This document shows positions 1 through 40,693 of a DNA stretch of 40,693 bases, one piece after another. The stretch lies in the NCBI GenBank assembly GCA_903861205.1, contig CAIOTC010000022.1, positions 66,025 through 106,717 on the forward strand, given 5' to 3'. Position 1 is the first letter of the stretch, and each line of letters starts with the position of its first letter. The notes below the pieces were generated by a model, which worked only from the letters and a program-made list of their open reading frames with translations, did not search any database and had not been told where the DNA came from. This DNA is from an uncultured bacterium. GTDB lineage: Bacteria; Patescibacteriota; Minisyncoccia; Phycocordibacterales; DATDWN01. Position numbers and translations under genes: made by a program.

Positions 1-234
1 CAATCCGCCACATCCATGGATCGCCTCCAGCAAGTTTTCAATCTGACCGACGAGGAAAAATATTTACTCATCGAGTCCGACGTGGGGGAGGGAATTTTCT
101 TTGCCGGACTGAAACACGTGGCTATCAAAATCATCGCCAGCTACACCGAGGATCAGATTATTACCTCCGATCCATCGCAAATTCTCTCCATCAAAAAAGC
201 AAAATCTGAACTAGAACAAAGCGGACAAAATTAA
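1..234 (+). CDS. C-terminal end of a VirB4/TraC-like (DUF87-type) ATPase, 5' truncated by the window edge
   Basis: Frame is open from base 1 (QSATSMDRLQQVFNLTDEEKYLL..GEGIFFAG..HVAIKIIAS..EDQIITSDP), the typical C-terminal pattern of VirB4-like ATPases. Confidence 0.7.
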   Translation, partial: QSATSMDRLQQVFNLTDEEKYLLIESDVGEGIFFAGLKHVAIKIIASYTEDQIITSDPSQILSIKKAKSELEQSGQN

Positions 235-359
235 AATCTCTTTCGATCCAACACTTTTCCATCGCCAGAATATTTTTCTGCTGAAAAATTTCTTCCTCCT
301 CGCCTCTTCACGGGCTCCGGAACGCGCCGAAAAAGTGTTGTCTCGACGAGATTTTAATT
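229..359. repeat. Long-hairpin intergenic element, copy 1
   Basis: Arms aattaaaatctc-tttcga-tc-caacacttttc / gaaaaagtgttg-tc-tcgac-gagattttaatt; internal TTTTCTGCTGAAAA at 274-287. Confidence 0.7.
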
Positions 360-381
360 TTGTTTACTGTATAATGGAAAT

Positions 382-1167
382 ATGTCGGAGACACCAAAAA
401 AATCAAACATCAGCAAAAGCGTGTGGATATTTCTCATCTGCGTGGCGCTTTTTTTTGATGTGCTTGAAGCTGTGTTTGTAGAAACCATTATAGGTGGAAC
501 ACTTATCGACATCTTCGCTTTTGCTACATTTGCATTGATATTCAAAATGAATGGAGAAAAATATTCCAAAAAAACTTTCTTCGGAGGTTTTATTATTGGT
601 TTTATTCCAATTCTAAACATGCTTCCGGAGTGTACCGCCTCAATCGTGATGCTTTACCTCGACGCCAAAGCCAAAAATGCCTTAGCCAAAGTTCCCGGAG
701 GACAATTGGCAGCCCAAGCCGGTATTCAAGGTCATATAGCCAGAAACACAACTATCGTAAATGGTGAGATGAGAAACAAATCTGATATGGGAAATAGAAA
801 TGCCAAACCTGCTTTCAGTAGATTTCAAGATGCTCCGACAGGTGCGCGGGGAACACCGACGCAAAAAGATAATATAGCACCGATAAATTCAAAAGAAAAT
901 ATCTCTTCTGGTGGATATGACAGGTGGAACAAAGAACAACATGAGAAAATGGGATTGACCCAAGGAATGCCAGGATCCCGTTTTGGTGGAGGAGACCCAT
1001 TTCATAGTGATAGCGGAGGTGTTAATAAAAACCATGATTTTACCGGTGGCGGAGAAAAAGTTGTTATGCTAACTCGCAGTTCCAAAAAACCTAAAAGTTA
1101 TGAGGATGTGCGTGAAGAAGAACGAAAACATTACGAAGAATGGAATTCCAAGAAAAAAGCTGCCTGA
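382..1167 (+). CDS. Hypothetical membrane protein (N-terminal TM helices, disordered G/K-rich tail)
   Basis: 261-aa ORF with hydrophobic N-terminal third. Confidence 0.75.
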   Translation: MSETPKKSNISKSVWIFLICVALFFDVLEAVFVETIIGGTLIDIFAFATFALIFKMNGEKYSKKTFFGGFIIGFIPILNMLPECTASIVMLYLDAKAKNALAKVPGGQLAAQAGIQGHIARNTTIVNGEMRNKSDMGNRNAKPAFSRFQDAPTGARGTPTQKDNIAPINSKENISSGGYDRWNKEQHEKMGLTQGMPGSRFGGGDPFHSDSGGVNKNHDFTGGGEKVVMLTRSSKKPKSYEDVREEERKHYEEWNSKKKAA

Positions 1168-1182
1168 CCATATACTAAAAAT

Positions 1183-1293
1183 TTATTTTGATATACCAAG
1201 GTCGCGGCAGATTTTTTTACACAAAAAATCGTCAATTTCATTGTGACGGGGTATGGTGGACATCTGATTATTTTTTACATTTCTAAATATAGT
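1183..1293 (-). pseudogene. hicA: HicA toxin C-terminal remnant
   Basis: Minus strand reads TIFRNVKNNQMSTIPRHNEIDDFLCKKICRDLGISK*, the C-terminal half of HicA; the N-terminal half is absent. Confidence 0.7.
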
Positions 1294-1468
1294 ATCGGGA
1301 AAAATCACGATTTGTTTCAAGAATAAGAGAAAGGGCTTCTCGTAAATTTTCACGGGCTTCTTTTATGGTTTTACCTTGGGTATTCACTCCGGGAATTTCC
1401 TCTACCCAGGCCACAATCCATTTTTTAGTTTTCTTATATACAGCCGTAAATTGATTTTTTGTAGTCAT
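1283..1468 (-). CDS. hicB: HicB-family antitoxin (short, probably C-terminally truncated)
   Basis: VAWVEEIPGVNTQGKTIKEARENLREAL is the HicB signature. Confidence 0.8.
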   Translation of the reverse strand: MTTKNQFTAVYKKTKKWIVAWVEEIPGVNTQGKTIKEARENLREALSLILETNRDFSRYYI

Positions 1469-1567
1469 AGGGCAATTATATCAAATATTGATGATAAAAC
1501 AATGATGCTTTTACTTTCTGTGTATAAACGCACATTGAATTTGTCTTTATATGTTACAATTATTGTA

Positions 1568-2572
1568 ATGAAAAAGTTTCTTTTATTTTCATTTGTTTTT
1601 ATATTTTTACTTGTTCCAACCGGTTTTATTTTTGGGCAATTCAACACTCCGATGCAGACGCAGGTGGATCTGTCGCTTAGTCCGGAAACGCCGGGCGCAA
1701 ACCAATATGTGACCGCCACAGCCGACAGCTATGGCACAGATTTGAACGCGGCCAGTTTTTCCTGGTATATAAACGGCAAACTGATAAAATCCGGCAAGGG
1801 TTTAAAAACTTTTTCCTTCACCACCGGCGCGACAAACACCTCCACCGTTTTAGGATTGAACATCACAACCCAGGAAGGCGAGCGAGTAACCAAAACCATC
1901 ACCCTCAAACCGTCCGAAGTTGACCTGATCTGGCAATCCTACGGCTATGTTCCGCCATTTTACAAAGGCAAAACCCTTTTCAGCCACCAAGACATGATCC
2001 AATTCATCGCCATTCCGCATATTATCGGAACAAACGGCGTCGAAATTCCGGCCGGCAATTTGATTTACAAATGGACACGCAACGGCACCATCCTCGGCGA
2101 CTTTTCCGGCTACGGCAAAAACACCTACACTATGATTTCGTCTGTCATCTCGCGACCACTCCTGATCGACGTCGAGGTCACATCGCCAACCACGGACGAC
2201 ATGGCGCAGGCTAGCACGGTCGCCACACCGATCGAGCCAAGCGTCGTTTTCTACGAAAAAAATCCACTTTACGGAATCCAATTCCAAAAAGCTTTGACTG
2301 GCTCTGTGGCCATGTCAGACGCCAAAGAAATAAATGTTTTGGCCGAGCCTTTCTATTTCGGAGTTAATTATCTTTCCGATCCGTCGCTTTCATACAAATG
2401 GAATATAAACAATTCGCAGATTGACAGCGACACCACCAAAACAAATCGTATCTTCAGACCGGTGGGGGGAACAGCGGGCACATCCTACATTTCTTTGTCC
2501 ATCGAAAATGCAAACAAAATGTTGCAGTACGCCAACAACGGTTTCAATTTGAATTTTAATAATACGAAATAA
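1568..2572 (+). CDS. Secreted beta-rich (Ig-like) protein
   Basis: Signal peptide MKKFLLFSFVF..; repeated F/Y-x-W-x-x-N motifs; start moved to ATG 1568. Confidence 0.7.
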   Translation: MKKFLLFSFVFIFLLVPTGFIFGQFNTPMQTQVDLSLSPETPGANQYVTATADSYGTDLNAASFSWYINGKLIKSGKGLKTFSFTTGATNTSTVLGLNITTQEGERVTKTITLKPSEVDLIWQSYGYVPPFYKGKTLFSHQDMIQFIAIPHIIGTNGVEIPAGNLIYKWTRNGTILGDFSGYGKNTYTMISSVISRPLLIDVEVTSPTTDDMAQASTVATPIEPSVVFYEKNPLYGIQFQKALTGSVAMSDAKEINVLAEPFYFGVNYLSDPSLSYKWNINNSQIDSDTTKTNRIFRPVGGTAGTSYISLSIENANKMLQYANNGFNLNFNNTK

Positions 2573-2602
2573 CGAATGGGTCTACGAATGGCTACGAATA
2601 AA

Positions 2603-3571
2603 ATGCAAAAATTCAGTAAAATTTTTATAAAAATAACAATCGCACTAACATTGATGTTCGCTGTTTTTAGTTTTGCTTATGCCCTTGATGACTACACTGT
2701 TTTAACACCTTTGCCGGGAACAACAAGTTGTCCGGATGGATCAACACCAACCGCAGTTACAATAAACCAAACAACTGGCAAAGTTGAAGGTGGATGTCAA
2801 ACAACATTTCAAAAATATCTACCAGCGTTTTTCAACCTAACCATCGGCATAGCGGCTGTTTTGGCTTTCATTATGATTACGTGGGGAGGAATAGAATACA
2901 TGACCACTGACGCCATATTCGGCAAATCCAGTGGTAAGGAAAGAATCACAAACGCCATTTGGGGACTTCTTCTCGTTATCGCCTCGTGGGTTATTTTGAA
3001 CACCATCAATCCAAATCTTTTGAATTTTTCGTTGATTTTGGAAACACCTAAAACGCAGGGACAATCTGCCGCTGATTTGGCGGTAATTCTCGGTGGTGAT
3101 TTATCTGCGGGAACAGGAAAAATATTGCCCGGATACACGTTGACTGATGCTCAAGTCAAAACTAATACAGCTATGATAAACGATTTAAAAAATAATTATG
3201 GAATCAATGTTAACGCCGGACCTTGTACAAATGGAGAAACCAGTGGTTGCACCGATTTGGTTGGTATGCCGGCATCAACATATGACGGTCTTAAAGCTCT
3301 TCGCACTGCCTGCGGCGCCATATGCGGTATAATGATATCAGGAGGAACAGAGGGTGGTCACGCTTCGCATGGTCCAAATCAGCCCCCGATAGATCTAAGA
3401 CCTGATTTTAATCCAATTGGGTTGGACGGCTACATACTTGCGCATCAGATTAGCGCCCCGCAAGTTATCCCAGGAGTTGGAACTGTTTATACAGTTAAAG
3501 TTGGTGATATAAATTCCACTTTCTTGAGAGAAGGGGATCATTGGCATGTGGTATTTGGAACAAAACCATAA
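2603..3571 (+). CDS. CPR-type (VirB2/TrbC-like) pilin domain fused to a putative zinc peptidase (M15/LAS-like) domain
   Basis: Two TM helices with GG..YMT..GK..I.NAIWGLLL....VILNTINP pilin pattern; C-terminal GGTEGGHASH..IDLR..EGDHWHV. Confidence 0.6.
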   Translation: MQKFSKIFIKITIALTLMFAVFSFAYALDDYTVLTPLPGTTSCPDGSTPTAVTINQTTGKVEGGCQTTFQKYLPAFFNLTIGIAAVLAFIMITWGGIEYMTTDAIFGKSSGKERITNAIWGLLLVIASWVILNTINPNLLNFSLILETPKTQGQSAADLAVILGGDLSAGTGKILPGYTLTDAQVKTNTAMINDLKNNYGINVNAGPCTNGETSGCTDLVGMPASTYDGLKALRTACGAICGIMISGGTEGGHASHGPNQPPIDLRPDFNPIGLDGYILAHQISAPQVIPGVGTVYTVKVGDINSTFLREGDHWHVVFGTKP

Positions 3572-3576
3572 ATAAT

Positions 3577-4797
3577 ATGTCTCGAAAAATTTTCATTATT
3601 ATAGCAATCGTTCTGGTCATCTTTATTTTTGCGCTGGTCGCTTATTATTTCCTGGCAGTTTCAAATGGTAACAATCCGGCGGGTGATATGCTTGGCTTCA
3701 AACAATTCTTTCCGTTTGGCGGCACAGCACCAGTGAGCACAACTACACCAGCGAACAACGCAACATCGACCCAGCCTATCGTGCCAGCCCAAAATTATAT
3801 TCAAAAACTACGCAAAATATGGGCTGAACCGGTTGCCGGCGCGGGGCTCTTGGATGTTAAAGCCGGCACAGTCGTCCGCCATGTTGAGGTGGCCACCGGA
3901 CATATTTACGAAACCGAACTTTTTTCGCCAGTCCAGAATCGCATTTCCAACACCACCATGCCACTCGTCTACAACGCCGTCTGGGGCAACAAAAACAAAT
4001 CTTTCATCGCGCAATATTTGGCTGACGACAACGAGACTATCAACACATATGTCCTGTCTGTCAAAGACACGGCCACCAGCACCCAAAATCCCGTCTCTGG
4101 TTATGTTTTGGCCAACGACATCGAACAAACTTCGGTTCTCGGCAACACCATGTTCTATTTGGAGCAAACTAGCGCAGGGACGCAAGGATTTATTTCGGGC
4201 CTAGATGGCTTGAAACGAAAGCAAATTTGGAATTCACCGCTCAAAGAACTCTTACCACAATTGGTGAGCGACACCACCGTCACCCTGACCACCAAACCGC
4301 ACCAAAACGTTCCGGGATTTATGTATTCGGTCAGCGCCAACACTGGCGCAGTCAAAAAAATCCTCGGCAACATCGGCGGATTGTCCGCTTTGATGTCGCC
4401 TGACGCTTCCAAAGTTTTGTATTCATCACAAAATTTTGACTCACAAATGTTTTTGTACAGCACCAAAGATAGGACTTCAAAAAATCTGACACCGGCCACT
4501 TTCCCGGAGAAATGCGTTTGGAGCAAAAAAGACGCTAACATTGTTTATTGCGCCGTGCCACGAGAATATTTGGACGGAAGCAGTTTGGATTCGTGGTATA
4601 TGGGAATGATTTCTTTCACCGACGACATTTGGAAATATGATTTGAAACAAAACACTTCAAGTATTGTTGGCAACCTGATGAACGAAAGTGGGGAAGCGAT
4701 TGACGCAATCAAACCACTCCTCTCCGACAGTGAACAATACTTTGTATTCATCAACAAACGCGATGGCTCTCTCTGGAGCTTGGATTTAAGTAAATAA
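3577..4797 (+). CDS. Membrane-anchored beta-propeller-like protein
   Basis: N-terminal TM helix, T/P-rich linker, SPDASKVLYS and DGSLWSLDL blade-like motifs. Confidence 0.65.
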   Translation: MSRKIFIIIAIVLVIFIFALVAYYFLAVSNGNNPAGDMLGFKQFFPFGGTAPVSTTTPANNATSTQPIVPAQNYIQKLRKIWAEPVAGAGLLDVKAGTVVRHVEVATGHIYETELFSPVQNRISNTTMPLVYNAVWGNKNKSFIAQYLADDNETINTYVLSVKDTATSTQNPVSGYVLANDIEQTSVLGNTMFYLEQTSAGTQGFISGLDGLKRKQIWNSPLKELLPQLVSDTTVTLTTKPHQNVPGFMYSVSANTGAVKKILGNIGGLSALMSPDASKVLYSSQNFDSQMFLYSTKDRTSKNLTPATFPEKCVWSKKDANIVYCAVPREYLDGSSLDSWYMGMISFTDDIWKYDLKQNTSSIVGNLMNESGEAIDAIKPLLSDSEQYFVFINKRDGSLWSLDLSK

Positions 4798-4808
4798 AAA
4801 ACTTAGAA

Positions 4809-4991
4809 TTTGAAATTTCTTACGACCCGCCACTTTTCCGTCACCAGAATAATTTTCTGCTGAAAATTTTCTTCCTGCTCGACAATCTAAGAAAACAATC
4901 TTCTCGGCGTGTGCCCCGCACGCCTGCGTCGTTGTTTTCTAAATTGTCTGCGCAATGTGCCGGAAAAGTGACGGGTCGACGAAATTTCAAA
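4809..4991. repeat. Long-hairpin intergenic element, copy 2
   Basis: ~31-bp arms tttgaaatttcttacgacccgccacttttccg / cggaaaagtgacgggtcgacgaaatttcaaa, nested inner stem, TTTTCTGCTGAAAA at 4853-4866. Confidence 0.8.
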
Positions 4992-5042
4992 AAAACTTGA
5001 CTTTTACACATGACATGGTGTACAGTATAAGTAGAGGTGTTT

Positions 5043-5348
5043 ATGCCTGACGGTTCGGAAATAAAAGTAAATTTGCAAGTCGACGGCAAAGAACTCACTG
5101 TGTATGTACACAGCAGTTTCTACGAAACAAGCAAAAGGGGGCGTTGCAAGTATTGTTCAAAGTCGAGTAAATTCAAGGCTTCCGTTGTAATCGACAGTAT
5201 CTACAATGAATACAGTGGACAGGTCAACAAACGGACAGTGATGTTCAACAAAACTAAACTTGCTATTGAGAAGATGATGTTGAACGGAGTTTCTTTTTGC
5301 GGCAGAGACGCTTGCATCGATAAGCACTTTGCCGCTCGCAAGGAATAA
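5043..5348 (+). CDS. Small orphan protein with CxxC and C-terminal Cys residues
   Basis: TTGACT-N18-TACAGT promoter-like site (4997-5026), GAGGT RBS, ATG 5043, hairpin plus T-run at ~5370-5404. Confidence 0.6.
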   Translation: MPDGSEIKVNLQVDGKELTVYVHSSFYETSKRGRCKYCSKSSKFKASVVIDSIYNEYSGQVNKRTVMFNKTKLAIEKMMLNGVSFCGRDACIDKHFAARKE

Positions 5349-5415
5349 CAGAAGCAACACCGCTGACAGGAGCCATTGGCACTGCCAGCGGCTTTTTTTG
5401 TTTTAAATCACCACT

Positions 5416-5655
5416 AACAAAATCTTGCCGGATAAATTGTTTTTCAGAGACATTGCACAGGAAATTAGAAAACAACGACGAAGATAAAAGAAGCCCAAAG
5501 CAGCGACCCTGCGCAGCAAGGGCGGCGCCCTAGGACGCCGTTTGCGAAAGGGCTCTGTATCGAGGACGATTGTTTTCTTGATTTCCGAGCATAGCAAAAC
5601 GTTAGCAGACTTTTATGCGTGTCTCTGAAAAATAATTTGTTGGCGAGATTTTGTT
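5416..5655. repeat. Long-hairpin intergenic element, copy 3 (inverted relative to copy 2)
   Basis: ~36-bp arms aacaaaatcttgcc..tttcagagaca / tgtctctgaaa..ggcgagattttgtt; inner tagaaaacaacgacg is the reverse complement of a segment in copy 2. Confidence 0.75.
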
Positions 5656-5662
5656 GTAACCT

Positions 5663-6409
5663 TTACACCACAATCGGAGGAGTTTTGTGGTATTTTTTCT
5701 TGATGTAAATTTCCTGGGCTATGGAGAAAATGTTGCTGGTGATCCAGTAGAGCGCCAGTGCGGCCGAGATGCTGTAAGCGATATAAGCCACAAGAACCGG
5801 AAAAATGTATTTCATTTGCGATGTCATATTTTTCATTATTTCCTGCTGCATGCCTCCACCGGTTTGTCCAGCCGGTCCGCTATTTTGAGACTTTGTGGCC
5901 AAATCCATCTGGAAATACGTGGTTATGCCGGCGATAAGAGCTAAAACAACACTTTTACCGGCAATATTGATGATATTGAGGAACATCATATTTACGGAAG
6001 CCGGCGCCGAAACAAAATGATACAAAAGTGCGCTATTTATTTTTGGTAAACCGGAAGTCAGAAAAACCCTATACAAACCTATGATAATCGGCAGTTGAAT
6101 AAGCAAAACGAATATGCCGGCAAATGGATTAATGCCTTTTTCTTTGTAATAATCGATGGTTTGACGTGACTGTTCCTCTTTGTTATCTTTGTATTTTTCC
6201 TTTATAACCGCTAAATCTTTTTCGGCACTTTTCATCTGAATCTGAGCTTTTGAGGCTTTGATGGACAGAGGAAGGAGAATGATTTTGATAATAATGGTAA
6301 ATATAATAACAATCACCCCGGCGTCGAGGTAAGGAAAAAGATTAATTAAAAAAACAAAACAGTTGTAGAGCGGTTGAGATATGAGTATGTGAAATATGTT
6401 GGTAATCAT
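5663..6409 (-). CDS. yidC: Membrane protein insertase YidC
   Basis: IIIKIILLPL, YKEKGINPF, LIQLPI, LYWITSNIFSIAQ motifs; synteny with rnpA-rpmH. Confidence 0.95.
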   Translation of the reverse strand: MITNIFHILISQPLYNCFVFLINLFPYLDAGVIVIIFTIIIKIILLPLSIKASKAQIQMKSAEKDLAVIKEKYKDNKEEQSRQTIDYYKEKGINPFAGIFVLLIQLPIIIGLYRVFLTSGLPKINSALLYHFVSAPASVNMMFLNIINIAGKSVVLALIAGITTYFQMDLATKSQNSGPAGQTGGGMQQEIMKNMTSQMKYIFPVLVAYIAYSISAALALYWITSNIFSIAQEIYIKKKYHKTPPIVV

Positions 6410-6732
6410 TTCAGTATATTAGCACAAATTTCCTTTTCTAGCTCGGAGAAAGGAATGGGGTAGGAGCCTTTTTTGAAGGTAAAAATGTAAAAATATCCGG
6501 GATTGATTTGTTTTAGATATTTTGAAACGACAGAATAACCTTGACGACGCAGACGATTGCGATCCACGGCCTTTTTGCAGACTTTTTTTGAGACGGAGAA
6601 AGCAAATCGACTAGGTGATAGTTCGTCCATTTTCATCACTCGTACTATAAGATGAGGAGTAACAGAAGATCTTCCACCGGAAAAAACCTTAAAAAATAAG
6701 GCTTTTTGTATTCTTCTAGATTTAGGCAACAT
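6406..6732 (-). CDS. rnpA: Ribonuclease P protein component
   Basis: RFAFSVSKKV.KKAVDRNRLRR (RNR motif). Confidence 0.95.
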   Translation of the reverse strand: MLPKSRRIQKALFFKVFSGGRSSVTPHLIVRVMKMDELSPSRFAFSVSKKVCKKAVDRNRLRRQGYSVVSKYLKQINPGYFYIFTFKKGSYPIPFSELEKEICANILK

Positions 6733-6734
6733 AT

Positions 6735-6872
6735 TTAGACAGTTGAGAGTTTAGCTCGTCCTTTTCGACGTCGGCGGAGAATAGTGTTCCGACCGGTCTT
6801 GGATTTACTGCGAACCAGAAATCCGTGCGATTTAGCTCTTTTTCTTTTCTTTGGTTTGTATGTGAATGACAT
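6735..6872 (-). CDS. rpmH: 50S ribosomal protein L34 (not in ORF track)
   Basis: Manual translation MSFTYKPKKRKRAKSHGFLVRSKSKTGRNTILRRRRKGRAKLSTV. Confidence 0.95.
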   Translation of the reverse strand: MSFTYKPKKRKRAKSHGFLVRSKSKTGRNTILRRRRKGRAKLSTV

Positions 6873-6976
6873 GTATTTTGTAATTTAAGTTATAAACAGA
6901 TTATACACATATTATTAACATATTCGACGCTTTTAAACAAGTATTATAATTTTTTATTCCATATATAATGTAGACC

Positions 6977-8317
6977 ATGGACAATAAAAAATTATGGGAC
7001 AGTGTTTTAGTGGAGATGGAACTGACTTTGTCCAAGCCAAATTTCAACACATGGTTCAAAGATACTTACGTTTTGAAACAAGAAGACGGCGCTGTTTTTG
7101 TCGGTGTGCCGAACACTTTTGTCCAAGACTGGCTTTCAAATAAATTCCACAATGTTATTTTGAAATCTCTGAGAAATTTATCACAAACAGTGCTTTCTCT
7201 CCATTATGTTATTTCCAAAGAAGATTTAAAAATAAAACAACAAGTGATTCCGCAAAATATCCAGATCAACAAAGAATTGCCAATTCAAGATTTTTACATA
7301 AACAAAGAAGATAATCTCAACCCGCGCTATACTTTTGAAACTTTTATTGTCGGCCCATTCAATGAATTCGCTTACGCCGCTTCCCAAGCCATCATCAAAA
7401 AACCGGGAATAGTTTACAATCCACTTTTTGTTTATGGTGGCACTGGCCACGGCAAAACACATCTAATACAAGCGGTGGGAAATTACATCAAAAGCAATAG
7501 CGCCAAAAAAGTTTTTTACACCACTTCGGAAAAATTTGCACAGGAATTCATCAATGCTCTGCAATTAAACAAGCCTAATTTTTTCAAGGAAAAATACAGA
7601 AAATATGATGTTTTAATTATGGACGACATCCAATTTTTCTCAGGCAAAATGAAAGTTCAGGAGGAATTGTTTCATTTATTTAACCATCTTTTTGACAATA
7701 ATAAACAGATTATTTTTTCATCCGATAAACACCCATCTCTTATAAATGATTTGGAGGAACGCCTCAAATCGCGCTTTAGCGCCGGTATGACCGTGGATAT
7801 TCCCGCGCCGGATAATGAATCGCGTGCCGCCATTATTCGCACTAAAACTAGCACTCACCCATACCCGATTTCCAAAGAAATCGTTGATTATTTGGCTTAT
7901 TCTGTCACCGGCAATATTCGCGAACTCGAAGGGGTGATAAATTCCATTCTTTGCCAATCTCAAATGAAAGAAAGGGAATTAACACTCTCTGAAGTGAAAA
8001 ATTTTGTTAAAAATAATTCCAAACCGAAAAAATTAATTTCCACAAAGGAAGTGGTTAAAACCGTGGCTGAATTTTACAATATCGAAGAACAATTGATTTA
8101 TGACAAGACGCGCAAGAAAGAAATTATTAAACCTCGCCAAATAATTATGTATATTTTGCGGGAAGATTTTAATATTTCCTATCCGGCGATAGGGGAGAAG
8201 CTTGGTGGTAGAGATCACACTACAGTCATGCATTCGTGCGAGAAAATAAAAAATGATATAAAAATGGATGAAATTCTGACGCAGGAAATAAATCAGCTTC
8301 GATCAATATTTGTGTAA
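6977..8317 (+). CDS. dnaA: Chromosomal replication initiator DnaA
   Basis: YNPLFVYGGTGHGKTHL, DDIQF, RLKSRF, GGRDHTTVMH. Confidence 0.99.
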   Translation: MDNKKLWDSVLVEMELTLSKPNFNTWFKDTYVLKQEDGAVFVGVPNTFVQDWLSNKFHNVILKSLRNLSQTVLSLHYVISKEDLKIKQQVIPQNIQINKELPIQDFYINKEDNLNPRYTFETFIVGPFNEFAYAASQAIIKKPGIVYNPLFVYGGTGHGKTHLIQAVGNYIKSNSAKKVFYTTSEKFAQEFINALQLNKPNFFKEKYRKYDVLIMDDIQFFSGKMKVQEELFHLFNHLFDNNKQIIFSSDKHPSLINDLEERLKSRFSAGMTVDIPAPDNESRAAIIRTKTSTHPYPISKEIVDYLAYSVTGNIRELEGVINSILCQSQMKERELTLSEVKNFVKNNSKPKKLISTKEVVKTVAEFYNIEEQLIYDKTRKKEIIKPRQIIMYILREDFNISYPAIGEKLGGRDHTTVMHSCEKIKNDIKMDEILTQEINQLRSIFV

Positions 8318-8526
8318 AAGTATGTGGATAAAATGTTTATATGAAGTTCTTATGAAGTGTATAAATAAATTCTGTAAAAATTTAAATTTATTTGTAAACA
8401 TTTTTCATAAATTTATCCACAAAGAAAATAGTATTAAATTGGCTTAAAATAAAGATTAAATTCAGTTATCCAGTTGTAAACAGCCCTAATAGTAATAAAG
8501 CATTTAAAAGAATAAAATTAACTATT
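8318..8526. promoter_or_regulatory. Probable oriC
   Basis: AT-rich dnaA-dnaN spacer with perfect DnaA boxes TGTGGATAA (8323-8331) and TTATCCACA (8413-8421); near-box TTATACACA at 6901-6909 upstream of dnaA. Confidence 0.8.
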
Positions 8527-9627
8527 ATGAATATAGAATGCATAAAAGAAAAATTAGGCGCCGCACTTTCCAAAGTTGAAAAAATTACCGGAAAAAATAT
8601 TTCTCTACCGATTCTTTCTTGTGTTCTTTTGGAAGCAAAGGATTCAACTTTAACTATCAAAGCGACAAATTTAGATTTAGGAATCGAAATAAAACTTCCA
8701 GTCAAGGTGATAAAACCGGGAGTAGTGGCTGTTTCTGGCGGAGTTCTTAATAATTTTATTGGAAGTCTGCAAAACGACAAAAATATTTCTCTGGAAGTTG
8801 TGGATGGAAATTTAAAAGTAAAGACTGAACACTCTCAAGCGCTAATAAAAACTTTTCCAATCGATGATTTTCCCGGAATTCCAAAAATAAATGACGGTAT
8901 TTCTTTCACTTTTAATATTTCAGATTTGATCAAAAGTTTCAAATCAGTAATATATAGCGCTTCAATTTCAACAATACGACCAACATTATCGAGCGTTTTG
9001 ATTTATTCCGAGGAAGATTCGATTGTTTGTGTAGCCACCGACTCATTCCGTTTAGCTGAAAAAAGAGCTAAAGTGAAAAAACACAAGGATTTTAATCAAA
9101 TTTTAATTCCAGTTAAAAATATTCCAGAAATAATTCGCACATTTGAGGATATTAAAGATGATGTGACTGTTTTTCTAAATCAAAATCAAATCGCTTTTGT
9201 TTATGAAAATATTTACCTAACATCACGAGTTATTGATGGCACTTTTCCAGATTACAAACAAATTATTCCAAAAGAAGTCAAAACGGAAGTTGTTGTTTTG
9301 AAACAAGATTTTATTACCGCCCTTAAAATTTCCAATATTTTTTCCGATAAATTCAGTCAGGTGGTTTTCAATATTTCTCCGAAAAATAAAACTTTTTCCA
9401 TGACAACTAGAAATATGGATATTGGTGAGAATATTCACAAACTTGACGCTGTTTTGAAAGGGGATGATTTGAATATTAGTTTTAATTTTAAATATATTGT
9501 TGATTGTTTCCAATCAATGGATAGCGATAGTGTCTCTTTATATTTTTGCGACACAAATAGGCCGATGGTGATGACACCAGTGGGTGATAAAAGTTTCCTT
9601 TATCTAGTTATGCCGATGAATAAGTAA
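8527..9627 (+). CDS. dnaN: DNA polymerase III beta clamp
   Basis: ATNLDLGI, VATDSFRLAE, FPDYKQIIP, YLVMPM. Confidence 0.98.
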   Translation: MNIECIKEKLGAALSKVEKITGKNISLPILSCVLLEAKDSTLTIKATNLDLGIEIKLPVKVIKPGVVAVSGGVLNNFIGSLQNDKNISLEVVDGNLKVKTEHSQALIKTFPIDDFPGIPKINDGISFTFNISDLIKSFKSVIYSASISTIRPTLSSVLIYSEEDSIVCVATDSFRLAEKRAKVKKHKDFNQILIPVKNIPEIIRTFEDIKDDVTVFLNQNQIAFVYENIYLTSRVIDGTFPDYKQIIPKEVKTEVVVLKQDFITALKISNIFSDKFSQVVFNISPKNKTFSMTTRNMDIGENIHKLDAVLKGDDLNISFNFKYIVDCFQSMDSDSVSLYFCDTNRPMVMTPVGDKSFLYLVMPMNK

Positions 9628-9715
9628 AAAGAAGTTGAATAAGTTTAAAAAGTTGAATAAGTAAATACAGAAAACTTATTAAACTAAAGCGAAGCGTAAC
9701 TTATTAAACTAAACT

Positions 9716-9967
9716 ATGTTCAATATCTCATCATTTCTAGAAAAATTTTCCAAAAATATTTTGTCGCAGGAAGCGAATACTAAAGAAATTTGCGATATTA
9801 TTTCCAGTAAAACAGGAATTGTTTGCGACCAAAACAAAATAAAAATTCAAAATGGTGTTTTATATCTGAATATTTCTCCCGGAGCCAAGAATAAAATTTT
9901 TATGAACAAAAACGCCATTTTGGATGAAATGGCTCGTACCACACCAAAAATAATAGATATAAGATAA
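9716..9967 (+). CDS. Small protein, possibly DciA/DUF721-like
   Basis: GVLYLNISPGAKNKIFMNKNAIL..IIDIR resembles the DUF721 core; located after dnaN. Confidence 0.5.
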   Translation: MFNISSFLEKFSKNILSQEANTKEICDIISSKTGIVCDQNKIKIQNGVLYLNISPGAKNKIFMNKNAILDEMARTTPKIIDIR

Positions 9968-9992
9968 AAAACACCTCACTCGAGATGTTTTT

Positions 9993-12173
9993 TTAGTTGT
10001 ATCCATTCTGCAAAGCCCATTTGCGCACTCCATATTCCCATCTTTCGAATTGCGAATCATCCGCAGGATTGGATGGTTGTGATCCGCGCGGGTCATCTTT
10101 ATTCAACCAGTATAGTATTGAGTGCACACCTCCGCTTAAAACTTCCTGAAGGCTGTTGTATGGAGTGTTCGGGTCAATCACGGTGTTTGCGGTGATATTG
10201 GAAATACCGCCTTGCCACTTGCCGCGCAGGACTGGTTTGAGAGAATATGAATCTTCCACTTGTGGTTTAGTAAATTGTTCGTTTGGCACGGTTTTGAGTA
10301 CTTCGTCCATAAAAGCCCGCCACATCGGGGCGACAATCAGGCCGGACACTTTCTTGGCCATCGGCGTGTTGTCGTTGTTTCCGGCCCATGTGCCAACCAC
10401 CACTGACGGCGTATAACCAATAATCCAAGCATCTTTGTAATCGTTGGTGGTACCGGTTTTGACAGCTACATCTCGGCTGGGGAAATAAATAACCGAATTG
10501 GCGCCATATAAAGGTGTTCTGGCGGCATTATCGTTTAAAATGTCGGAAATATTTCTAGTCACTTCCGGATCCAAAACTTGGTTTGGATGTGGGGTGGCTT
10601 CTTCTAAAACATTTCCATCTTTGTCTTGCACTTCCAAAATAGCGGTGTACGGATTTCGCACTCCCTCATTGGCAAAAACACCATAAGCCGATGTCATGTC
10701 GAGCAGGGAAACTTCGCCGCCTCCGAGAACGAGCGTCAGACCGTACTGGTTGGCGTTGCCGAGGCTTTTTATTCCCATATCTTCGGCCAGATTAATCGAA
10801 TCACCGATGCCGGCCAGATAGAGCGTTTTGACAGATGGCACGTTGATGGACTGAGCCAGAGCGTCGCGCAAAGTCATTGGTCCGCGGAACTTATCGTCGT
10901 AGTTTTGCGGTGCATAGCAAGAACCGTCAGAAGTTGTAGTGAAATTGTCGATAGCGCATTTGGTGGAGAATTGGGTTGGTACGTCAAAGAGAACTGTTTC
11001 CGGGGTGAAGCCTTTAACAAAAGCCTCGGCATAGACGAATGGTTTGAAAGTTGATCCCGGCTGGCGGTGAGCGGTGGTGACGTTGAACTGACCGTCGATA
11101 GTCGTGTCAAAAAAGTCGCGCGAACCAACCATTGTCAGAATGCCACCTGTTTTCGGGTCGATGGCCACGAAAGAGTCGTTTGAACCGTTGAAGTTCTCTT
11201 CGTTCGAAGTGGCATACTGTTTGGCGATGGCTTCGGCTTTGGCTTGCAGGTCGTAGTTGAGAGTAGTGGTCACTTTCAATCCGCCGGCAGCTAAAACATC
11301 CGCGCCATATTTATTTTCCAAATAATCTTTGACGTACATGACAAAATGCGGAGCCTTCAAACTGTTGTCTGTGTGCGGCAGGAATGTTACCTTTTCCGTC
11401 ATGGCGATGTCGTGCTCCGCTTGCGAGATTTTTCCGTCAGAAAGCATTTCTTTCAGAACCAAATTTTTTCTTTTTTCCAAATCAGAGAGGTGCGAACCGT
11501 ACGGAGAATAATACGACGGCGCCTGCGGCAGGGAAGCTAGGTAAGCCGACTCGGCGATGTCCAGGTCGGCCGCGCTTTTGCCGAAAAATGTTTCGGAGGC
11601 TTCCTCAACGCCGTAAACGCTCCCGCCGTACGGAATTTCGTTGAGGTACATGCTGAAAATTTCTTCTTTGGTCAGCACTTTTTCCAGTTTGAGAGACAGT
11701 ACAAGCTCTTTCAGTTTTCGTGTTGGTGTTTTGTCGCCGGTCAGAATGGCGTTCTTGACAACTTGCTGGGTGATGGTTGATCCGCCCTGACTGAAGCTGA
11801 AGGAGGTGATATCGGCGATGAGCGAGCGCGCAATCGACGACCATTTTACTCCGCCATGAGTGTAAAAATCTTTGTCCTCGATAGACAAGGTAGCGTCTTT
11901 GATATGTTGAGAAATTTGATCGAAAGGAATGACGGTTCTTTTGATGTTCTGCGACATGTCATAAAGCAGAACTTTGCCGGTATTGTCGTAGATTTTGGTC
12001 GATTGGCTGATTTGGCGCGATTCGATAGTGTCGAGCGACGGGATCTGAAAAGTGGAGACCCAGATAAGTAAAAAGCCGGCCAAAAAAATTCCGCAGGCAA
12101 GCAAAAAAACGATGATGTTGCGCAATCCGTGCTTTTTGAGCACCACAAATTTATTCAACATTCTTCTCATCAT
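9993..12173 (-). CDS. Class A penicillin-binding protein (PBP1A family)
   Basis: EDKDFYTH, GGSTITQQ, RKLKE transglycosylase motifs; STFK, SIN, KTG transpeptidase motifs. Confidence 0.95.
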   Translation of the reverse strand: MMRRMLNKFVVLKKHGLRNIIVFLLACGIFLAGFLLIWVSTFQIPSLDTIESRQISQSTKIYDNTGKVLLYDMSQNIKRTVIPFDQISQHIKDATLSIEDKDFYTHGGVKWSSIARSLIADITSFSFSQGGSTITQQVVKNAILTGDKTPTRKLKELVLSLKLEKVLTKEEIFSMYLNEIPYGGSVYGVEEASETFFGKSAADLDIAESAYLASLPQAPSYYSPYGSHLSDLEKRKNLVLKEMLSDGKISQAEHDIAMTEKVTFLPHTDNSLKAPHFVMYVKDYLENKYGADVLAAGGLKVTTTLNYDLQAKAEAIAKQYATSNEENFNGSNDSFVAIDPKTGGILTMVGSRDFFDTTIDGQFNVTTAHRQPGSTFKPFVYAEAFVKGFTPETVLFDVPTQFSTKCAIDNFTTTSDGSCYAPQNYDDKFRGPMTLRDALAQSINVPSVKTLYLAGIGDSINLAEDMGIKSLGNANQYGLTLVLGGGEVSLLDMTSAYGVFANEGVRNPYTAILEVQDKDGNVLEEATPHPNQVLDPEVTRNISDILNDNAARTPLYGANSVIYFPSRDVAVKTGTTNDYKDAWIIGYTPSVVVGTWAGNNDNTPMAKKVSGLIVAPMWRAFMDEVLKTVPNEQFTKPQVEDSYSLKPVLRGKWQGGISNITANTVIDPNTPYNSLQEVLSGGVHSILYWLNKDDPRGSQPSNPADDSQFERWEYGVRKWALQNGYN

Positions 12174-12279
12174 ATCACATTTGTGCTAACATTGAAATAT
12201 GTAAGGGAAGCTGAGGGAGCGAAGCGAACACTCATGCGGACACTTATGCCGCGGTAATCCGTGGCGAACAGATAAAAAA

Positions 12280-13485
12280 ATGAAAATAGACATTAACCCA
12301 GAAAAAATTGATGAAGTTTTGACGCGCGGAATCGAAAATATTTTTCCGAGTGCGGATTTTTTGAAAGCAAAACTTTTGAGCGGACAAAAACTTTCCATTT
12401 ATCTCGGCATTGACCCGACCGGTCCGACTTTGCATCTCGGCCATGTTATTCAGCTTGTTCGGCTTGGCAAACTTCAAGAACTCGGCCACCAAATCATTTT
12501 GCTTATGGGTGACATCACGGCCATGATCGGCGACCCTACGGACAAAAATGCTGCGCGGAAAAAATTGACACACGAGCAGGTGATGGAAAATTTGAAAGAA
12601 TATAAAAAGCAGGCCTCCAAATTTATTTCATTCGACGGTGAAAATCCGGTTTTGTTAAAATTTAATTCCGAATGGTTTGGTAAAATGAGTTTTATCGATT
12701 TTTTGGAACTGGCTTCGAACGGCACGGTGGGCCAGATGATGAAAAGGGACATGTTCCGACGTCGCGAACAAGAAGAAAAGGAAACCTACATTCATGAGCT
12801 AATGTATCCGCTGATGCAAGGCTACGACAGTGTGGCGCTCGATGTCGACGGTGAAATCGGCGGAAACGACCAGACATTTAATATGCTTGTCGGTCGTGAT
12901 TTGATGAAAGTTTTGAAAAACAAAGAAAAATTTGTCATCGCCACAAAACTTTTGGTTGACTCGAGCGGACAAAAAATGGGCAAGACCGACGGCAACGCCG
13001 TCTCGCTGGATCAAACTCCGGAGGATATGTTCGGTAAAGTGATGAGTTGGGACGACGAGCTGATTATTCACGGTTTTGAAATTATCACCGACGTGCCTAT
13101 GAGCGTGCTCCAGGACATGGCCGATAAATTGACCAAAGGCGCCAATCCAAAAGAAATGAAAATGAAATTGGCCAAAGAAATCGTTTCGATGTGTCACTCA
13201 CAGGAGGAGGCGGAAAGAGCCGAAAAAGATTTTGAAAAAACTTTTGCCAAAGGTGGCGTGCCGGATGACGTGGCAGAAGTTGAAGTGGCGGAAAATGTTC
13301 CGTTGGTGGATATTTTACTAACCGAAAAAATTATCGAATCCAAAACAGAATGGCGGCGATTGGTGGATGGTGGTGCGGTAACGGAGATGAGCGGTGTAGA
13401 AAAAATTACTGACGCAAATGTCGTCGCAAAAACTGGAACGTATAAAATAGGGAAGAGAAGATTTATAAAAATCGAAGTAAAATAA
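12280..13485 (+). CDS. tyrS: Tyrosine--tRNA ligase
   Basis: GIDPTGPTLHLGH, YPLMQGYD, GGNDQTFN, KMGKT, C-terminal S4-like domain. Confidence 0.98.
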   Translation: MKIDINPEKIDEVLTRGIENIFPSADFLKAKLLSGQKLSIYLGIDPTGPTLHLGHVIQLVRLGKLQELGHQIILLMGDITAMIGDPTDKNAARKKLTHEQVMENLKEYKKQASKFISFDGENPVLLKFNSEWFGKMSFIDFLELASNGTVGQMMKRDMFRRREQEEKETYIHELMYPLMQGYDSVALDVDGEIGGNDQTFNMLVGRDLMKVLKNKEKFVIATKLLVDSSGQKMGKTDGNAVSLDQTPEDMFGKVMSWDDELIIHGFEIITDVPMSVLQDMADKLTKGANPKEMKMKLAKEIVSMCHSQEEAERAEKDFEKTFAKGGVPDDVAEVEVAENVPLVDILLTEKIIESKTEWRRLVDGGAVTEMSGVEKITDANVVAKTGTYKIGKRRFIKIEVK

Positions 13486-13524
13486 AAATTCCCCTAGGCC
13501 TCGCCTAGGGGAATTTTTATTTTA
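13478..13524. terminator. Bidirectional intrinsic terminator
   Basis: 22-bp perfect arms taaaataaaaattcccctaggc-ctc-gcctaggggaatttttatttta between convergent genes. Confidence 0.8.
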
Positions 13525-13740
13525 TAACAAATCGACATCGTCGTAAGAATCCTCGGCCAACTCCTCTTCCTCCGCTTCAGCTAAATCGTCAAGTGATTCT
13601 TCATCTTCGCCCAACTTTTTTACATGTTTATGTAGCAACAAATCATCATCCTCATCGAGGGGTAATTCGTCATCAACTTCCGGCAGTAATACCTCTCCTT
13701 TTAATTCATCCAAGTCTTCTTTTTTTTCTTCGTCATCCAT
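13522..13740 (-). CDS. Small highly acidic protein
   Basis: 72-aa D/E-rich ORF ending in the terminator. Confidence 0.65.
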   Translation of the reverse strand: MDDEEKKEDLDELKGEVLLPEVDDELPLDEDDDLLLHKHVKKLGEDEESLDDLAEAEEEELAEDSYDDVDLL

Positions 13741-13865
13741 ATCAATTTAATTTAAAATTTTAAATTTTGCTTATAATTTCCATATTTGTAACAAATTATA
13801 AAATTTTTGCAAACACATTTTGCAATTTAAATGTGGATAAGTAAAATTTAATTTTTTACTCACCG

Positions 13866-13968
13866 AAAACAATTTTGGAGTACGCGTCCAAAATCTGCTG
13901 ATTTTGGCGCTCGCACTCCGCCCGCCGGCGTCCGTGAGCCTCCAAAATTGTTTTGGTTCGACAAAATT
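13866..13968. repeat. Long-hairpin intergenic element, copy 4
   Basis: 15-bp perfect TIR aaaacaattttggag / ctccaaaattgtttt; closely similar to the reverse complement of 15513-15615. Confidence 0.8.
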
Positions 13969-13973
13969 AAATT

Positions 13974-14456
13974 TTACTTATCTGCTTTATTAATTGCAAA
14001 GTGTGTCAGGCCTATGGCGATGGCGTCGAATTCGTCGTCGGAACTTTTTCCTTTTGGCACGACAATCAACTTTTTGACCATATCGATGATTTGTCTCTTC
14101 TCGCTTTTACCGTATCCGGTCACGGCGATTTTGATACAAGCAGGAGTATACTCAAAAACATGAAGTCCGTTTGAACTGGCCGCATACAAAATCACTCCGC
14201 GCGCTTCGGCGACGAGGAGTGCCGTTTTTTGGTTATTACTGAAATATAATTTTTCGGTAGCAAGCACCTCCGGCGAAAATTTTTCAATAGTTTCTTTTAT
14301 TTTATTGCCAATCAGTGTCAGCCGTTCGTGATGGGGGATTTTGGCGGAAGTTTTGAAACATTCCGAATACAGTAAAATTTCTTTCTGTCTCGGCAACTTT
14401 TCCAAAACGGCGATTCCGAGACGTTCATAACCTGGATCAATGGCGAGAATTTTCAT
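13974..14456 (-). CDS. ruvC: Holliday junction resolvase RuvC
   Basis: ILAIDPGYERLG, EARGVI, DDEFDAIAIG. Confidence 0.95.
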   Translation of the reverse strand: MKILAIDPGYERLGIAVLEKLPRQKEILLYSECFKTSAKIPHHERLTLIGNKIKETIEKFSPEVLATEKLYFSNNQKTALLVAEARGVILYAASSNGLHVFEYTPACIKIAVTGYGKSEKRQIIDMVKKLIVVPKGKSSDDEFDAIAIGLTHFAINKADK

Positions 14457-14472
14457 ATACAAATTTTATCAC

Positions 14473-14530
14473 AAAAAACACAAGGGTTCCCTTCATGGTT
14501 CGGAATTACGAGGGGAACCCTTGTGTTTTT
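14473..14530. repeat. Inverted repeat / terminator-like hairpin between yebC and ruvC
   Basis: aaaaacacaagggttcccttc-N15-gaggggaacccttgtgttttt. Confidence 0.65.
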
Positions 14531-15059
14531 ACTCCGCATTCGTGTACACTTCCTGCACTTCGTCGTTTTCTTCTAGCGCGTCGACTAACTCGCCGAGCTT
14601 TTCACCATCTTCGTCGGAAAGGGGAATTGTGGTCGTGGCGTTCCATTCCATGCTTGGCAGTCGCTCAAAGGCCCAGGTGACCGAGCCGATACCGGCGATG
14701 GAAAATCCTTGTTCAGAGAGAATATGTTTTATCTCCGCCACCGCCTTGTTTCTGTTGTCTGTCAGGGCTTCAATAATAATTCCGCAACCGCCCGGGCCGT
14801 AGGCCTCGTAGGTAATCGATTCCATGGTCGCGCCACCTTCCGAGAATTTTTTAATCGCTCGTTCTATGTTGTCGTTTGGCACATTGGCCGCTTTGGCTTT
14901 ATCAACGGCAGTTCTGACACCAGGGGCATTTCTGTCACCATTAGCTTTCTTGGCTTCTGCTGTAATCATCTTGACCAGCTTGCCGAAAATCTTGGACTTC
15001 TGCCCGTCCGTTTTTTCCTTTTGCCTTTTAATTTTTGACCATTTATTATGTCCGCTCAT
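14529..15059 (-). CDS. yebC: YebC/PmpR family protein (short form)
   Basis: MSGHNKWSKIKR, YEAYGPGG, EVQEVYTN; 176 aa. Confidence 0.93.
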   Translation of the reverse strand: MSGHNKWSKIKRQKEKTDGQKSKIFGKLVKMITAEAKKANGDRNAPGVRTAVDKAKAANVPNDNIERAIKKFSEGGATMESITYEAYGPGGCGIIIEALTDNRNKAVAEIKHILSEQGFSIAGIGSVTWAFERLPSMEWNATTTIPLSDEDGEKLGELVDALEENDEVQEVYTNAE

Positions 15060-15127
15060 ATGGATAGAATATAGAATAATGAATAAAGAATCAAGATAAA
15101 AGAAAAAGGTCAGGATTTCCCTGACCG

Positions 15128-15442
15128 CTAGCTCGTGATAACGAGATGAACCATTTTATTGTAATTTCTTTCGGCGACATGAACGGCAGTTTTGATTGCT
15201 CTTGTCTTTTGTTTTTGCATCTCCTTTTTACTAACAATTGTGTTTGTTTTGACAAATGCCGTTCCAAGAGTAACAGCTCGTAATTCTGGGAGACAAACTG
15301 ATGCCTTGTAACAAAATTGGTTGTGGAACCTTACGATTTTTGTAAAAACAGAAAGTTTTCCCAACCTGCTCGAGTAAACCGTCATTGTGTAACCTCCGAC
15401 AACAAAACTACTCTTTTGTAAAATTTTGTCAATAACAACCAA
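15128..15442 (-). CDS. Small basic orphan protein (start uncertain)
   Basis: ORF followed by hairpin ggtcagg..cctgacc plus T-run on the minus strand. Confidence 0.45.
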   Translation of the reverse strand: MVVIDKILQKSSFVVGGYTMTVYSSRLGKLSVFTKIVRFHNQFCYKASVCLPELRAVTLGTAFVKTNTIVSKKEMQKQKTRAIKTAVHVAERNYNKMVHLVITS

Positions 15443-15507
15443 AAATTAATACCAAAGGTCTGGCCTTTAATGCCCAATTTCCCAAGGCCAGACCTTGGGT
15501 GCGGGCG

Positions 15508-15633
15508 CAAAAATTTCGTCGAGGCAAAGCAATTTTGGGGGCTCACGGACGCTGGCGAGCGGAGTGCGAGCGCAAAAAATAGCAATTTTTTGACGCGCAC
15601 CCCAAAATTGTTTTGGCTCGTAAGAAATTTTTG
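15508..15633. repeat. Long-hairpin intergenic element, copy 5 (inverted homologue of copy 4)
   Basis: Arms caaaaatttcgtcgag..caattttgggg / ccccaaaattg..ctcgtaagaaatttttg. Confidence 0.8.
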
Positions 15634-15641
15634 AGCACAAT

Positions 15642-16661
15642 TTATAATAGCGTCGGTGGATTCATTCCTAAATGCCTATACGCATGCTCGGTGGCGGTGC
15701 GGCCGCGGGGCGTGCGGTCGATGAAGCCGATTTGGATGAGGTACGGTTCGTTGAACTCCTCAATGGTTGCTTCTTCCTCAGATAATGAAGATGCGATAGT
15801 ATTGAGACCGACAGGGCCACCTCCAAATTTGTTAATTATTGTTTCCAAAATATCCCTGTCGGCAAAAGTCAGTCCTTTTTCATCGACTCCTAAAAGTTTC
15901 AAGGCTTCCATGACAGATTCTCGCGTCAAATTTGTTTTGTTGACCTGGGCATAGTCGCGGGCGCGTTTCAAAAAGTAGTTGGCTGTGCGCGGAGTGTATC
16001 GACTGCGTTTGGAAATTTCCTCGCCGGCATCTTTTTCGATTTCAACTCCGAGAATTTTGGCCGAGCGTTCCACGATTTTTTGTATTTCGTCCGGTGAATA
16101 AAATTCCAGTTTGAAAATACCACCCGAGAATCGTGAGCGCAGGGGAGAGGAAATCATGGCGATTCGGGTGGTGGCGCCGATGAGCGTGAACGGTGGAAGT
16201 TCGAGCTGAATCGTTCGCGCTGACGGACCTTTGCCGATAATAATGTCGAGTGAGCCGGATTCCATAGCCGGATACAAAATTTCCTCAATCGTTTTATTCA
16301 GTCGGTGAATTTCGTCGATAAAAAGAATGTCGCCAGGCGAAAGGTTGGTTAAAATGCTTGCCAAGTCGCCAACTTTTTCAATGGCCGGTCCGGATGTCAC
16401 TTTCATTTGCGCATTCATCTCCTTGGCCACCAAATGAGCCAGCGTTGTCTTGCCAAGCCCGGGCGGACCGTAGAAAAGAATGTGCTCCGGCGGATGCTTG
16501 CGCTCGGAAGCGGCAGAGAGTAATATATGGAGGTTCTTTTTGATGGATGTCTGCCCGATGTATTCGTCCCATTTTGCTGGTCGCAGGGTGGTATCGAGAA
16601 AAAGGCTGTCGCTATCTGAATTGTTTGCTGCATCATTCACATTTACTTTTTTACTTGACAT
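15642..16661 (-). CDS. ruvB: Holliday junction branch migration helicase RuvB
   Basis: GPPGLGKTTLA, FIDEIHRL, GATTR, RTPRGR. Confidence 0.98.
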   Translation of the reverse strand: MSSKKVNVNDAANNSDSDSLFLDTTLRPAKWDEYIGQTSIKKNLHILLSAASERKHPPEHILFYGPPGLGKTTLAHLVAKEMNAQMKVTSGPAIEKVGDLASILTNLSPGDILFIDEIHRLNKTIEEILYPAMESGSLDIIIGKGPSARTIQLELPPFTLIGATTRIAMISSPLRSRFSGGIFKLEFYSPDEIQKIVERSAKILGVEIEKDAGEEISKRSRYTPRTANYFLKRARDYAQVNKTNLTRESVMEALKLLGVDEKGLTFADRDILETIINKFGGGPVGLNTIASSLSEEEATIEEFNEPYLIQIGFIDRTPRGRTATEHAYRHLGMNPPTLL

Positions 16662-16683
16662 TGTAATTCATTTGTGATAAGCT
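16655..16683 (+). promoter_or_regulatory. Sigma70-type promoter for the intergenic ncRNA
   Basis: TTGACA-N17-TAAGCT with extended TG. Confidence 0.55.
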
Positions 16684-16689
16684 TCCAGT

Positions 16690-16880
16690 GACTTTGAAAA
16701 AGGGGTTCGAAAACATAAATCTCTAAGCAACTGAGCCGTAAGGTTTACGAGTTTTTATACGAGGACGTTCTGGTCAACACCTTGTGTGTTGTACTGTGAC
16801 TATCCTTTGTCAAAAACTTAGCTTTTGGTAGGATTATTAAAAGTGTTGCTTAGAGATTCATGGTTTTGAACTCTCTCTAC
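16690..16880 (+). ncRNA. Candidate 6S-like rod-shaped ncRNA
   Basis: ~30-bp closing stem (ggggttcgaaaacataaatctctaagcaac / gttgcttagagattcatggttttgaactct) with G-U pairs on +, central bubble, inner stem; no ORF. Confidence 0.55.
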
Positions 16881-16933
16881 CATTCATACTACTCACCACT
16901 TTTCTTTTCGCAAGTGGAAAACTGATTACAACT

Positions 16934-18610
16934 CTACTCTTTATAAATATCAACCGTTCTCTCCAGTTCGGAGAGGGTTGTCATGCCTTGCAGAATTTTT
17001 ATCACGCCGTCTTGTTTCAAATTTAAAATATTTTGAGGCAGGGCGGCTTTGTTTATTTCTCGCTCGCTCGGATTCTCTTTGACAATTTGCTCGATGGCCT
17101 CGTCCATCAAAATAGCTTCGTAAATTCCGATTCTACCTTTAAATCCGGTCATATTGCATTTGTCACAGCCGACATTTTGCCACATGTGTCCGGTGTCGAG
17201 GCCGTCTAGATATGTTTTGTCGGTGATTGTCTCCAAAATTTTATCAATTTCTTTTTTGTCCAAATCTTTGATCTCAATTTGTTTTTTGCAAACAGGACAA
17301 AGTGTGCGCACGAGGCGTTGAGCCATGGTGATGTTGACCGATGACGACAAAATTTTCGGGTTAACGCCGAGATCGATCAGGCGCGGGAAAGTGCCGGCAG
17401 CGTCGTTGGTGTGCAGGGTCGAGAGAACGAGGTGGCCGGTCAGGGCGGAGTTAACGGCGATTTCAGCCGTCTCGCTGTCGCGGATTTCACCGACCATAAT
17501 AATGTCGGGATCTTGTCGCAAGGCGCTGCGCAGTCCGAGAGCGAAAGTGTAATTCTTGGCCTCGTCCGTTTGTGTCTGAACAATGCCGGGCAGGTGGTAC
17601 TCGATCGGGTTTTCGATGGTGATTATTTTGACTTCCGGCTTGTGAATTTTTTTCAGGAAAGCGTACAGCGCGGTTGTTTTTCCGGAGCCGGTCGGCCCGG
17701 TGGTCAATATCATGCCGTTTGGTTTGGAGAGCTCTTTCAGGACGATTTTTAGCAAGCGCGGGTGAATGCCGAGCTCCTCAAGCGGAACTTCGATGGAATC
17801 AGGATTGAGAAGTCGGAGCACAATTGAATCGTTGTAGGCGCCGGGGATCGTCGATGTTCTAATCTCGATTTCTTTTTCGTGCAGTTTGATGCTGAATCGT
17901 CCGTCCTGGGCGCTTCGCAAATTCAATTTCAAATTTGAAATCAGTTTGATGCGCGAAAGAATCAATTTGAAAGTGTCGTTGTCGAACTGCAGAATGTCGG
18001 TCAAGATGCCGTCGAGTCGATATCGCAGGCGAGTGTAGTTTTCCTCCGGCTCAAGGTGGACATCGGAGGCGTTGACTGCGATGGCGCCGGCCAAAACGAT
18101 TTCCAAAATTCTGGAAATCTTGTAGCCTTTGTTCATTTTTAAAATATCCTCAATCAATTTTTGGACGTCGCCCACGGTGTGAACTTGCGACAGGAATTCG
18201 GTGATCTGATCGTTGGAAATATCGAGAGCGCCGGATTTTGTTTCAAAAGAATACGACAAATCTTTGTATCTCTCCCATATTTTTTCCAATCCAGTGTGCG
18301 AAACCAGGAAAATTTCCGGCAAGTATCCTCTTTTTTTCAAACTGTCCAGATTCTCAATCGTTTTCGGATTGTTCGGCGAGAGAACGCCGACAGAAAGTTT
18401 TTTATCGATTTCGTTGAACACACCCATCTGTCCCTCGCGAGCTTCGATTTCGGACAGTGCCCGCAAAGCATCAACGTTTACCGGCGTGATGGTCAGGTCG
18501 AGGTAGGGGAGTTTGTACTTGGACGACATGGTTTGCGCCAAATCTTCCTCTTCCTTGTCGCGTAATTCACCCAACCACTTTTTTTGTTTGTCTTCATCAA
18601 ACTGAACCAT
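16934..18610 (-). CDS. pilB: GspE/PulE/PilB family pilus assembly ATPase
   Basis: TGPTGSGKTT, LRQDPDIIMVGEIRD, TGHLVLSTLHTN, two CxxC motifs. Confidence 0.9.
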   Translation of the reverse strand: MVQFDEDKQKKWLGELRDKEEEDLAQTMSSKYKLPYLDLTITPVNVDALRALSEIEAREGQMGVFNEIDKKLSVGVLSPNNPKTIENLDSLKKRGYLPEIFLVSHTGLEKIWERYKDLSYSFETKSGALDISNDQITEFLSQVHTVGDVQKLIEDILKMNKGYKISRILEIVLAGAIAVNASDVHLEPEENYTRLRYRLDGILTDILQFDNDTFKLILSRIKLISNLKLNLRSAQDGRFSIKLHEKEIEIRTSTIPGAYNDSIVLRLLNPDSIEVPLEELGIHPRLLKIVLKELSKPNGMILTTGPTGSGKTTALYAFLKKIHKPEVKIITIENPIEYHLPGIVQTQTDEAKNYTFALGLRSALRQDPDIIMVGEIRDSETAEIAVNSALTGHLVLSTLHTNDAAGTFPRLIDLGVNPKILSSSVNITMAQRLVRTLCPVCKKQIEIKDLDKKEIDKILETITDKTYLDGLDTGHMWQNVGCDKCNMTGFKGRIGIYEAILMDEAIEQIVKENPSEREINKAALPQNILNLKQDGVIKILQGMTTLSELERTVDIYKE

Positions 18611-18702
18611 GTGATTATTGTATCATAGTTGTAAATATACGAATATGCGAATAATGCGAATCTACGAATGGTTACGAATAAGAAAATGTGTCCGATTTAA
18701 TT

Positions 18703-18795
18703 CTCCCTTTATTAAAGGGAGCACTCGCTAATGCGAGGAGGGATTTTTGGATTTCAAATCCCTCGGCCTTCGGCCACCTCCTTTAAAAAAGGAGG
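18703..18795. repeat. REP-like double hairpin
   Basis: ctcccttt-att-aaagggag ... gagggattt..aaatccctc, ggcc-ttc-ggcc, cctccttt..aaaggagg. Confidence 0.55.
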
Positions 18796-18806
18796 AATAT
18801 TTGTCC

Positions 18807-18835
18807 TTGACAGAAAAGCTGAAAGGGTGTATAAT
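18807..18835 (+). promoter_or_regulatory. Perfect consensus sigma70 promoter
   Basis: TTGACA-N17-TATAAT. Confidence 0.8.
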
Positions 18836-18859
18836 AGTAAGTGGAGGTGCGAAAAGCAC

Positions 18860-19777
18860 ATGTTTGACAAAAAGATGAACATTATAGCCATTTTCCTGAC
18901 CATTTTCACCCTTTTCGCCGTTCCGGCGAGTGCCGTTGATCGGCGCAAACCAACGGCTGACGAGAGTCTTCTGAAGCTTTTTGAACAGAAGATTCAGATC
19001 GACGGAGCCATCCAGGGGGAGGTGAAAGATAGGAAAGCCGCGTTGGAAGCGGCGCAGAAGAGGATCAATCAAGAGATCGACAAGGTCGCCGCTCTCGAGC
19101 GGAAGCTCGACGGGTTGAAACCAGATTGTTGCGTCTCACCAGCCAAGGCTTCGCCAAAAAAAGGAAAAGTAAAGTCGGCGATGGAATTGGAGTGTGAGTC
19201 GTTTGACAACCCGCAAAAAAAGGCGGATTGCTACACCGCGCAAAGCAACGAGGCTGCTGAAAAAGCGGCCAAAGCTGGTCGCCAAGCAATGGCACTCGAG
19301 CCCAAAACGATGAGAAAAGTGGAAGAAAAACGGGCCGAGCTCGCCAGAAGGGTCGCTGGATATAACAGAGATGTATGGAAGGCGATCCGCAACGCAGAAG
19401 TGACAGGGTGTCCTGTAGGCTCGGTGTGGGTTAACCCGGTGACTTTGAGTAAAGGGCCACTGGATCGCATCTACCACGCGCTCAAGCCGCCGCGCAGCAA
19501 CATGACAATAACCAACAACGACAAAATTGCTGTAGATATTTTCTGGACTGCGGGTGGTGAGGGACGGGTTGTTGAAAACTTGTGCCCAGGCGGCAAGCTT
19601 TGGCTTCGGCAGTATGTGGGGCCTGGTGGTGGCTTTACACGCGTTTCGTACATGGCCACTGCAACCGAAGGAAACTGGGGGGCTTCGAAGTCACCCCAAA
19701 TCTCCATCCAGTCCTGCGGGGGTTTCGGTTGCCAAATAGAGTTCTCTGAAACATGGGGAATTGAATTGCGCCGATAG
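18860..19777 (+). CDS. Secreted orphan protein (coiled coil plus Cys-containing beta domain)
   Basis: GGAGG upstream, ATG 18860, signal peptide ending VPASA; downstream terminator. Confidence 0.7.
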   Translation: MFDKKMNIIAIFLTIFTLFAVPASAVDRRKPTADESLLKLFEQKIQIDGAIQGEVKDRKAALEAAQKRINQEIDKVAALERKLDGLKPDCCVSPAKASPKKGKVKSAMELECESFDNPQKKADCYTAQSNEAAEKAAKAGRQAMALEPKTMRKVEEKRAELARRVAGYNRDVWKAIRNAEVTGCPVGSVWVNPVTLSKGPLDRIYHALKPPRSNMTITNNDKIAVDIFWTAGGEGRVVENLCPGGKLWLRQYVGPGGGFTRVSYMATATEGNWGASKSPQISIQSCGGFGCQIEFSETWGIELRR

Positions 19778-19824
19778 CACTCTGACCAAGTTTTGTGTTG
19801 CTCCTGTTGGTTCTCCCAAACCAG

Positions 19825-19858
19825 ACCGGCTGCTCCTCGTGAGTAGCCGGTATTTTTA
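19825..19858 (+). terminator. Intrinsic terminator
   Basis: accggctgctc-ctcgt-gagtagccggt followed by attttt. Confidence 0.7.
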
Positions 19859-19933
19859 TGCAAAATTACACCACATTTTAAAAATTACAAAGACGGCCAT
19901 TGTAATTTGGTAATTTGTGTTATGATGTGCCAA

Positions 19934-20425
19934 ATGAAATACATCGCTAAAAATTTGGAAGAAACGCAAAAAATTGCAGGTGATTTTGTCAAAAAAATTA
20001 TTTCCTCACCGGGTGAGGAAAAATCGGCTACAGTTGTTGGTTTGTATGGTGATCTCGGCGCCGGCAAAACTTCTTTCACACAAGGCGTGGCGCAGGCGCT
20101 CGGCGTTTTGGAAAACGTGGTCAGCCCGACTTTTGTTATTATGAAAAAATATGGAATAGAGGTTAGAGAGAAGAGAGAAGAGACTAGAAATTCATCTAAT
20201 CTCCAACCTCTAATCTCTAGTCTCTATTATCTAATTCACATCGACGCGTATCGAATCGAAAAATCATCCGAGCTTTTGCATCTCGGTTGGCAAGAAATGA
20301 TTTCCGATCCGAAAAATTTGATTTTAATCGAATGGCCGGAGCGCGTTTCTGATATTATGCCGGAGCATATTCATATTAATTTCTCACACGTTGCAGGAGA
20401 TGGTAGGGAAATTGAAATAAAGTAG
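19934..20425 (+). CDS. tsaE: tRNA threonylcarbamoyladenosine biosynthesis ATPase TsaE
   Basis: GDLGAGKTSF, VVSPTF, HIDAYR, IEWPE. Confidence 0.95.
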   Translation: MKYIAKNLEETQKIAGDFVKKIISSPGEEKSATVVGLYGDLGAGKTSFTQGVAQALGVLENVVSPTFVIMKKYGIEVREKREETRNSSNLQPLISSLYYLIHIDAYRIEKSSELLHLGWQEMISDPKNLILIEWPERVSDIMPEHIHINFSHVAGDGREIEIK

Positions 20426-20434
20426 TCACCACTG

Positions 20435-20474
20435 AAAATTTTGTCGAGAAAATGAGTTTTCTCGTAAGAAATTT
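20435..20474. repeat. Minimal copy (6) of the hairpin element, terminal stem only
   Basis: aaaattttgtcgag-aaaatgagtttt-ctcgtaagaaattt; same ends as copy 5. Confidence 0.65.
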
Positions 20475-20505
20475 GTGGCTGTTCCAATATGGTATAATCT
20501 TCTAA

Positions 20506-22863
20506 ATGACCAAACAAAAATCTACCAAAATACTGGCTCTCCTCGATGTTCATGCTATTTTGCACAGGGCGTATCATGCTTTGCCGGATTTTCGATCCAG
20601 TAGCGGCGAACCGACCGGCGCATTGTACGGGCTGTGCACTTTTTTGATCAAATTGGTCAAGGACGTCAAACCGGACTACATTGTGGCTTGTTATGATTTG
20701 CCGGAGCCGACTCAAAGGCACGAAGTGTATGCCGATTACAAAGCCGGTCGCAAAAAACCGGACGACGAACTCATTTTCCAACTGGAAAAGTCAAAAGATG
20801 TTTTCAAAGCTTTTAATATCCCGATGTATTCGTCGCCTGGATTTGAAGCGGACGATATGCTCGGCACGATTGTTGAATCGCTGAAAAATAATTCCGACAT
20901 TGACATTGTTATCGCTTCGGGCGACATGGACACCATGCAACTGGTCAGCGGGAAAAAAGTGCAGGTTTACACACTGAAAAAGGGAATCAAAGACACTATT
21001 TTGTACAATGAGGATGCGGTGGTGGAACGGTTCGGTTTCGATCCGAAACTTTTACCGGATTTCAAAGGTTTGCGCGGCGATCCGTCGGACAACATCATTG
21101 GTATTCCGGGCATCGGCGAAAAAACGGCTCAGGAACTTATTTTAAAATTCGGTTCAATTGAGGATATATATAAAGAAATTCAAAATCCAAAATCCAAAAT
21201 TCAAACGGAAATAAAACCGAGAATTCTTGAATTGCTGAAATCTGGCGAGGAGGAGGCGCTTTTTTCCAAGATGCTCGGCACAATCCGCCGGGACGCGCCG
21301 ATTTATTTTGTGTTGCCGGAAAAATTGTGGAAAGAAACGGTGAAAATGGAAGATATTCAGGATTTGTTTGGTAAACTCGAATTCAGATTGCTCGGAACGC
21401 GTGTGGCTGAAGCGCTTTCTTTAGATTTCCCAAAGGGGACCCCTTTGGGAAATGAAACTGAGTCGGAAATTGCCGAAACAAAACTTATGCTTTGGGTTGT
21501 CGACTCGAACAAAACTGATCCGACCAGGGAAGAAATTTTGTCGTTCACTCGGACAAAAACCATTACGGATGCAAAAAAAGTTTTGGAAAAAACTATCAAA
21601 GATCAAGGTTTGGAAAAAATTTACGAAGAAATAGAAAAACCGCTCTCTCCGATTTGCGATGAGATGAAAAAAGTTGGAATTAAAATTGATCTGGCACGCC
21701 TGAAAGATTTGGGAATAAAATATCATGAGGAGCTCGAAAGGCTGGAGAAAGAAATATGGAAAATCGCCGGCGGGGAATTCAACATCGCTTCGCCAAAACA
21801 GCTTGGCGAAGTGCTGTTTGTAAAGTTGGGACTGAAACCGAAAAACCAAAAGAAAACGGCCGGCGGAAAATTTTCTACCAAGGAATCCGAGCTGGAAAAA
21901 TTGCGCGAGGAACATCCGGTCGCCGGACTGATTTTGGACTACCGCGAATTGGCCAAACTTTTGGGAACTTACATAGATACCATTCCAACGCAAATAGGAG
22001 ACGATGAGAGGTTGCACGCCGATTTTATTCAGACAGGCGCATCAACCGGCAGAATGTCTAGTGCCAATCCGAATTTGCAAAACATTCCGAACAAAACCGA
22101 TTTGGGTCGGGAAATCCGCAAATCTTTCATCGCCGAAAAAGGTTTCTCGCTTGTTTCATTTGATTACTCGCAGATTGAAATTCGCATTGCCGCTTTTCTA
22201 TCCGGTGACAAGAAACTGATTGAAATTTTTAGAGATGGTTTGGATGTACACACGGCGGTGGCCAGCGAAGTTTTTGGTGTTGACCCGGCAGAAGTGACAA
22301 AGGAAATGCGAGCCAAGGCCAAGGTTATAAATTTTGGCGTGATGTACGGCATGGGTGTGACAGCCTTGCAGAAAAATATTGGTACTGGTCGAGAAGAAGC
22401 TCAGCAATTTTTGGACGGATATTTTAATAAGTTTTCAGGATTGGCCGAATATTTGGAACGAATCAAGCGAGAAACGGCACAAAAAGGCTACACAGAAACG
22501 TTTTTTGGTCGCCGCCGATATTTTCCGGAAATCCGATCCAAACTGCCTTTCATGCGCGCCGCCGCGGAGAGAATGGCCATCAACGCGCCGATCCAAGGAA
22601 CCGAAGCCGATATCATAAAATTGGCCATGATAAAAATTGATGAGTTTTTGTCGCAAAAAAATATTAAAAACGAAGCACGACTATTACTCCAAGTTCACGA
22701 TGAGCTTGTTTATGAAATAAAAGAAAAATTGGTTGAATCGATTGCGCCGGAAATAAAAAAAATTATGGAAAATATTATTTTGCCGAAAGAAACACACGGC
22801 GTGGTCTGCGTGGCGAATGTTAGCGTTGGTCAAAATTGGGGAGAGATGGATGAACTTTTTTGA
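20506..22863 (+). CDS. polA: DNA polymerase I (5'-3' exonuclease plus polymerase; 3'-5' exonuclease region reduced)
   Basis: FEADD, GDPSDNI.GIPGIGEKTA, DYSQIEIR, AKVINFG, LQVHDEL. Confidence 0.97.
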   Translation: MTKQKSTKILALLDVHAILHRAYHALPDFRSSSGEPTGALYGLCTFLIKLVKDVKPDYIVACYDLPEPTQRHEVYADYKAGRKKPDDELIFQLEKSKDVFKAFNIPMYSSPGFEADDMLGTIVESLKNNSDIDIVIASGDMDTMQLVSGKKVQVYTLKKGIKDTILYNEDAVVERFGFDPKLLPDFKGLRGDPSDNIIGIPGIGEKTAQELILKFGSIEDIYKEIQNPKSKIQTEIKPRILELLKSGEEEALFSKMLGTIRRDAPIYFVLPEKLWKETVKMEDIQDLFGKLEFRLLGTRVAEALSLDFPKGTPLGNETESEIAETKLMLWVVDSNKTDPTREEILSFTRTKTITDAKKVLEKTIKDQGLEKIYEEIEKPLSPICDEMKKVGIKIDLARLKDLGIKYHEELERLEKEIWKIAGGEFNIASPKQLGEVLFVKLGLKPKNQKKTAGGKFSTKESELEKLREEHPVAGLILDYRELAKLLGTYIDTIPTQIGDDERLHADFIQTGASTGRMSSANPNLQNIPNKTDLGREIRKSFIAEKGFSLVSFDYSQIEIRIAAFLSGDKKLIEIFRDGLDVHTAVASEVFGVDPAEVTKEMRAKAKVINFGVMYGMGVTALQKNIGTGREEAQQFLDGYFNKFSGLAEYLERIKRETAQKGYTETFFGRRRYFPEIRSKLPFMRAAAERMAINAPIQGTEADIIKLAMIKIDEFLSQKNIKNEARLLLQVHDELVYEIKEKLVESIAPEIKKIMENIILPKETHGVVCVANVSVGQNWGEMDELF

Positions 22864-22972
22864 AACAATATCATTTTTGGAGCACGGATATTTTTCTGCT
22901 GAAAAATTCCTCAAGCCTCCGCCCGCCGGCGTCCGGAGTCTCCAAAAATGACATTATTTCAGAAAAAGTTTC
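22851..22972. repeat. Long-hairpin element, copy 7, overlapping the polA stop
   Basis: Arms tgaaacaatatcatttttggag / ctccaaaaatgacattatttca; contains both TTTTCTGCTGAAAA and ctccgcccgccggcgtcc. Confidence 0.75.
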
Positions 22973-22985
22973 AATATTTTTTATT

Positions 22986-23699
22986 ATGATTTATTTCCTA
23001 CATGGAACAGATGTCTATAAAAGCCGAAAGAAAATGCACGAAATACTCGGGCAGCTTTCGGCCAAGCGGCCAAATTCGGAGGTTTTCAAAATAACGACGG
23101 AGAATTGGAATGAGGGACAATTTGACGAACTGGTGTCGGCGCAGGGACTTTTTGAACAAAAATATATTGTGGTTTTGGATTTTCTTTTCTCGCAAAAGGA
23201 TATCAAAGAAAAAATTTTGGAAAGATTGAAGGAGATGCAAGATGCCGAGCACTGGTTTTTAATTCTGGACGGAAAAGTTGACACCACGACGATAAAAAAA
23301 TTGGAAAAATTTTCTTATAAAACACAGGAGTTTAAAAAACCGGAAACAAAAAAAGAGTCGCCAATAATTTTTTCAATCACTGACAAACTTTTGGCGCGCG
23401 ACAAAAAGAAACTTTGGATTTCGTATGTCGATTTGACAAAGCAGGGAATTTCGGCCGAGGAAATTCACGGCGTCATTTTTTGGGCGGTTAAAAACATGAT
23501 TATAACCAGTCGGGTAGATAGTCCAAGAGAATCAGGTTTGACGCCGTTTTCGTACTCGAAAGCTCTTTCCGGCTCGAGAAATTACAAAGTTGAGGAACTA
23601 AAAAAAATGTCCAACGACTTGGTAAAAATGGTCCACCGAGTTCGTACCGGTGAAGGTGAGATGGAAGTGATGATGGAAAAGTGGATGCTTTCCATCTAA
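22986..23699 (+). CDS. holA: DNA polymerase III delta subunit-like (short)
   Basis: MIYFLHGTD start, QGLFEQKYIVVL, IFSITDKL pattern. Confidence 0.65.
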   Translation: MIYFLHGTDVYKSRKKMHEILGQLSAKRPNSEVFKITTENWNEGQFDELVSAQGLFEQKYIVVLDFLFSQKDIKEKILERLKEMQDAEHWFLILDGKVDTTTIKKLEKFSYKTQEFKKPETKKESPIIFSITDKLLARDKKKLWISYVDLTKQGISAEEIHGVIFWAVKNMIITSRVDSPRESGLTPFSYSKALSGSRNYKVEELKKMSNDLVKMVHRVRTGEGEMEVMMEKWMLSI

Positions 23700-23703
23700 A
23701 GGG

Positions 23704-23817
23704 CTATTTTCTCTTACCTTGCGTAAGCAGTCGCAGTCTCTTTATCTCGAGTCTCTTTTTTGTTTTTTTCGAACGCGACGTTCGATTTTTTGTGTTTGTT
23801 GCTTCTCTTTTTGCCAT
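23704..23817 (-). CDS. Putative 37-aa highly basic peptide (not in ORF track)
   Basis: MAKREATNTKNRTSRSKKTKKRLEIKRLRLLTQGKRK*; fills the gap between holA and tRNA-Lys. Confidence 0.5.
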   Translation of the reverse strand: MAKREATNTKNRTSRSKKTKKRLEIKRLRLLTQGKRK

Positions 23818-23905
23818 ATAAATGAGTATACATTAGTTTGAGAGAGAAAGATATATAATTGCTTTTTTGCGTCTATTAAGTTATATTTTACTTTGTATTT
23901 TGCTT

Positions 23906-23978
23906 GCGCCCGTAGCTCAGTCGGTAGAGCAGCTCCCTTTTAAGGAGATGGTCGTTGGTTCGATTCCAACCGGGCGCA
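23906..23978 (+). tRNA. tRNA-Lys(TTT)
   Basis: gcgcccg acceptor stem, ct-TTT-aa loop, GGTTCGATTCC. Confidence 0.92.
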
Positions 23979-24183
23979 CACGAATCAAAAACAGCATCTG
24001 CATGCTGTTTTTGTTTACGTGTGCGGGACGGAAGCATACTTTTTCAGCAGAAAAAGTAGCCGAGTCCTGGGGCAAAGAGAATTCCAGTTTGGCGAAACTG
24101 GAATTACTCGACGCCACAAGTGCGGACTTGCTCCATATTTGCACCCGTATCTTTTTTATGAGAATATATTTCGGGGGTTACAA

Positions 24184-24534
24184 ATGCCACAAGTTCTTTT
24201 TGTGTCACCGGATATGTCGGCGGTGAACGGCAGTTCGGACGCTGTTTTGAAAGTTCCAAACGCGCATGGCGCGTTAGAAGTTTTCGACAAGCAGAAAGAG
24301 CGAATTCGTCTTGTTATCATTGATTCTCGCATCCGCTGGTGGGGAATAAAACAAGAACAACGCGGATGCGCAAGACTTGCCGAACACCTGAGGCGGCCCC
24401 TAAACAGGCCGTTGGAAAATCAAACCATCCAAGTTGTGGTTATTTGCTCGGAAAGATGTGGGTTGTGCGGATACTCGTCCGTGGAAAAAGAAAAAGTGTC
24501 GGAACTGATTTCGAGCGTTCTGGAAAAAAGTTAA
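24184..24534 (+). CDS. Orphan protein resembling a degenerate receiver domain
   Basis: GALEVFDKQKERIRLVIIDSRI..IQVVVICS pattern; ATG 24184. Confidence 0.45.
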   Translation: MPQVLFVSPDMSAVNGSSDAVLKVPNAHGALEVFDKQKERIRLVIIDSRIRWWGIKQEQRGCARLAEHLRRPLNRPLENQTIQVVVICSERCGLCGYSSVEKEKVSELISSVLEKS

Positions 24535-24584
24535 AACAAAAAGCTCTGCCTTTCCGGCGGAGCTTGATTTTTTGAGGTCGGTTT

Positions 24585-24932
24585 TTACAGTGGTAAATCA
24601 ATCGCAAAGAATCCCGGTCCGGTAAAGAGAAGCGAAATCAAGACGATGGCCATGAGTTTTCGAAGCATTATTTGTTCCCACGAAAGAGACGCACTTTTTC
24701 TATCCAAGAAATAATCGAGAATAAGAAGAATGAAACCGGCAAAAGCGGCGGTTTGCGTATAAAGTCCGATTATAAGAAAAATACTTGTTAACGCGTACAA
24801 AACCGCCATCCATTTGTAGGGTTTCTTGTATCTTTGTTTGGCCGCAACCAGTCCAAAAACGCCGATTGCTAGCCGAAGAAAAAATGGCGCCAAGAGCTGA
24901 TAAGTAAATAGTTGTGGTAAAAGTGATAGCAT
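24585..24932 (-). CDS. DoxX-like membrane protein
   Basis: FLRLAIG, LIIGLYTQTAA, GPGFFAIDLPL. Confidence 0.75.
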   Translation of the reverse strand: MLSLLPQLFTYQLLAPFFLRLAIGVFGLVAAKQRYKKPYKWMAVLYALTSIFLIIGLYTQTAAFAGFILLILDYFLDRKSASLSWEQIMLRKLMAIVLISLLFTGPGFFAIDLPL

Positions 24933-24951
24933 GCGTGTATTATACATCATT

Positions 24952-25428
24952 ATGAAAAAGAAGGAAATTTTTGTTTTGCTTCACAATATTCGCAGCACAC
25001 ACAATGTCGGTTCGATTTTCCGGACGGCCGACGCAGCCGGCGCCGGCAAAATATTTTTGTCCGGCTACACGCCGACGCCCTTGGACAAATTCGGCCGGCC
25101 GCGGAAAGACATCGCCAAAGTTTCTCTTGGTGCTGAAAAAACTTTGGATTGGGAATACGCCAAAAATGCGAAAAAAATAATCGAGAAGTTGAAGAAAGAA
25201 AAATTTCAAATCGTTGCGCTGGAGCAGTCGCAAAATTCCGTCGATTACAAAAAAGTGAAAATAAAATTTCCGGTTCTGTTCGTTGTCGGCAACGAAGTCG
25301 GCGGAATTGAAAAAAATATTTTATCACTATGTGACACTGTGGCCGAAATTCCGATGCACGGCAAAAAAGAATCACTCAACGTCTCGGTCGCGTTCGGCGT
25401 TGGAATTTTTCGAATGTTAAATATTTAA
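24952..25428 (+). CDS. TrmH/SpoU family RNA methyltransferase
   Basis: HNVGSIFRTADA, VGNEVGG, ESLNVSVAFG. Confidence 0.92.
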   Translation: MKKKEIFVLLHNIRSTHNVGSIFRTADAAGAGKIFLSGYTPTPLDKFGRPRKDIAKVSLGAEKTLDWEYAKNAKKIIEKLKKEKFQIVALEQSQNSVDYKKVKIKFPVLFVVGNEVGGIEKNILSLCDTVAEIPMHGKKESLNVSVAFGVGIFRMLNI

Positions 25429-26315
25429 TATTTTATTTCATCCACCACCTTCCCATCATTGTCGTAAAGAATAATATCCTCGCGTCTGGTTTTCCAGATC
25501 GGTGAGCTACGCTTCAAATATATTCGCCAATCTTTCCCATAAAAATTTTTGTCGTCTTTGTGACCGCTGACGCAGGCCGAGTAATTCATTTTGTCCACCA
25601 GAAATTTTTTGCATTCATAACCCCAGCTATTTGGCAAATTGTTTGTCTGTGTTTTGCAGGCTGGATATGAGTCGATGTAGTCGAAGCAATCGTCGTTGGA
25701 TGTGATTTTTGGTATTGACGACAAATCTTCGTTTCGCGGCAATGGACAGCTGGTCGAAATGTACGGCACGAACGTCTGAAATTTCGAAAAATATCCGGAG
25801 CATTCGTTTACTCTGAAACTGTAACCGGTGGGGGATGTTCCGGTGATGACATAAACCGTGTCTCCGGGCGACAGGACGACTGTGTTCTCGAGATTTGTTT
25901 GTCCGCTGAAATATAGAAGCGTGCCTGTCGGTACGGAAACGGTTTCGCCGCTCGGCACGCTGTGGAGAGTCCAGCCGGTTATCGGCACGGTGGTGGTGGC
26001 CGACGACGACATATATAGAACGACATATTCGCTGCCGGCGTTGCTCGAACGGTTGACGTACTGAAGTTTGACGACACCTTTATATTTGGAATCGTTCTGG
26101 GCGGCAATTTGTTTTTCCAAATCTTTCACTTGATTTTGGGCGGTCTGAATTTGGTTTTGAATGTCGGCTTGTTTTTGCGCCTGCGATTCGGATTGGGTTT
26201 GCGCCGGAGTCGAAAAAATTCCGCCGGAATTTTTTGTCATCTTTCCTCCGCCGAAAATAGCGATGGCGACGATGACGAGTAAAACTATAATTCCGATTGA
26301 AAAATCATCTTTCAT
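25425..26315 (-). CDS. Membrane-anchored protein with coiled coil and lamin-tail-like domain
   Basis: EYVVL..ITGWTL..LSPGDTVYVITG..IW...DIILYDNDGKVVD. Confidence 0.6.
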   Translation of the reverse strand: MKDDFSIGIIVLLVIVAIAIFGGGKMTKNSGGIFSTPAQTQSESQAQKQADIQNQIQTAQNQVKDLEKQIAAQNDSKYKGVVKLQYVNRSSNAGSEYVVLYMSSSATTTVPITGWTLHSVPSGETVSVPTGTLLYFSGQTNLENTVVLSPGDTVYVITGTSPTGYSFRVNECSGYFSKFQTFVPYISTSCPLPRNEDLSSIPKITSNDDCFDYIDSYPACKTQTNNLPNSWGYECKKFLVDKMNYSACVSGHKDDKNFYGKDWRIYLKRSSPIWKTRREDIILYDNDGKVVDEIKY

Positions 26316-26327
26316 TTTGCGAATAAA

Positions 26328-27173
26328 TTATTTTTGATGAACCGGACAGAAATGCGCACTGCGCCCGCCGATTACCTTTCTTATTATTATACCACTACAA
26401 TTTTTTTTGTAACATTTTTGCCCGGCGCGCCGGTAAACTTTGTGCGCGTTTTGAAATTCTCCTTTCTTCCCGTAAATGTTGCGATAGTCGGACATGGAAT
26501 CTCCGCCCATCGAGATGGATTTTTCTAAAATCTTTTTCATGGCTTGCCAGATTTTTTTCATCTCAGCGCGAGAAATTTTTTCCGCTTTGCGCTCCGGATG
26601 AATTCCGGCTTCCCACAAAATTTCGTCCGAATAAATATTGCCGATGCCGGCAACAACCGACTGGTCCATCAAAACCGTTTTGATTTTGCCACTCGGCTTT
26701 TTTGAAATTTGTTCTGAGAATTTTTCAAAAGACAGATCGTCGAGTGGCTCCGGCCCCAGCGTTGAAATGTCGATCAAATCATTTCTCTTGTCAGTTTCAA
26801 ACAAAAAGACTTTGGCGAATTTGCGTATGTCCGAAAAGGCCAGATGTTTGCCGTTGGAAAGGGAAAAATCCAGATGAATAAATTTATCTTTATTGTCGTA
26901 CAAAAAATGCCCGGTCATTTTCATGTGAACCAATATTGTTTTGTTGCCGGAAAGATGTACCAAAACGTTTTTTCCACGCCTTTCTACTTCTTTTATTTTT
27001 TCTCCGGTAATTTCTTTTTTAAAATGTTCAAAATATTTTTTGTTCTTGATCGTTGTCGTGCTTTTGCTTGCCGTGCGCAAAAAATAATCGGACCAAACAT
27101 CGATGACTTTCAAATTGACTATTGTGGAGTTAAGGCCATTTACTGTGGTTTGGACTTCAGGTAGTTCCGGCAT
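26328..27173 (-). CDS. mutM: Formamidopyrimidine-DNA glycosylase
   Basis: MPELPEV, RRGK, GIGNIYSDE, C-terminal zinc finger. Confidence 0.96.
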   Translation of the reverse strand: MPELPEVQTTVNGLNSTIVNLKVIDVWSDYFLRTASKSTTTIKNKKYFEHFKKEITGEKIKEVERRGKNVLVHLSGNKTILVHMKMTGHFLYDNKDKFIHLDFSLSNGKHLAFSDIRKFAKVFLFETDKRNDLIDISTLGPEPLDDLSFEKFSEQISKKPSGKIKTVLMDQSVVAGIGNIYSDEILWEAGIHPERKAEKISRAEMKKIWQAMKKILEKSISMGGDSMSDYRNIYGKKGEFQNAHKVYRRAGQKCYKKNCSGIIIRKVIGGRSAHFCPVHQK

Positions 27174-27177
27174 GGTG

Positions 27178-27735
27178 TTACGAAAGTAATTTGAGAGCTT
27201 TCTTCACTTTTTGCCCGACATCGCTTTCGTCAGAAACTTTTTTGAGCGCTTCTCGGCTTTCGCGCTCGCTGTAGCCGAGTGACTTGAGCGCTTCGAGAGC
27301 GTCGATGTCGCCGGAAAGGGAAGTCGCTTCGAAAGCGATGTTTTCCAGTTTATCTTTCAGTTCGATAACGATTTTCTCCGCATTCTTTTTTCCAACGCCG
27401 GAAACTTTGACCAAGTGGCTGGTATCGCCGGAGGAAATGGCTTGGCGTAAGTTCGAAAGGGAAGCGGCGGACATAATTCCGAGAGCCGATTTCGGTCCAA
27501 TACCGGAAACGGTCAAAAGGAGTTCAAAAAAATCTAACTCCTCCTTTTTTTGAAAGCCGTAAAGATCCAAAGCGTTTTCGCGTACGGCCAAATATGTCCA
27601 AAAACTGGCAATTTCGCTCGTTTTTCCGTCTAAAATAGCCGTGTTCGTATGAATTTTGTAGCCCACGCCATTTACATCCAGCACGACAAATTTCAGATCC
27701 GTATGAATTATGGTGCCTGTCAGATGTCCGATCAT
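27178..27735 (-). CDS. ruvA: Holliday junction branch migration protein RuvA
   Basis: VNGVGY, LYGF, VSGIGPKSAL, ALKSLGYS. Confidence 0.96.
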   Translation of the reverse strand: MIGHLTGTIIHTDLKFVVLDVNGVGYKIHTNTAILDGKTSEIASFWTYLAVRENALDLYGFQKKEELDFFELLLTVSGIGPKSALGIMSAASLSNLRQAISSGDTSHLVKVSGVGKKNAEKIVIELKDKLENIAFEATSLSGDIDALEALKSLGYSERESREALKKVSDESDVGQKVKKALKLLS

Positions 27736-27771
27736 GTCCAAATAATACAATATTTAAGCCATATAATACAC

Positions 27772-27800
27772 TTGACAAACTATTTGGTAGGGTGTATAAT
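27772..27800 (+). promoter_or_regulatory. Perfect consensus sigma70 promoter of the DGR target gene
   Basis: TTGACA-N17-TATAAT. Confidence 0.8.
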
Positions 27801-27968
27801 ATAGGGGTAATTATAAAAAGTTCTTTGATACGAAATTGCGAATTTGCCACAGAGAAAAGTCTCAAAATGATTTAAATTTTGATATTTCTCGCTGTGGCAA
27901 AACGAAAGCGAGCCAAATACAACAGCAAAGCGACTCTGTTTGGAAAACAATGTCGCAAGGAGACAACC

Positions 27969-28691
27969 ATGAGCGATTTAATGCTCGATGTTGACCAGGC
28001 CGGTGAGTTGAAGGCTGCGTTTCGGCGTGGCGATTGGACCAACGCGGAAATCAAACGCGCTTGTGAAGGAAACTTCCTAGCGCAAGTGCGCAAGGTTTTG
28101 CTGGGTCAAGCGCAAATTGTCGATGTGGTGAAAAAGGTCACGGAAGTTGTGAAAGCGGTCAAAAAAGTCCTGACCCCATTCATCACCATCACAACCGGCG
28201 GAACGACTACCGATCAGCTTGTCGTAGACATCAAAGCGAACAAGAACGAGAACGGAGTTGCGGACGAAGTTTCGGACTACGCCAAAAGCATGATGACAAA
28301 CAAGGCGTTCACCATCTCGAAAGAGGTGGGGACTGCCGATTTGGTCGCGCTGACTATCGCCGAGCTTGGCTTCGCCTCGAGCCCGCGCACGGACGAGTTT
28401 ATGACCGCCGAGTTCTGTGCCAAATGGAGCGCGGAAAATCTCGACGGCATGGTCATCGAACTCTGTCAGCCAGAGGATGGTCCTCAACTGCGCAAGCAGT
28501 GGAAAGATCAGCCGAAAGGCATGGCGGTTTGGTTGGCCATGAAGCGTATTTCTGATTCCGGCGGCGTTCCGCGCGTTTGGCGCGTTGAGTGCCTCTCCGA
28601 CGGTCCTCGGTGGCTGTCTGGCATTTGGGCCCGCCCCGGCCGTCGCTGGGTTCTCGGCGATCGGGTCGTCTTTCGTTTCCGCAAGATTTGA
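27969..28691 (+). CDS. DGR target (variable) protein with C-terminal VR, probably CLec-like fold
   Basis: AAGGAG RBS, ATG 27969; the VR encodes almost all of the last ~46 codons; no signal peptide. Confidence 0.9.
   Translation: MSDLMLDVDQAGELKAAFRRGDWTNAEIKRACEGNFLAQVRKVLLGQAQIVDVVKKVTEVVKAVKKVLTPFITITTGGTTTDQLVVDIKANKNENGVADEVSDYAKSMMTNKAFTISKEVGTADLVALTIAELGFASSPRTDEFMTAEFCAKWSAENLDGMVIELCQPEDGPQLRKQWKDQPKGMAVWLAMKRISDSGGVPRVWRVECLSDGPRWLSGIWARPGRRWVLGDRVVFRFRKI
28550..28684 (+). repeat. DGR variable repeat (VR)
   Basis: 135-bp ungapped match to 29036-29170; 22 of 23 mismatches are at TR adenines. Confidence 0.97.
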
Positions 28692-28747
28692 ACTTTGTCA
28701 CTGGGTCGCTCTGCTTCGCACTGTGATCCTCCGATCTTCGTTCTTCC

Positions 28748-28773
28748 GTCCCGCACTTCGGTGCGGGACTTTT
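28748..28773 (+). terminator. Post-VR hairpin (homing element and/or terminator)
   Basis: gtcccgcac-ttcg-gtgcgggac followed by tttt. Confidence 0.7.
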
Positions 28774-29035
28774 CTATATTATAAAAATAAGTTAAGATGA
28801 AAGCGGTAGTAGGCAAATCTGCCGGCGACAAAATTTCCGGTGGCCGAATCCAGTATCCATGCATCGAGAGTGTCGGCGAGTTACTTTTCCGGCATAGTGA
28901 TGTGTGAGATTTTGAAAAAATGAAGATACTTGGCGCGCTGTATTGAGTGATTTTGATCACGCATAAAATTCAACTCCGAGAGTATTAAAATTTCAAGGAG
29001 TGGTGTATAGGATGATGCGGCGCGCGTTAAACTTG

Positions 29036-29170
29036 TTCTGATTCCGACGGCAATCCGAACGTTTGGAACGTCGAGTGCAACTCCGACGGTCATCGGTGGC
29101 TGAATGGCAATTGGGCCAACCCCGACAATCGCTGGAATCTCGGCAATCGGATCGTCTTTCGTTTCCGCAA
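29036..29170 (+). ncRNA. DGR template repeat (TR)
   Basis: Ten AAY triplets in the target frame, 29 adenines, non-coding context. Confidence 0.97.
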
Positions 29171-29200
29171 ATCTCCTCATTTCCTCGCGAGACACATAAT

Positions 29201-29548
29201 TTATCTTGCGAGGTTTTGTTTTTCAACTTGACCGTACCAACCACCTATCATTTTGCCGATGTTATTGAGTTTTTCGGAAATCTCGGCGTATTGTTTTAAT
29301 TCCAAAAGATTCATCTCCCATGCGATGTGAATGAATACTTTTATAATATCCACTTTAGCTATGGATTTTTTCAAATAAGGAAGCTTGTCGGTTTTTTGCA
29401 AAAATCCAGCGATGGATAAATTTTCAATTATTTCCACAAACAAGTTGTCTATTTTCAAACCGATGGAGTATCGCAGTGGTTTTGGAAATTTTAAAAATAA
29501 TTTATTCCACTTGATATACAAATCTTTAATATGAACAATAACTGGCAA
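29201..29548 (-). CDS. avd: Accessory variability determinant (Avd-like four-helix bundle); start uncertain
   Basis: FPKPLRYSIGLKI..IGKMIGGW signature; lies between TR and RT. Confidence 0.88.
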   Translation of the reverse strand: MPVIVHIKDLYIKWNKLFLKFPKPLRYSIGLKIDNLFVEIIENLSIAGFLQKTDKLPYLKKSIAKVDIIKVFIHIAWEMNLLELKQYAEISEKLNNIGKMIGGWYGQVEKQNLAR

Positions 29549-29557
29549 AAAGGATGC

Positions 29558-29566
29558 GGGGGGGGG
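29558..29566. repeat. G9 homopolymer between the divergent avd and RT starts
   Basis: Nine consecutive G in an otherwise AT-rich region. Confidence 0.9.
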
Positions 29567-29579
29567 TCTTTGTAGTCAT

Positions 29580-30605
29580 TTGATTAAAAAATTTAATATT
29601 GTCTACGACGATATCATATCTACAGAAAATTTACTATTGGCGTGGAAAGAGTTTTTGAATGGCAAGCGTAAAAGGAAAGATGTGCGAACCTTTGAAATAA
29701 AATTGGCTGATAATATTTTTGATTTGCGTGATTCTCTCAAGTTTGGCACCTACAAACACGGATCATACCTTGCTTTTACGGTTCACGATCCGAAAAGGAG
29801 AAATATACATAAAGCAAGCGTCAGAGACAGGTTACTTCACCGGGCAATTTATAGAAAGCTTTATCCACCGTATGACAAGATTTTTATTGCTGATTCTTAT
29901 TCGTGTCGTGACAACAAAGGAATTCACAAGGCTCTTGGTCGTTTCAAAAAATTTTATTGGAAAGTGAGCAAAAATAACAGACGGACGGCATGGGTTTTAA
30001 AATGCGATATCAGAAAATTTTTTGATTCTATTGACCACCAAATACTGGTATCAATTTTGTCCAAAAAAATAGCAGACCAAAATATTTTGTTACTTCTGGA
30101 AAAAATTATCGCAAGTTTTGAAAAAACTTCTGGCAGAGGAATACCACTTGGTAATTTAACTTCTCAACTGTTTGCTAATATTTATATGCACGAATTTGAT
30201 CAGTTTGTAAAACAAACGCTTAAAATTAAATATTACATCCGCTACGCCGATGATTTTGTTTTTCTGTCGCAAAGCAAACCGGAACTGGAAAATTTTTTGC
30301 CGAAAATCAAAAAATTTCTGGAAAACGAGCTGGAGCTCGACCTGCATCCGAACAAAGTTTTCATCAAAACCTTTTCTTCCGGGGTTGATTTTCTCGGCTG
30401 GGTCAATTTTCCACACCACAGGGTTTTGCGGACAGTGACAAAAAGAAGAATGTTGAAAAAGTTGGCTAAACCGAGCAATGGCTCGTTCGCCCGATCCGCC
30501 AAAGGTGGATTTAGGGAAAATAATACGAAACCTGAAACAATCCAGTCGTATCTCGGATTGTTGGGTCACGGGAATACATATAAGATTCAAAATTTGATTT
30601 TATAA
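29580..30605 (+). CDS. DGR reverse transcriptase; start uncertain
   Basis: PKRRNI, RDRLLHRAI, LKCDIRKFFDSIDH, GIPLGNLTSQLFAN (GxxxSQ), RYADD, GVDFLG. Confidence 0.95.
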   Translation: MIKKFNIVYDDIISTENLLLAWKEFLNGKRKRKDVRTFEIKLADNIFDLRDSLKFGTYKHGSYLAFTVHDPKRRNIHKASVRDRLLHRAIYRKLYPPYDKIFIADSYSCRDNKGIHKALGRFKKFYWKVSKNNRRTAWVLKCDIRKFFDSIDHQILVSILSKKIADQNILLLLEKIIASFEKTSGRGIPLGNLTSQLFANIYMHEFDQFVKQTLKIKYYIRYADDFVFLSQSKPELENFLPKIKKFLENELELDLHPNKVFIKTFSSGVDFLGWVNFPHHRVLRTVTKRRMLKKLAKPSNGSFARSAKGGFRENNTKPETIQSYLGLLGHGNTYKIQNLIL

Positions 30606-30628
30606 AAGAATCATGTATAGTATTGAAT

Positions 30629-30892
30629 ATGCCTATCACAACATCAGCTAAAAAGGCCCTAAGGGGTTCGAAGAGGAAGCATGAATTCAATCTGGTCAAA
30701 AAAGATCAGATTTCGAAGGCCGTCAAAACTTTCAAGAAATTGGTAGCGGACAAGAAAGTTGCCGAAGCCGAAAAAATGTTTCCGCAAGTCCAGAAAATTT
30801 TGGACAAATCGGTCAAGACGGGACTGATCAAGAAAAACATGGCCAGCCGCAAGAAATCCAGACTGGTGGCATCTCTTAAAAAAGCAAAGTAA
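30629..30892 (+). CDS. rpsT: 30S ribosomal protein S20
   Basis: MPITTSAKKALR..LDKSVKTGLIKKNMASRKKSRL. Confidence 0.95.
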   Translation: MPITTSAKKALRGSKRKHEFNLVKKDQISKAVKTFKKLVADKKVAEAEKMFPQVQKILDKSVKTGLIKKNMASRKKSRLVASLKKAK

Positions 30893-30957
30893 TTTTCAAA
30901 AAACACCAAAACGGGTGTTTTTTGTTTTATTCATGAAAAATGTGATATAGTGGTTGC

Positions 30958-31491
30958 ATGACAATAGAATGGAACAAAGTAACCTGGTATTCAAAGCTGG
31001 CGGCGGTCATCGTTTTTTTGCTTGTGCTCGTTTTGGGGTTTTACATCGGTCTTCAATACGAAAAATTGCAGATTACGAAAAATTATAGTCAGATAGAAGC
31101 TTCCGAAAATGAAGGCGTTGATTACAAAAACAGTCAATATGGTTTCGAACTTGATTTGCCGGCCTCGTGGAAAGGGTACACCGTGACTACCGCTCCATTT
31201 ACCTCGTTTGATAAAACTGTCACTTACGGACAAACGATAACTTTGCGCAGTCTGAATTGGACGGAGCAAAATCCGACGATGGACATTCCGATCGAAGTTT
31301 TTCCGATTGAGCAATGGCAGAAATGGACGGCAACTGATTTCGACGGTTATCCAACCGCTGCGCCGATAGGACCCTCCGAGAGGGGGCGTAACTCAAAATA
31401 TGTTTTTGCCACGGCACCGAGATACAACTACAGTTTTCTTCCCGGATTTGAAGAAGTGGAAAACATAATAAAGAATCTCAAAACTTTTTAA
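30958..31491 (+). CDS. Membrane-anchored hypothetical protein
   Basis: VTWYSKLAA TM anchor; YKNSQYGFELDLPASW motif. Confidence 0.7.
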   Translation: MTIEWNKVTWYSKLAAVIVFLLVLVLGFYIGLQYEKLQITKNYSQIEASENEGVDYKNSQYGFELDLPASWKGYTVTTAPFTSFDKTVTYGQTITLRSLNWTEQNPTMDIPIEVFPIEQWQKWTATDFDGYPTAAPIGPSERGRNSKYVFATAPRYNYSFLPGFEEVENIIKNLKTF

Positions 31492-31552
31492 AAAACACCG
31501 CGTGGTGTTTTTTGATTTAAGCAATATTTTGTGATATTGTGTTTTTCATATT

Positions 31553-31627
31553 GCCCTCGTCGTTCAATGGATAGGACATTCCCCTGCGAAGGGAAAAATT
31601 CCGGTTCGACTCCGGACGAGAGCACCA
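31553..31627 (+). tRNA. tRNA-Arg(GCG)
   Basis: ttccc-ct-GCG-aa-gggaa anticodon arm, GGTTCGACTCC, encoded CCA. Confidence 0.9.
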
Positions 31628-31681
31628 CAAGAGTACTCCCATTTTCTAATTGCTTCGCTCAAGAAAATTAGGTCGCACAAA

Positions 31682-32137
31682 TTAAAATCCGAAGTAGATC
31701 AAGAGTTTTTCAAAAATTGATTCTGTCATTTTTTCTTCCGTCACATGCTGTGACAAAAAGTTTTTAATACTTTCCGCGTCATCGAGATCGATTAGAATAA
31801 TGAGATATTGGGACAATTTTTGCTTGAGCTTGAAAAGAATTCTCGGATATCTGTCTCCAGTTTCCACCCAAAAAGATTCCGCGTCGGAGTATGGATAAAA
31901 AACCGTGCCCTTTTTTATTCCACTTGTATTTATTTCGTTCAAAACTATTTCCGGTTCGTGGCTGGCGAAAAGGGAGAGCGTGAAAGATGACACCATAATC
32001 AAAATGGCAAAAATGACGTTGTTTAAAATAACGGAAACAATGGCGATGGTCACGGTGATAATGCCGACGATCCAGTACCAATCGGCCGTTTTTTCAGTGT
32101 AAATATGTTGCGGAGAGCGCCACTCGATTTTTTCCAT
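31682..32137 (-). CDS. Hypothetical membrane protein
   Basis: W.SP.H...EKTADWYW followed by two TM helices. Confidence 0.75.
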   Translation of the reverse strand: MEKIEWRSPQHIYTEKTADWYWIVGIITVTIAIVSVILNNVIFAILIMVSSFTLSLFASHEPEIVLNEINTSGIKKGTVFYPYSDAESFWVETGDRYPRILFKLKQKLSQYLIILIDLDDAESIKNFLSQHVTEEKMTESIFEKLLIYFGF

Positions 32138-32144
32138 ACAAATA

Positions 32145-32834
32145 TTATAGCACAATTTGTTTTATGCCCCATTTAGGATTTTCTTTTATCCATTTTGAAA
32201 TGTCCGTCCATTTCAATCCATGGAAACCAAATTGTTTATCGTACACATGGTCTTGACCTTCTATGCCAAATTTTTCCGCAATTTCAGGAGGGGCAAATTT
32301 AATGCCGGCATTTTCCATAATTTTTCGATTCCAGACGCACAAAACTAAATCTTCCGGGTGATATTTATTAAAAGCTCCTTCATCAGCAAGTCGTTTTGAT
32401 GTTTCCAAAAATTTTTTGCTTCGTAGGGAAAAACCTCCATTTCCAACTACCACTTTATCAAACAGTTCTCTTGGAAAAGAATATTTATCAAACCAAAATT
32501 CATCATGAACAAACCAAGGAGGACCGACGAAGTCATATTTTAAAAATTCATCAGTCCAAGAACTTGGGTTCAGAACAAATCCGTCATGTTGGACCAATAA
32601 TACAAAATCGGTAGAAACATAATTCGCTAGATCGCGGATACAAAATTTAGAAAAGGCTTCAATAGATCCAATGTGTGGAATGCTGATTTCCCGAACATCG
32701 TTTGTGGGAAGTGAAGTTAGAAGTTTAACTTCCGCGAATTCTATTTCAGCGCATGAAATATCCAAAGCTTTTTGAAGTCTTTCTACATTCACACAATCTA
32801 TTCCTGCAAGTGTAACACCTGGTAGTTTTTTCAT
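32145..32834 (-). CDS. DUF5672-like (glycosyltransferase-like) protein
   Basis: LVQHDGFV, YDFVGPPW, VGNGGFSLRSK, EDLV, FGFHG. Confidence 0.75.
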   Translation of the reverse strand: MKKLPGVTLAGIDCVNVERLQKALDISCAEIEFAEVKLLTSLPTNDVREISIPHIGSIEAFSKFCIRDLANYVSTDFVLLVQHDGFVLNPSSWTDEFLKYDFVGPPWFVHDEFWFDKYSFPRELFDKVVVGNGGFSLRSKKFLETSKRLADEGAFNKYHPEDLVLCVWNRKIMENAGIKFAPPEIAEKFGIEGQDHVYDKQFGFHGLKWTDISKWIKENPKWGIKQIVL

Positions 32835-32837
32835 TTG

Positions 32838-32920
32838 CGGAGGGTAGAGGACTCGAACCTCTAAGGGCTTTCACCCGCTAGTTTTCAAGACTAGTGCCTT
32901 ACCATTCGGCGCAACCCTCC
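32838..32920 (-). tRNA. tRNA-Ser(TGA)
   Basis: ctagt-ct-TGA-aa-actag, long variable arm, GGTTCGAGTCC. Confidence 0.93.
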
Positions 32921-32956
32921 AATTATCTTGGATTAATCAAGTATATCTATTTTTGC

Positions 32957-33442
32957 TTATTTTTCAACAACATTTTTTATCATGCTCTTTTCAAGATAAT
33001 GTTCTTCACAATGACAATTTGGACAAATAAGTTCCAAATTATTAAGCTCACTATGGTTTCTGTCCCTATCTTTGTGGTGAACTTGTAATATTTCGTACTT
33101 GTTGTAACCGCATCTCTCACATTTTTTACCTCTAATTTCCATCAATCTTATTTTTAAGCCAAGCTGATATACCGCTTTATCCCTTGGTCTTCCAATTTTA
33201 TATTTAATTCCCGCTCTATGTGTATTTGAGCATGCTCTACTGCATGTTTTTTTATTTAAACCTGCCATTATTGGTTTTCCACATACAATACAAGGAGTCT
33301 CTACTCTATTGTGTATACCGTAACAAGCTAAACTACAAAAAACATTCCCTCCATTCATTTTTATTTGTGAGGGTCTTTTATAAATTGGCTTAGCACAAAC
33401 CTTACATTTAGTGTTCGGGTTTCTTTTGTATGAGAATTCCAC
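32957..33442 (-). CDS. HNH endonuclease with N-terminal Cys-rich zinc-binding repeats
   Basis: CKVC..FCSLAC, CIVC..TCSRAC, CERC..LQVHHKDRDRNH...NLELICPNCH..EH. Confidence 0.85.
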   Translation of the reverse strand: MEFSYKRNPNTKCKVCAKPIYKRPSQIKMNGGNVFCSLACYGIHNRVETPCIVCGKPIMAGLNKKTCSRACSNTHRAGIKYKIGRPRDKAVYQLGLKIRLMEIRGKKCERCGYNKYEILQVHHKDRDRNHSELNNLELICPNCHCEEHYLEKSMIKNVVEK

Positions 33443-33523
33443 TCATCCAGTATACCAGTATATAAAATAAAAAACTATCCATAAATGTGGATAATTTTTT
33501 ATTTTTAAAATTATTTATTAAAA

Positions 33524-33805
33524 TTACATCGTGCCGGATGGCGCGGACGGGCCGTCCATTTTTTCCGTTTCGACGGTGGATTTGTTGGCGACCAGGAAAA
33601 TGTAAACTATTTCCAAGATGCCGACTGTGTTGACGATAAGCAAAATGACGAACCACACTTTGCTGGATCGGCGAGCCGACTTCCACAGAGCGATGCCTTT
33701 CCAAATAAGCGACCAAATTAATATTACAGCCAACACCCATGGAGCTACGCTGAGCCATGGCACTGCTTGTGGCTGCTGAAGCAGATTTGTTATTGCTGTT
33801 TGCAT
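33524..33805 (-). CDS. DUF5652-like small membrane protein
   Basis: WSLIWKGIALWKSAR..WFVILLIVNTVGILEIVYIF. Confidence 0.75.
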   Translation of the reverse strand: MQTAITNLLQQPQAVPWLSVAPWVLAVILIWSLIWKGIALWKSARRSSKVWFVILLIVNTVGILEIVYIFLVANKSTVETEKMDGPSAPSGTM

Positions 33806-33859
33806 GAAGTTATTATACCACCGGTTTCTTATTACGCAATTTTGTTATACACTGTTTGC

Positions 33860-34249
33860 ATGAGATATCTTGGGGTGGATTTTGGCTCAAAAAGAATAGG
33901 TTTGGCCGTTTCGGACGAGTCAGGCAGTTTCGCCATGCCTCTAAAAGTGGTGGAAAATTCGCCGAAAGCTGTTTCTGAAATCATCGAAATCTGCAAAGAA
34001 AGAAAAATTGACACAGTAGTGGTGGGGGAGTCCAAAAATTTCAAGCAGGAAGAAAATGAGATAATGGGGGAGATAAAAATTTTTGTTGAAACTTTGAAAA
34101 AGGAATCAGGATTATCTGTAGTATTGCATCCGGAATTCATGACCTCGGCGGAGGCGGAGCAAATTCAAGGCAAGAACGATATGCTTGACGCGTCGGCGGC
34201 GGCGATTATATTAAAAAGTTATTTAGATACAAAAATTAATCAAAATTAA
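33860..34249 (+). CDS. ruvX: RuvX/YqgF family nuclease
   Basis: YLGVDFGSKRIGLAVSD, EFMTS, DASAAAIIL. Confidence 0.9.
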   Translation: MRYLGVDFGSKRIGLAVSDESGSFAMPLKVVENSPKAVSEIIEICKERKIDTVVVGESKNFKQEENEIMGEIKIFVETLKKESGLSVVLHPEFMTSAEAEQIQGKNDMLDASAAAIILKSYLDTKINQN

Positions 34250-34250
34250 A

Positions 34251-34277
34251 CTGGATTCCCGCATGTGCGGGAATGAC
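34251..34277. repeat. Short palindromic element (ATTCCC-N8-GGGAAT type)
   Basis: ctggattcccgcatgtgcgggaatgac. Confidence 0.65.
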
Positions 34278-34287
34278 AAACACCAAT

Positions 34288-34614
34288 ATGATTACAATCG
34301 ATGATTTTAGCAAAGTGGAAATAAAAATCGGCCAAATTTTGAGCGCAGAGAAAGTGGAGGGAAGCGACAAGTTGCTCAAATTGATGGTTGACTTTAGTGA
34401 AGAAACACCGAGGCAAATTATTTCCGGCATATCGATGTTTTTCCCGGATACGCAAACGCTCGTTGGCAAAAAATGCGCTTTCTCGACGAACCTCGAGCCT
34501 CGGACTATTCGCGGACTTGAAAGCAATGGCATGATCTTGGCAGTTAGCGGTGAGGGTTTCTTCTCACTTCTGGAAGTTTCTCCTGACGTTGTCCCGGGAA
34601 GTGCAATCAGATAA
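34288..34614 (+). CDS. tRNA-binding OB-fold protein (MetG C-terminal/CsaA-like)
   Basis: ITIDDFSKVEIKIG, SDKLL, RQIISGI, NLEPR, SNGMIL. Confidence 0.9.
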   Translation: MITIDDFSKVEIKIGQILSAEKVEGSDKLLKLMVDFSEETPRQIISGISMFFPDTQTLVGKKCAFSTNLEPRTIRGLESNGMILAVSGEGFFSLLEVSPDVVPGSAIR

Positions 34615-34679
34615 TTTAAAATTCGGCCCAGTGGATAATTTACGAATAATTTTTGTTGATTTGTTGTATAATTAGCACA

Positions 34680-35651
34680 ATGAATTTTAAAAATTTCTTC
34701 GATGCTTTTCCTCCGCCGGATTTTTTGAATTTTCCATATGCCGGAATTTCCATTTCCGATACGGCGGTTAGATGTTTGCAGCTTTCAAAGAAGGGAAAAG
34801 CTCTTTCTGTTTCCAAATTTGCTCAAGAACCCCTTCCTCTGGGGGCGGTTGTTTCCGGCGCGATAATAAACGTCGGCGAGGTGGCCAATATTTTGGAAAA
34901 GATGAAAAAGGATCTGAATCTCGGTTACGCCAAAGTTTCTCTGCCGGAAGAAAAAGCTTATTTGTTCACGACCAAAATTCCGATTGTCGAGAATAAAGAA
35001 GTTCGCAGCGCGGTGGAATTCAAAATGGAAGAAAACGTGCCTGTTTCGCCCTCCGAACTCATTTTTGATTACGCTGTTTCCGATCCATACAGCCACACCG
35101 ACCATTTGAACGTGGTGGTTTCCGCTTTGCCCATATCAGTGCTGGATAAATATGTCGAAACTTTTCATACGGCCGGCATTCCGATTTTGTCTCTGGAAAT
35201 AGAGTCGCAAGCCATTGCCAGAGCGGTTCTTTTGCCGGGCGATTCGAACACGCATCTCATCATTCATTTTGGTAGGGAAAAAGTCGGACTGTATGTGGCG
35301 AGCGGATGCATCGTGCATTTTACCTCGACCATTTCCGTAAAAGGTGTCGGAGATGAGGCGGTGTCGTTTTTGTCGCAGGAAGTCAAAAAATTGTACACGT
35401 ATTGGCACACGCTCAAAGAAAACGCCGGAGTGGAAAGCAAAAAAATTGTCAGTATCATCGCTTGCGGGGAAAACGTGGGCGACCAAATTTTGTCTTATCT
35501 GTCGTCGCACGTGAAAACCGAAGCGACTCCGGCCAATGTTTGGATCAACGCTTTTGACATAAATGCCGATATTCCGCAGATATCGTTTGAGGACTCGCTC
35601 AAATTCGCGCCGGCCGTCGGTCTGGCTCTGCCTTCGGAAAATTTAATTTAA
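34680..35651 (+). CDS. pilM: Type IV pilus assembly PilM-like protein
   Basis: GISISDTAVR, LPLGAVVSGAI, IFDY, PAVGLAL; first gene of a four-gene operon. Confidence 0.8.
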   Translation: MNFKNFFDAFPPPDFLNFPYAGISISDTAVRCLQLSKKGKALSVSKFAQEPLPLGAVVSGAIINVGEVANILEKMKKDLNLGYAKVSLPEEKAYLFTTKIPIVENKEVRSAVEFKMEENVPVSPSELIFDYAVSDPYSHTDHLNVVVSALPISVLDKYVETFHTAGIPILSLEIESQAIARAVLLPGDSNTHLIIHFGREKVGLYVASGCIVHFTSTISVKGVGDEAVSFLSQEVKKLYTYWHTLKENAGVESKKIVSIIACGENVGDQILSYLSSHVKTEATPANVWINAFDINADIPQISFEDSLKFAPAVGLALPSENLI

Positions 35652-35664
35652 CTATTTTTAATTT

Positions 35665-36207
35665 ATGATGTTCAACGTCTTGCCAGACATTTTAAAAGAA
35701 GAAATAAAAATCGAGTACCGCTCGCGCCGGCTGATTGTTATTTTGCTGTTTGTTCTGCTTGTCCAAATATCTTTTCTGGTTTTGCTTTTTCCATCGTGGC
35801 TCATATCAAGATACAAGGAGCAGGAAATGTTGGGCCAATCCAACTCCCAAAAAAGTTCGATTACTTCCAAAAATGCCGACTCTATAATGCAGACGATTAG
35901 CGACACGAACAGCGGAATAGGCGCCATCAACACAACATTTAAATATGAAAAAGTCGCTCCGCTTTGGAATGAAATAATTGCCGCCAGATCGAAATCGGTC
36001 AGTTTGCTTCAGCTGACGTATGTTTCAACCGGGCCGTCCTCTGCCACGCTTTCCGTGCGAGGAATCTCGGCCACTCGCGAAGCGCTGGTTTCTTTTGTCA
36101 AAAAATTGGGAGATTCGAAAACGTTTTTAAACGTCGATTCGCCGATATCGAATCTGGCCAAAGATAAAGACATCGACTTTACCGTCAACCTGGACGCCAC
36201 GCAATAA
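35665..36207 (+). CDS. PilN-like protein
   Basis: FNVLP (INLLP-like), one TM helix, GISATREALVSFVKKL. Confidence 0.7.
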   Translation: MMFNVLPDILKEEIKIEYRSRRLIVILLFVLLVQISFLVLLFPSWLISRYKEQEMLGQSNSQKSSITSKNADSIMQTISDTNSGIGAINTTFKYEKVAPLWNEIIAARSKSVSLLQLTYVSTGPSSATLSVRGISATREALVSFVKKLGDSKTFLNVDSPISNLAKDKDIDFTVNLDATQ

Positions 36208-36211
36208 AAAA

Positions 36212-36751
36212 ATGAAAAAAAATAAATTATCAAAACAAATAGTCGGCATCCTCTCGTTTTTCATCGTGGTTTTATGCGTCGGTTATTATTTTGCTTTCGT
36301 CGACGTTCAGAATAAAAACAAACATATCTCCGAATTGCAAAATAGCATCGACGGACAAAGCAAGCGTGATCAATATTTGATGTCGATAGAACACGAGGTG
36401 GAAAACGCCGGCGGCGATATTGCGGTAGTGAACGGTTCGATTCTCGGCAAGGACGACGATGTAAAATTGATCGAGCTTTTGGAAAGTACCGGACGGTCAG
36501 ACGGCCTGACTGTTACCATTGATTCACTTGTCATTAATGATGATTCGCTGACTGCCAAAAATCTGACAACGCTCGATGTTACAGCCAAGATGAGTGGAAG
36601 TTGGTCGGGAATGTACGCCTATCTGAATCAGTTGGAATCCTTCCCATACACGGTGCGCATCGAAAAATTTGCCATGATGAAAACGTCTGACGCTTCTGCT
36701 GCCAGCAAATGGCAAGGTGTTTTTGAAATTCGCATTCTCAAGTATAAATAA
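36212..36751 (+). CDS. PilO-like protein
   Basis: TM plus coiled coil; GSWSGMYAYLNQLESFPY. Confidence 0.7.
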   Translation: MKKNKLSKQIVGILSFFIVVLCVGYYFAFVDVQNKNKHISELQNSIDGQSKRDQYLMSIEHEVENAGGDIAVVNGSILGKDDDVKLIELLESTGRSDGLTVTIDSLVINDDSLTAKNLTTLDVTAKMSGSWSGMYAYLNQLESFPYTVRIEKFAMMKTSDASAASKWQGVFEIRILKYK

Positions 36752-36770
36752 TTTTAAAATATAAACATAG

Positions 36771-37103
36771 ATGAAAGAATTAATTGAAAAAATAAAATCA
36801 TACTTAAAAGGTTCCTCCAAGAAAGAAATTTCATACGAAAGAGAAGGAATAAATCCGACGCATGATTGGAATGTTATTTTAATTTTAGTTTTTGCTTTGT
36901 TGTTTGTTCTGGCTATCGCCTCCGTTTATCTTTACATGCAAATTCAAAGTGGGGCTTTGTTTCCCGCATCGACAGATGCCAAAAATACCAGTGTCACCAT
37001 AAACCAGGATTTGCTCGACAAAACCATACAGAAAATAAACGCCGATAAAACCGCTTTTGACTCGGCGAAAACTAAAGGCTCTGTGTCGGATCCGTCTATA
37101 TAA
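36771..37103 (+). CDS. Small membrane protein at the end of the pil operon
   Basis: 110 aa, one TM helix. Confidence 0.65.
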   Translation: MKELIEKIKSYLKGSSKKEISYEREGINPTHDWNVILILVFALLFVLAIASVYLYMQIQSGALFPASTDAKNTSVTINQDLLDKTIQKINADKTAFDSAKTKGSVSDPSI

Positions 37104-37111
37104 AAATTTAG

Positions 37112-37195
37112 TGGGTATGGAGGGATTTGAACCCTCAAGGGATTACTCCCACTGCGTTCTGAACACAGCGCGTCTACCAATTGCGCCACATACCC
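37112..37195 (-). tRNA. tRNA-Leu(CAG)
   Basis: ctgtg-tt-CAG-aa-cgcag, long variable arm. Confidence 0.92.
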
Positions 37196-37200
37196 ATTTG

Positions 37201-37272
37201 TGCCCCCGGCAGGAATCGGACCTACATCAAGGCCTTAGAAGAGCCCTACTTTATCCATTAAGCTACGGGGGC
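37201..37272 (-). tRNA. tRNA-Arg(TCT)
   Basis: gcccccg acceptor, ct-TCT-aa loop, T-arm GGTCCGATTCC. Confidence 0.88.
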
Positions 37273-37287
37273 GATAGAAATACACTA

Positions 37288-37836
37288 TCATTTTTTCAGT
37301 AAAAATAAAAACTCGCGGTTTTTTCTTTTTTCGCCGACGATGGGCGATTCGGTTTCGGCCAGGATCTCAAAGCCGAGATTTTTGATTTTATTTTTTACAT
37401 TTTCCAAAACTTCTGGGATGAATTCGTCGGCCAGTTTTCCTTTGGAAATTTGTTTGGCTTCCGCTTCGTAATGCGGTTTGACAAGGGCGATAATTTTTCC
37501 GTCCGGTTTCAAATTCTGTAAAGCGTTTGGCAAAATATTTTCCAGTCGCGTCCAACTAGTATCGACTGTAATCAGATCCATTTTTTCGGGCAGGGAAACG
37601 TGCATGGCGTTTGTGCGTTCCATAAGGATTACCCGCTCATCATTTCGCAATTTCCAATCAACCACGCCGTAACCGGTTTCCACCGCATAAACTTTTTGCG
37701 CGTCGTGTGAAAGCAAACAGTCAACAAAACCGCCGGTGTTCGAACCGAAATCAGCGCAAACAAAATTTTCGACACCAACGGCGAAAGTTTGTATAGCATG
37801 TTCCAATTTTTCTCCCGCTCGCGAAACGAATTTCAT
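37288..37836 (-). CDS. tlyA: TlyA-family rRNA methyltransferase lacking the S4 domain
   Basis: FVSRAGEKL, DFGSNTGGFVDCLL, LVKPHYE, ESPIVG..NREFL. Confidence 0.85.
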   Translation of the reverse strand: MKFVSRAGEKLEHAIQTFAVGVENFVCADFGSNTGGFVDCLLSHDAQKVYAVETGYGVVDWKLRNDERVILMERTNAMHVSLPEKMDLITVDTSWTRLENILPNALQNLKPDGKIIALVKPHYEAEAKQISKGKLADEFIPEVLENVKNKIKNLGFEILAETESPIVGEKRKNREFLFLLKK

Positions 37837-37873
37837 ATTTTTATGCTTGCACTGCGTAGCTTTAGCGAAGCAG

Positions 37874-37944
37874 TGGACCTAGCGGGAATCGGACCCGCGC
37901 CTCGTCATTGCGAACGACGCGTCGTACCACTAGACTATAGGCCC
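37874..37944 (-). tRNA. tRNA-Ala(CGC)
   Basis: G3:U70 acceptor pair, cgtcg-tt-CGC-aa-tgacg. Confidence 0.9.
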
Positions 37945-37956
37945 AATATTTACCGG

Positions 37957-38030
37957 TGGACGATACTGGGTTCGAACCAGTGACCTCACGAATGTGAATC
38001 GTGTGCTCTAACCAGCTGAGCTAATCGTCC
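37957..38030 (-). tRNA. tRNA-Val(CAC)
   Basis: cacga-tt-CAC-at-tcgtg, GGTTCGAACCC. Confidence 0.93.
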
Positions 38031-38287
38031 GATGTTTTGTGCTTGCACCGCGAAGCTTTTGCGAAGTGGTGGACTTCGAAGGGCTCTAATGGAACCAAAT
38101 TGTAGCAGAATTGCGCGAATGGAGCAAAATAATGAATTTTTGTTTAATCATTCCTATTTTGAGCTCTATTTTGGCTATCCACAGTTCATTGATTTTTAAT
38201 CTTTTATCTGTTATACTCTAGATTAACAATAATTCCTCGTGCGTGGGGCTCCGTATGGTTCCTCAAACAACGCACGGGGTTTGTTAT

Positions 38288-38929
38288 TTATGGGTACAAT
38301 GGACTTTCTTCAACAACTTTGCTTTTGATCAGATTAAAATAACTTTCATCTCCGTGCTCTCGTCTTCTAAATAAGGACCAGCAGACCATATCCACAACTT
38401 GCAAACATTTTTCTTGTTGCGGGGTTTTGATTTCAACCGAGATTTTTATTTTATGCTTTCCTGTGACTTGATTGGACAAATATCCGCAGAAATTTTCGTT
38501 TAAAAATTTATTTGTTTCGCGACGAGAGGCGACCATGACAATAGATTCGTTGGTTGGAATTAATTTTTTCGTATAGACACGATCAAGTAATATGTTCGCC
38601 ACATAATTGTAAAGTACATGCTTTTCGTTTTGCAGTTTTGTGTAGACTTTGGACTTGTTCAGATAAATTGAAATTATTGACACATCCTTTTCATTCAATG
38701 AAGTAAGAAGTTTTTGTCTGGTGACGGGCTTCTCTTTGAAGGCGTGAATTACACCGCTGTGGTTTTTAACTTCCATTTTGCTGAATTTCGCGAACAGCTT
38801 TTTGATTATTTTTTCAATCGGTTTCTTGTCTTTGACAAAAAGAAAAGCAATCACAAAATATTTCGAAGTTTTCTTCTTTTTGAAATTGAAACCCAGATCG
38901 CCGCTTTCATCCATAAATATGTAGGCCAT
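38288..38929 (-). CDS. DUF3800 domain protein
   Basis: YIFMDESGDLG N-terminus and CLQVVDMVCW C-terminal motif. Confidence 0.8.
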   Translation of the reverse strand: MAYIFMDESGDLGFNFKKKKTSKYFVIAFLFVKDKKPIEKIIKKLFAKFSKMEVKNHSGVIHAFKEKPVTRQKLLTSLNEKDVSIISIYLNKSKVYTKLQNEKHVLYNYVANILLDRVYTKKLIPTNESIVMVASRRETNKFLNENFCGYLSNQVTGKHKIKISVEIKTPQQEKCLQVVDMVCWSLFRRREHGDESYFNLIKSKVVEESPLYP

Positions 38930-39126
38930 TTTATTTTATTTCAAATGTGGACCTGCGGGGAATGTCTCCCTCGACTAAATTTTTTGTCGCCACAAAAAAT
39001 TTGTCTGGGCACCGGCTCGCTCCCAAACTCTGCTGAGTTTGGACTTCGTTCGCTCCGCCGTCCGACTCCCCGCAAAGTCCCAAAAACATAGTCAAAAAAT
39101 ACTTCATATTTTTCTTCTTGTTTTTG

Positions 39127-39197
39127 TGGACCTGCGGGGAGTCGGACCCCGACTACTTGAATGCCATCCAAGTGTAATACCGTTTTACGACAGGCCC
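39127..39197 (-). tRNA. tRNA-Ala(GGC)
   Basis: G3:U70 acceptor pair, cttgg-at-GGC-at-tcaag. Confidence 0.88.
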
Positions 39198-39272
39198 TTC
39201 GAAATACTCTCCCATATTAAAACAAAAAACGCTTCAGAGCAATCTTGAACGGTTATGCTACAATATATTTGT

Positions 39273-40229
39273 ATGAATTCAGAACGACTATCATCAATAA
39301 ACAAAGTTGCAGGTGGCACGGAAGAACAACAAAAAATTGTTCACGAAACTTACGAGCAGGAATTTTTGACTGAGAAATTTATCGAAAAAGGAGAAAGAGA
39401 AAAAACTCCCGAAGAAAAAGAAATAATCGCTGCTTTAGTAATGGAATTAAATGATTTTCTGGGAAAATACGGCGCAAAACCTTTAAATTTGGAAGAAACG
39501 CATATTCATATTTTGGATAAATCAAAAATGTCTCAGGAAGAATTAGAGAATTTTGAGAAAACATATCCGGATTCATTTGGTTTTTACCAGGCTGAAGAGC
39601 AAGGGGTTGTTATTTCCGGATGGGATGTACTCAATCACTTGGAATTAGCCAACATGATAGTCCATGAGCTCATACATTTTCTTTCTTACGGTTCGGCCAT
39701 AATAGACAAAGCCACCTTAGAAGAATCAAAGAATCTAAAAATAAACATTCATATTCATCGAACGGGTTTATCTGTCCAAAAAATCATGGGTGAAAATCGA
39801 GTCAGCTATTTTAACGATATTAATGAGGCTGTTACGGAAGAATTAACTAAAAGGTTTGGCGAAAGATTCAAAAAAATCCCTCTGTTGGCTGAAGAATATG
39901 AAAATGTGTTGAAAGTCAGAGAAAAATATTCAAACCCAGACATTTTGGCGACTAAAATCAGAACGATTGATAAACCAGAAAGTATAGTTACGGAAACTAT
40001 GGTCAAGGGATATGGATACAAAGAACACAGGGAAAATCTCAACTCTTTGATCAAAGAAATTTACGAAAAAAGAAAAGATGACTTTGCTTCAGAGGAAGAA
40101 ATATTTACAATTTTTGCCAAGGCGGCAATGACAGGGGAAGTGAAGGAATTGGCCACACTCATGGATTCAACTCTCGGAGCTGGCACTTTCAAAAAAATTG
40201 CTCGACCTAAAGAGGATGATGATAAATAA
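39273..40229 (+). CDS. Putative zinc metallopeptidase-like protein
   Basis: IVHELIHFLS (HExxH) with downstream INEAVTEEL. Confidence 0.65.
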   Translation: MNSERLSSINKVAGGTEEQQKIVHETYEQEFLTEKFIEKGEREKTPEEKEIIAALVMELNDFLGKYGAKPLNLEETHIHILDKSKMSQEELENFEKTYPDSFGFYQAEEQGVVISGWDVLNHLELANMIVHELIHFLSYGSAIIDKATLEESKNLKINIHIHRTGLSVQKIMGENRVSYFNDINEAVTEELTKRFGERFKKIPLLAEEYENVLKVREKYSNPDILATKIRTIDKPESIVTETMVKGYGYKEHRENLNSLIKEIYEKRKDDFASEEEIFTIFAKAAMTGEVKELATLMDSTLGAGTFKKIARPKEDDDK

Positions 40230-40269
40230 ATTTGTGTCTCTATTGTACCAAGTTAGAACCTATTTTCAA

Positions 40270-40680
40270 AACAATGTGAGGTAATGACTTCGCACGCCCC
40301 GCGTGCGTGGTGATGTGAAATGTAATCGTACGCTCCACGACGAATTCCGTCACGGCACAGCATCCGCTCCAGAACACGCTGGAAGGCGTGTTCCTCCGCT
40401 TCTACTGTTCCGTTCCGCCCTCGCCTCGCCACCACCATTCTTTTTTTGTTTGGCGGGGGTTTTCTCTTTTTTATTTTGTATGGTGGTGGCGGGCGAGGTC
40501 GGGTTTCTCCTAAGGGAGAAACTGACGGAATTCTAGTACCAATTCGGTGGACTCGGTTTTGCCAAACTATTTTCTGGGGATATGGATTTGGCAAAACCGA
40601 GACTAATTTTTTCGGGGGGAATTCGGATTTGGTTTCCCGCGCGGAGGAGGGGTCTGGGGAGGAATCCGCGCGGGCTTCTG
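40270..40680. other. Non-coding, GC-rich multi-hairpin region
   Basis: At least seven stems, e.g. gaattccgtca/tgacggaattc and ctcggttttgccaaa/tttggcaaaaccgag. Confidence 0.55.
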
Positions 40681-40693
40681 ATTTTTTTGGCTA

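What the first reader, a model, noticed from the sequence alone, without database searches (positions are those of the whole stretch)
27772..30605. Complete chromosomal diversity-generating retroelement with a heavily mutagenised VR
Seen: VR 28550-28684 and TR 29036-29170 align without gaps over 135 bp. Of 23 mismatches, 22 are TR-A to N; the exception is a synonymous C-to-T at 28586/29072. 22 of the 29 TR adenines are changed. The 3' 19 nt (tcgtctttcgtttccgcaa) are identical and then diverge, as expected at IMH/IMH*. Avd and an RT with GNLTSQ and YADD motifs are adjacent. Established: this is DGR mutagenic retrohoming, and DGRs are common in CPR. Ten AAY codons alone allow up to 15^10 (about 6e11) protein variants. 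Inference: the element sits between ruvA and rpsT with no integrase or phage genes, so it looks domesticated and diversifies a cytoplasmic 240-aa protein of unknown function.
Basis: partly seen in the sequence, partly recalled or inferred. Interest (0 to 1): 0.85.

Follow-up and report, generated by a model that had tools for sequence, protein, structure and literature searches.

The report
Typical CPR diversity-generating retroelement
This is a complete, ordinary diversity-generating retroelement of an ultra-small (CPR) bacterium that rewrites the tip of one small lectin-fold protein, and a slippery G run between its two enzyme genes may switch it on and off.

Summary
VR 28550-28684 and TR 29036-29170 align without gaps, and 22 of 23 mismatches fall on TR adenines (P 3.7e-14). 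All 10 AAY codons are recoded. The RT carries the DGR signature LGNLTSQ and its best solved match is Bordetella phage bRT. Avd lies on the minus strand between TR and RT. This is the published "B3" TR-(avd)-RT layout, said to make up 90% of CPR DGRs. The target has no TM segment or Pfam domain, as reported for CPR targets, and its modelled C-terminal domain resembles CLec/FGE folds. The main finding is therefore a new member of a known kind.

Two further results came from 60-odd relatives.
- The TR sits in its own transcription unit. A conserved -10 box is followed by a covarying structured leader (37 of 43 pairs compensatory; one model hit per locus in 29 further loci), then the TR, a stem-loop and a T-run.
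- The G9 at 29558-29566 is the only G/C run of 8 or more in the 884-kb genome, which shows no MutS/MutL match. G6-13 or (GA)n tracts occupy the same place in most relatives, and 20 of 43 avd genes lack an in-frame start without a one-unit change.

One low-depth contig reads G10. A phase-variable switch is plausible but unproven.

The parts
27772..27800 (+). Promoter-like site for the target gene (TTGACA-17-TATAAT)
   Evidence: 12 of 12 consensus matches. This is a consensus match only.
27843..27901 (+). Long hairpin in the roughly 170-nt leader of the target gene
   Evidence: Fold of 27806-27975 gives MFE -41.2 kcal/mol and z -3.0. Function unknown.
27969..28691 (+). Target (variable-protein) gene, 240 aa. 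It has an N-terminal three-helix part and a C-terminal CLec/FGE-like domain (residues about 65-240).
   Evidence: ORF. An AAGGAG motif lies 7 nt before the ATG. AF2 model pLDDT is 91. VIA-align rank 1 is TvpA 2y3c_A at Z 5.7. The family has 1345 relatives at E<=1e-3 and no Pfam match.
28550..28684 (+). Variable repeat (VR); it ends 4 nt before the stop codon
28666..28684 (+). IMH-like 3' end of VR, identical to TR 29152-29170
   Evidence: 19 identical nt, then divergence. IMH function is inferred by analogy.
28748..28769 (+). GC-rich hairpin (9 bp, UUCG loop) plus T-run, 64 nt after VR. It is a terminator of the target gene and possibly the DGR inverted repeat.
28793..28798 (+). -10 box (TAAGAT) of the TR-RNA promoter
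   Evidence: T1, A2 and T6 of the box are invariant in 19 of 19 aligned loci; the consensus is TGATATAAT. The transcription start is inferred.
28894..29033 (+). Conserved structured domain of the TR-RNA leader: a 12-bp outer helix enclosing two hairpins. It directly abuts the TR.
   Evidence: Covariation. Model R1 scores 106.6 bits here, the only hit in the 40.7-kb window. There is a sub-threshold Rfam RT-16 match at 28934-29024 (31.1 bits, cut-off 50).
29036..29170 (+). Template repeat (TR)
29183..29223 (+). 10-bp stem-loop (29183-29192 with 29204-29213) followed by TTTTGTTTTT. It overlaps the 3' end of avd.
   Evidence: z -3.19. The same hairpin plus T-run lies 10-25 nt after the TR in 21 of 21 loci (read by eye). 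It fits the 'Avd-binding stem-loop just downstream of TR' of Handa et al..
29201..29548 (-). avd (accessory variability determinant), 115 aa from the TTG
   Evidence: Pfam bAvd 3.2e-11. NCBIfam DivGenRetAVD scores 65.4 bits, below its cut-off of 80. PHROG 3206 E 6.9e-18.
29558..29566 (.). G9 (C9 on the avd strand) simple-sequence tract. It lies 9 nt upstream of the avd TTG and 13 nt upstream of the RT TTG.
   Evidence: It is the only G/C run of 8 or more in the 883,597-bp genome. One contig of run X2 reads G10. Homologous tracts occur in relatives.
29554..29556 (+). ATG that joins the RT frame only if the tract is G10
   Evidence: Frame arithmetic.
29577..29579 (-). ATG on the avd strand that reads into the C tract (MTTKTPP...). 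It is in frame with avd only at C8 or C11.
29580..30605 (+). DGR reverse transcriptase, 341 aa from the TTG
   Evidence: RVT_1 1.5e-25. bRT 8ub7 E 1.2e-39. LGNLTSQ and YADD are present. PHROG 1423 E 2.7e-108.

Best explanation
This is a chromosomal diversity-generating retroelement of the CPR-typical kind: architecture B3, target(VR) - TR - avd reversed - RT.

Shown:
- The TR/VR pair carries adenine-specific recoding.
- The RT is of DGR type, and an Avd gene and a single VR are present.
- The target has a modelled lectin-like C-terminal domain whose last 45 residues are the VR.

Inferred from the Bordetella phage paradigm: the TR is transcribed, the RT-Avd complex copies it into cDNA while misreading adenines, and the cDNA replaces the VR. 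This recodes up to 14 adenine-bearing codons of a soluble binding protein.

Inferred from comparison of relatives: the TR lies in its own RNA of about 420 nt (roughly 28805-29223). That RNA has a conserved -10 box, a structured leader of about 230 nt, the TR, a CU-rich stretch that can pair back to an AG-rich stretch of the leader, and a stem-loop that doubles as a terminator. RT and avd are expressed divergently from the other side.

Avd expression, and in some relatives RT expression, has to pass a hypermutable G/C or GA/TC tract.
For: TR/VR:
- 22 of 23 mismatches fall on TR adenines, all at codon positions 1-2, and 10 of 10 AAY codons are recoded.
- There is one VR in the genome.

RT and Avd:
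- bRT 8ub7 matches at E 1.2e-39 over residues 4-296, against 1.4e-21 for group II LtrA.
- LGNLTSQ matches the signature [I/V/L]GxxxSQ (PMC7826257 section 18).

Same kind in relatives:
- 20 of 21 genome-collection relatives (RT 54-60% identical) have avd on the opposite strand next to the RT.
- 20 of 21 have a TR/VR pair with A-only or nearly A-only mismatches, with VR 283-415 nt upstream of TR.
- B3 is stated to be 90% of the CPR set.

Target:
- The model has pLDDT 91.
- Top VIA-align matches are TvpA Z 5.7, PvdO 5.5, FGE/EgtB 4.4-4.7 and Mtd 4.1.

TR RNA:
- 43 predicted pairs, 37 with compensatory changes. 92.4% of cells are paired against 38-48% when partners are slid, and 0 of 500 shuffles reach this.
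- Model R1 hits exactly one place, on the RT strand, in 29 loci not used to build it.
- A hairpin plus T-run follows the TR in 21 of 21 loci.
Against: - No read-level evidence of current activity. Only assembled contigs of four runs from one study were available, and the contigs of three runs that span the VR are identical to the window.
- NCBIfam Avd scores below its cut-off, and NCBIfam has no DGR RT model; its best RT match is group II at 155 bits against a cut-off of 300.
- Fold matches of the target are middling (Z below 8), and Foldseek gave nothing at E<=1e-3.
- The 19-nt IMH-like end is not GC-rich, unlike the Bordetella IMH.
- Transcript ends, priming site and promoters are predictions only.
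- The upstream/downstream 'Stop duplex' is weakly supported. Own-pair energy is -9.0 against -7.6 kcal/mol for cross-pairs (P 0.013), and several anchors in that script were misplaced.
Confidence: 0.93

Rival explanations
1. The G9 tract (poly-G or (GA)n in relatives) is a contingency locus. Slipped-strand changes of tract length switch Avd, and in the (GA)n group also RT, between in-frame and out-of-frame, so DGR mutagenesis is on in only part of the population. This adds to the DGR reading and does not replace it.
For: Rarity and conservation of the tract:
- It is the only G/C run of 8 or more in 883,597 bp. Run counts by length are 304 (5), 26 (6), 6 (7), 0 (8) and 1 (9).
- The genome (99.4% complete) has no MutS_V or MutL family match.
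- Of 42 non-redundant relatives examined, 36 carry a tract (25 G-type, 11 GA-type), 3 have none, and 3 could not be scored.
- 7 of 8 further same-lineage loci have G8-G10.
- Only 8 such tracts lie in the other roughly 358 kb of those loci.

Position and frames:
- The tract ends 4-35 nt before the first matched avd residue; where the match starts at avd residue 1 the gap is 4-24 nt.
- That first residue is a conserved Leu coded by non-start codons in many loci.
- Across 43 tract-bearing loci, avd has no canonical in-frame start in 20, reads through the tract from an upstream start in 8, and has its own start after the tract in 15.
- 43 of 43 have an ATG within 48 nt upstream that reads into the tract, against a background of 0.37.
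- In 7 loci a single one-unit change puts RT and avd in frame together.

Length variation:
- Sister lineages differ in length: G11/G10, GA8/GA14, G11/G9, G10/G8 (quick tree).
- One X2 contig reads G10 where the window has G9, and X1 contigs break inside the tract.
Against: - The G10 call rests on one contig at depth 4.1 and may be a sequencing error.
- Near-identical records show no length difference. Three records in the metagenome collection (L036, L040, L060), identical in RT to the genome record L012, all read G10 (L036 is L012's own contig), and L050/L056 share one length.
- Frame states match random phase. The nearest ATG is in frame 0, 1 or 2 in 8, 20 and 15 loci, which an irrelevant ATG would also give.
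- That ATG is the antisense of RT's conserved His codon, or of an RT -10-like box, so its presence may be a by-product.
- In the window itself both genes have TTG starts after the tract, so neither depends on it.
- The related loci are kin, so the statistics overstate the support.
Confidence: 0.4
2. The polypurine tract is a fixed regulatory or structural element and not a switch. Candidates are a purine-rich ribosome-binding leader for RT, a spacer of the divergent promoters, or an H-DNA-forming sequence.
For: - In 22 of 25 poly-G loci the RT has its own start after the tract, in several only 8-9 nt away, which is Shine-Dalgarno spacing.
- Both tract types are homopurine on the RT strand.
- In L077-L082 the tract lies upstream of an extended -10-like box for RT.
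Against: - Lengths of 9-13 G or 16-46 nt of GA far exceed what a ribosome-binding site or spacer needs, and they vary between sister lineages.
- The distance to the RT start varies from 0 to about 65 nt, while the distance to avd is tight.
- It does not explain 20 of 43 avd genes lacking a start codon.
Confidence: 0.3
3. Avd is made by RNA-level or ribosomal slippage on the C run (a polyproline CCC-C context). The tract would then set a constitutively low Avd level whatever the DNA phase.
For: - Random frame distribution of the upstream ATG.
- avd bodies are conserved and intact despite lacking a start.
- That C runs and proline codons are shift-prone is recalled knowledge and comes from no call.
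Against: - It does not readily explain the (TC)n tracts.
- There are no data on RNA or protein.
Confidence: 0.15
4. The element is a now-silent relic. The VR was diversified in the past and is frozen today.
For: - The VR is identical in the contigs of 3 of 4 runs.
- The avd-strand ATG is out of frame at C9 and at C10.
Against: - All three ORFs are intact and the TR-RNA motifs score well (106.6 bits).
- TTG starts exist for both genes.
- Contigs hide minority variants, and all runs come from one study.
Confidence: 0.2

Closest known systems
CPR DGRs of architecture B3, TR-(avd)-RT (Wu et al. 2018, PMC5758913), also DGR clade 2 of Roux et al. 2021 (PMC8144416)
   Same: The gene order and the reversed avd match. 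The host is a tiny genome whose relatives are CPR MAGs. The setting is cellular and aquatic (lake water). The target lacks a TM segment or known domain.
   Different: Nothing in the core differs. The structured leader 5' of the TR, the terminator-like stem-loop and the simple-sequence tract at the avd/RT junction are not mentioned in the passages I read. The supplements of these papers and Paul et al. 2017 could not be read.
Bordetella phage BPP-1 DGR (mtd-avd-TR-brt)
   Same: Adenine-specific TR-to-VR differences, AAY-rich TR, VR at the 3' end of a CLec-fold protein, RT with [I/V/L]GxxxSQ, Avd, and a stem-loop just after the TR.
   Different: The element is chromosomal, not phage-borne. avd is reversed and lies between TR and RT. 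Only about 50 nt follow the TR before a T-run, against a 140-nt spacer in BPP-1 (that figure is recalled). The large conserved RNA domain lies 5' of the TR. RT identity to phage DGR RTs is 41% or less.
TvpA of Treponema denticola (2y3c) and Mtd (1yu0), DGR variable proteins with CLec/FGE-type folds
   Same: The C-terminal domain 64-240 aligns to TvpA (Z 5.7, 146 residues, rmsd 4.0) and to Mtd (Z 4.1).
   Different: Sequence identity is 8-15% and the Z values are middling. There is no lipoprotein or tail-fibre context. The N-terminal part is a small three-helix module of unknown role.
Rfam RT-16 (RF03019) and RT-10 motifs (Weinberg et al. 2017, PMC5737381)
   Same: These are RNA motifs found beside RT genes, and RT-10 is the BPP-1 TR-RT spacer. 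The window's leader gives its only Rfam match to RT-16 over model positions 42-148.
   Different: The score is 31.1 bits against a cut-off of 50. There were 0 hits at gathering threshold in 16 relatives and 0 RT-16 hits at E<=1 in 7 relatives. Membership is not shown, so the leader may be a separate, undescribed motif.
Contingency loci of Neisseria, Campylobacter and Helicobacter: poly-G/C or CT repeats in 5' coding regions (recalled; listing)
   Same: The tract type, length and position at the 5' end of an ORF match. Relatives show a mix of in-frame and out-of-frame states.
   Different: Switching has not been observed here. The controlled gene would be part of a mutagenesis machine and not a surface antigen.

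Membership tests
Diversity-generating retroelement | TR/VR pair whose differences fall almost only on TR adenines | tested here: met
   22 of 23 mismatches, P 3.7e-14
Diversity-generating retroelement | RT of the DGR clade with the [I/V/L]GxxxSQ motif | tested here: met
   LGNLTSQ is present. The best solved relative is bRT at E 1.2e-39, against 1.4e-21 for group II. No full RT phylogeny with reference clades was built.
Diversity-generating retroelement | VR at the 3' end of a target ORF, in a CLec or Ig fold | tested here: met
   VR ends 4 nt before the stop codon. The fold is TvpA Z 5.7, FGE-type 4.4-5.5 and Mtd 4.1, which is middling. Foldseek found only weak C-type lectin rows.
Diversity-generating retroelement | Avd accessory protein | tested here: met
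   Pfam bAvd 44.1 bits against 40. PHROG 3206 E 6.9e-18. NCBIfam 65.4 bits is below its cut-off of 80.
Diversity-generating retroelement | IMH/IMH* boundary and an inverted repeat after VR | tested here: inconclusive
   19 identical nt then divergence. A GC-rich hairpin lies 64 nt after VR. Function was not tested and the IMH-like stretch is not GC-rich.
Diversity-generating retroelement | Ongoing mutagenic retrohoming (VR polymorphism at A positions) | not testable with these tools
   Only contigs of 4 runs from one study were available, and the VR is identical in the three that span it.
Architecture B3 (Wu et al. 2018) | Order TR-(avd)-RT with avd on the reverse strand | tested here: met
   The same holds in 20 of 21 relatives. 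The definition is in PMC5758913, Figure 5 legend.
Rfam RT-16 (RF03019) | Score at or above the gathering cut-off of 50 bits | tested here: not met
   31.1 bits. There were 0 of 16 relatives at gathering and 0 of 7 at E<=1.
Bordetella-type DGR RNA elements (Handa et al., bioRxiv 10.1101/2023.10.23.563531) | [quoted passage not shown] | tested here: inconclusive
   The stem-loop is present in 21 of 21 loci. The duplex is plausible but weak: -9.0 against -7.6 kcal/mol, P 0.013, with some anchors wrong.
Simple-sequence contingency locus | Long homopolymer or dinucleotide tract in the 5' coding or promoter region | tested here: met
   G9 lies 9 nt from the avd start and is unique in the genome. Tracts occur in 43 relatives' loci.
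Simple-sequence contingency locus | Tract length varies within a population and flips expression | tested here: inconclusive
   One G10 contig at depth 4.1. No differences among near-identical records. No expression data.

The most novel reading that the evidence does not exclude
In CPR DGRs the mutagenesis machinery is itself gated by a contingency locus. A hypermutable poly-G/C or (GA/TC)n tract sits inside the 5' end of avd, and in one clade inside the overlapping 5' ends of both avd and RT. It would switch Avd (and RT) on and off by slippage in genomes that lack mismatch repair. Targeted hypermutation of the lectin-fold protein would then run only in a changing subpopulation. Alongside this, the TR RNA of these elements is a separate small transcript whose main protein-binding structure lies 5' of the template, a permuted form of the Bordetella DGR RNA.
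Probability: 0.4. Interest if true: 0.75.

Novelty: new member of a known kind. Interest (0 to 1): 0.45.

Why it matters
The DGR itself adds one more example to a well-catalogued class, so it matters little on its own. The side results could matter more, because how DGR activity is regulated is poorly understood.

- The tract. A conserved slippery tract at the head of avd is unique in a mismatch-repair-less 0.88-Mb genome and is kept across relatives whose RTs are only about 55% identical. It gives a concrete hypothesis for on/off control that existing metagenome reads can test.
- The RNA. The covarying 5' leader, with its own promoter and terminator, defines the RNA partner of the CPR enzymes. 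This is what anyone would need to reconstitute a CPR DGR or to compare its priming mechanism with the Bordetella structure.

Tried and rejected
Other identities for the RT and target
- Group II intron, retron or defence RT. These score far lower in the solved-structure search. NCBIfam matches are all far below their cut-offs.
- Remote VRs. There are none; the third genome match of the TR is a 22-nt chance hit at E 1.26.
- Phage origin. The viral-contig scan found no relative, phage DGR RTs are 41% identical or less, and there are no phage families nearby.
- Pfam, NCBIfam and PHROG annotation of the target returned nothing. The protein atlas returned only unnamed clusters.

RNA families
- Rfam on relatives gave 0 hits at gathering in 16 loci. 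At E<=1 in 7 loci it gave only two unrelated weak hits, mir-2831 and T-box.

Reads
- No RNA holder was listed.
- X1 has no contig over 28488-28631. X3 and X4 have none over about 29505-29740. These gaps are not evidence.
- A joint skipping 30024-30144 in one X3 contig, and many loose ends around 29991-30259, come from other organisms' RT genes at 85% likeness. I did not pursue them.

Tract hypotheses
- I first read the tract as a frame switch for RT. That fails in general, because 22 of 25 poly-G loci have an RT start after the tract.
- The 'every OFF locus is one unit from ON' result follows automatically and is not independent support.

Tree
- The careful RT tree did not finish, so only the quick tree with 5 well-supported branches was used.

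Literature
- Paul et al. 2017 is not held.
- Supplements were not consulted. Wu Table S1 and Handa Table S3 may bear on the leader RNA and the tract.
- Two full-text searches for DGR together with phase variation, homopolymer or simple-repeat terms listed 40 papers. Only one holds the DGR term at all, a Campylobacter paper with one mention (listing only).
- What I read of each paper: PMC5758913, PMC7826257, PMC8144416, PMC5737381, PMC11661182 and 10.64898/2026.09.22.753630 as found passages; 10.1101/2023.10.23.563531 as outline, abstract and section 10.

Full report
**Observation**

The region was read and its ORFs listed.
- VR is 28550-28684 and TR is 29036-29170, 135 bp each, with 23 mismatches.
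- 22 mismatches are TR-A to VR-G/C/T (10, 7 and 5). One is C-to-T at 29072/28586.
- 22 of the 29 TR adenines are changed. Identity collapses on both sides of the pair.

Codon analysis adds the following.
- All 29 TR adenines sit at codon positions 1 or 2.
- The TR has 10 AAY codons, all recoded in VR.
- The C-to-T change is synonymous (GTC to GTT).
- The adenine bias has a binomial probability of 3.7e-14.
- The last 19 nt are identical and the sequences then diverge.

The TR has only this one VR in the whole 883,597-bp, 24-contig, 99.4%-complete genome.

**Identity of the parts**

- RT (29580-30605). It matches Pfam RVT_1. Its best solved relative is the Bordetella phage bRT, 8ub7, at E 1.2e-39 over residues 4-296, against 1.4e-21 for the best group II RT. 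It carries LGNLTSQ, the DGR signature [I/V/L]GxxxSQ given in PMC7826257 section 18, and YADD.
- Avd (29201-29548). It lies on the minus strand. It passes Pfam bAvd and matches the PHROG 'Avd protein of DGR'. It scores below the NCBIfam cut-off.
- Target (27969-28691, 240 aa). Neither it nor any of 62 aligned relatives matches a Pfam family at E<=0.01; the best stray match among the members is 0.016. The family is large, with 1345 representatives at E<=1e-3.
- Target fold. An AlphaFold model built on that alignment is confident (pLDDT 91). It shows three N-terminal helices, a poorly modelled linker and an alpha/beta domain over residues 65-240. Foldseek gave only weak C-type lectin rows. The Foldseek-independent search ranked the Treponema DGR variable protein TvpA first (Z 5.7, 146 residues). 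FGE-type folds followed (PvdO, EgtB, the FGE paralogue), with Mtd at Z 4.1. The Z values are middling, but the set of hits is coherent.
- Target location. There is no hydrophobic segment; the best 19-residue Kyte-Doolittle window is 1.24.

**Setting**

- Neighbours are housekeeping genes: PolA, TsaE, DNA pol III delta, a SpoU methylase, Fpg, RuvA, S20, RuvX, PilM and FtsJ, plus eight tRNA genes in the window.
- No integrase or phage family was found. One small HNH ORF lies 2.3 kb downstream.
- A viral-contig scan found no relative, and phage DGR RTs are 41% identical or less.
- Relatives at 54-63% RT identity are nearly all CPR MAGs or aquatic and groundwater metagenome contigs.
- 16 of 40 other genomes of the same order, including 13 of 24 of the same family, hold related DNA.
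- None of the 21 genome-collection relatives or the 9 same-lineage relatives has ruvA or rpsT within the DNA held, up to 4 kb either side.

**Comparison with what is known**

- In 20 of 21 genome-collection relatives avd is reversed next to the RT.
- 20 of 21 have a TR/VR pair with adenine-only or nearly adenine-only mismatches.
- Wu et al. 2018 define this order, TR-(avd)-RT, as architecture B3. [quoted passage not shown]
- Roux et al. 2021 describe a cellular, aquatic, CPR-restricted DGR clade. [quoted passage not shown]

**How the TR is expressed (new here, by comparison)**

- Spacing. The 283-415-nt VR-TR interval is conserved in length.
- Promoter. An alignment of the 290 nt before the TR from 19 loci shows a conserved -10 box. 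The consensus is TGATATAAT, and the window has TAAGAT at 28793-28798, with T1, A2 and T6 invariant.
- Structure. RNAalifold predicts 43 pairs in seven helices, 37 with compensatory changes. 92.4% of cells are paired, against 38-48% when the 3' partners are slid by 1-3 columns. There are 231 double changes against 40-51 in the slid controls, and 0 of 500 shuffles reach the observed values.
- Model. A covariance model of the TR-proximal domain finds exactly one hit, on the RT strand, in 29 loci that were not used to build it. It finds one hit in the 40.7-kb window, at 28894-29033. The 26 sources without a hit were mostly truncated upstream or have distant RTs; I did not check them one by one.
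- 3' end. After the TR, all 21 loci examined have a hairpin followed by a T-run within about 10-25 nt (read by eye). In the window this is 29183-29213 plus TTTTGTTTTT (z -3.2). It overlaps the end of the convergent avd.
- Relation to published elements. Handa et al. report putative Avd-binding stem-loops 'just downstream of TR' and a duplex between upstream and downstream sequences in 207 of 278 Avd-containing DGRs, including CPR. The hairpin fits the first of these. An AG-rich stretch (28914-28929) and the CU-rich stretch after the TR (29171-29182) fit the second, but only weakly.
- Rfam. The only match to the leader is a sub-threshold RT-16 hit (31.1 bits against 50). Relatives give none, so I do not file it under RT-16.
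- Inference. The TR RNA is a discrete transcript of about 420 nt, and its main structured domain lies 5' of the template.

**The simple-sequence tract (new here, unexplained)**

Between the divergent avd and RT starts lies G9 (29558-29566).

Rarity:
- It is the only G/C run of 8 or more in the genome. Run counts by length are 304 (5), 26 (6), 6 (7), 0 (8) and 1 (9).
- The genome has no match to the MutS_V or MutL families.

Conservation in relatives:
- Of 42 non-redundant relatives examined, 36 carry a tract at the same place, 25 with G6-G13 and 11 with (GA)5-18. Three have none and three could not be scored.
- 7 of 8 further same-lineage loci have G8-G10.
- Elsewhere in those loci there are only 8 such tracts in about 358 kb.
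- The tract ends 4-35 nt before the first matched avd residue, and 4-24 nt where the match begins at avd residue 1. Its distance to the RT start ranges from 0 to about 65 nt.

Frames on the avd strand:
- The first conserved avd residue is a Leu, coded by TTG, TTA or CTN. That implies translation from further upstream.
- All 43 tract-bearing loci have an ATG within 48 nt upstream that reads into the tract as Pro-Pro-Pro or (Ser-Leu)n. The background for such an ATG is 0.37.
- In the assembled sequences avd has no canonical in-frame start in 20 of 43. It reads through the tract in 8 and has its own start after the tract in 15.
- In the 11 GA-type loci RT and avd are jointly startable in 6 and jointly start-less in 4, with one discordant.
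- In seven loci one single-unit change puts both genes in frame.
- Tract length differs between sister lineages (quick tree).

The window itself:
- G9 leaves both upstream ATGs out of frame. The RT ATG at 29554 needs G10, and the avd-strand ATG at 29577-29579 needs C8 or C11.
- Both genes also have TTG starts after the tract.

Read-level evidence:
- One contig of run X2 reads G10, and contigs of X1 break inside the tract. Depth is about 4.
- Near-identical records of other loci show no length difference.

Caveats:
- The frame distribution (8, 20 and 15 for frames 0, 1 and 2) is what chance would give.
- The upstream ATG is partly a by-product of RT's conserved His codon or -10-like box.
- I rate a contingency switch at about 0.4. 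The rivals are a fixed polypurine regulatory element and RNA-level or ribosomal slippage.
- Two full-text searches listed no paper that links DGRs to such tracts. Paul et al. 2017 and all supplements could not be read.

**Activity**

Only assembled contigs of four lake-water runs from one study were available, and none is RNA. The VR is identical to the window in the three runs whose contigs span it. Current activity is therefore untested.

**Verdict**

The element is a textbook CPR (B3) DGR and a new member of a known kind. The added value lies in two family-wide features found on the way. One is an independently transcribed TR RNA with a strongly covarying 5' domain. The other is a conserved hypermutable tract at the head of avd that may gate the system.

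Noticed in passing
window 27843-27901 (+): A long, nearly perfect hairpin sits in the roughly 170-nt leader between the consensus promoter (27772-27800) and the target gene. The leader folds with z -3.0. It could be a regulatory element of the target mRNA.
   Followed up: partly
window 27900-29200 versus 29200-30300: The target gene and TR are 50-60% G+C. avd and RT are 30-38%, and the genome is 43%. The split within one cassette is unexplained.
   Followed up: no
whole genome G000: There is no match to MutS domain V or to the MutL mismatch-repair family in a 99.4%-complete genome. G/C runs of 6 or more are about four times rarer than base composition predicts: 33 observed against 139 expected.
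   Followed up: partly
L022:2090-3125 and 3464-3588: This relative has two VRs (2287-2411 and 2951-3072) for one TR. They lie in a tandemly duplicated target region of about 375 bp per copy.
   Followed up: no
L014, L019, L024, L044: DGR RT DNA 93% identical (L014 versus L019; L044 identical to L019; L024 shares their TR-flank sequence) occurs in MAGs labelled Eubacteriales, Woesebacteria and Pseudomonadales. This points to mis-binning or recent transfer. These copies lack the tract.
   Followed up: no
L025:2273-2281 and L068:1450-1458: Where the RT start lies far from avd, the G9 tract stays next to the avd start, 10 and 22 nt away. The tract therefore goes with avd rather than with RT.
   Followed up: partly
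window 38288-38929 (-) and 32957-33442 (-): A DUF3800 protein and a small HNH endonuclease ORF lie among the housekeeping genes. A lamin-tail-domain protein lies at 25425-26315.
   Followed up: no
target residues 1-55 (window 27969-28133): Several family members share only the N-terminal 44-61 residues at 73-82% identity: P0063, P0101, P0130, P0144 and P0147. The three-helix head thus looks like a separate module joined to different lectin-fold tails.
   Followed up: no
genomes G001, G011, G013, G016: Some same-family genomes hold two or more separate RT-like matches, so multiple DGRs per tiny genome appear common in this lineage.
   Followed up: no

What the first reader, a model, noticed from the sequence alone, without database searches (positions are those of the whole stretch)
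29531..29582. One G9 tract could switch both avd and RT on or off
Seen: avd (-) and RT (+) are head-to-head and each currently has only a TTG start near its 5' end. A plus-strand ATG at 29531 reads MNNNWQKGCGGGSL* and a minus-strand ATG at 29579 also hits an early stop; both cross the G9 run at 29558-29566. With G8 (or G11) the ATG at 29531 joins the RT frame (MNNNWQKGCGGGLCSHLIKKF..) and the ATG at 29579 joins the avd frame (MTTKTPPASFLPVIVH..) at the same time. With G10 a different ATG (29554) is in frame for RT only. Inference: slipped-strand phase variation of one homopolymer in overlapping antisense 5' ends would gate the whole mutagenesis machinery and freeze a selected VR. Poly-G tracts may already be noted in CPR DGR surveys; the dual-strand frame coupling is the point to check.
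Basis: partly seen in the sequence, partly recalled or inferred. Interest (0 to 1): 0.9.

Follow-up and report, generated by a model that had tools for sequence, protein, structure and literature searches.

The report
Repeat-tract switch on a mutagenesis retroelement
A run of nine G's sits where the two helper genes of a targeted-mutation system (a diversity-generating retroelement) meet head to head, and related bacteria carry an unstable repeat at the same spot, which probably lets cells switch the mutation machinery on and off at random.

Summary
G9 (29558-29566) lies between divergent avd (-) and RT (+) of a complete DGR. It is the longest G/C run in the 883.6-kb genome. With G8 or G11 both flanking ATGs join their genes; with G10 only the RT ATG at 29554 does.

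The tract is a family feature. 75 of 109 Patescibacteria loci and 59 of 71 metagenome loci carry a simple repeat at this junction. The motif changes between close relatives: poly-G, (GA)n, (GT)n, (CT)n, (CTGT)n. In two pairs with identical 400-nt flanks, the only difference is one G.

Repeat-free relatives have an in-frame avd ATG in 28 of 30 loci. Repeat-bearing ones have it in frame in only 35 of 131, and most have no other start codon.

Best reading (about 0.65): a slipped-strand on/off switch of Avd. RT is gated too in lineages where it has no start codon downstream of the repeat. In this window RT keeps a TTG at the family's usual start position, so its gating is doubtful.

The dual-strand coupling is real (25 of 28 relevant loci). 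It arises because each ATG is the antisense of an in-frame His codon of the other gene. Read evidence here is weak: one G10 contig at depth 4. I found no published description.

The parts
29558..29566 (.). G9 tract (C9 on the avd strand): the proposed hypermutable switch
   Evidence: It is the longest G/C run in the genome. One run's contig has G10 here.
29201..29548 (-). avd body, listed as a 115-aa ORF from TTG 29548. Pfam bAvd covers residues 14-105.
29549..29579 (-). Probable true 5' end of avd: ATG at 29579, a short leader and the C-tract. It is one base out of frame with the body at C9.
   Evidence: Repeat-free relatives L011 and L016 start avd with the same first three residues in frame, and their avd and RT start codons overlap.
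29580..30605 (+). DGR reverse transcriptase. The TTG is at the family's canonical start position. It contains the IPLGNLTSQ motif.
29531..29575 (+). Short plus-strand ORF from ATG 29531 across the tract, ending at TAG four bases before the RT TTG. It joins the RT frame at G8 or G11. The ATG is the antisense of the avd His6 codon.
29554..29556 (+). Second plus-strand ATG, in the RT frame at G7 or G10.
29036..29170 (+). Template repeat (TR)
28550..28684 (+). Variable repeat (VR) at the 3' end of the target gene. 22 of 23 mismatches to TR fall at TR adenines.
27879..28691 (+). Target gene ORF as listed (start codon uncertain). No Pfam hit.

Best explanation
The G9 run is a hypermutable simple-sequence repeat placed in the N-terminal coding leader of avd, which is at the same time the 5' leader of the divergent RT gene. 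Slipped-strand gain or loss of one G during replication moves the avd ATG (29579) in or out of frame with the Avd four-helix body. A population therefore holds heritable, reversible ON and OFF cells for DGR mutagenesis, since Avd is needed by DGR RTs (established knowledge of the BPP-1 system, recalled).

As assembled (G9), avd is OFF or at best weakly made from TTG 29548. At G8 or G11 avd is ON, and RT also gains an ATG start. At G10 only RT gains an ATG. RT can probably still start at TTG 29580 in every phase.

Shown here: the position-specific, motif-independent conservation of a repeat; tract-only differences between identical loci; and frame disruption confined to repeat-bearing loci. Inferred: switching within clones, its effect on protein levels, and its effect on VR diversification.
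For: 1. Position conserved, motif not. 75 of 109 unique Patescibacteria loci (the window's own locus included) have a repeat within 170 nt upstream of RT codon 13. The types are G 52, AG 11, GT 5, CT 5, CTGT 1 and C 1. Among metagenome loci, 59 of 71 unique loci have one: G 54, GT 5. Outside that junction window there are 13 repeats in 340,412 nt and 1 in 191,178 nt.

2. Motif turnover on the RT tree. On an RT tree of 103 rows the repeat label needs at least 27 changes. Well-supported small clades mix G, CT, GT, CTGT and none.

3. Near-identical pairs. Of 7 pairs with flanks at least 95% identical, 3 differ at the tract. L151 (G9) versus L173 (G10) and L172 (G10) versus L180 (G11) have 400 nt of 100% identical flanks. 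L151 reads a full avd; L173 is frameshifted.

4. Frame states. 28 of 30 repeat-free loci with an avd hit have an in-frame ATG within 15 codons of the body. The 2 exceptions carry G7. Among repeat loci an ATG beyond the repeat is in frame in 16 of 73 and 19 of 58. In the genome set, 54 of 73 repeat loci have only an out-of-frame ATG beyond the repeat. 42 of those 54 also have no TTG or GTG between the repeat and the avd body.

5. Sister pair. L024 (no repeat) has an in-frame avd ATG and RT ATG overlapping in 18 nt. L026 carries an insertion with C9 and stops after 26 codons. In silico it reads a full homologous Avd at C10.

6. Complementary placement. Repeats inside RT occur in 8 of 34 junction-repeat-free loci and in 0 of 75 others. 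In L106 the RT is split into two frames at such a repeat.

7. Own organism. One contig from a lake-water run has G10 where the window has G9.
Against: - No raw reads were available. The single G10 contig has depth 4.1 and may be an error.
- Consensus assemblies cannot show switching within a clone.
- An in-frame fraction of about 1/4 to 1/3 is also what a non-coding tract would give by chance. The coding argument therefore rests on missing alternative start codons and on homology with repeat-free relatives.
- The avd ATG beyond the repeat is the antisense of a conserved RT His codon in 57 of 72 loci. Its presence alone does not prove that it is used.
- The window has an in-frame TTG for avd just after the tract (12 of the 54 OFF relatives have a TTG or GTG there). 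That TTG would give a complete bAvd domain.
- The strong strand bias (poly-G on the RT-sense strand 106 times, poly-C once) is not predicted by a pure 'any unstable tract' model.
- Related loci are not independent, so the p-values overstate.
Confidence: 0.65

Rival explanations
1. The repeat is a non-coding regulatory or structural element of the divergent avd/RT control region. It could act as a leader or promoter spacer, as non-B DNA (G-rich, GA, GT tracts), or as a G-rich leader of the TR-RT transcript. Under this reading Avd starts downstream of the tract at TTG or another codon, and frame relations to the outer ATGs are incidental.
For: - The G-rich strand is almost always the RT-sense strand.
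- In 34 of 75 repeat-bearing genome loci and 48 of 59 metagenome loci, RT has its own ATG downstream, so the tract lies in the RT leader.
- The in-frame fraction of outer avd ATGs (35 of 131) is close to the chance value of 1/3.
- The outer avd ATG can be explained by a conserved RT His codon.
- The window has a TTG right after the tract.
Against: - 42 of the 54 OFF loci have no ATG, GTG or TTG between the repeat and the avd body.
- Repeat-free relatives always use the outer ATG in frame: 28 of 30.
- L026 becomes a full homologue of L024 Avd at one extra base.
- The motif changes among G, GA, GT, CT and CTGT, which argues against a sequence-specific site.
- The distance from the tract to the RT ATG varies from about 9 to 32 nt (read), which argues against a fixed ribosome-binding role.
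- The consensus promoter scan does not put the tract in a -35/-10 spacer, and the scan found no more sites than shuffles (5 versus 3.0 +/- 1.7).
Confidence: 0.15
2. Programmed recoding. The tract makes RNA polymerase or the ribosome slip on the C-run or Pro codons, so a constant small fraction of Avd is made from any tract length. This would be an attenuator rather than a heritable switch.
For: - Most assembled loci are out of frame, yet the DGRs look maintained. In the window, VR/TR mismatches are A-specific.
- Homopolymers of 9-13 are the commonest form.
- Slippage on long homopolymers is known (recalled, not checked here).
Against: - The needed shifts are split about evenly between the two directions: 29 versus 25 and 25 versus 14.
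- The same site holds dinucleotide and tetranucleotide repeats, for which such recoding is not established.
- DNA-level length differences between identical loci are seen.
Confidence: 0.08
3. For this window only: the assembled G9 is a homopolymer miscall. The real genes are simply an in-frame overlapping pair (G8), with nothing variable.
For: - Depth in the four runs that hold the locus is only about 4-7.
- The one contig that spans the tract disagrees with the window.
- Repeat-free relatives do have overlapping in-frame ATG starts.
Against: - The disagreeing contig has G10, not G8.
- 93 of 131 independent assemblies of related loci lack an in-frame ATG beyond the repeat, which miscalls cannot explain.
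- Tract lengths of 8 to 13 show no preference for one residue class mod 3.
Confidence: 0.07

Closest known systems
Simple-sequence-repeat contingency loci (slipped-strand phase variation), e.g. poly-G/C tracts in the 5' coding regions of Neisseria, Haemophilus and Campylobacter surface genes (recalled, not checked in a paper here)
   Same: - A homopolymer or short repeat lies in the 5' coding part of a gene.
- Length varies between near-identical sequences.
- Assembled alleles are a mix of in-frame and out-of-frame.
- Some lineages have lost the repeat and sit in frame (L011, L016, L024).
   Different: - The gated gene is not a surface or restriction-modification gene. It is the accessory protein (and in some lineages the RT) of a targeted hypermutation system.
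- The hosts are Patescibacteria with otherwise almost repeat-free genomes: 1 G/C tract of 8 or more in 883.6 kb.
- Switching itself was not observed.
Haemophilus influenzae hifA/hifB fimbrial switch: one (TA)n tract between divergent genes controls both (recalled)
   Same: One repeat tract between two head-to-head genes affects both at once.
   Different: - There the tract sets the spacing of overlapping divergent promoters.
- Here the tract lies in overlapping antisense coding leaders and acts by reading frame.
- Both genes are affected only in lineages where RT starts beyond the repeat: 28 of the 73 repeat-bearing genome-set loci with an avd hit; 25 of those 28 share a phase in which both have an in-frame ATG.
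Canonical DGRs (Bordetella phage BPP-1 avd-TR-brt; Legionella, Treponema, Bacteroides DGRs)
   Same: RT with the I/LGxxxSQ motif, a bAvd-family accessory gene, and a TR/VR pair with adenine-specific differences.
   Different: - The gene order is target-VR, TR, avd on the opposite strand, RT.
- avd and RT are head to head, with starts overlapping or a few bases apart, in 103 of 109 loci.
- A repeat tract sits at the junction.
- I found no paper reporting such a tract (term searches inside PMC8144416 and PMC11661182). Paul et al. 2017 on CPR DGRs (PMC5436926) is not held and was not read, and supplements are closed.

Membership tests
Diversity-generating retroelement (DGR) | Reverse transcriptase of the DGR clade with the (I/L)GxxxSQ motif | tested here: met
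   RVT_1 at 1.5e-25. 'IPLGNLTSQ' is in the translated RT. 8000 homologues, the named ones from Patescibacteria.
Diversity-generating retroelement (DGR) | TR/VR repeat pair whose differences fall at TR adenines | tested here: met
   135-nt pair with 23 mismatches, 22 at TR A (22 of the 29 A's changed).
Diversity-generating retroelement (DGR) | Accessory variability determinant (Avd) | tested here: met
   Pfam bAvd PF22296 at 3.2e-11, above its cut-off. A divergent adjacent avd is present in 103 of 109 related loci.
Diversity-generating retroelement (DGR) | Ongoing mutagenic retrohoming (VR heterogeneity in a population) | tested here: inconclusive
   Only contigs at depth 4-7 were available. 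Contigs of X1, X3 and X4 match the VR without differences.
SSR contingency locus (phase variation) | Simple repeat, longer than the genome background, within a coding 5' end or promoter | tested here: met
   G9 is the longest G/C run in the genome. It lies between the avd ATG 29579 and the avd body.
SSR contingency locus (phase variation) | Tract length polymorphism among otherwise identical sequences | tested here: met
   In relatives: L151/L173 and L172/L180 have identical 400-nt flanks and differ by one G, and L154/L176 also differ at the tract. That is 3 of 7 near-identical pairs. In the window's own organism there is only one low-depth contig with G10.
SSR contingency locus (phase variation) | Length change switches expression of the gene | not testable with these tools
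   Only the reading-frame consequence was shown in silico.
SSR contingency locus (phase variation) | Reversible switching at high rate within a clonal population | not testable with these tools
   No raw reads were served, and the organisms are uncultured.

The most novel reading that the evidence does not exclude
Patescibacteria (CPR) DGRs are generally under a heritable stochastic switch: an unstable repeat controlling a hypermutation machine. The repeat has been gained, lost and replaced with a different motif many times at the avd/RT head-to-head junction. In junction-repeat-free lineages it sits instead inside the RT, in the loop before motif 4. Where the two genes overlap in the codon-aligned antisense register, a single tract switches Avd and RT together. 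This would give populations alternating phases of diversification and fixation of the variable protein.
Probability: 0.55. Interest if true: 0.88.

Novelty: new variant of a known kind. Interest (0 to 1): 0.82.

Why it matters
How DGR mutagenesis is regulated is largely unknown. Uncontrolled diversification of a working ligand-binding protein should be costly. A repeat-tract switch on avd/RT would give a simple, testable answer for the phylum in which DGRs are most common.

It would also explain why many DGR loci show little within-sample VR diversity yet change between samples. Roux et al. 2021 consider 'alternating phases' as one model (passage seen in PMC8144416).

There are practical consequences:
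- Gene callers mis-start or truncate avd and RT at these tracts. The window's own RT is called 19 residues short.
- DGR surveys may score OFF alleles as defective elements.
- Tract phase could serve as a read-out of DGR activity state in metagenomes.

Tried and rejected
Explanations tested and dropped:
- Ribosome-binding site. I considered the tract as the RT ribosome-binding site. The distance to the RT start varies from about 9 to 32 nt, and the motif is not always purine-rich ((CT)n, (CTGT)n).
- Polypurine element. An early idea that the tract is a polypurine element died when (CT)n and (GT)n loci appeared.
- Promoter-spacer model. The consensus scan gives no excess of promoter-like sites (5 versus 3.0 +/- 1.7), and none has the tract in its spacer.
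- Known RNA family. Rfam found nothing over the tract.

Searches that found nothing or could not run:
- An exact-flank search for the window's own junction in metagenome contigs found 0 matches.
- There are no RNA runs for this locus, so expression, transcript ends and slippage were not examined.

Read cover, reported here only as the tool requires:
- In runs X3 and X4 no contig covers about 29505-29740.
- In X2 two contigs end and begin inside the tract.
- In X2 no contig covers 28488-28631 (part of the VR).
- These holes prove nothing.

Not attempted:
- Structure and complex prediction were not used, because they would not bear on the question.

Caveats on the counts:
- The count of about 30 of 120 RT homologues with a 'GGG' N-terminal extension was made by eye.
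- ON/OFF calls use ATG only beyond the repeat. They extrapolate the avd anchor from a tblastn hit without gaps, so single calls may be wrong.

Rows dropped or duplicated:
- L025 is an exact duplicate of L005. L098 is truncated.
- 6 rows were left out of the tree (L021, L085, L089, L100, L105, L106: short or frameshifted RT).
- 9 of the 80 metagenome loci were dropped for too little upstream sequence or as exact duplicates.
- L023 and L134 are the same sequence in the two sets.
- L041 (poly-C 51 next to Ns) and L089 (Ns) are probably assembly artefacts but are counted as listed.

Full report
**1. The observation**

The window carries a complete DGR on a Patescibacteria-type genome (G000: 883,597 bp, 24 contigs, GC 43%). 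Its parts are:
- a target ORF ending in a VR (28550-28684);
- a TR (29036-29170), with 22 of the 23 VR/TR mismatches at TR adenines;
- avd on the minus strand (29201-29548; bAvd 3.2e-11);
- RT on the plus strand (29580-30605; RVT_1 1.5e-25).

Only 31 nt lie between the two TTG codons, and that stretch contains G9 at 29558-29566.
- At G8 or G11, ATG 29531 joins the RT frame and ATG 29579 (minus) joins the avd frame.
- At G7 or G10, ATG 29554 joins RT only.
- At G9, none does.

G9 is the only G/C run of 7 or more in the window. It is also the longest in the genome, whose spectrum falls 304, 26, 6, 0 for lengths 5 to 8.

**2. The tract is a family feature**

*First sign.* Among the 120 best RT homologues, about 30 (by eye) carry a called N-terminal extension containing GGG.

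*Loci collected.* I gathered DNA from three sources:
- 21 loci from species-representative genomes;
- 30 loci from a 401-genome sample of the phylum, in which 77 genomes had an RT match;
- 60 further matches from that same search.

After dropping one exact duplicate and one truncated locus, 109 remain, the window's own locus included.

*Architecture.* avd is divergent and adjacent in 103 of 109.

*Repeats at the junction.* I defined a repeat as G/C of 8 or more, A/T of 10 or more, 6 or more dinucleotide units, or 4 or more tetranucleotide units. I scored it within 170 nt upstream of RT codon 13.
- Genome set: 75 of 109 loci have one: poly-G 52, (AG)n 11, (GT)n 5, (CT)n 5, (CTGT)n 1, poly-C 1.
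- Metagenome set: 59 of 71 unique loci have one: G 54, GT 5.
- Outside the junction window there are 13 repeats in 340 kb and 1 in 191 kb.

*Tract lengths.* Poly-G lengths run from 8 to 13 with modes at 9-10. They show no preference for one class modulo 3.

**3. Motif turnover and complementary placement**

*Turnover.* On a FastTree RT tree of 103 rows (6 rows left out), the repeat label needs at least 27 changes. Two well-supported small clades show the mixing:
- L045 G, L059 none, L107 CT, L080 CT, L071 GT, L074 CT+GT;
- L063 GT, L087 CTGT, L090 G.

What is conserved is therefore a repeat at this place, not its sequence.

*Repeats inside RT.* Of the 13 'background' repeats, 8 lie inside the RT genes of loci that lack a junction repeat:
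- Six sit in the loop just before the G(I/L)P(I/L)GNLTSQ motif. Five of these are in frame, read as RE repeats or GGG.
- In the sixth, L106, the repeat is frameshifted, so the RT falls into two frames.
- The split is 8 of 34 versus 0 of 75 (Fisher p = 4.8e-5). Relatives are not independent.

**4. Is the repeat coding?**

*Repeat-free loci.* avd has an in-frame ATG 3-15 codons before the conserved body in 28 of 30. The two exceptions have G7. RT has an ATG at a fixed position, 11-12 codons before the DIIS motif.

*Repeat loci.* The same outer ATG exists but is mostly out of frame.
- Genome set: in frame 16, ATG between repeat and body 2, none 1, out of frame 54, of 73. Of those 54, 42 have no ATG, GTG or TTG at all between repeat and body.
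- Metagenome set: in frame 19, out of frame 39, of 58.

*The clearest case* is a sister pair:
- L024 has no repeat. Its avd and RT ATGs overlap within 18 nt.
- L026 has the same start but an insertion with C9, and it stops after 26 codons.
- With one more C, in silico, L026 reads a full-length homologue of L024 Avd.

*Locked in frame.* L011 and L016 are nested in the (GA)n clade and have lost the repeat. Both of their ATGs are in frame, with a 39-nt overlap.

**5. Variation between near-identical loci**

I found seven pairs with flanks at least 95% identical.
- Four pairs have the same tract.
- L151 (G9) versus L173 (G10) and L172 (G10) versus L180 (G11) have 400 nt of 100% identical flanks and differ only in the tract.
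- L154 versus L176 also differ there.

The frame consequences are:
- L151 reads a full avd and L173 does not.
- In L172/L180, two alternative ATGs serve two of the three phases. The window's RT leader resembles this.

For the window's own organism only Logan contigs of four lake-water runs from one study were served, at depth 4-7. One contig spans the tract and has G10. That is weak evidence.

**6. RT gating and the coupling**

*RT start position.*
- In 34 of 75 repeat loci of the genome set, RT has its own ATG downstream of the repeat. In 11 more it has only GTG or TTG there.
- In the metagenome set, 48 of 59 have their own ATG.
- The window's TTG 29580 aligns exactly with that canonical start. 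A 64%-identical homologue has ATG there.
- So in the window the tract probably does not abolish RT translation. It only decides whether an ATG-started longer form exists.

*Loci where RT must read through the repeat.* In 28 genome-set loci RT has no start after the repeat.
- 25 of the 28 have a tract phase in which both genes have an in-frame ATG.
- The cause is geometric. Each ATG is the exact antisense of an in-frame CAT codon of the other gene: 57 of 72 nearest avd ATGs, and both ATGs in the window.
- The antisense frame over the first 22 avd codons is free of stops in 19 of these 28 loci. It is free in only 11 of the 45 loci whose RT has its own start. This fits real dual coding in the former.

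**7. Interpretation**

The best reading is a slipped-strand contingency switch on Avd, and on RT in some lineages. I put it at about 0.65. The rivals are:
- a non-coding leader or non-B-DNA element (0.15). The strong bias for the G-rich strand on the RT sense is unexplained and keeps this alive;
- constitutive recoding by slippage (0.08);
- for this window only, a homopolymer miscall (0.07).

None of the rivals accounts for three facts together: frame disruption confined to repeat-bearing loci, motif turnover, and tract-only polymorphism.

**8. Literature**

Full-text searches returned no paper describing this. They combined DGR or Avd terms, Patescibacteria or CPR with phase variation, homopolymer, simple sequence repeat, frameshift, slipped-strand and repeat tract.
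- For some searches I saw listings and abstract starts only.
- Term searches inside PMC8144416 and PMC11661182 found no mention.

Noticed in passing
window 28934-29024 (+): Sub-threshold Rfam match to RT-16 RNA (RF03019): 31.1 bits against a gathering score of 50, E 0.017. It lies just upstream of the TR and may be a structured part of the DGR template RNA.
   Followed up: no
L079, L093, L097, L099, L106, L111 (loop before the GNLTSQ motif); L103, L057 (other RT sites): Relatives without a junction repeat carry (GA)n or poly-G inside the RT coding sequence. L106 is frameshifted there. In L057 a (GA)8 near the C-terminus is followed at once by a stop.
   Followed up: partly
all junction repeats, RT-sense strand: There is a strong strand asymmetry. 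Poly-G occurs 106 times and poly-C once (probably an artefact). AG and GT are commoner than CT. This is unexplained.
   Followed up: partly
window 29573-29582: At G9 the short ORF from ATG 29531 stops at TAG four bases before the RT TTG. That spacing could allow termination-reinitiation at the TTG. This is speculation only.
   Followed up: no
window 29012-29580 (+): The TR lies upstream of avd on the opposite strand. A TR-RT transcript would therefore run antisense through the whole avd gene and include the G tract in its leader. No RNA data were available.
   Followed up: no
L104, L107-L110 RT, before the GNLTSQ motif: There are long low-complexity insertions (rich in G, N, D, R, E) in the same loop that holds the internal repeats. 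They explain the partial RT matches ending near residue 182.
   Followed up: no
L021 about 3180; L105 after RT residue 183: The L021 RT is split into two frames near residue 65 without a repeat. The L105 RT frame ends in stops after residue 183. These are possible decayed copies.
   Followed up: no
L008 986-1001 and 1483-1498; L041; L089: L008 has two further (CT)8 tracts 1.5-2 kb upstream of its RT. L041 (poly-C 51 beside Ns) and L089 (Ns between duplicated G-run segments) look like assemblies that broke at the tract.
   Followed up: no
window 29637 (RT residue 20): The database copy of this RT (P0001, 322 aa) starts 19 residues inside the conserved N-terminus. Gene callers mis-start these genes when the canonical start is TTG beside a tract.
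   Followed up: partly
window 28748-28769 (+): A terminator-like hairpin (9 pairs, 7 GC, followed by a T run) lies between the target gene and the TR.
   Followed up: no
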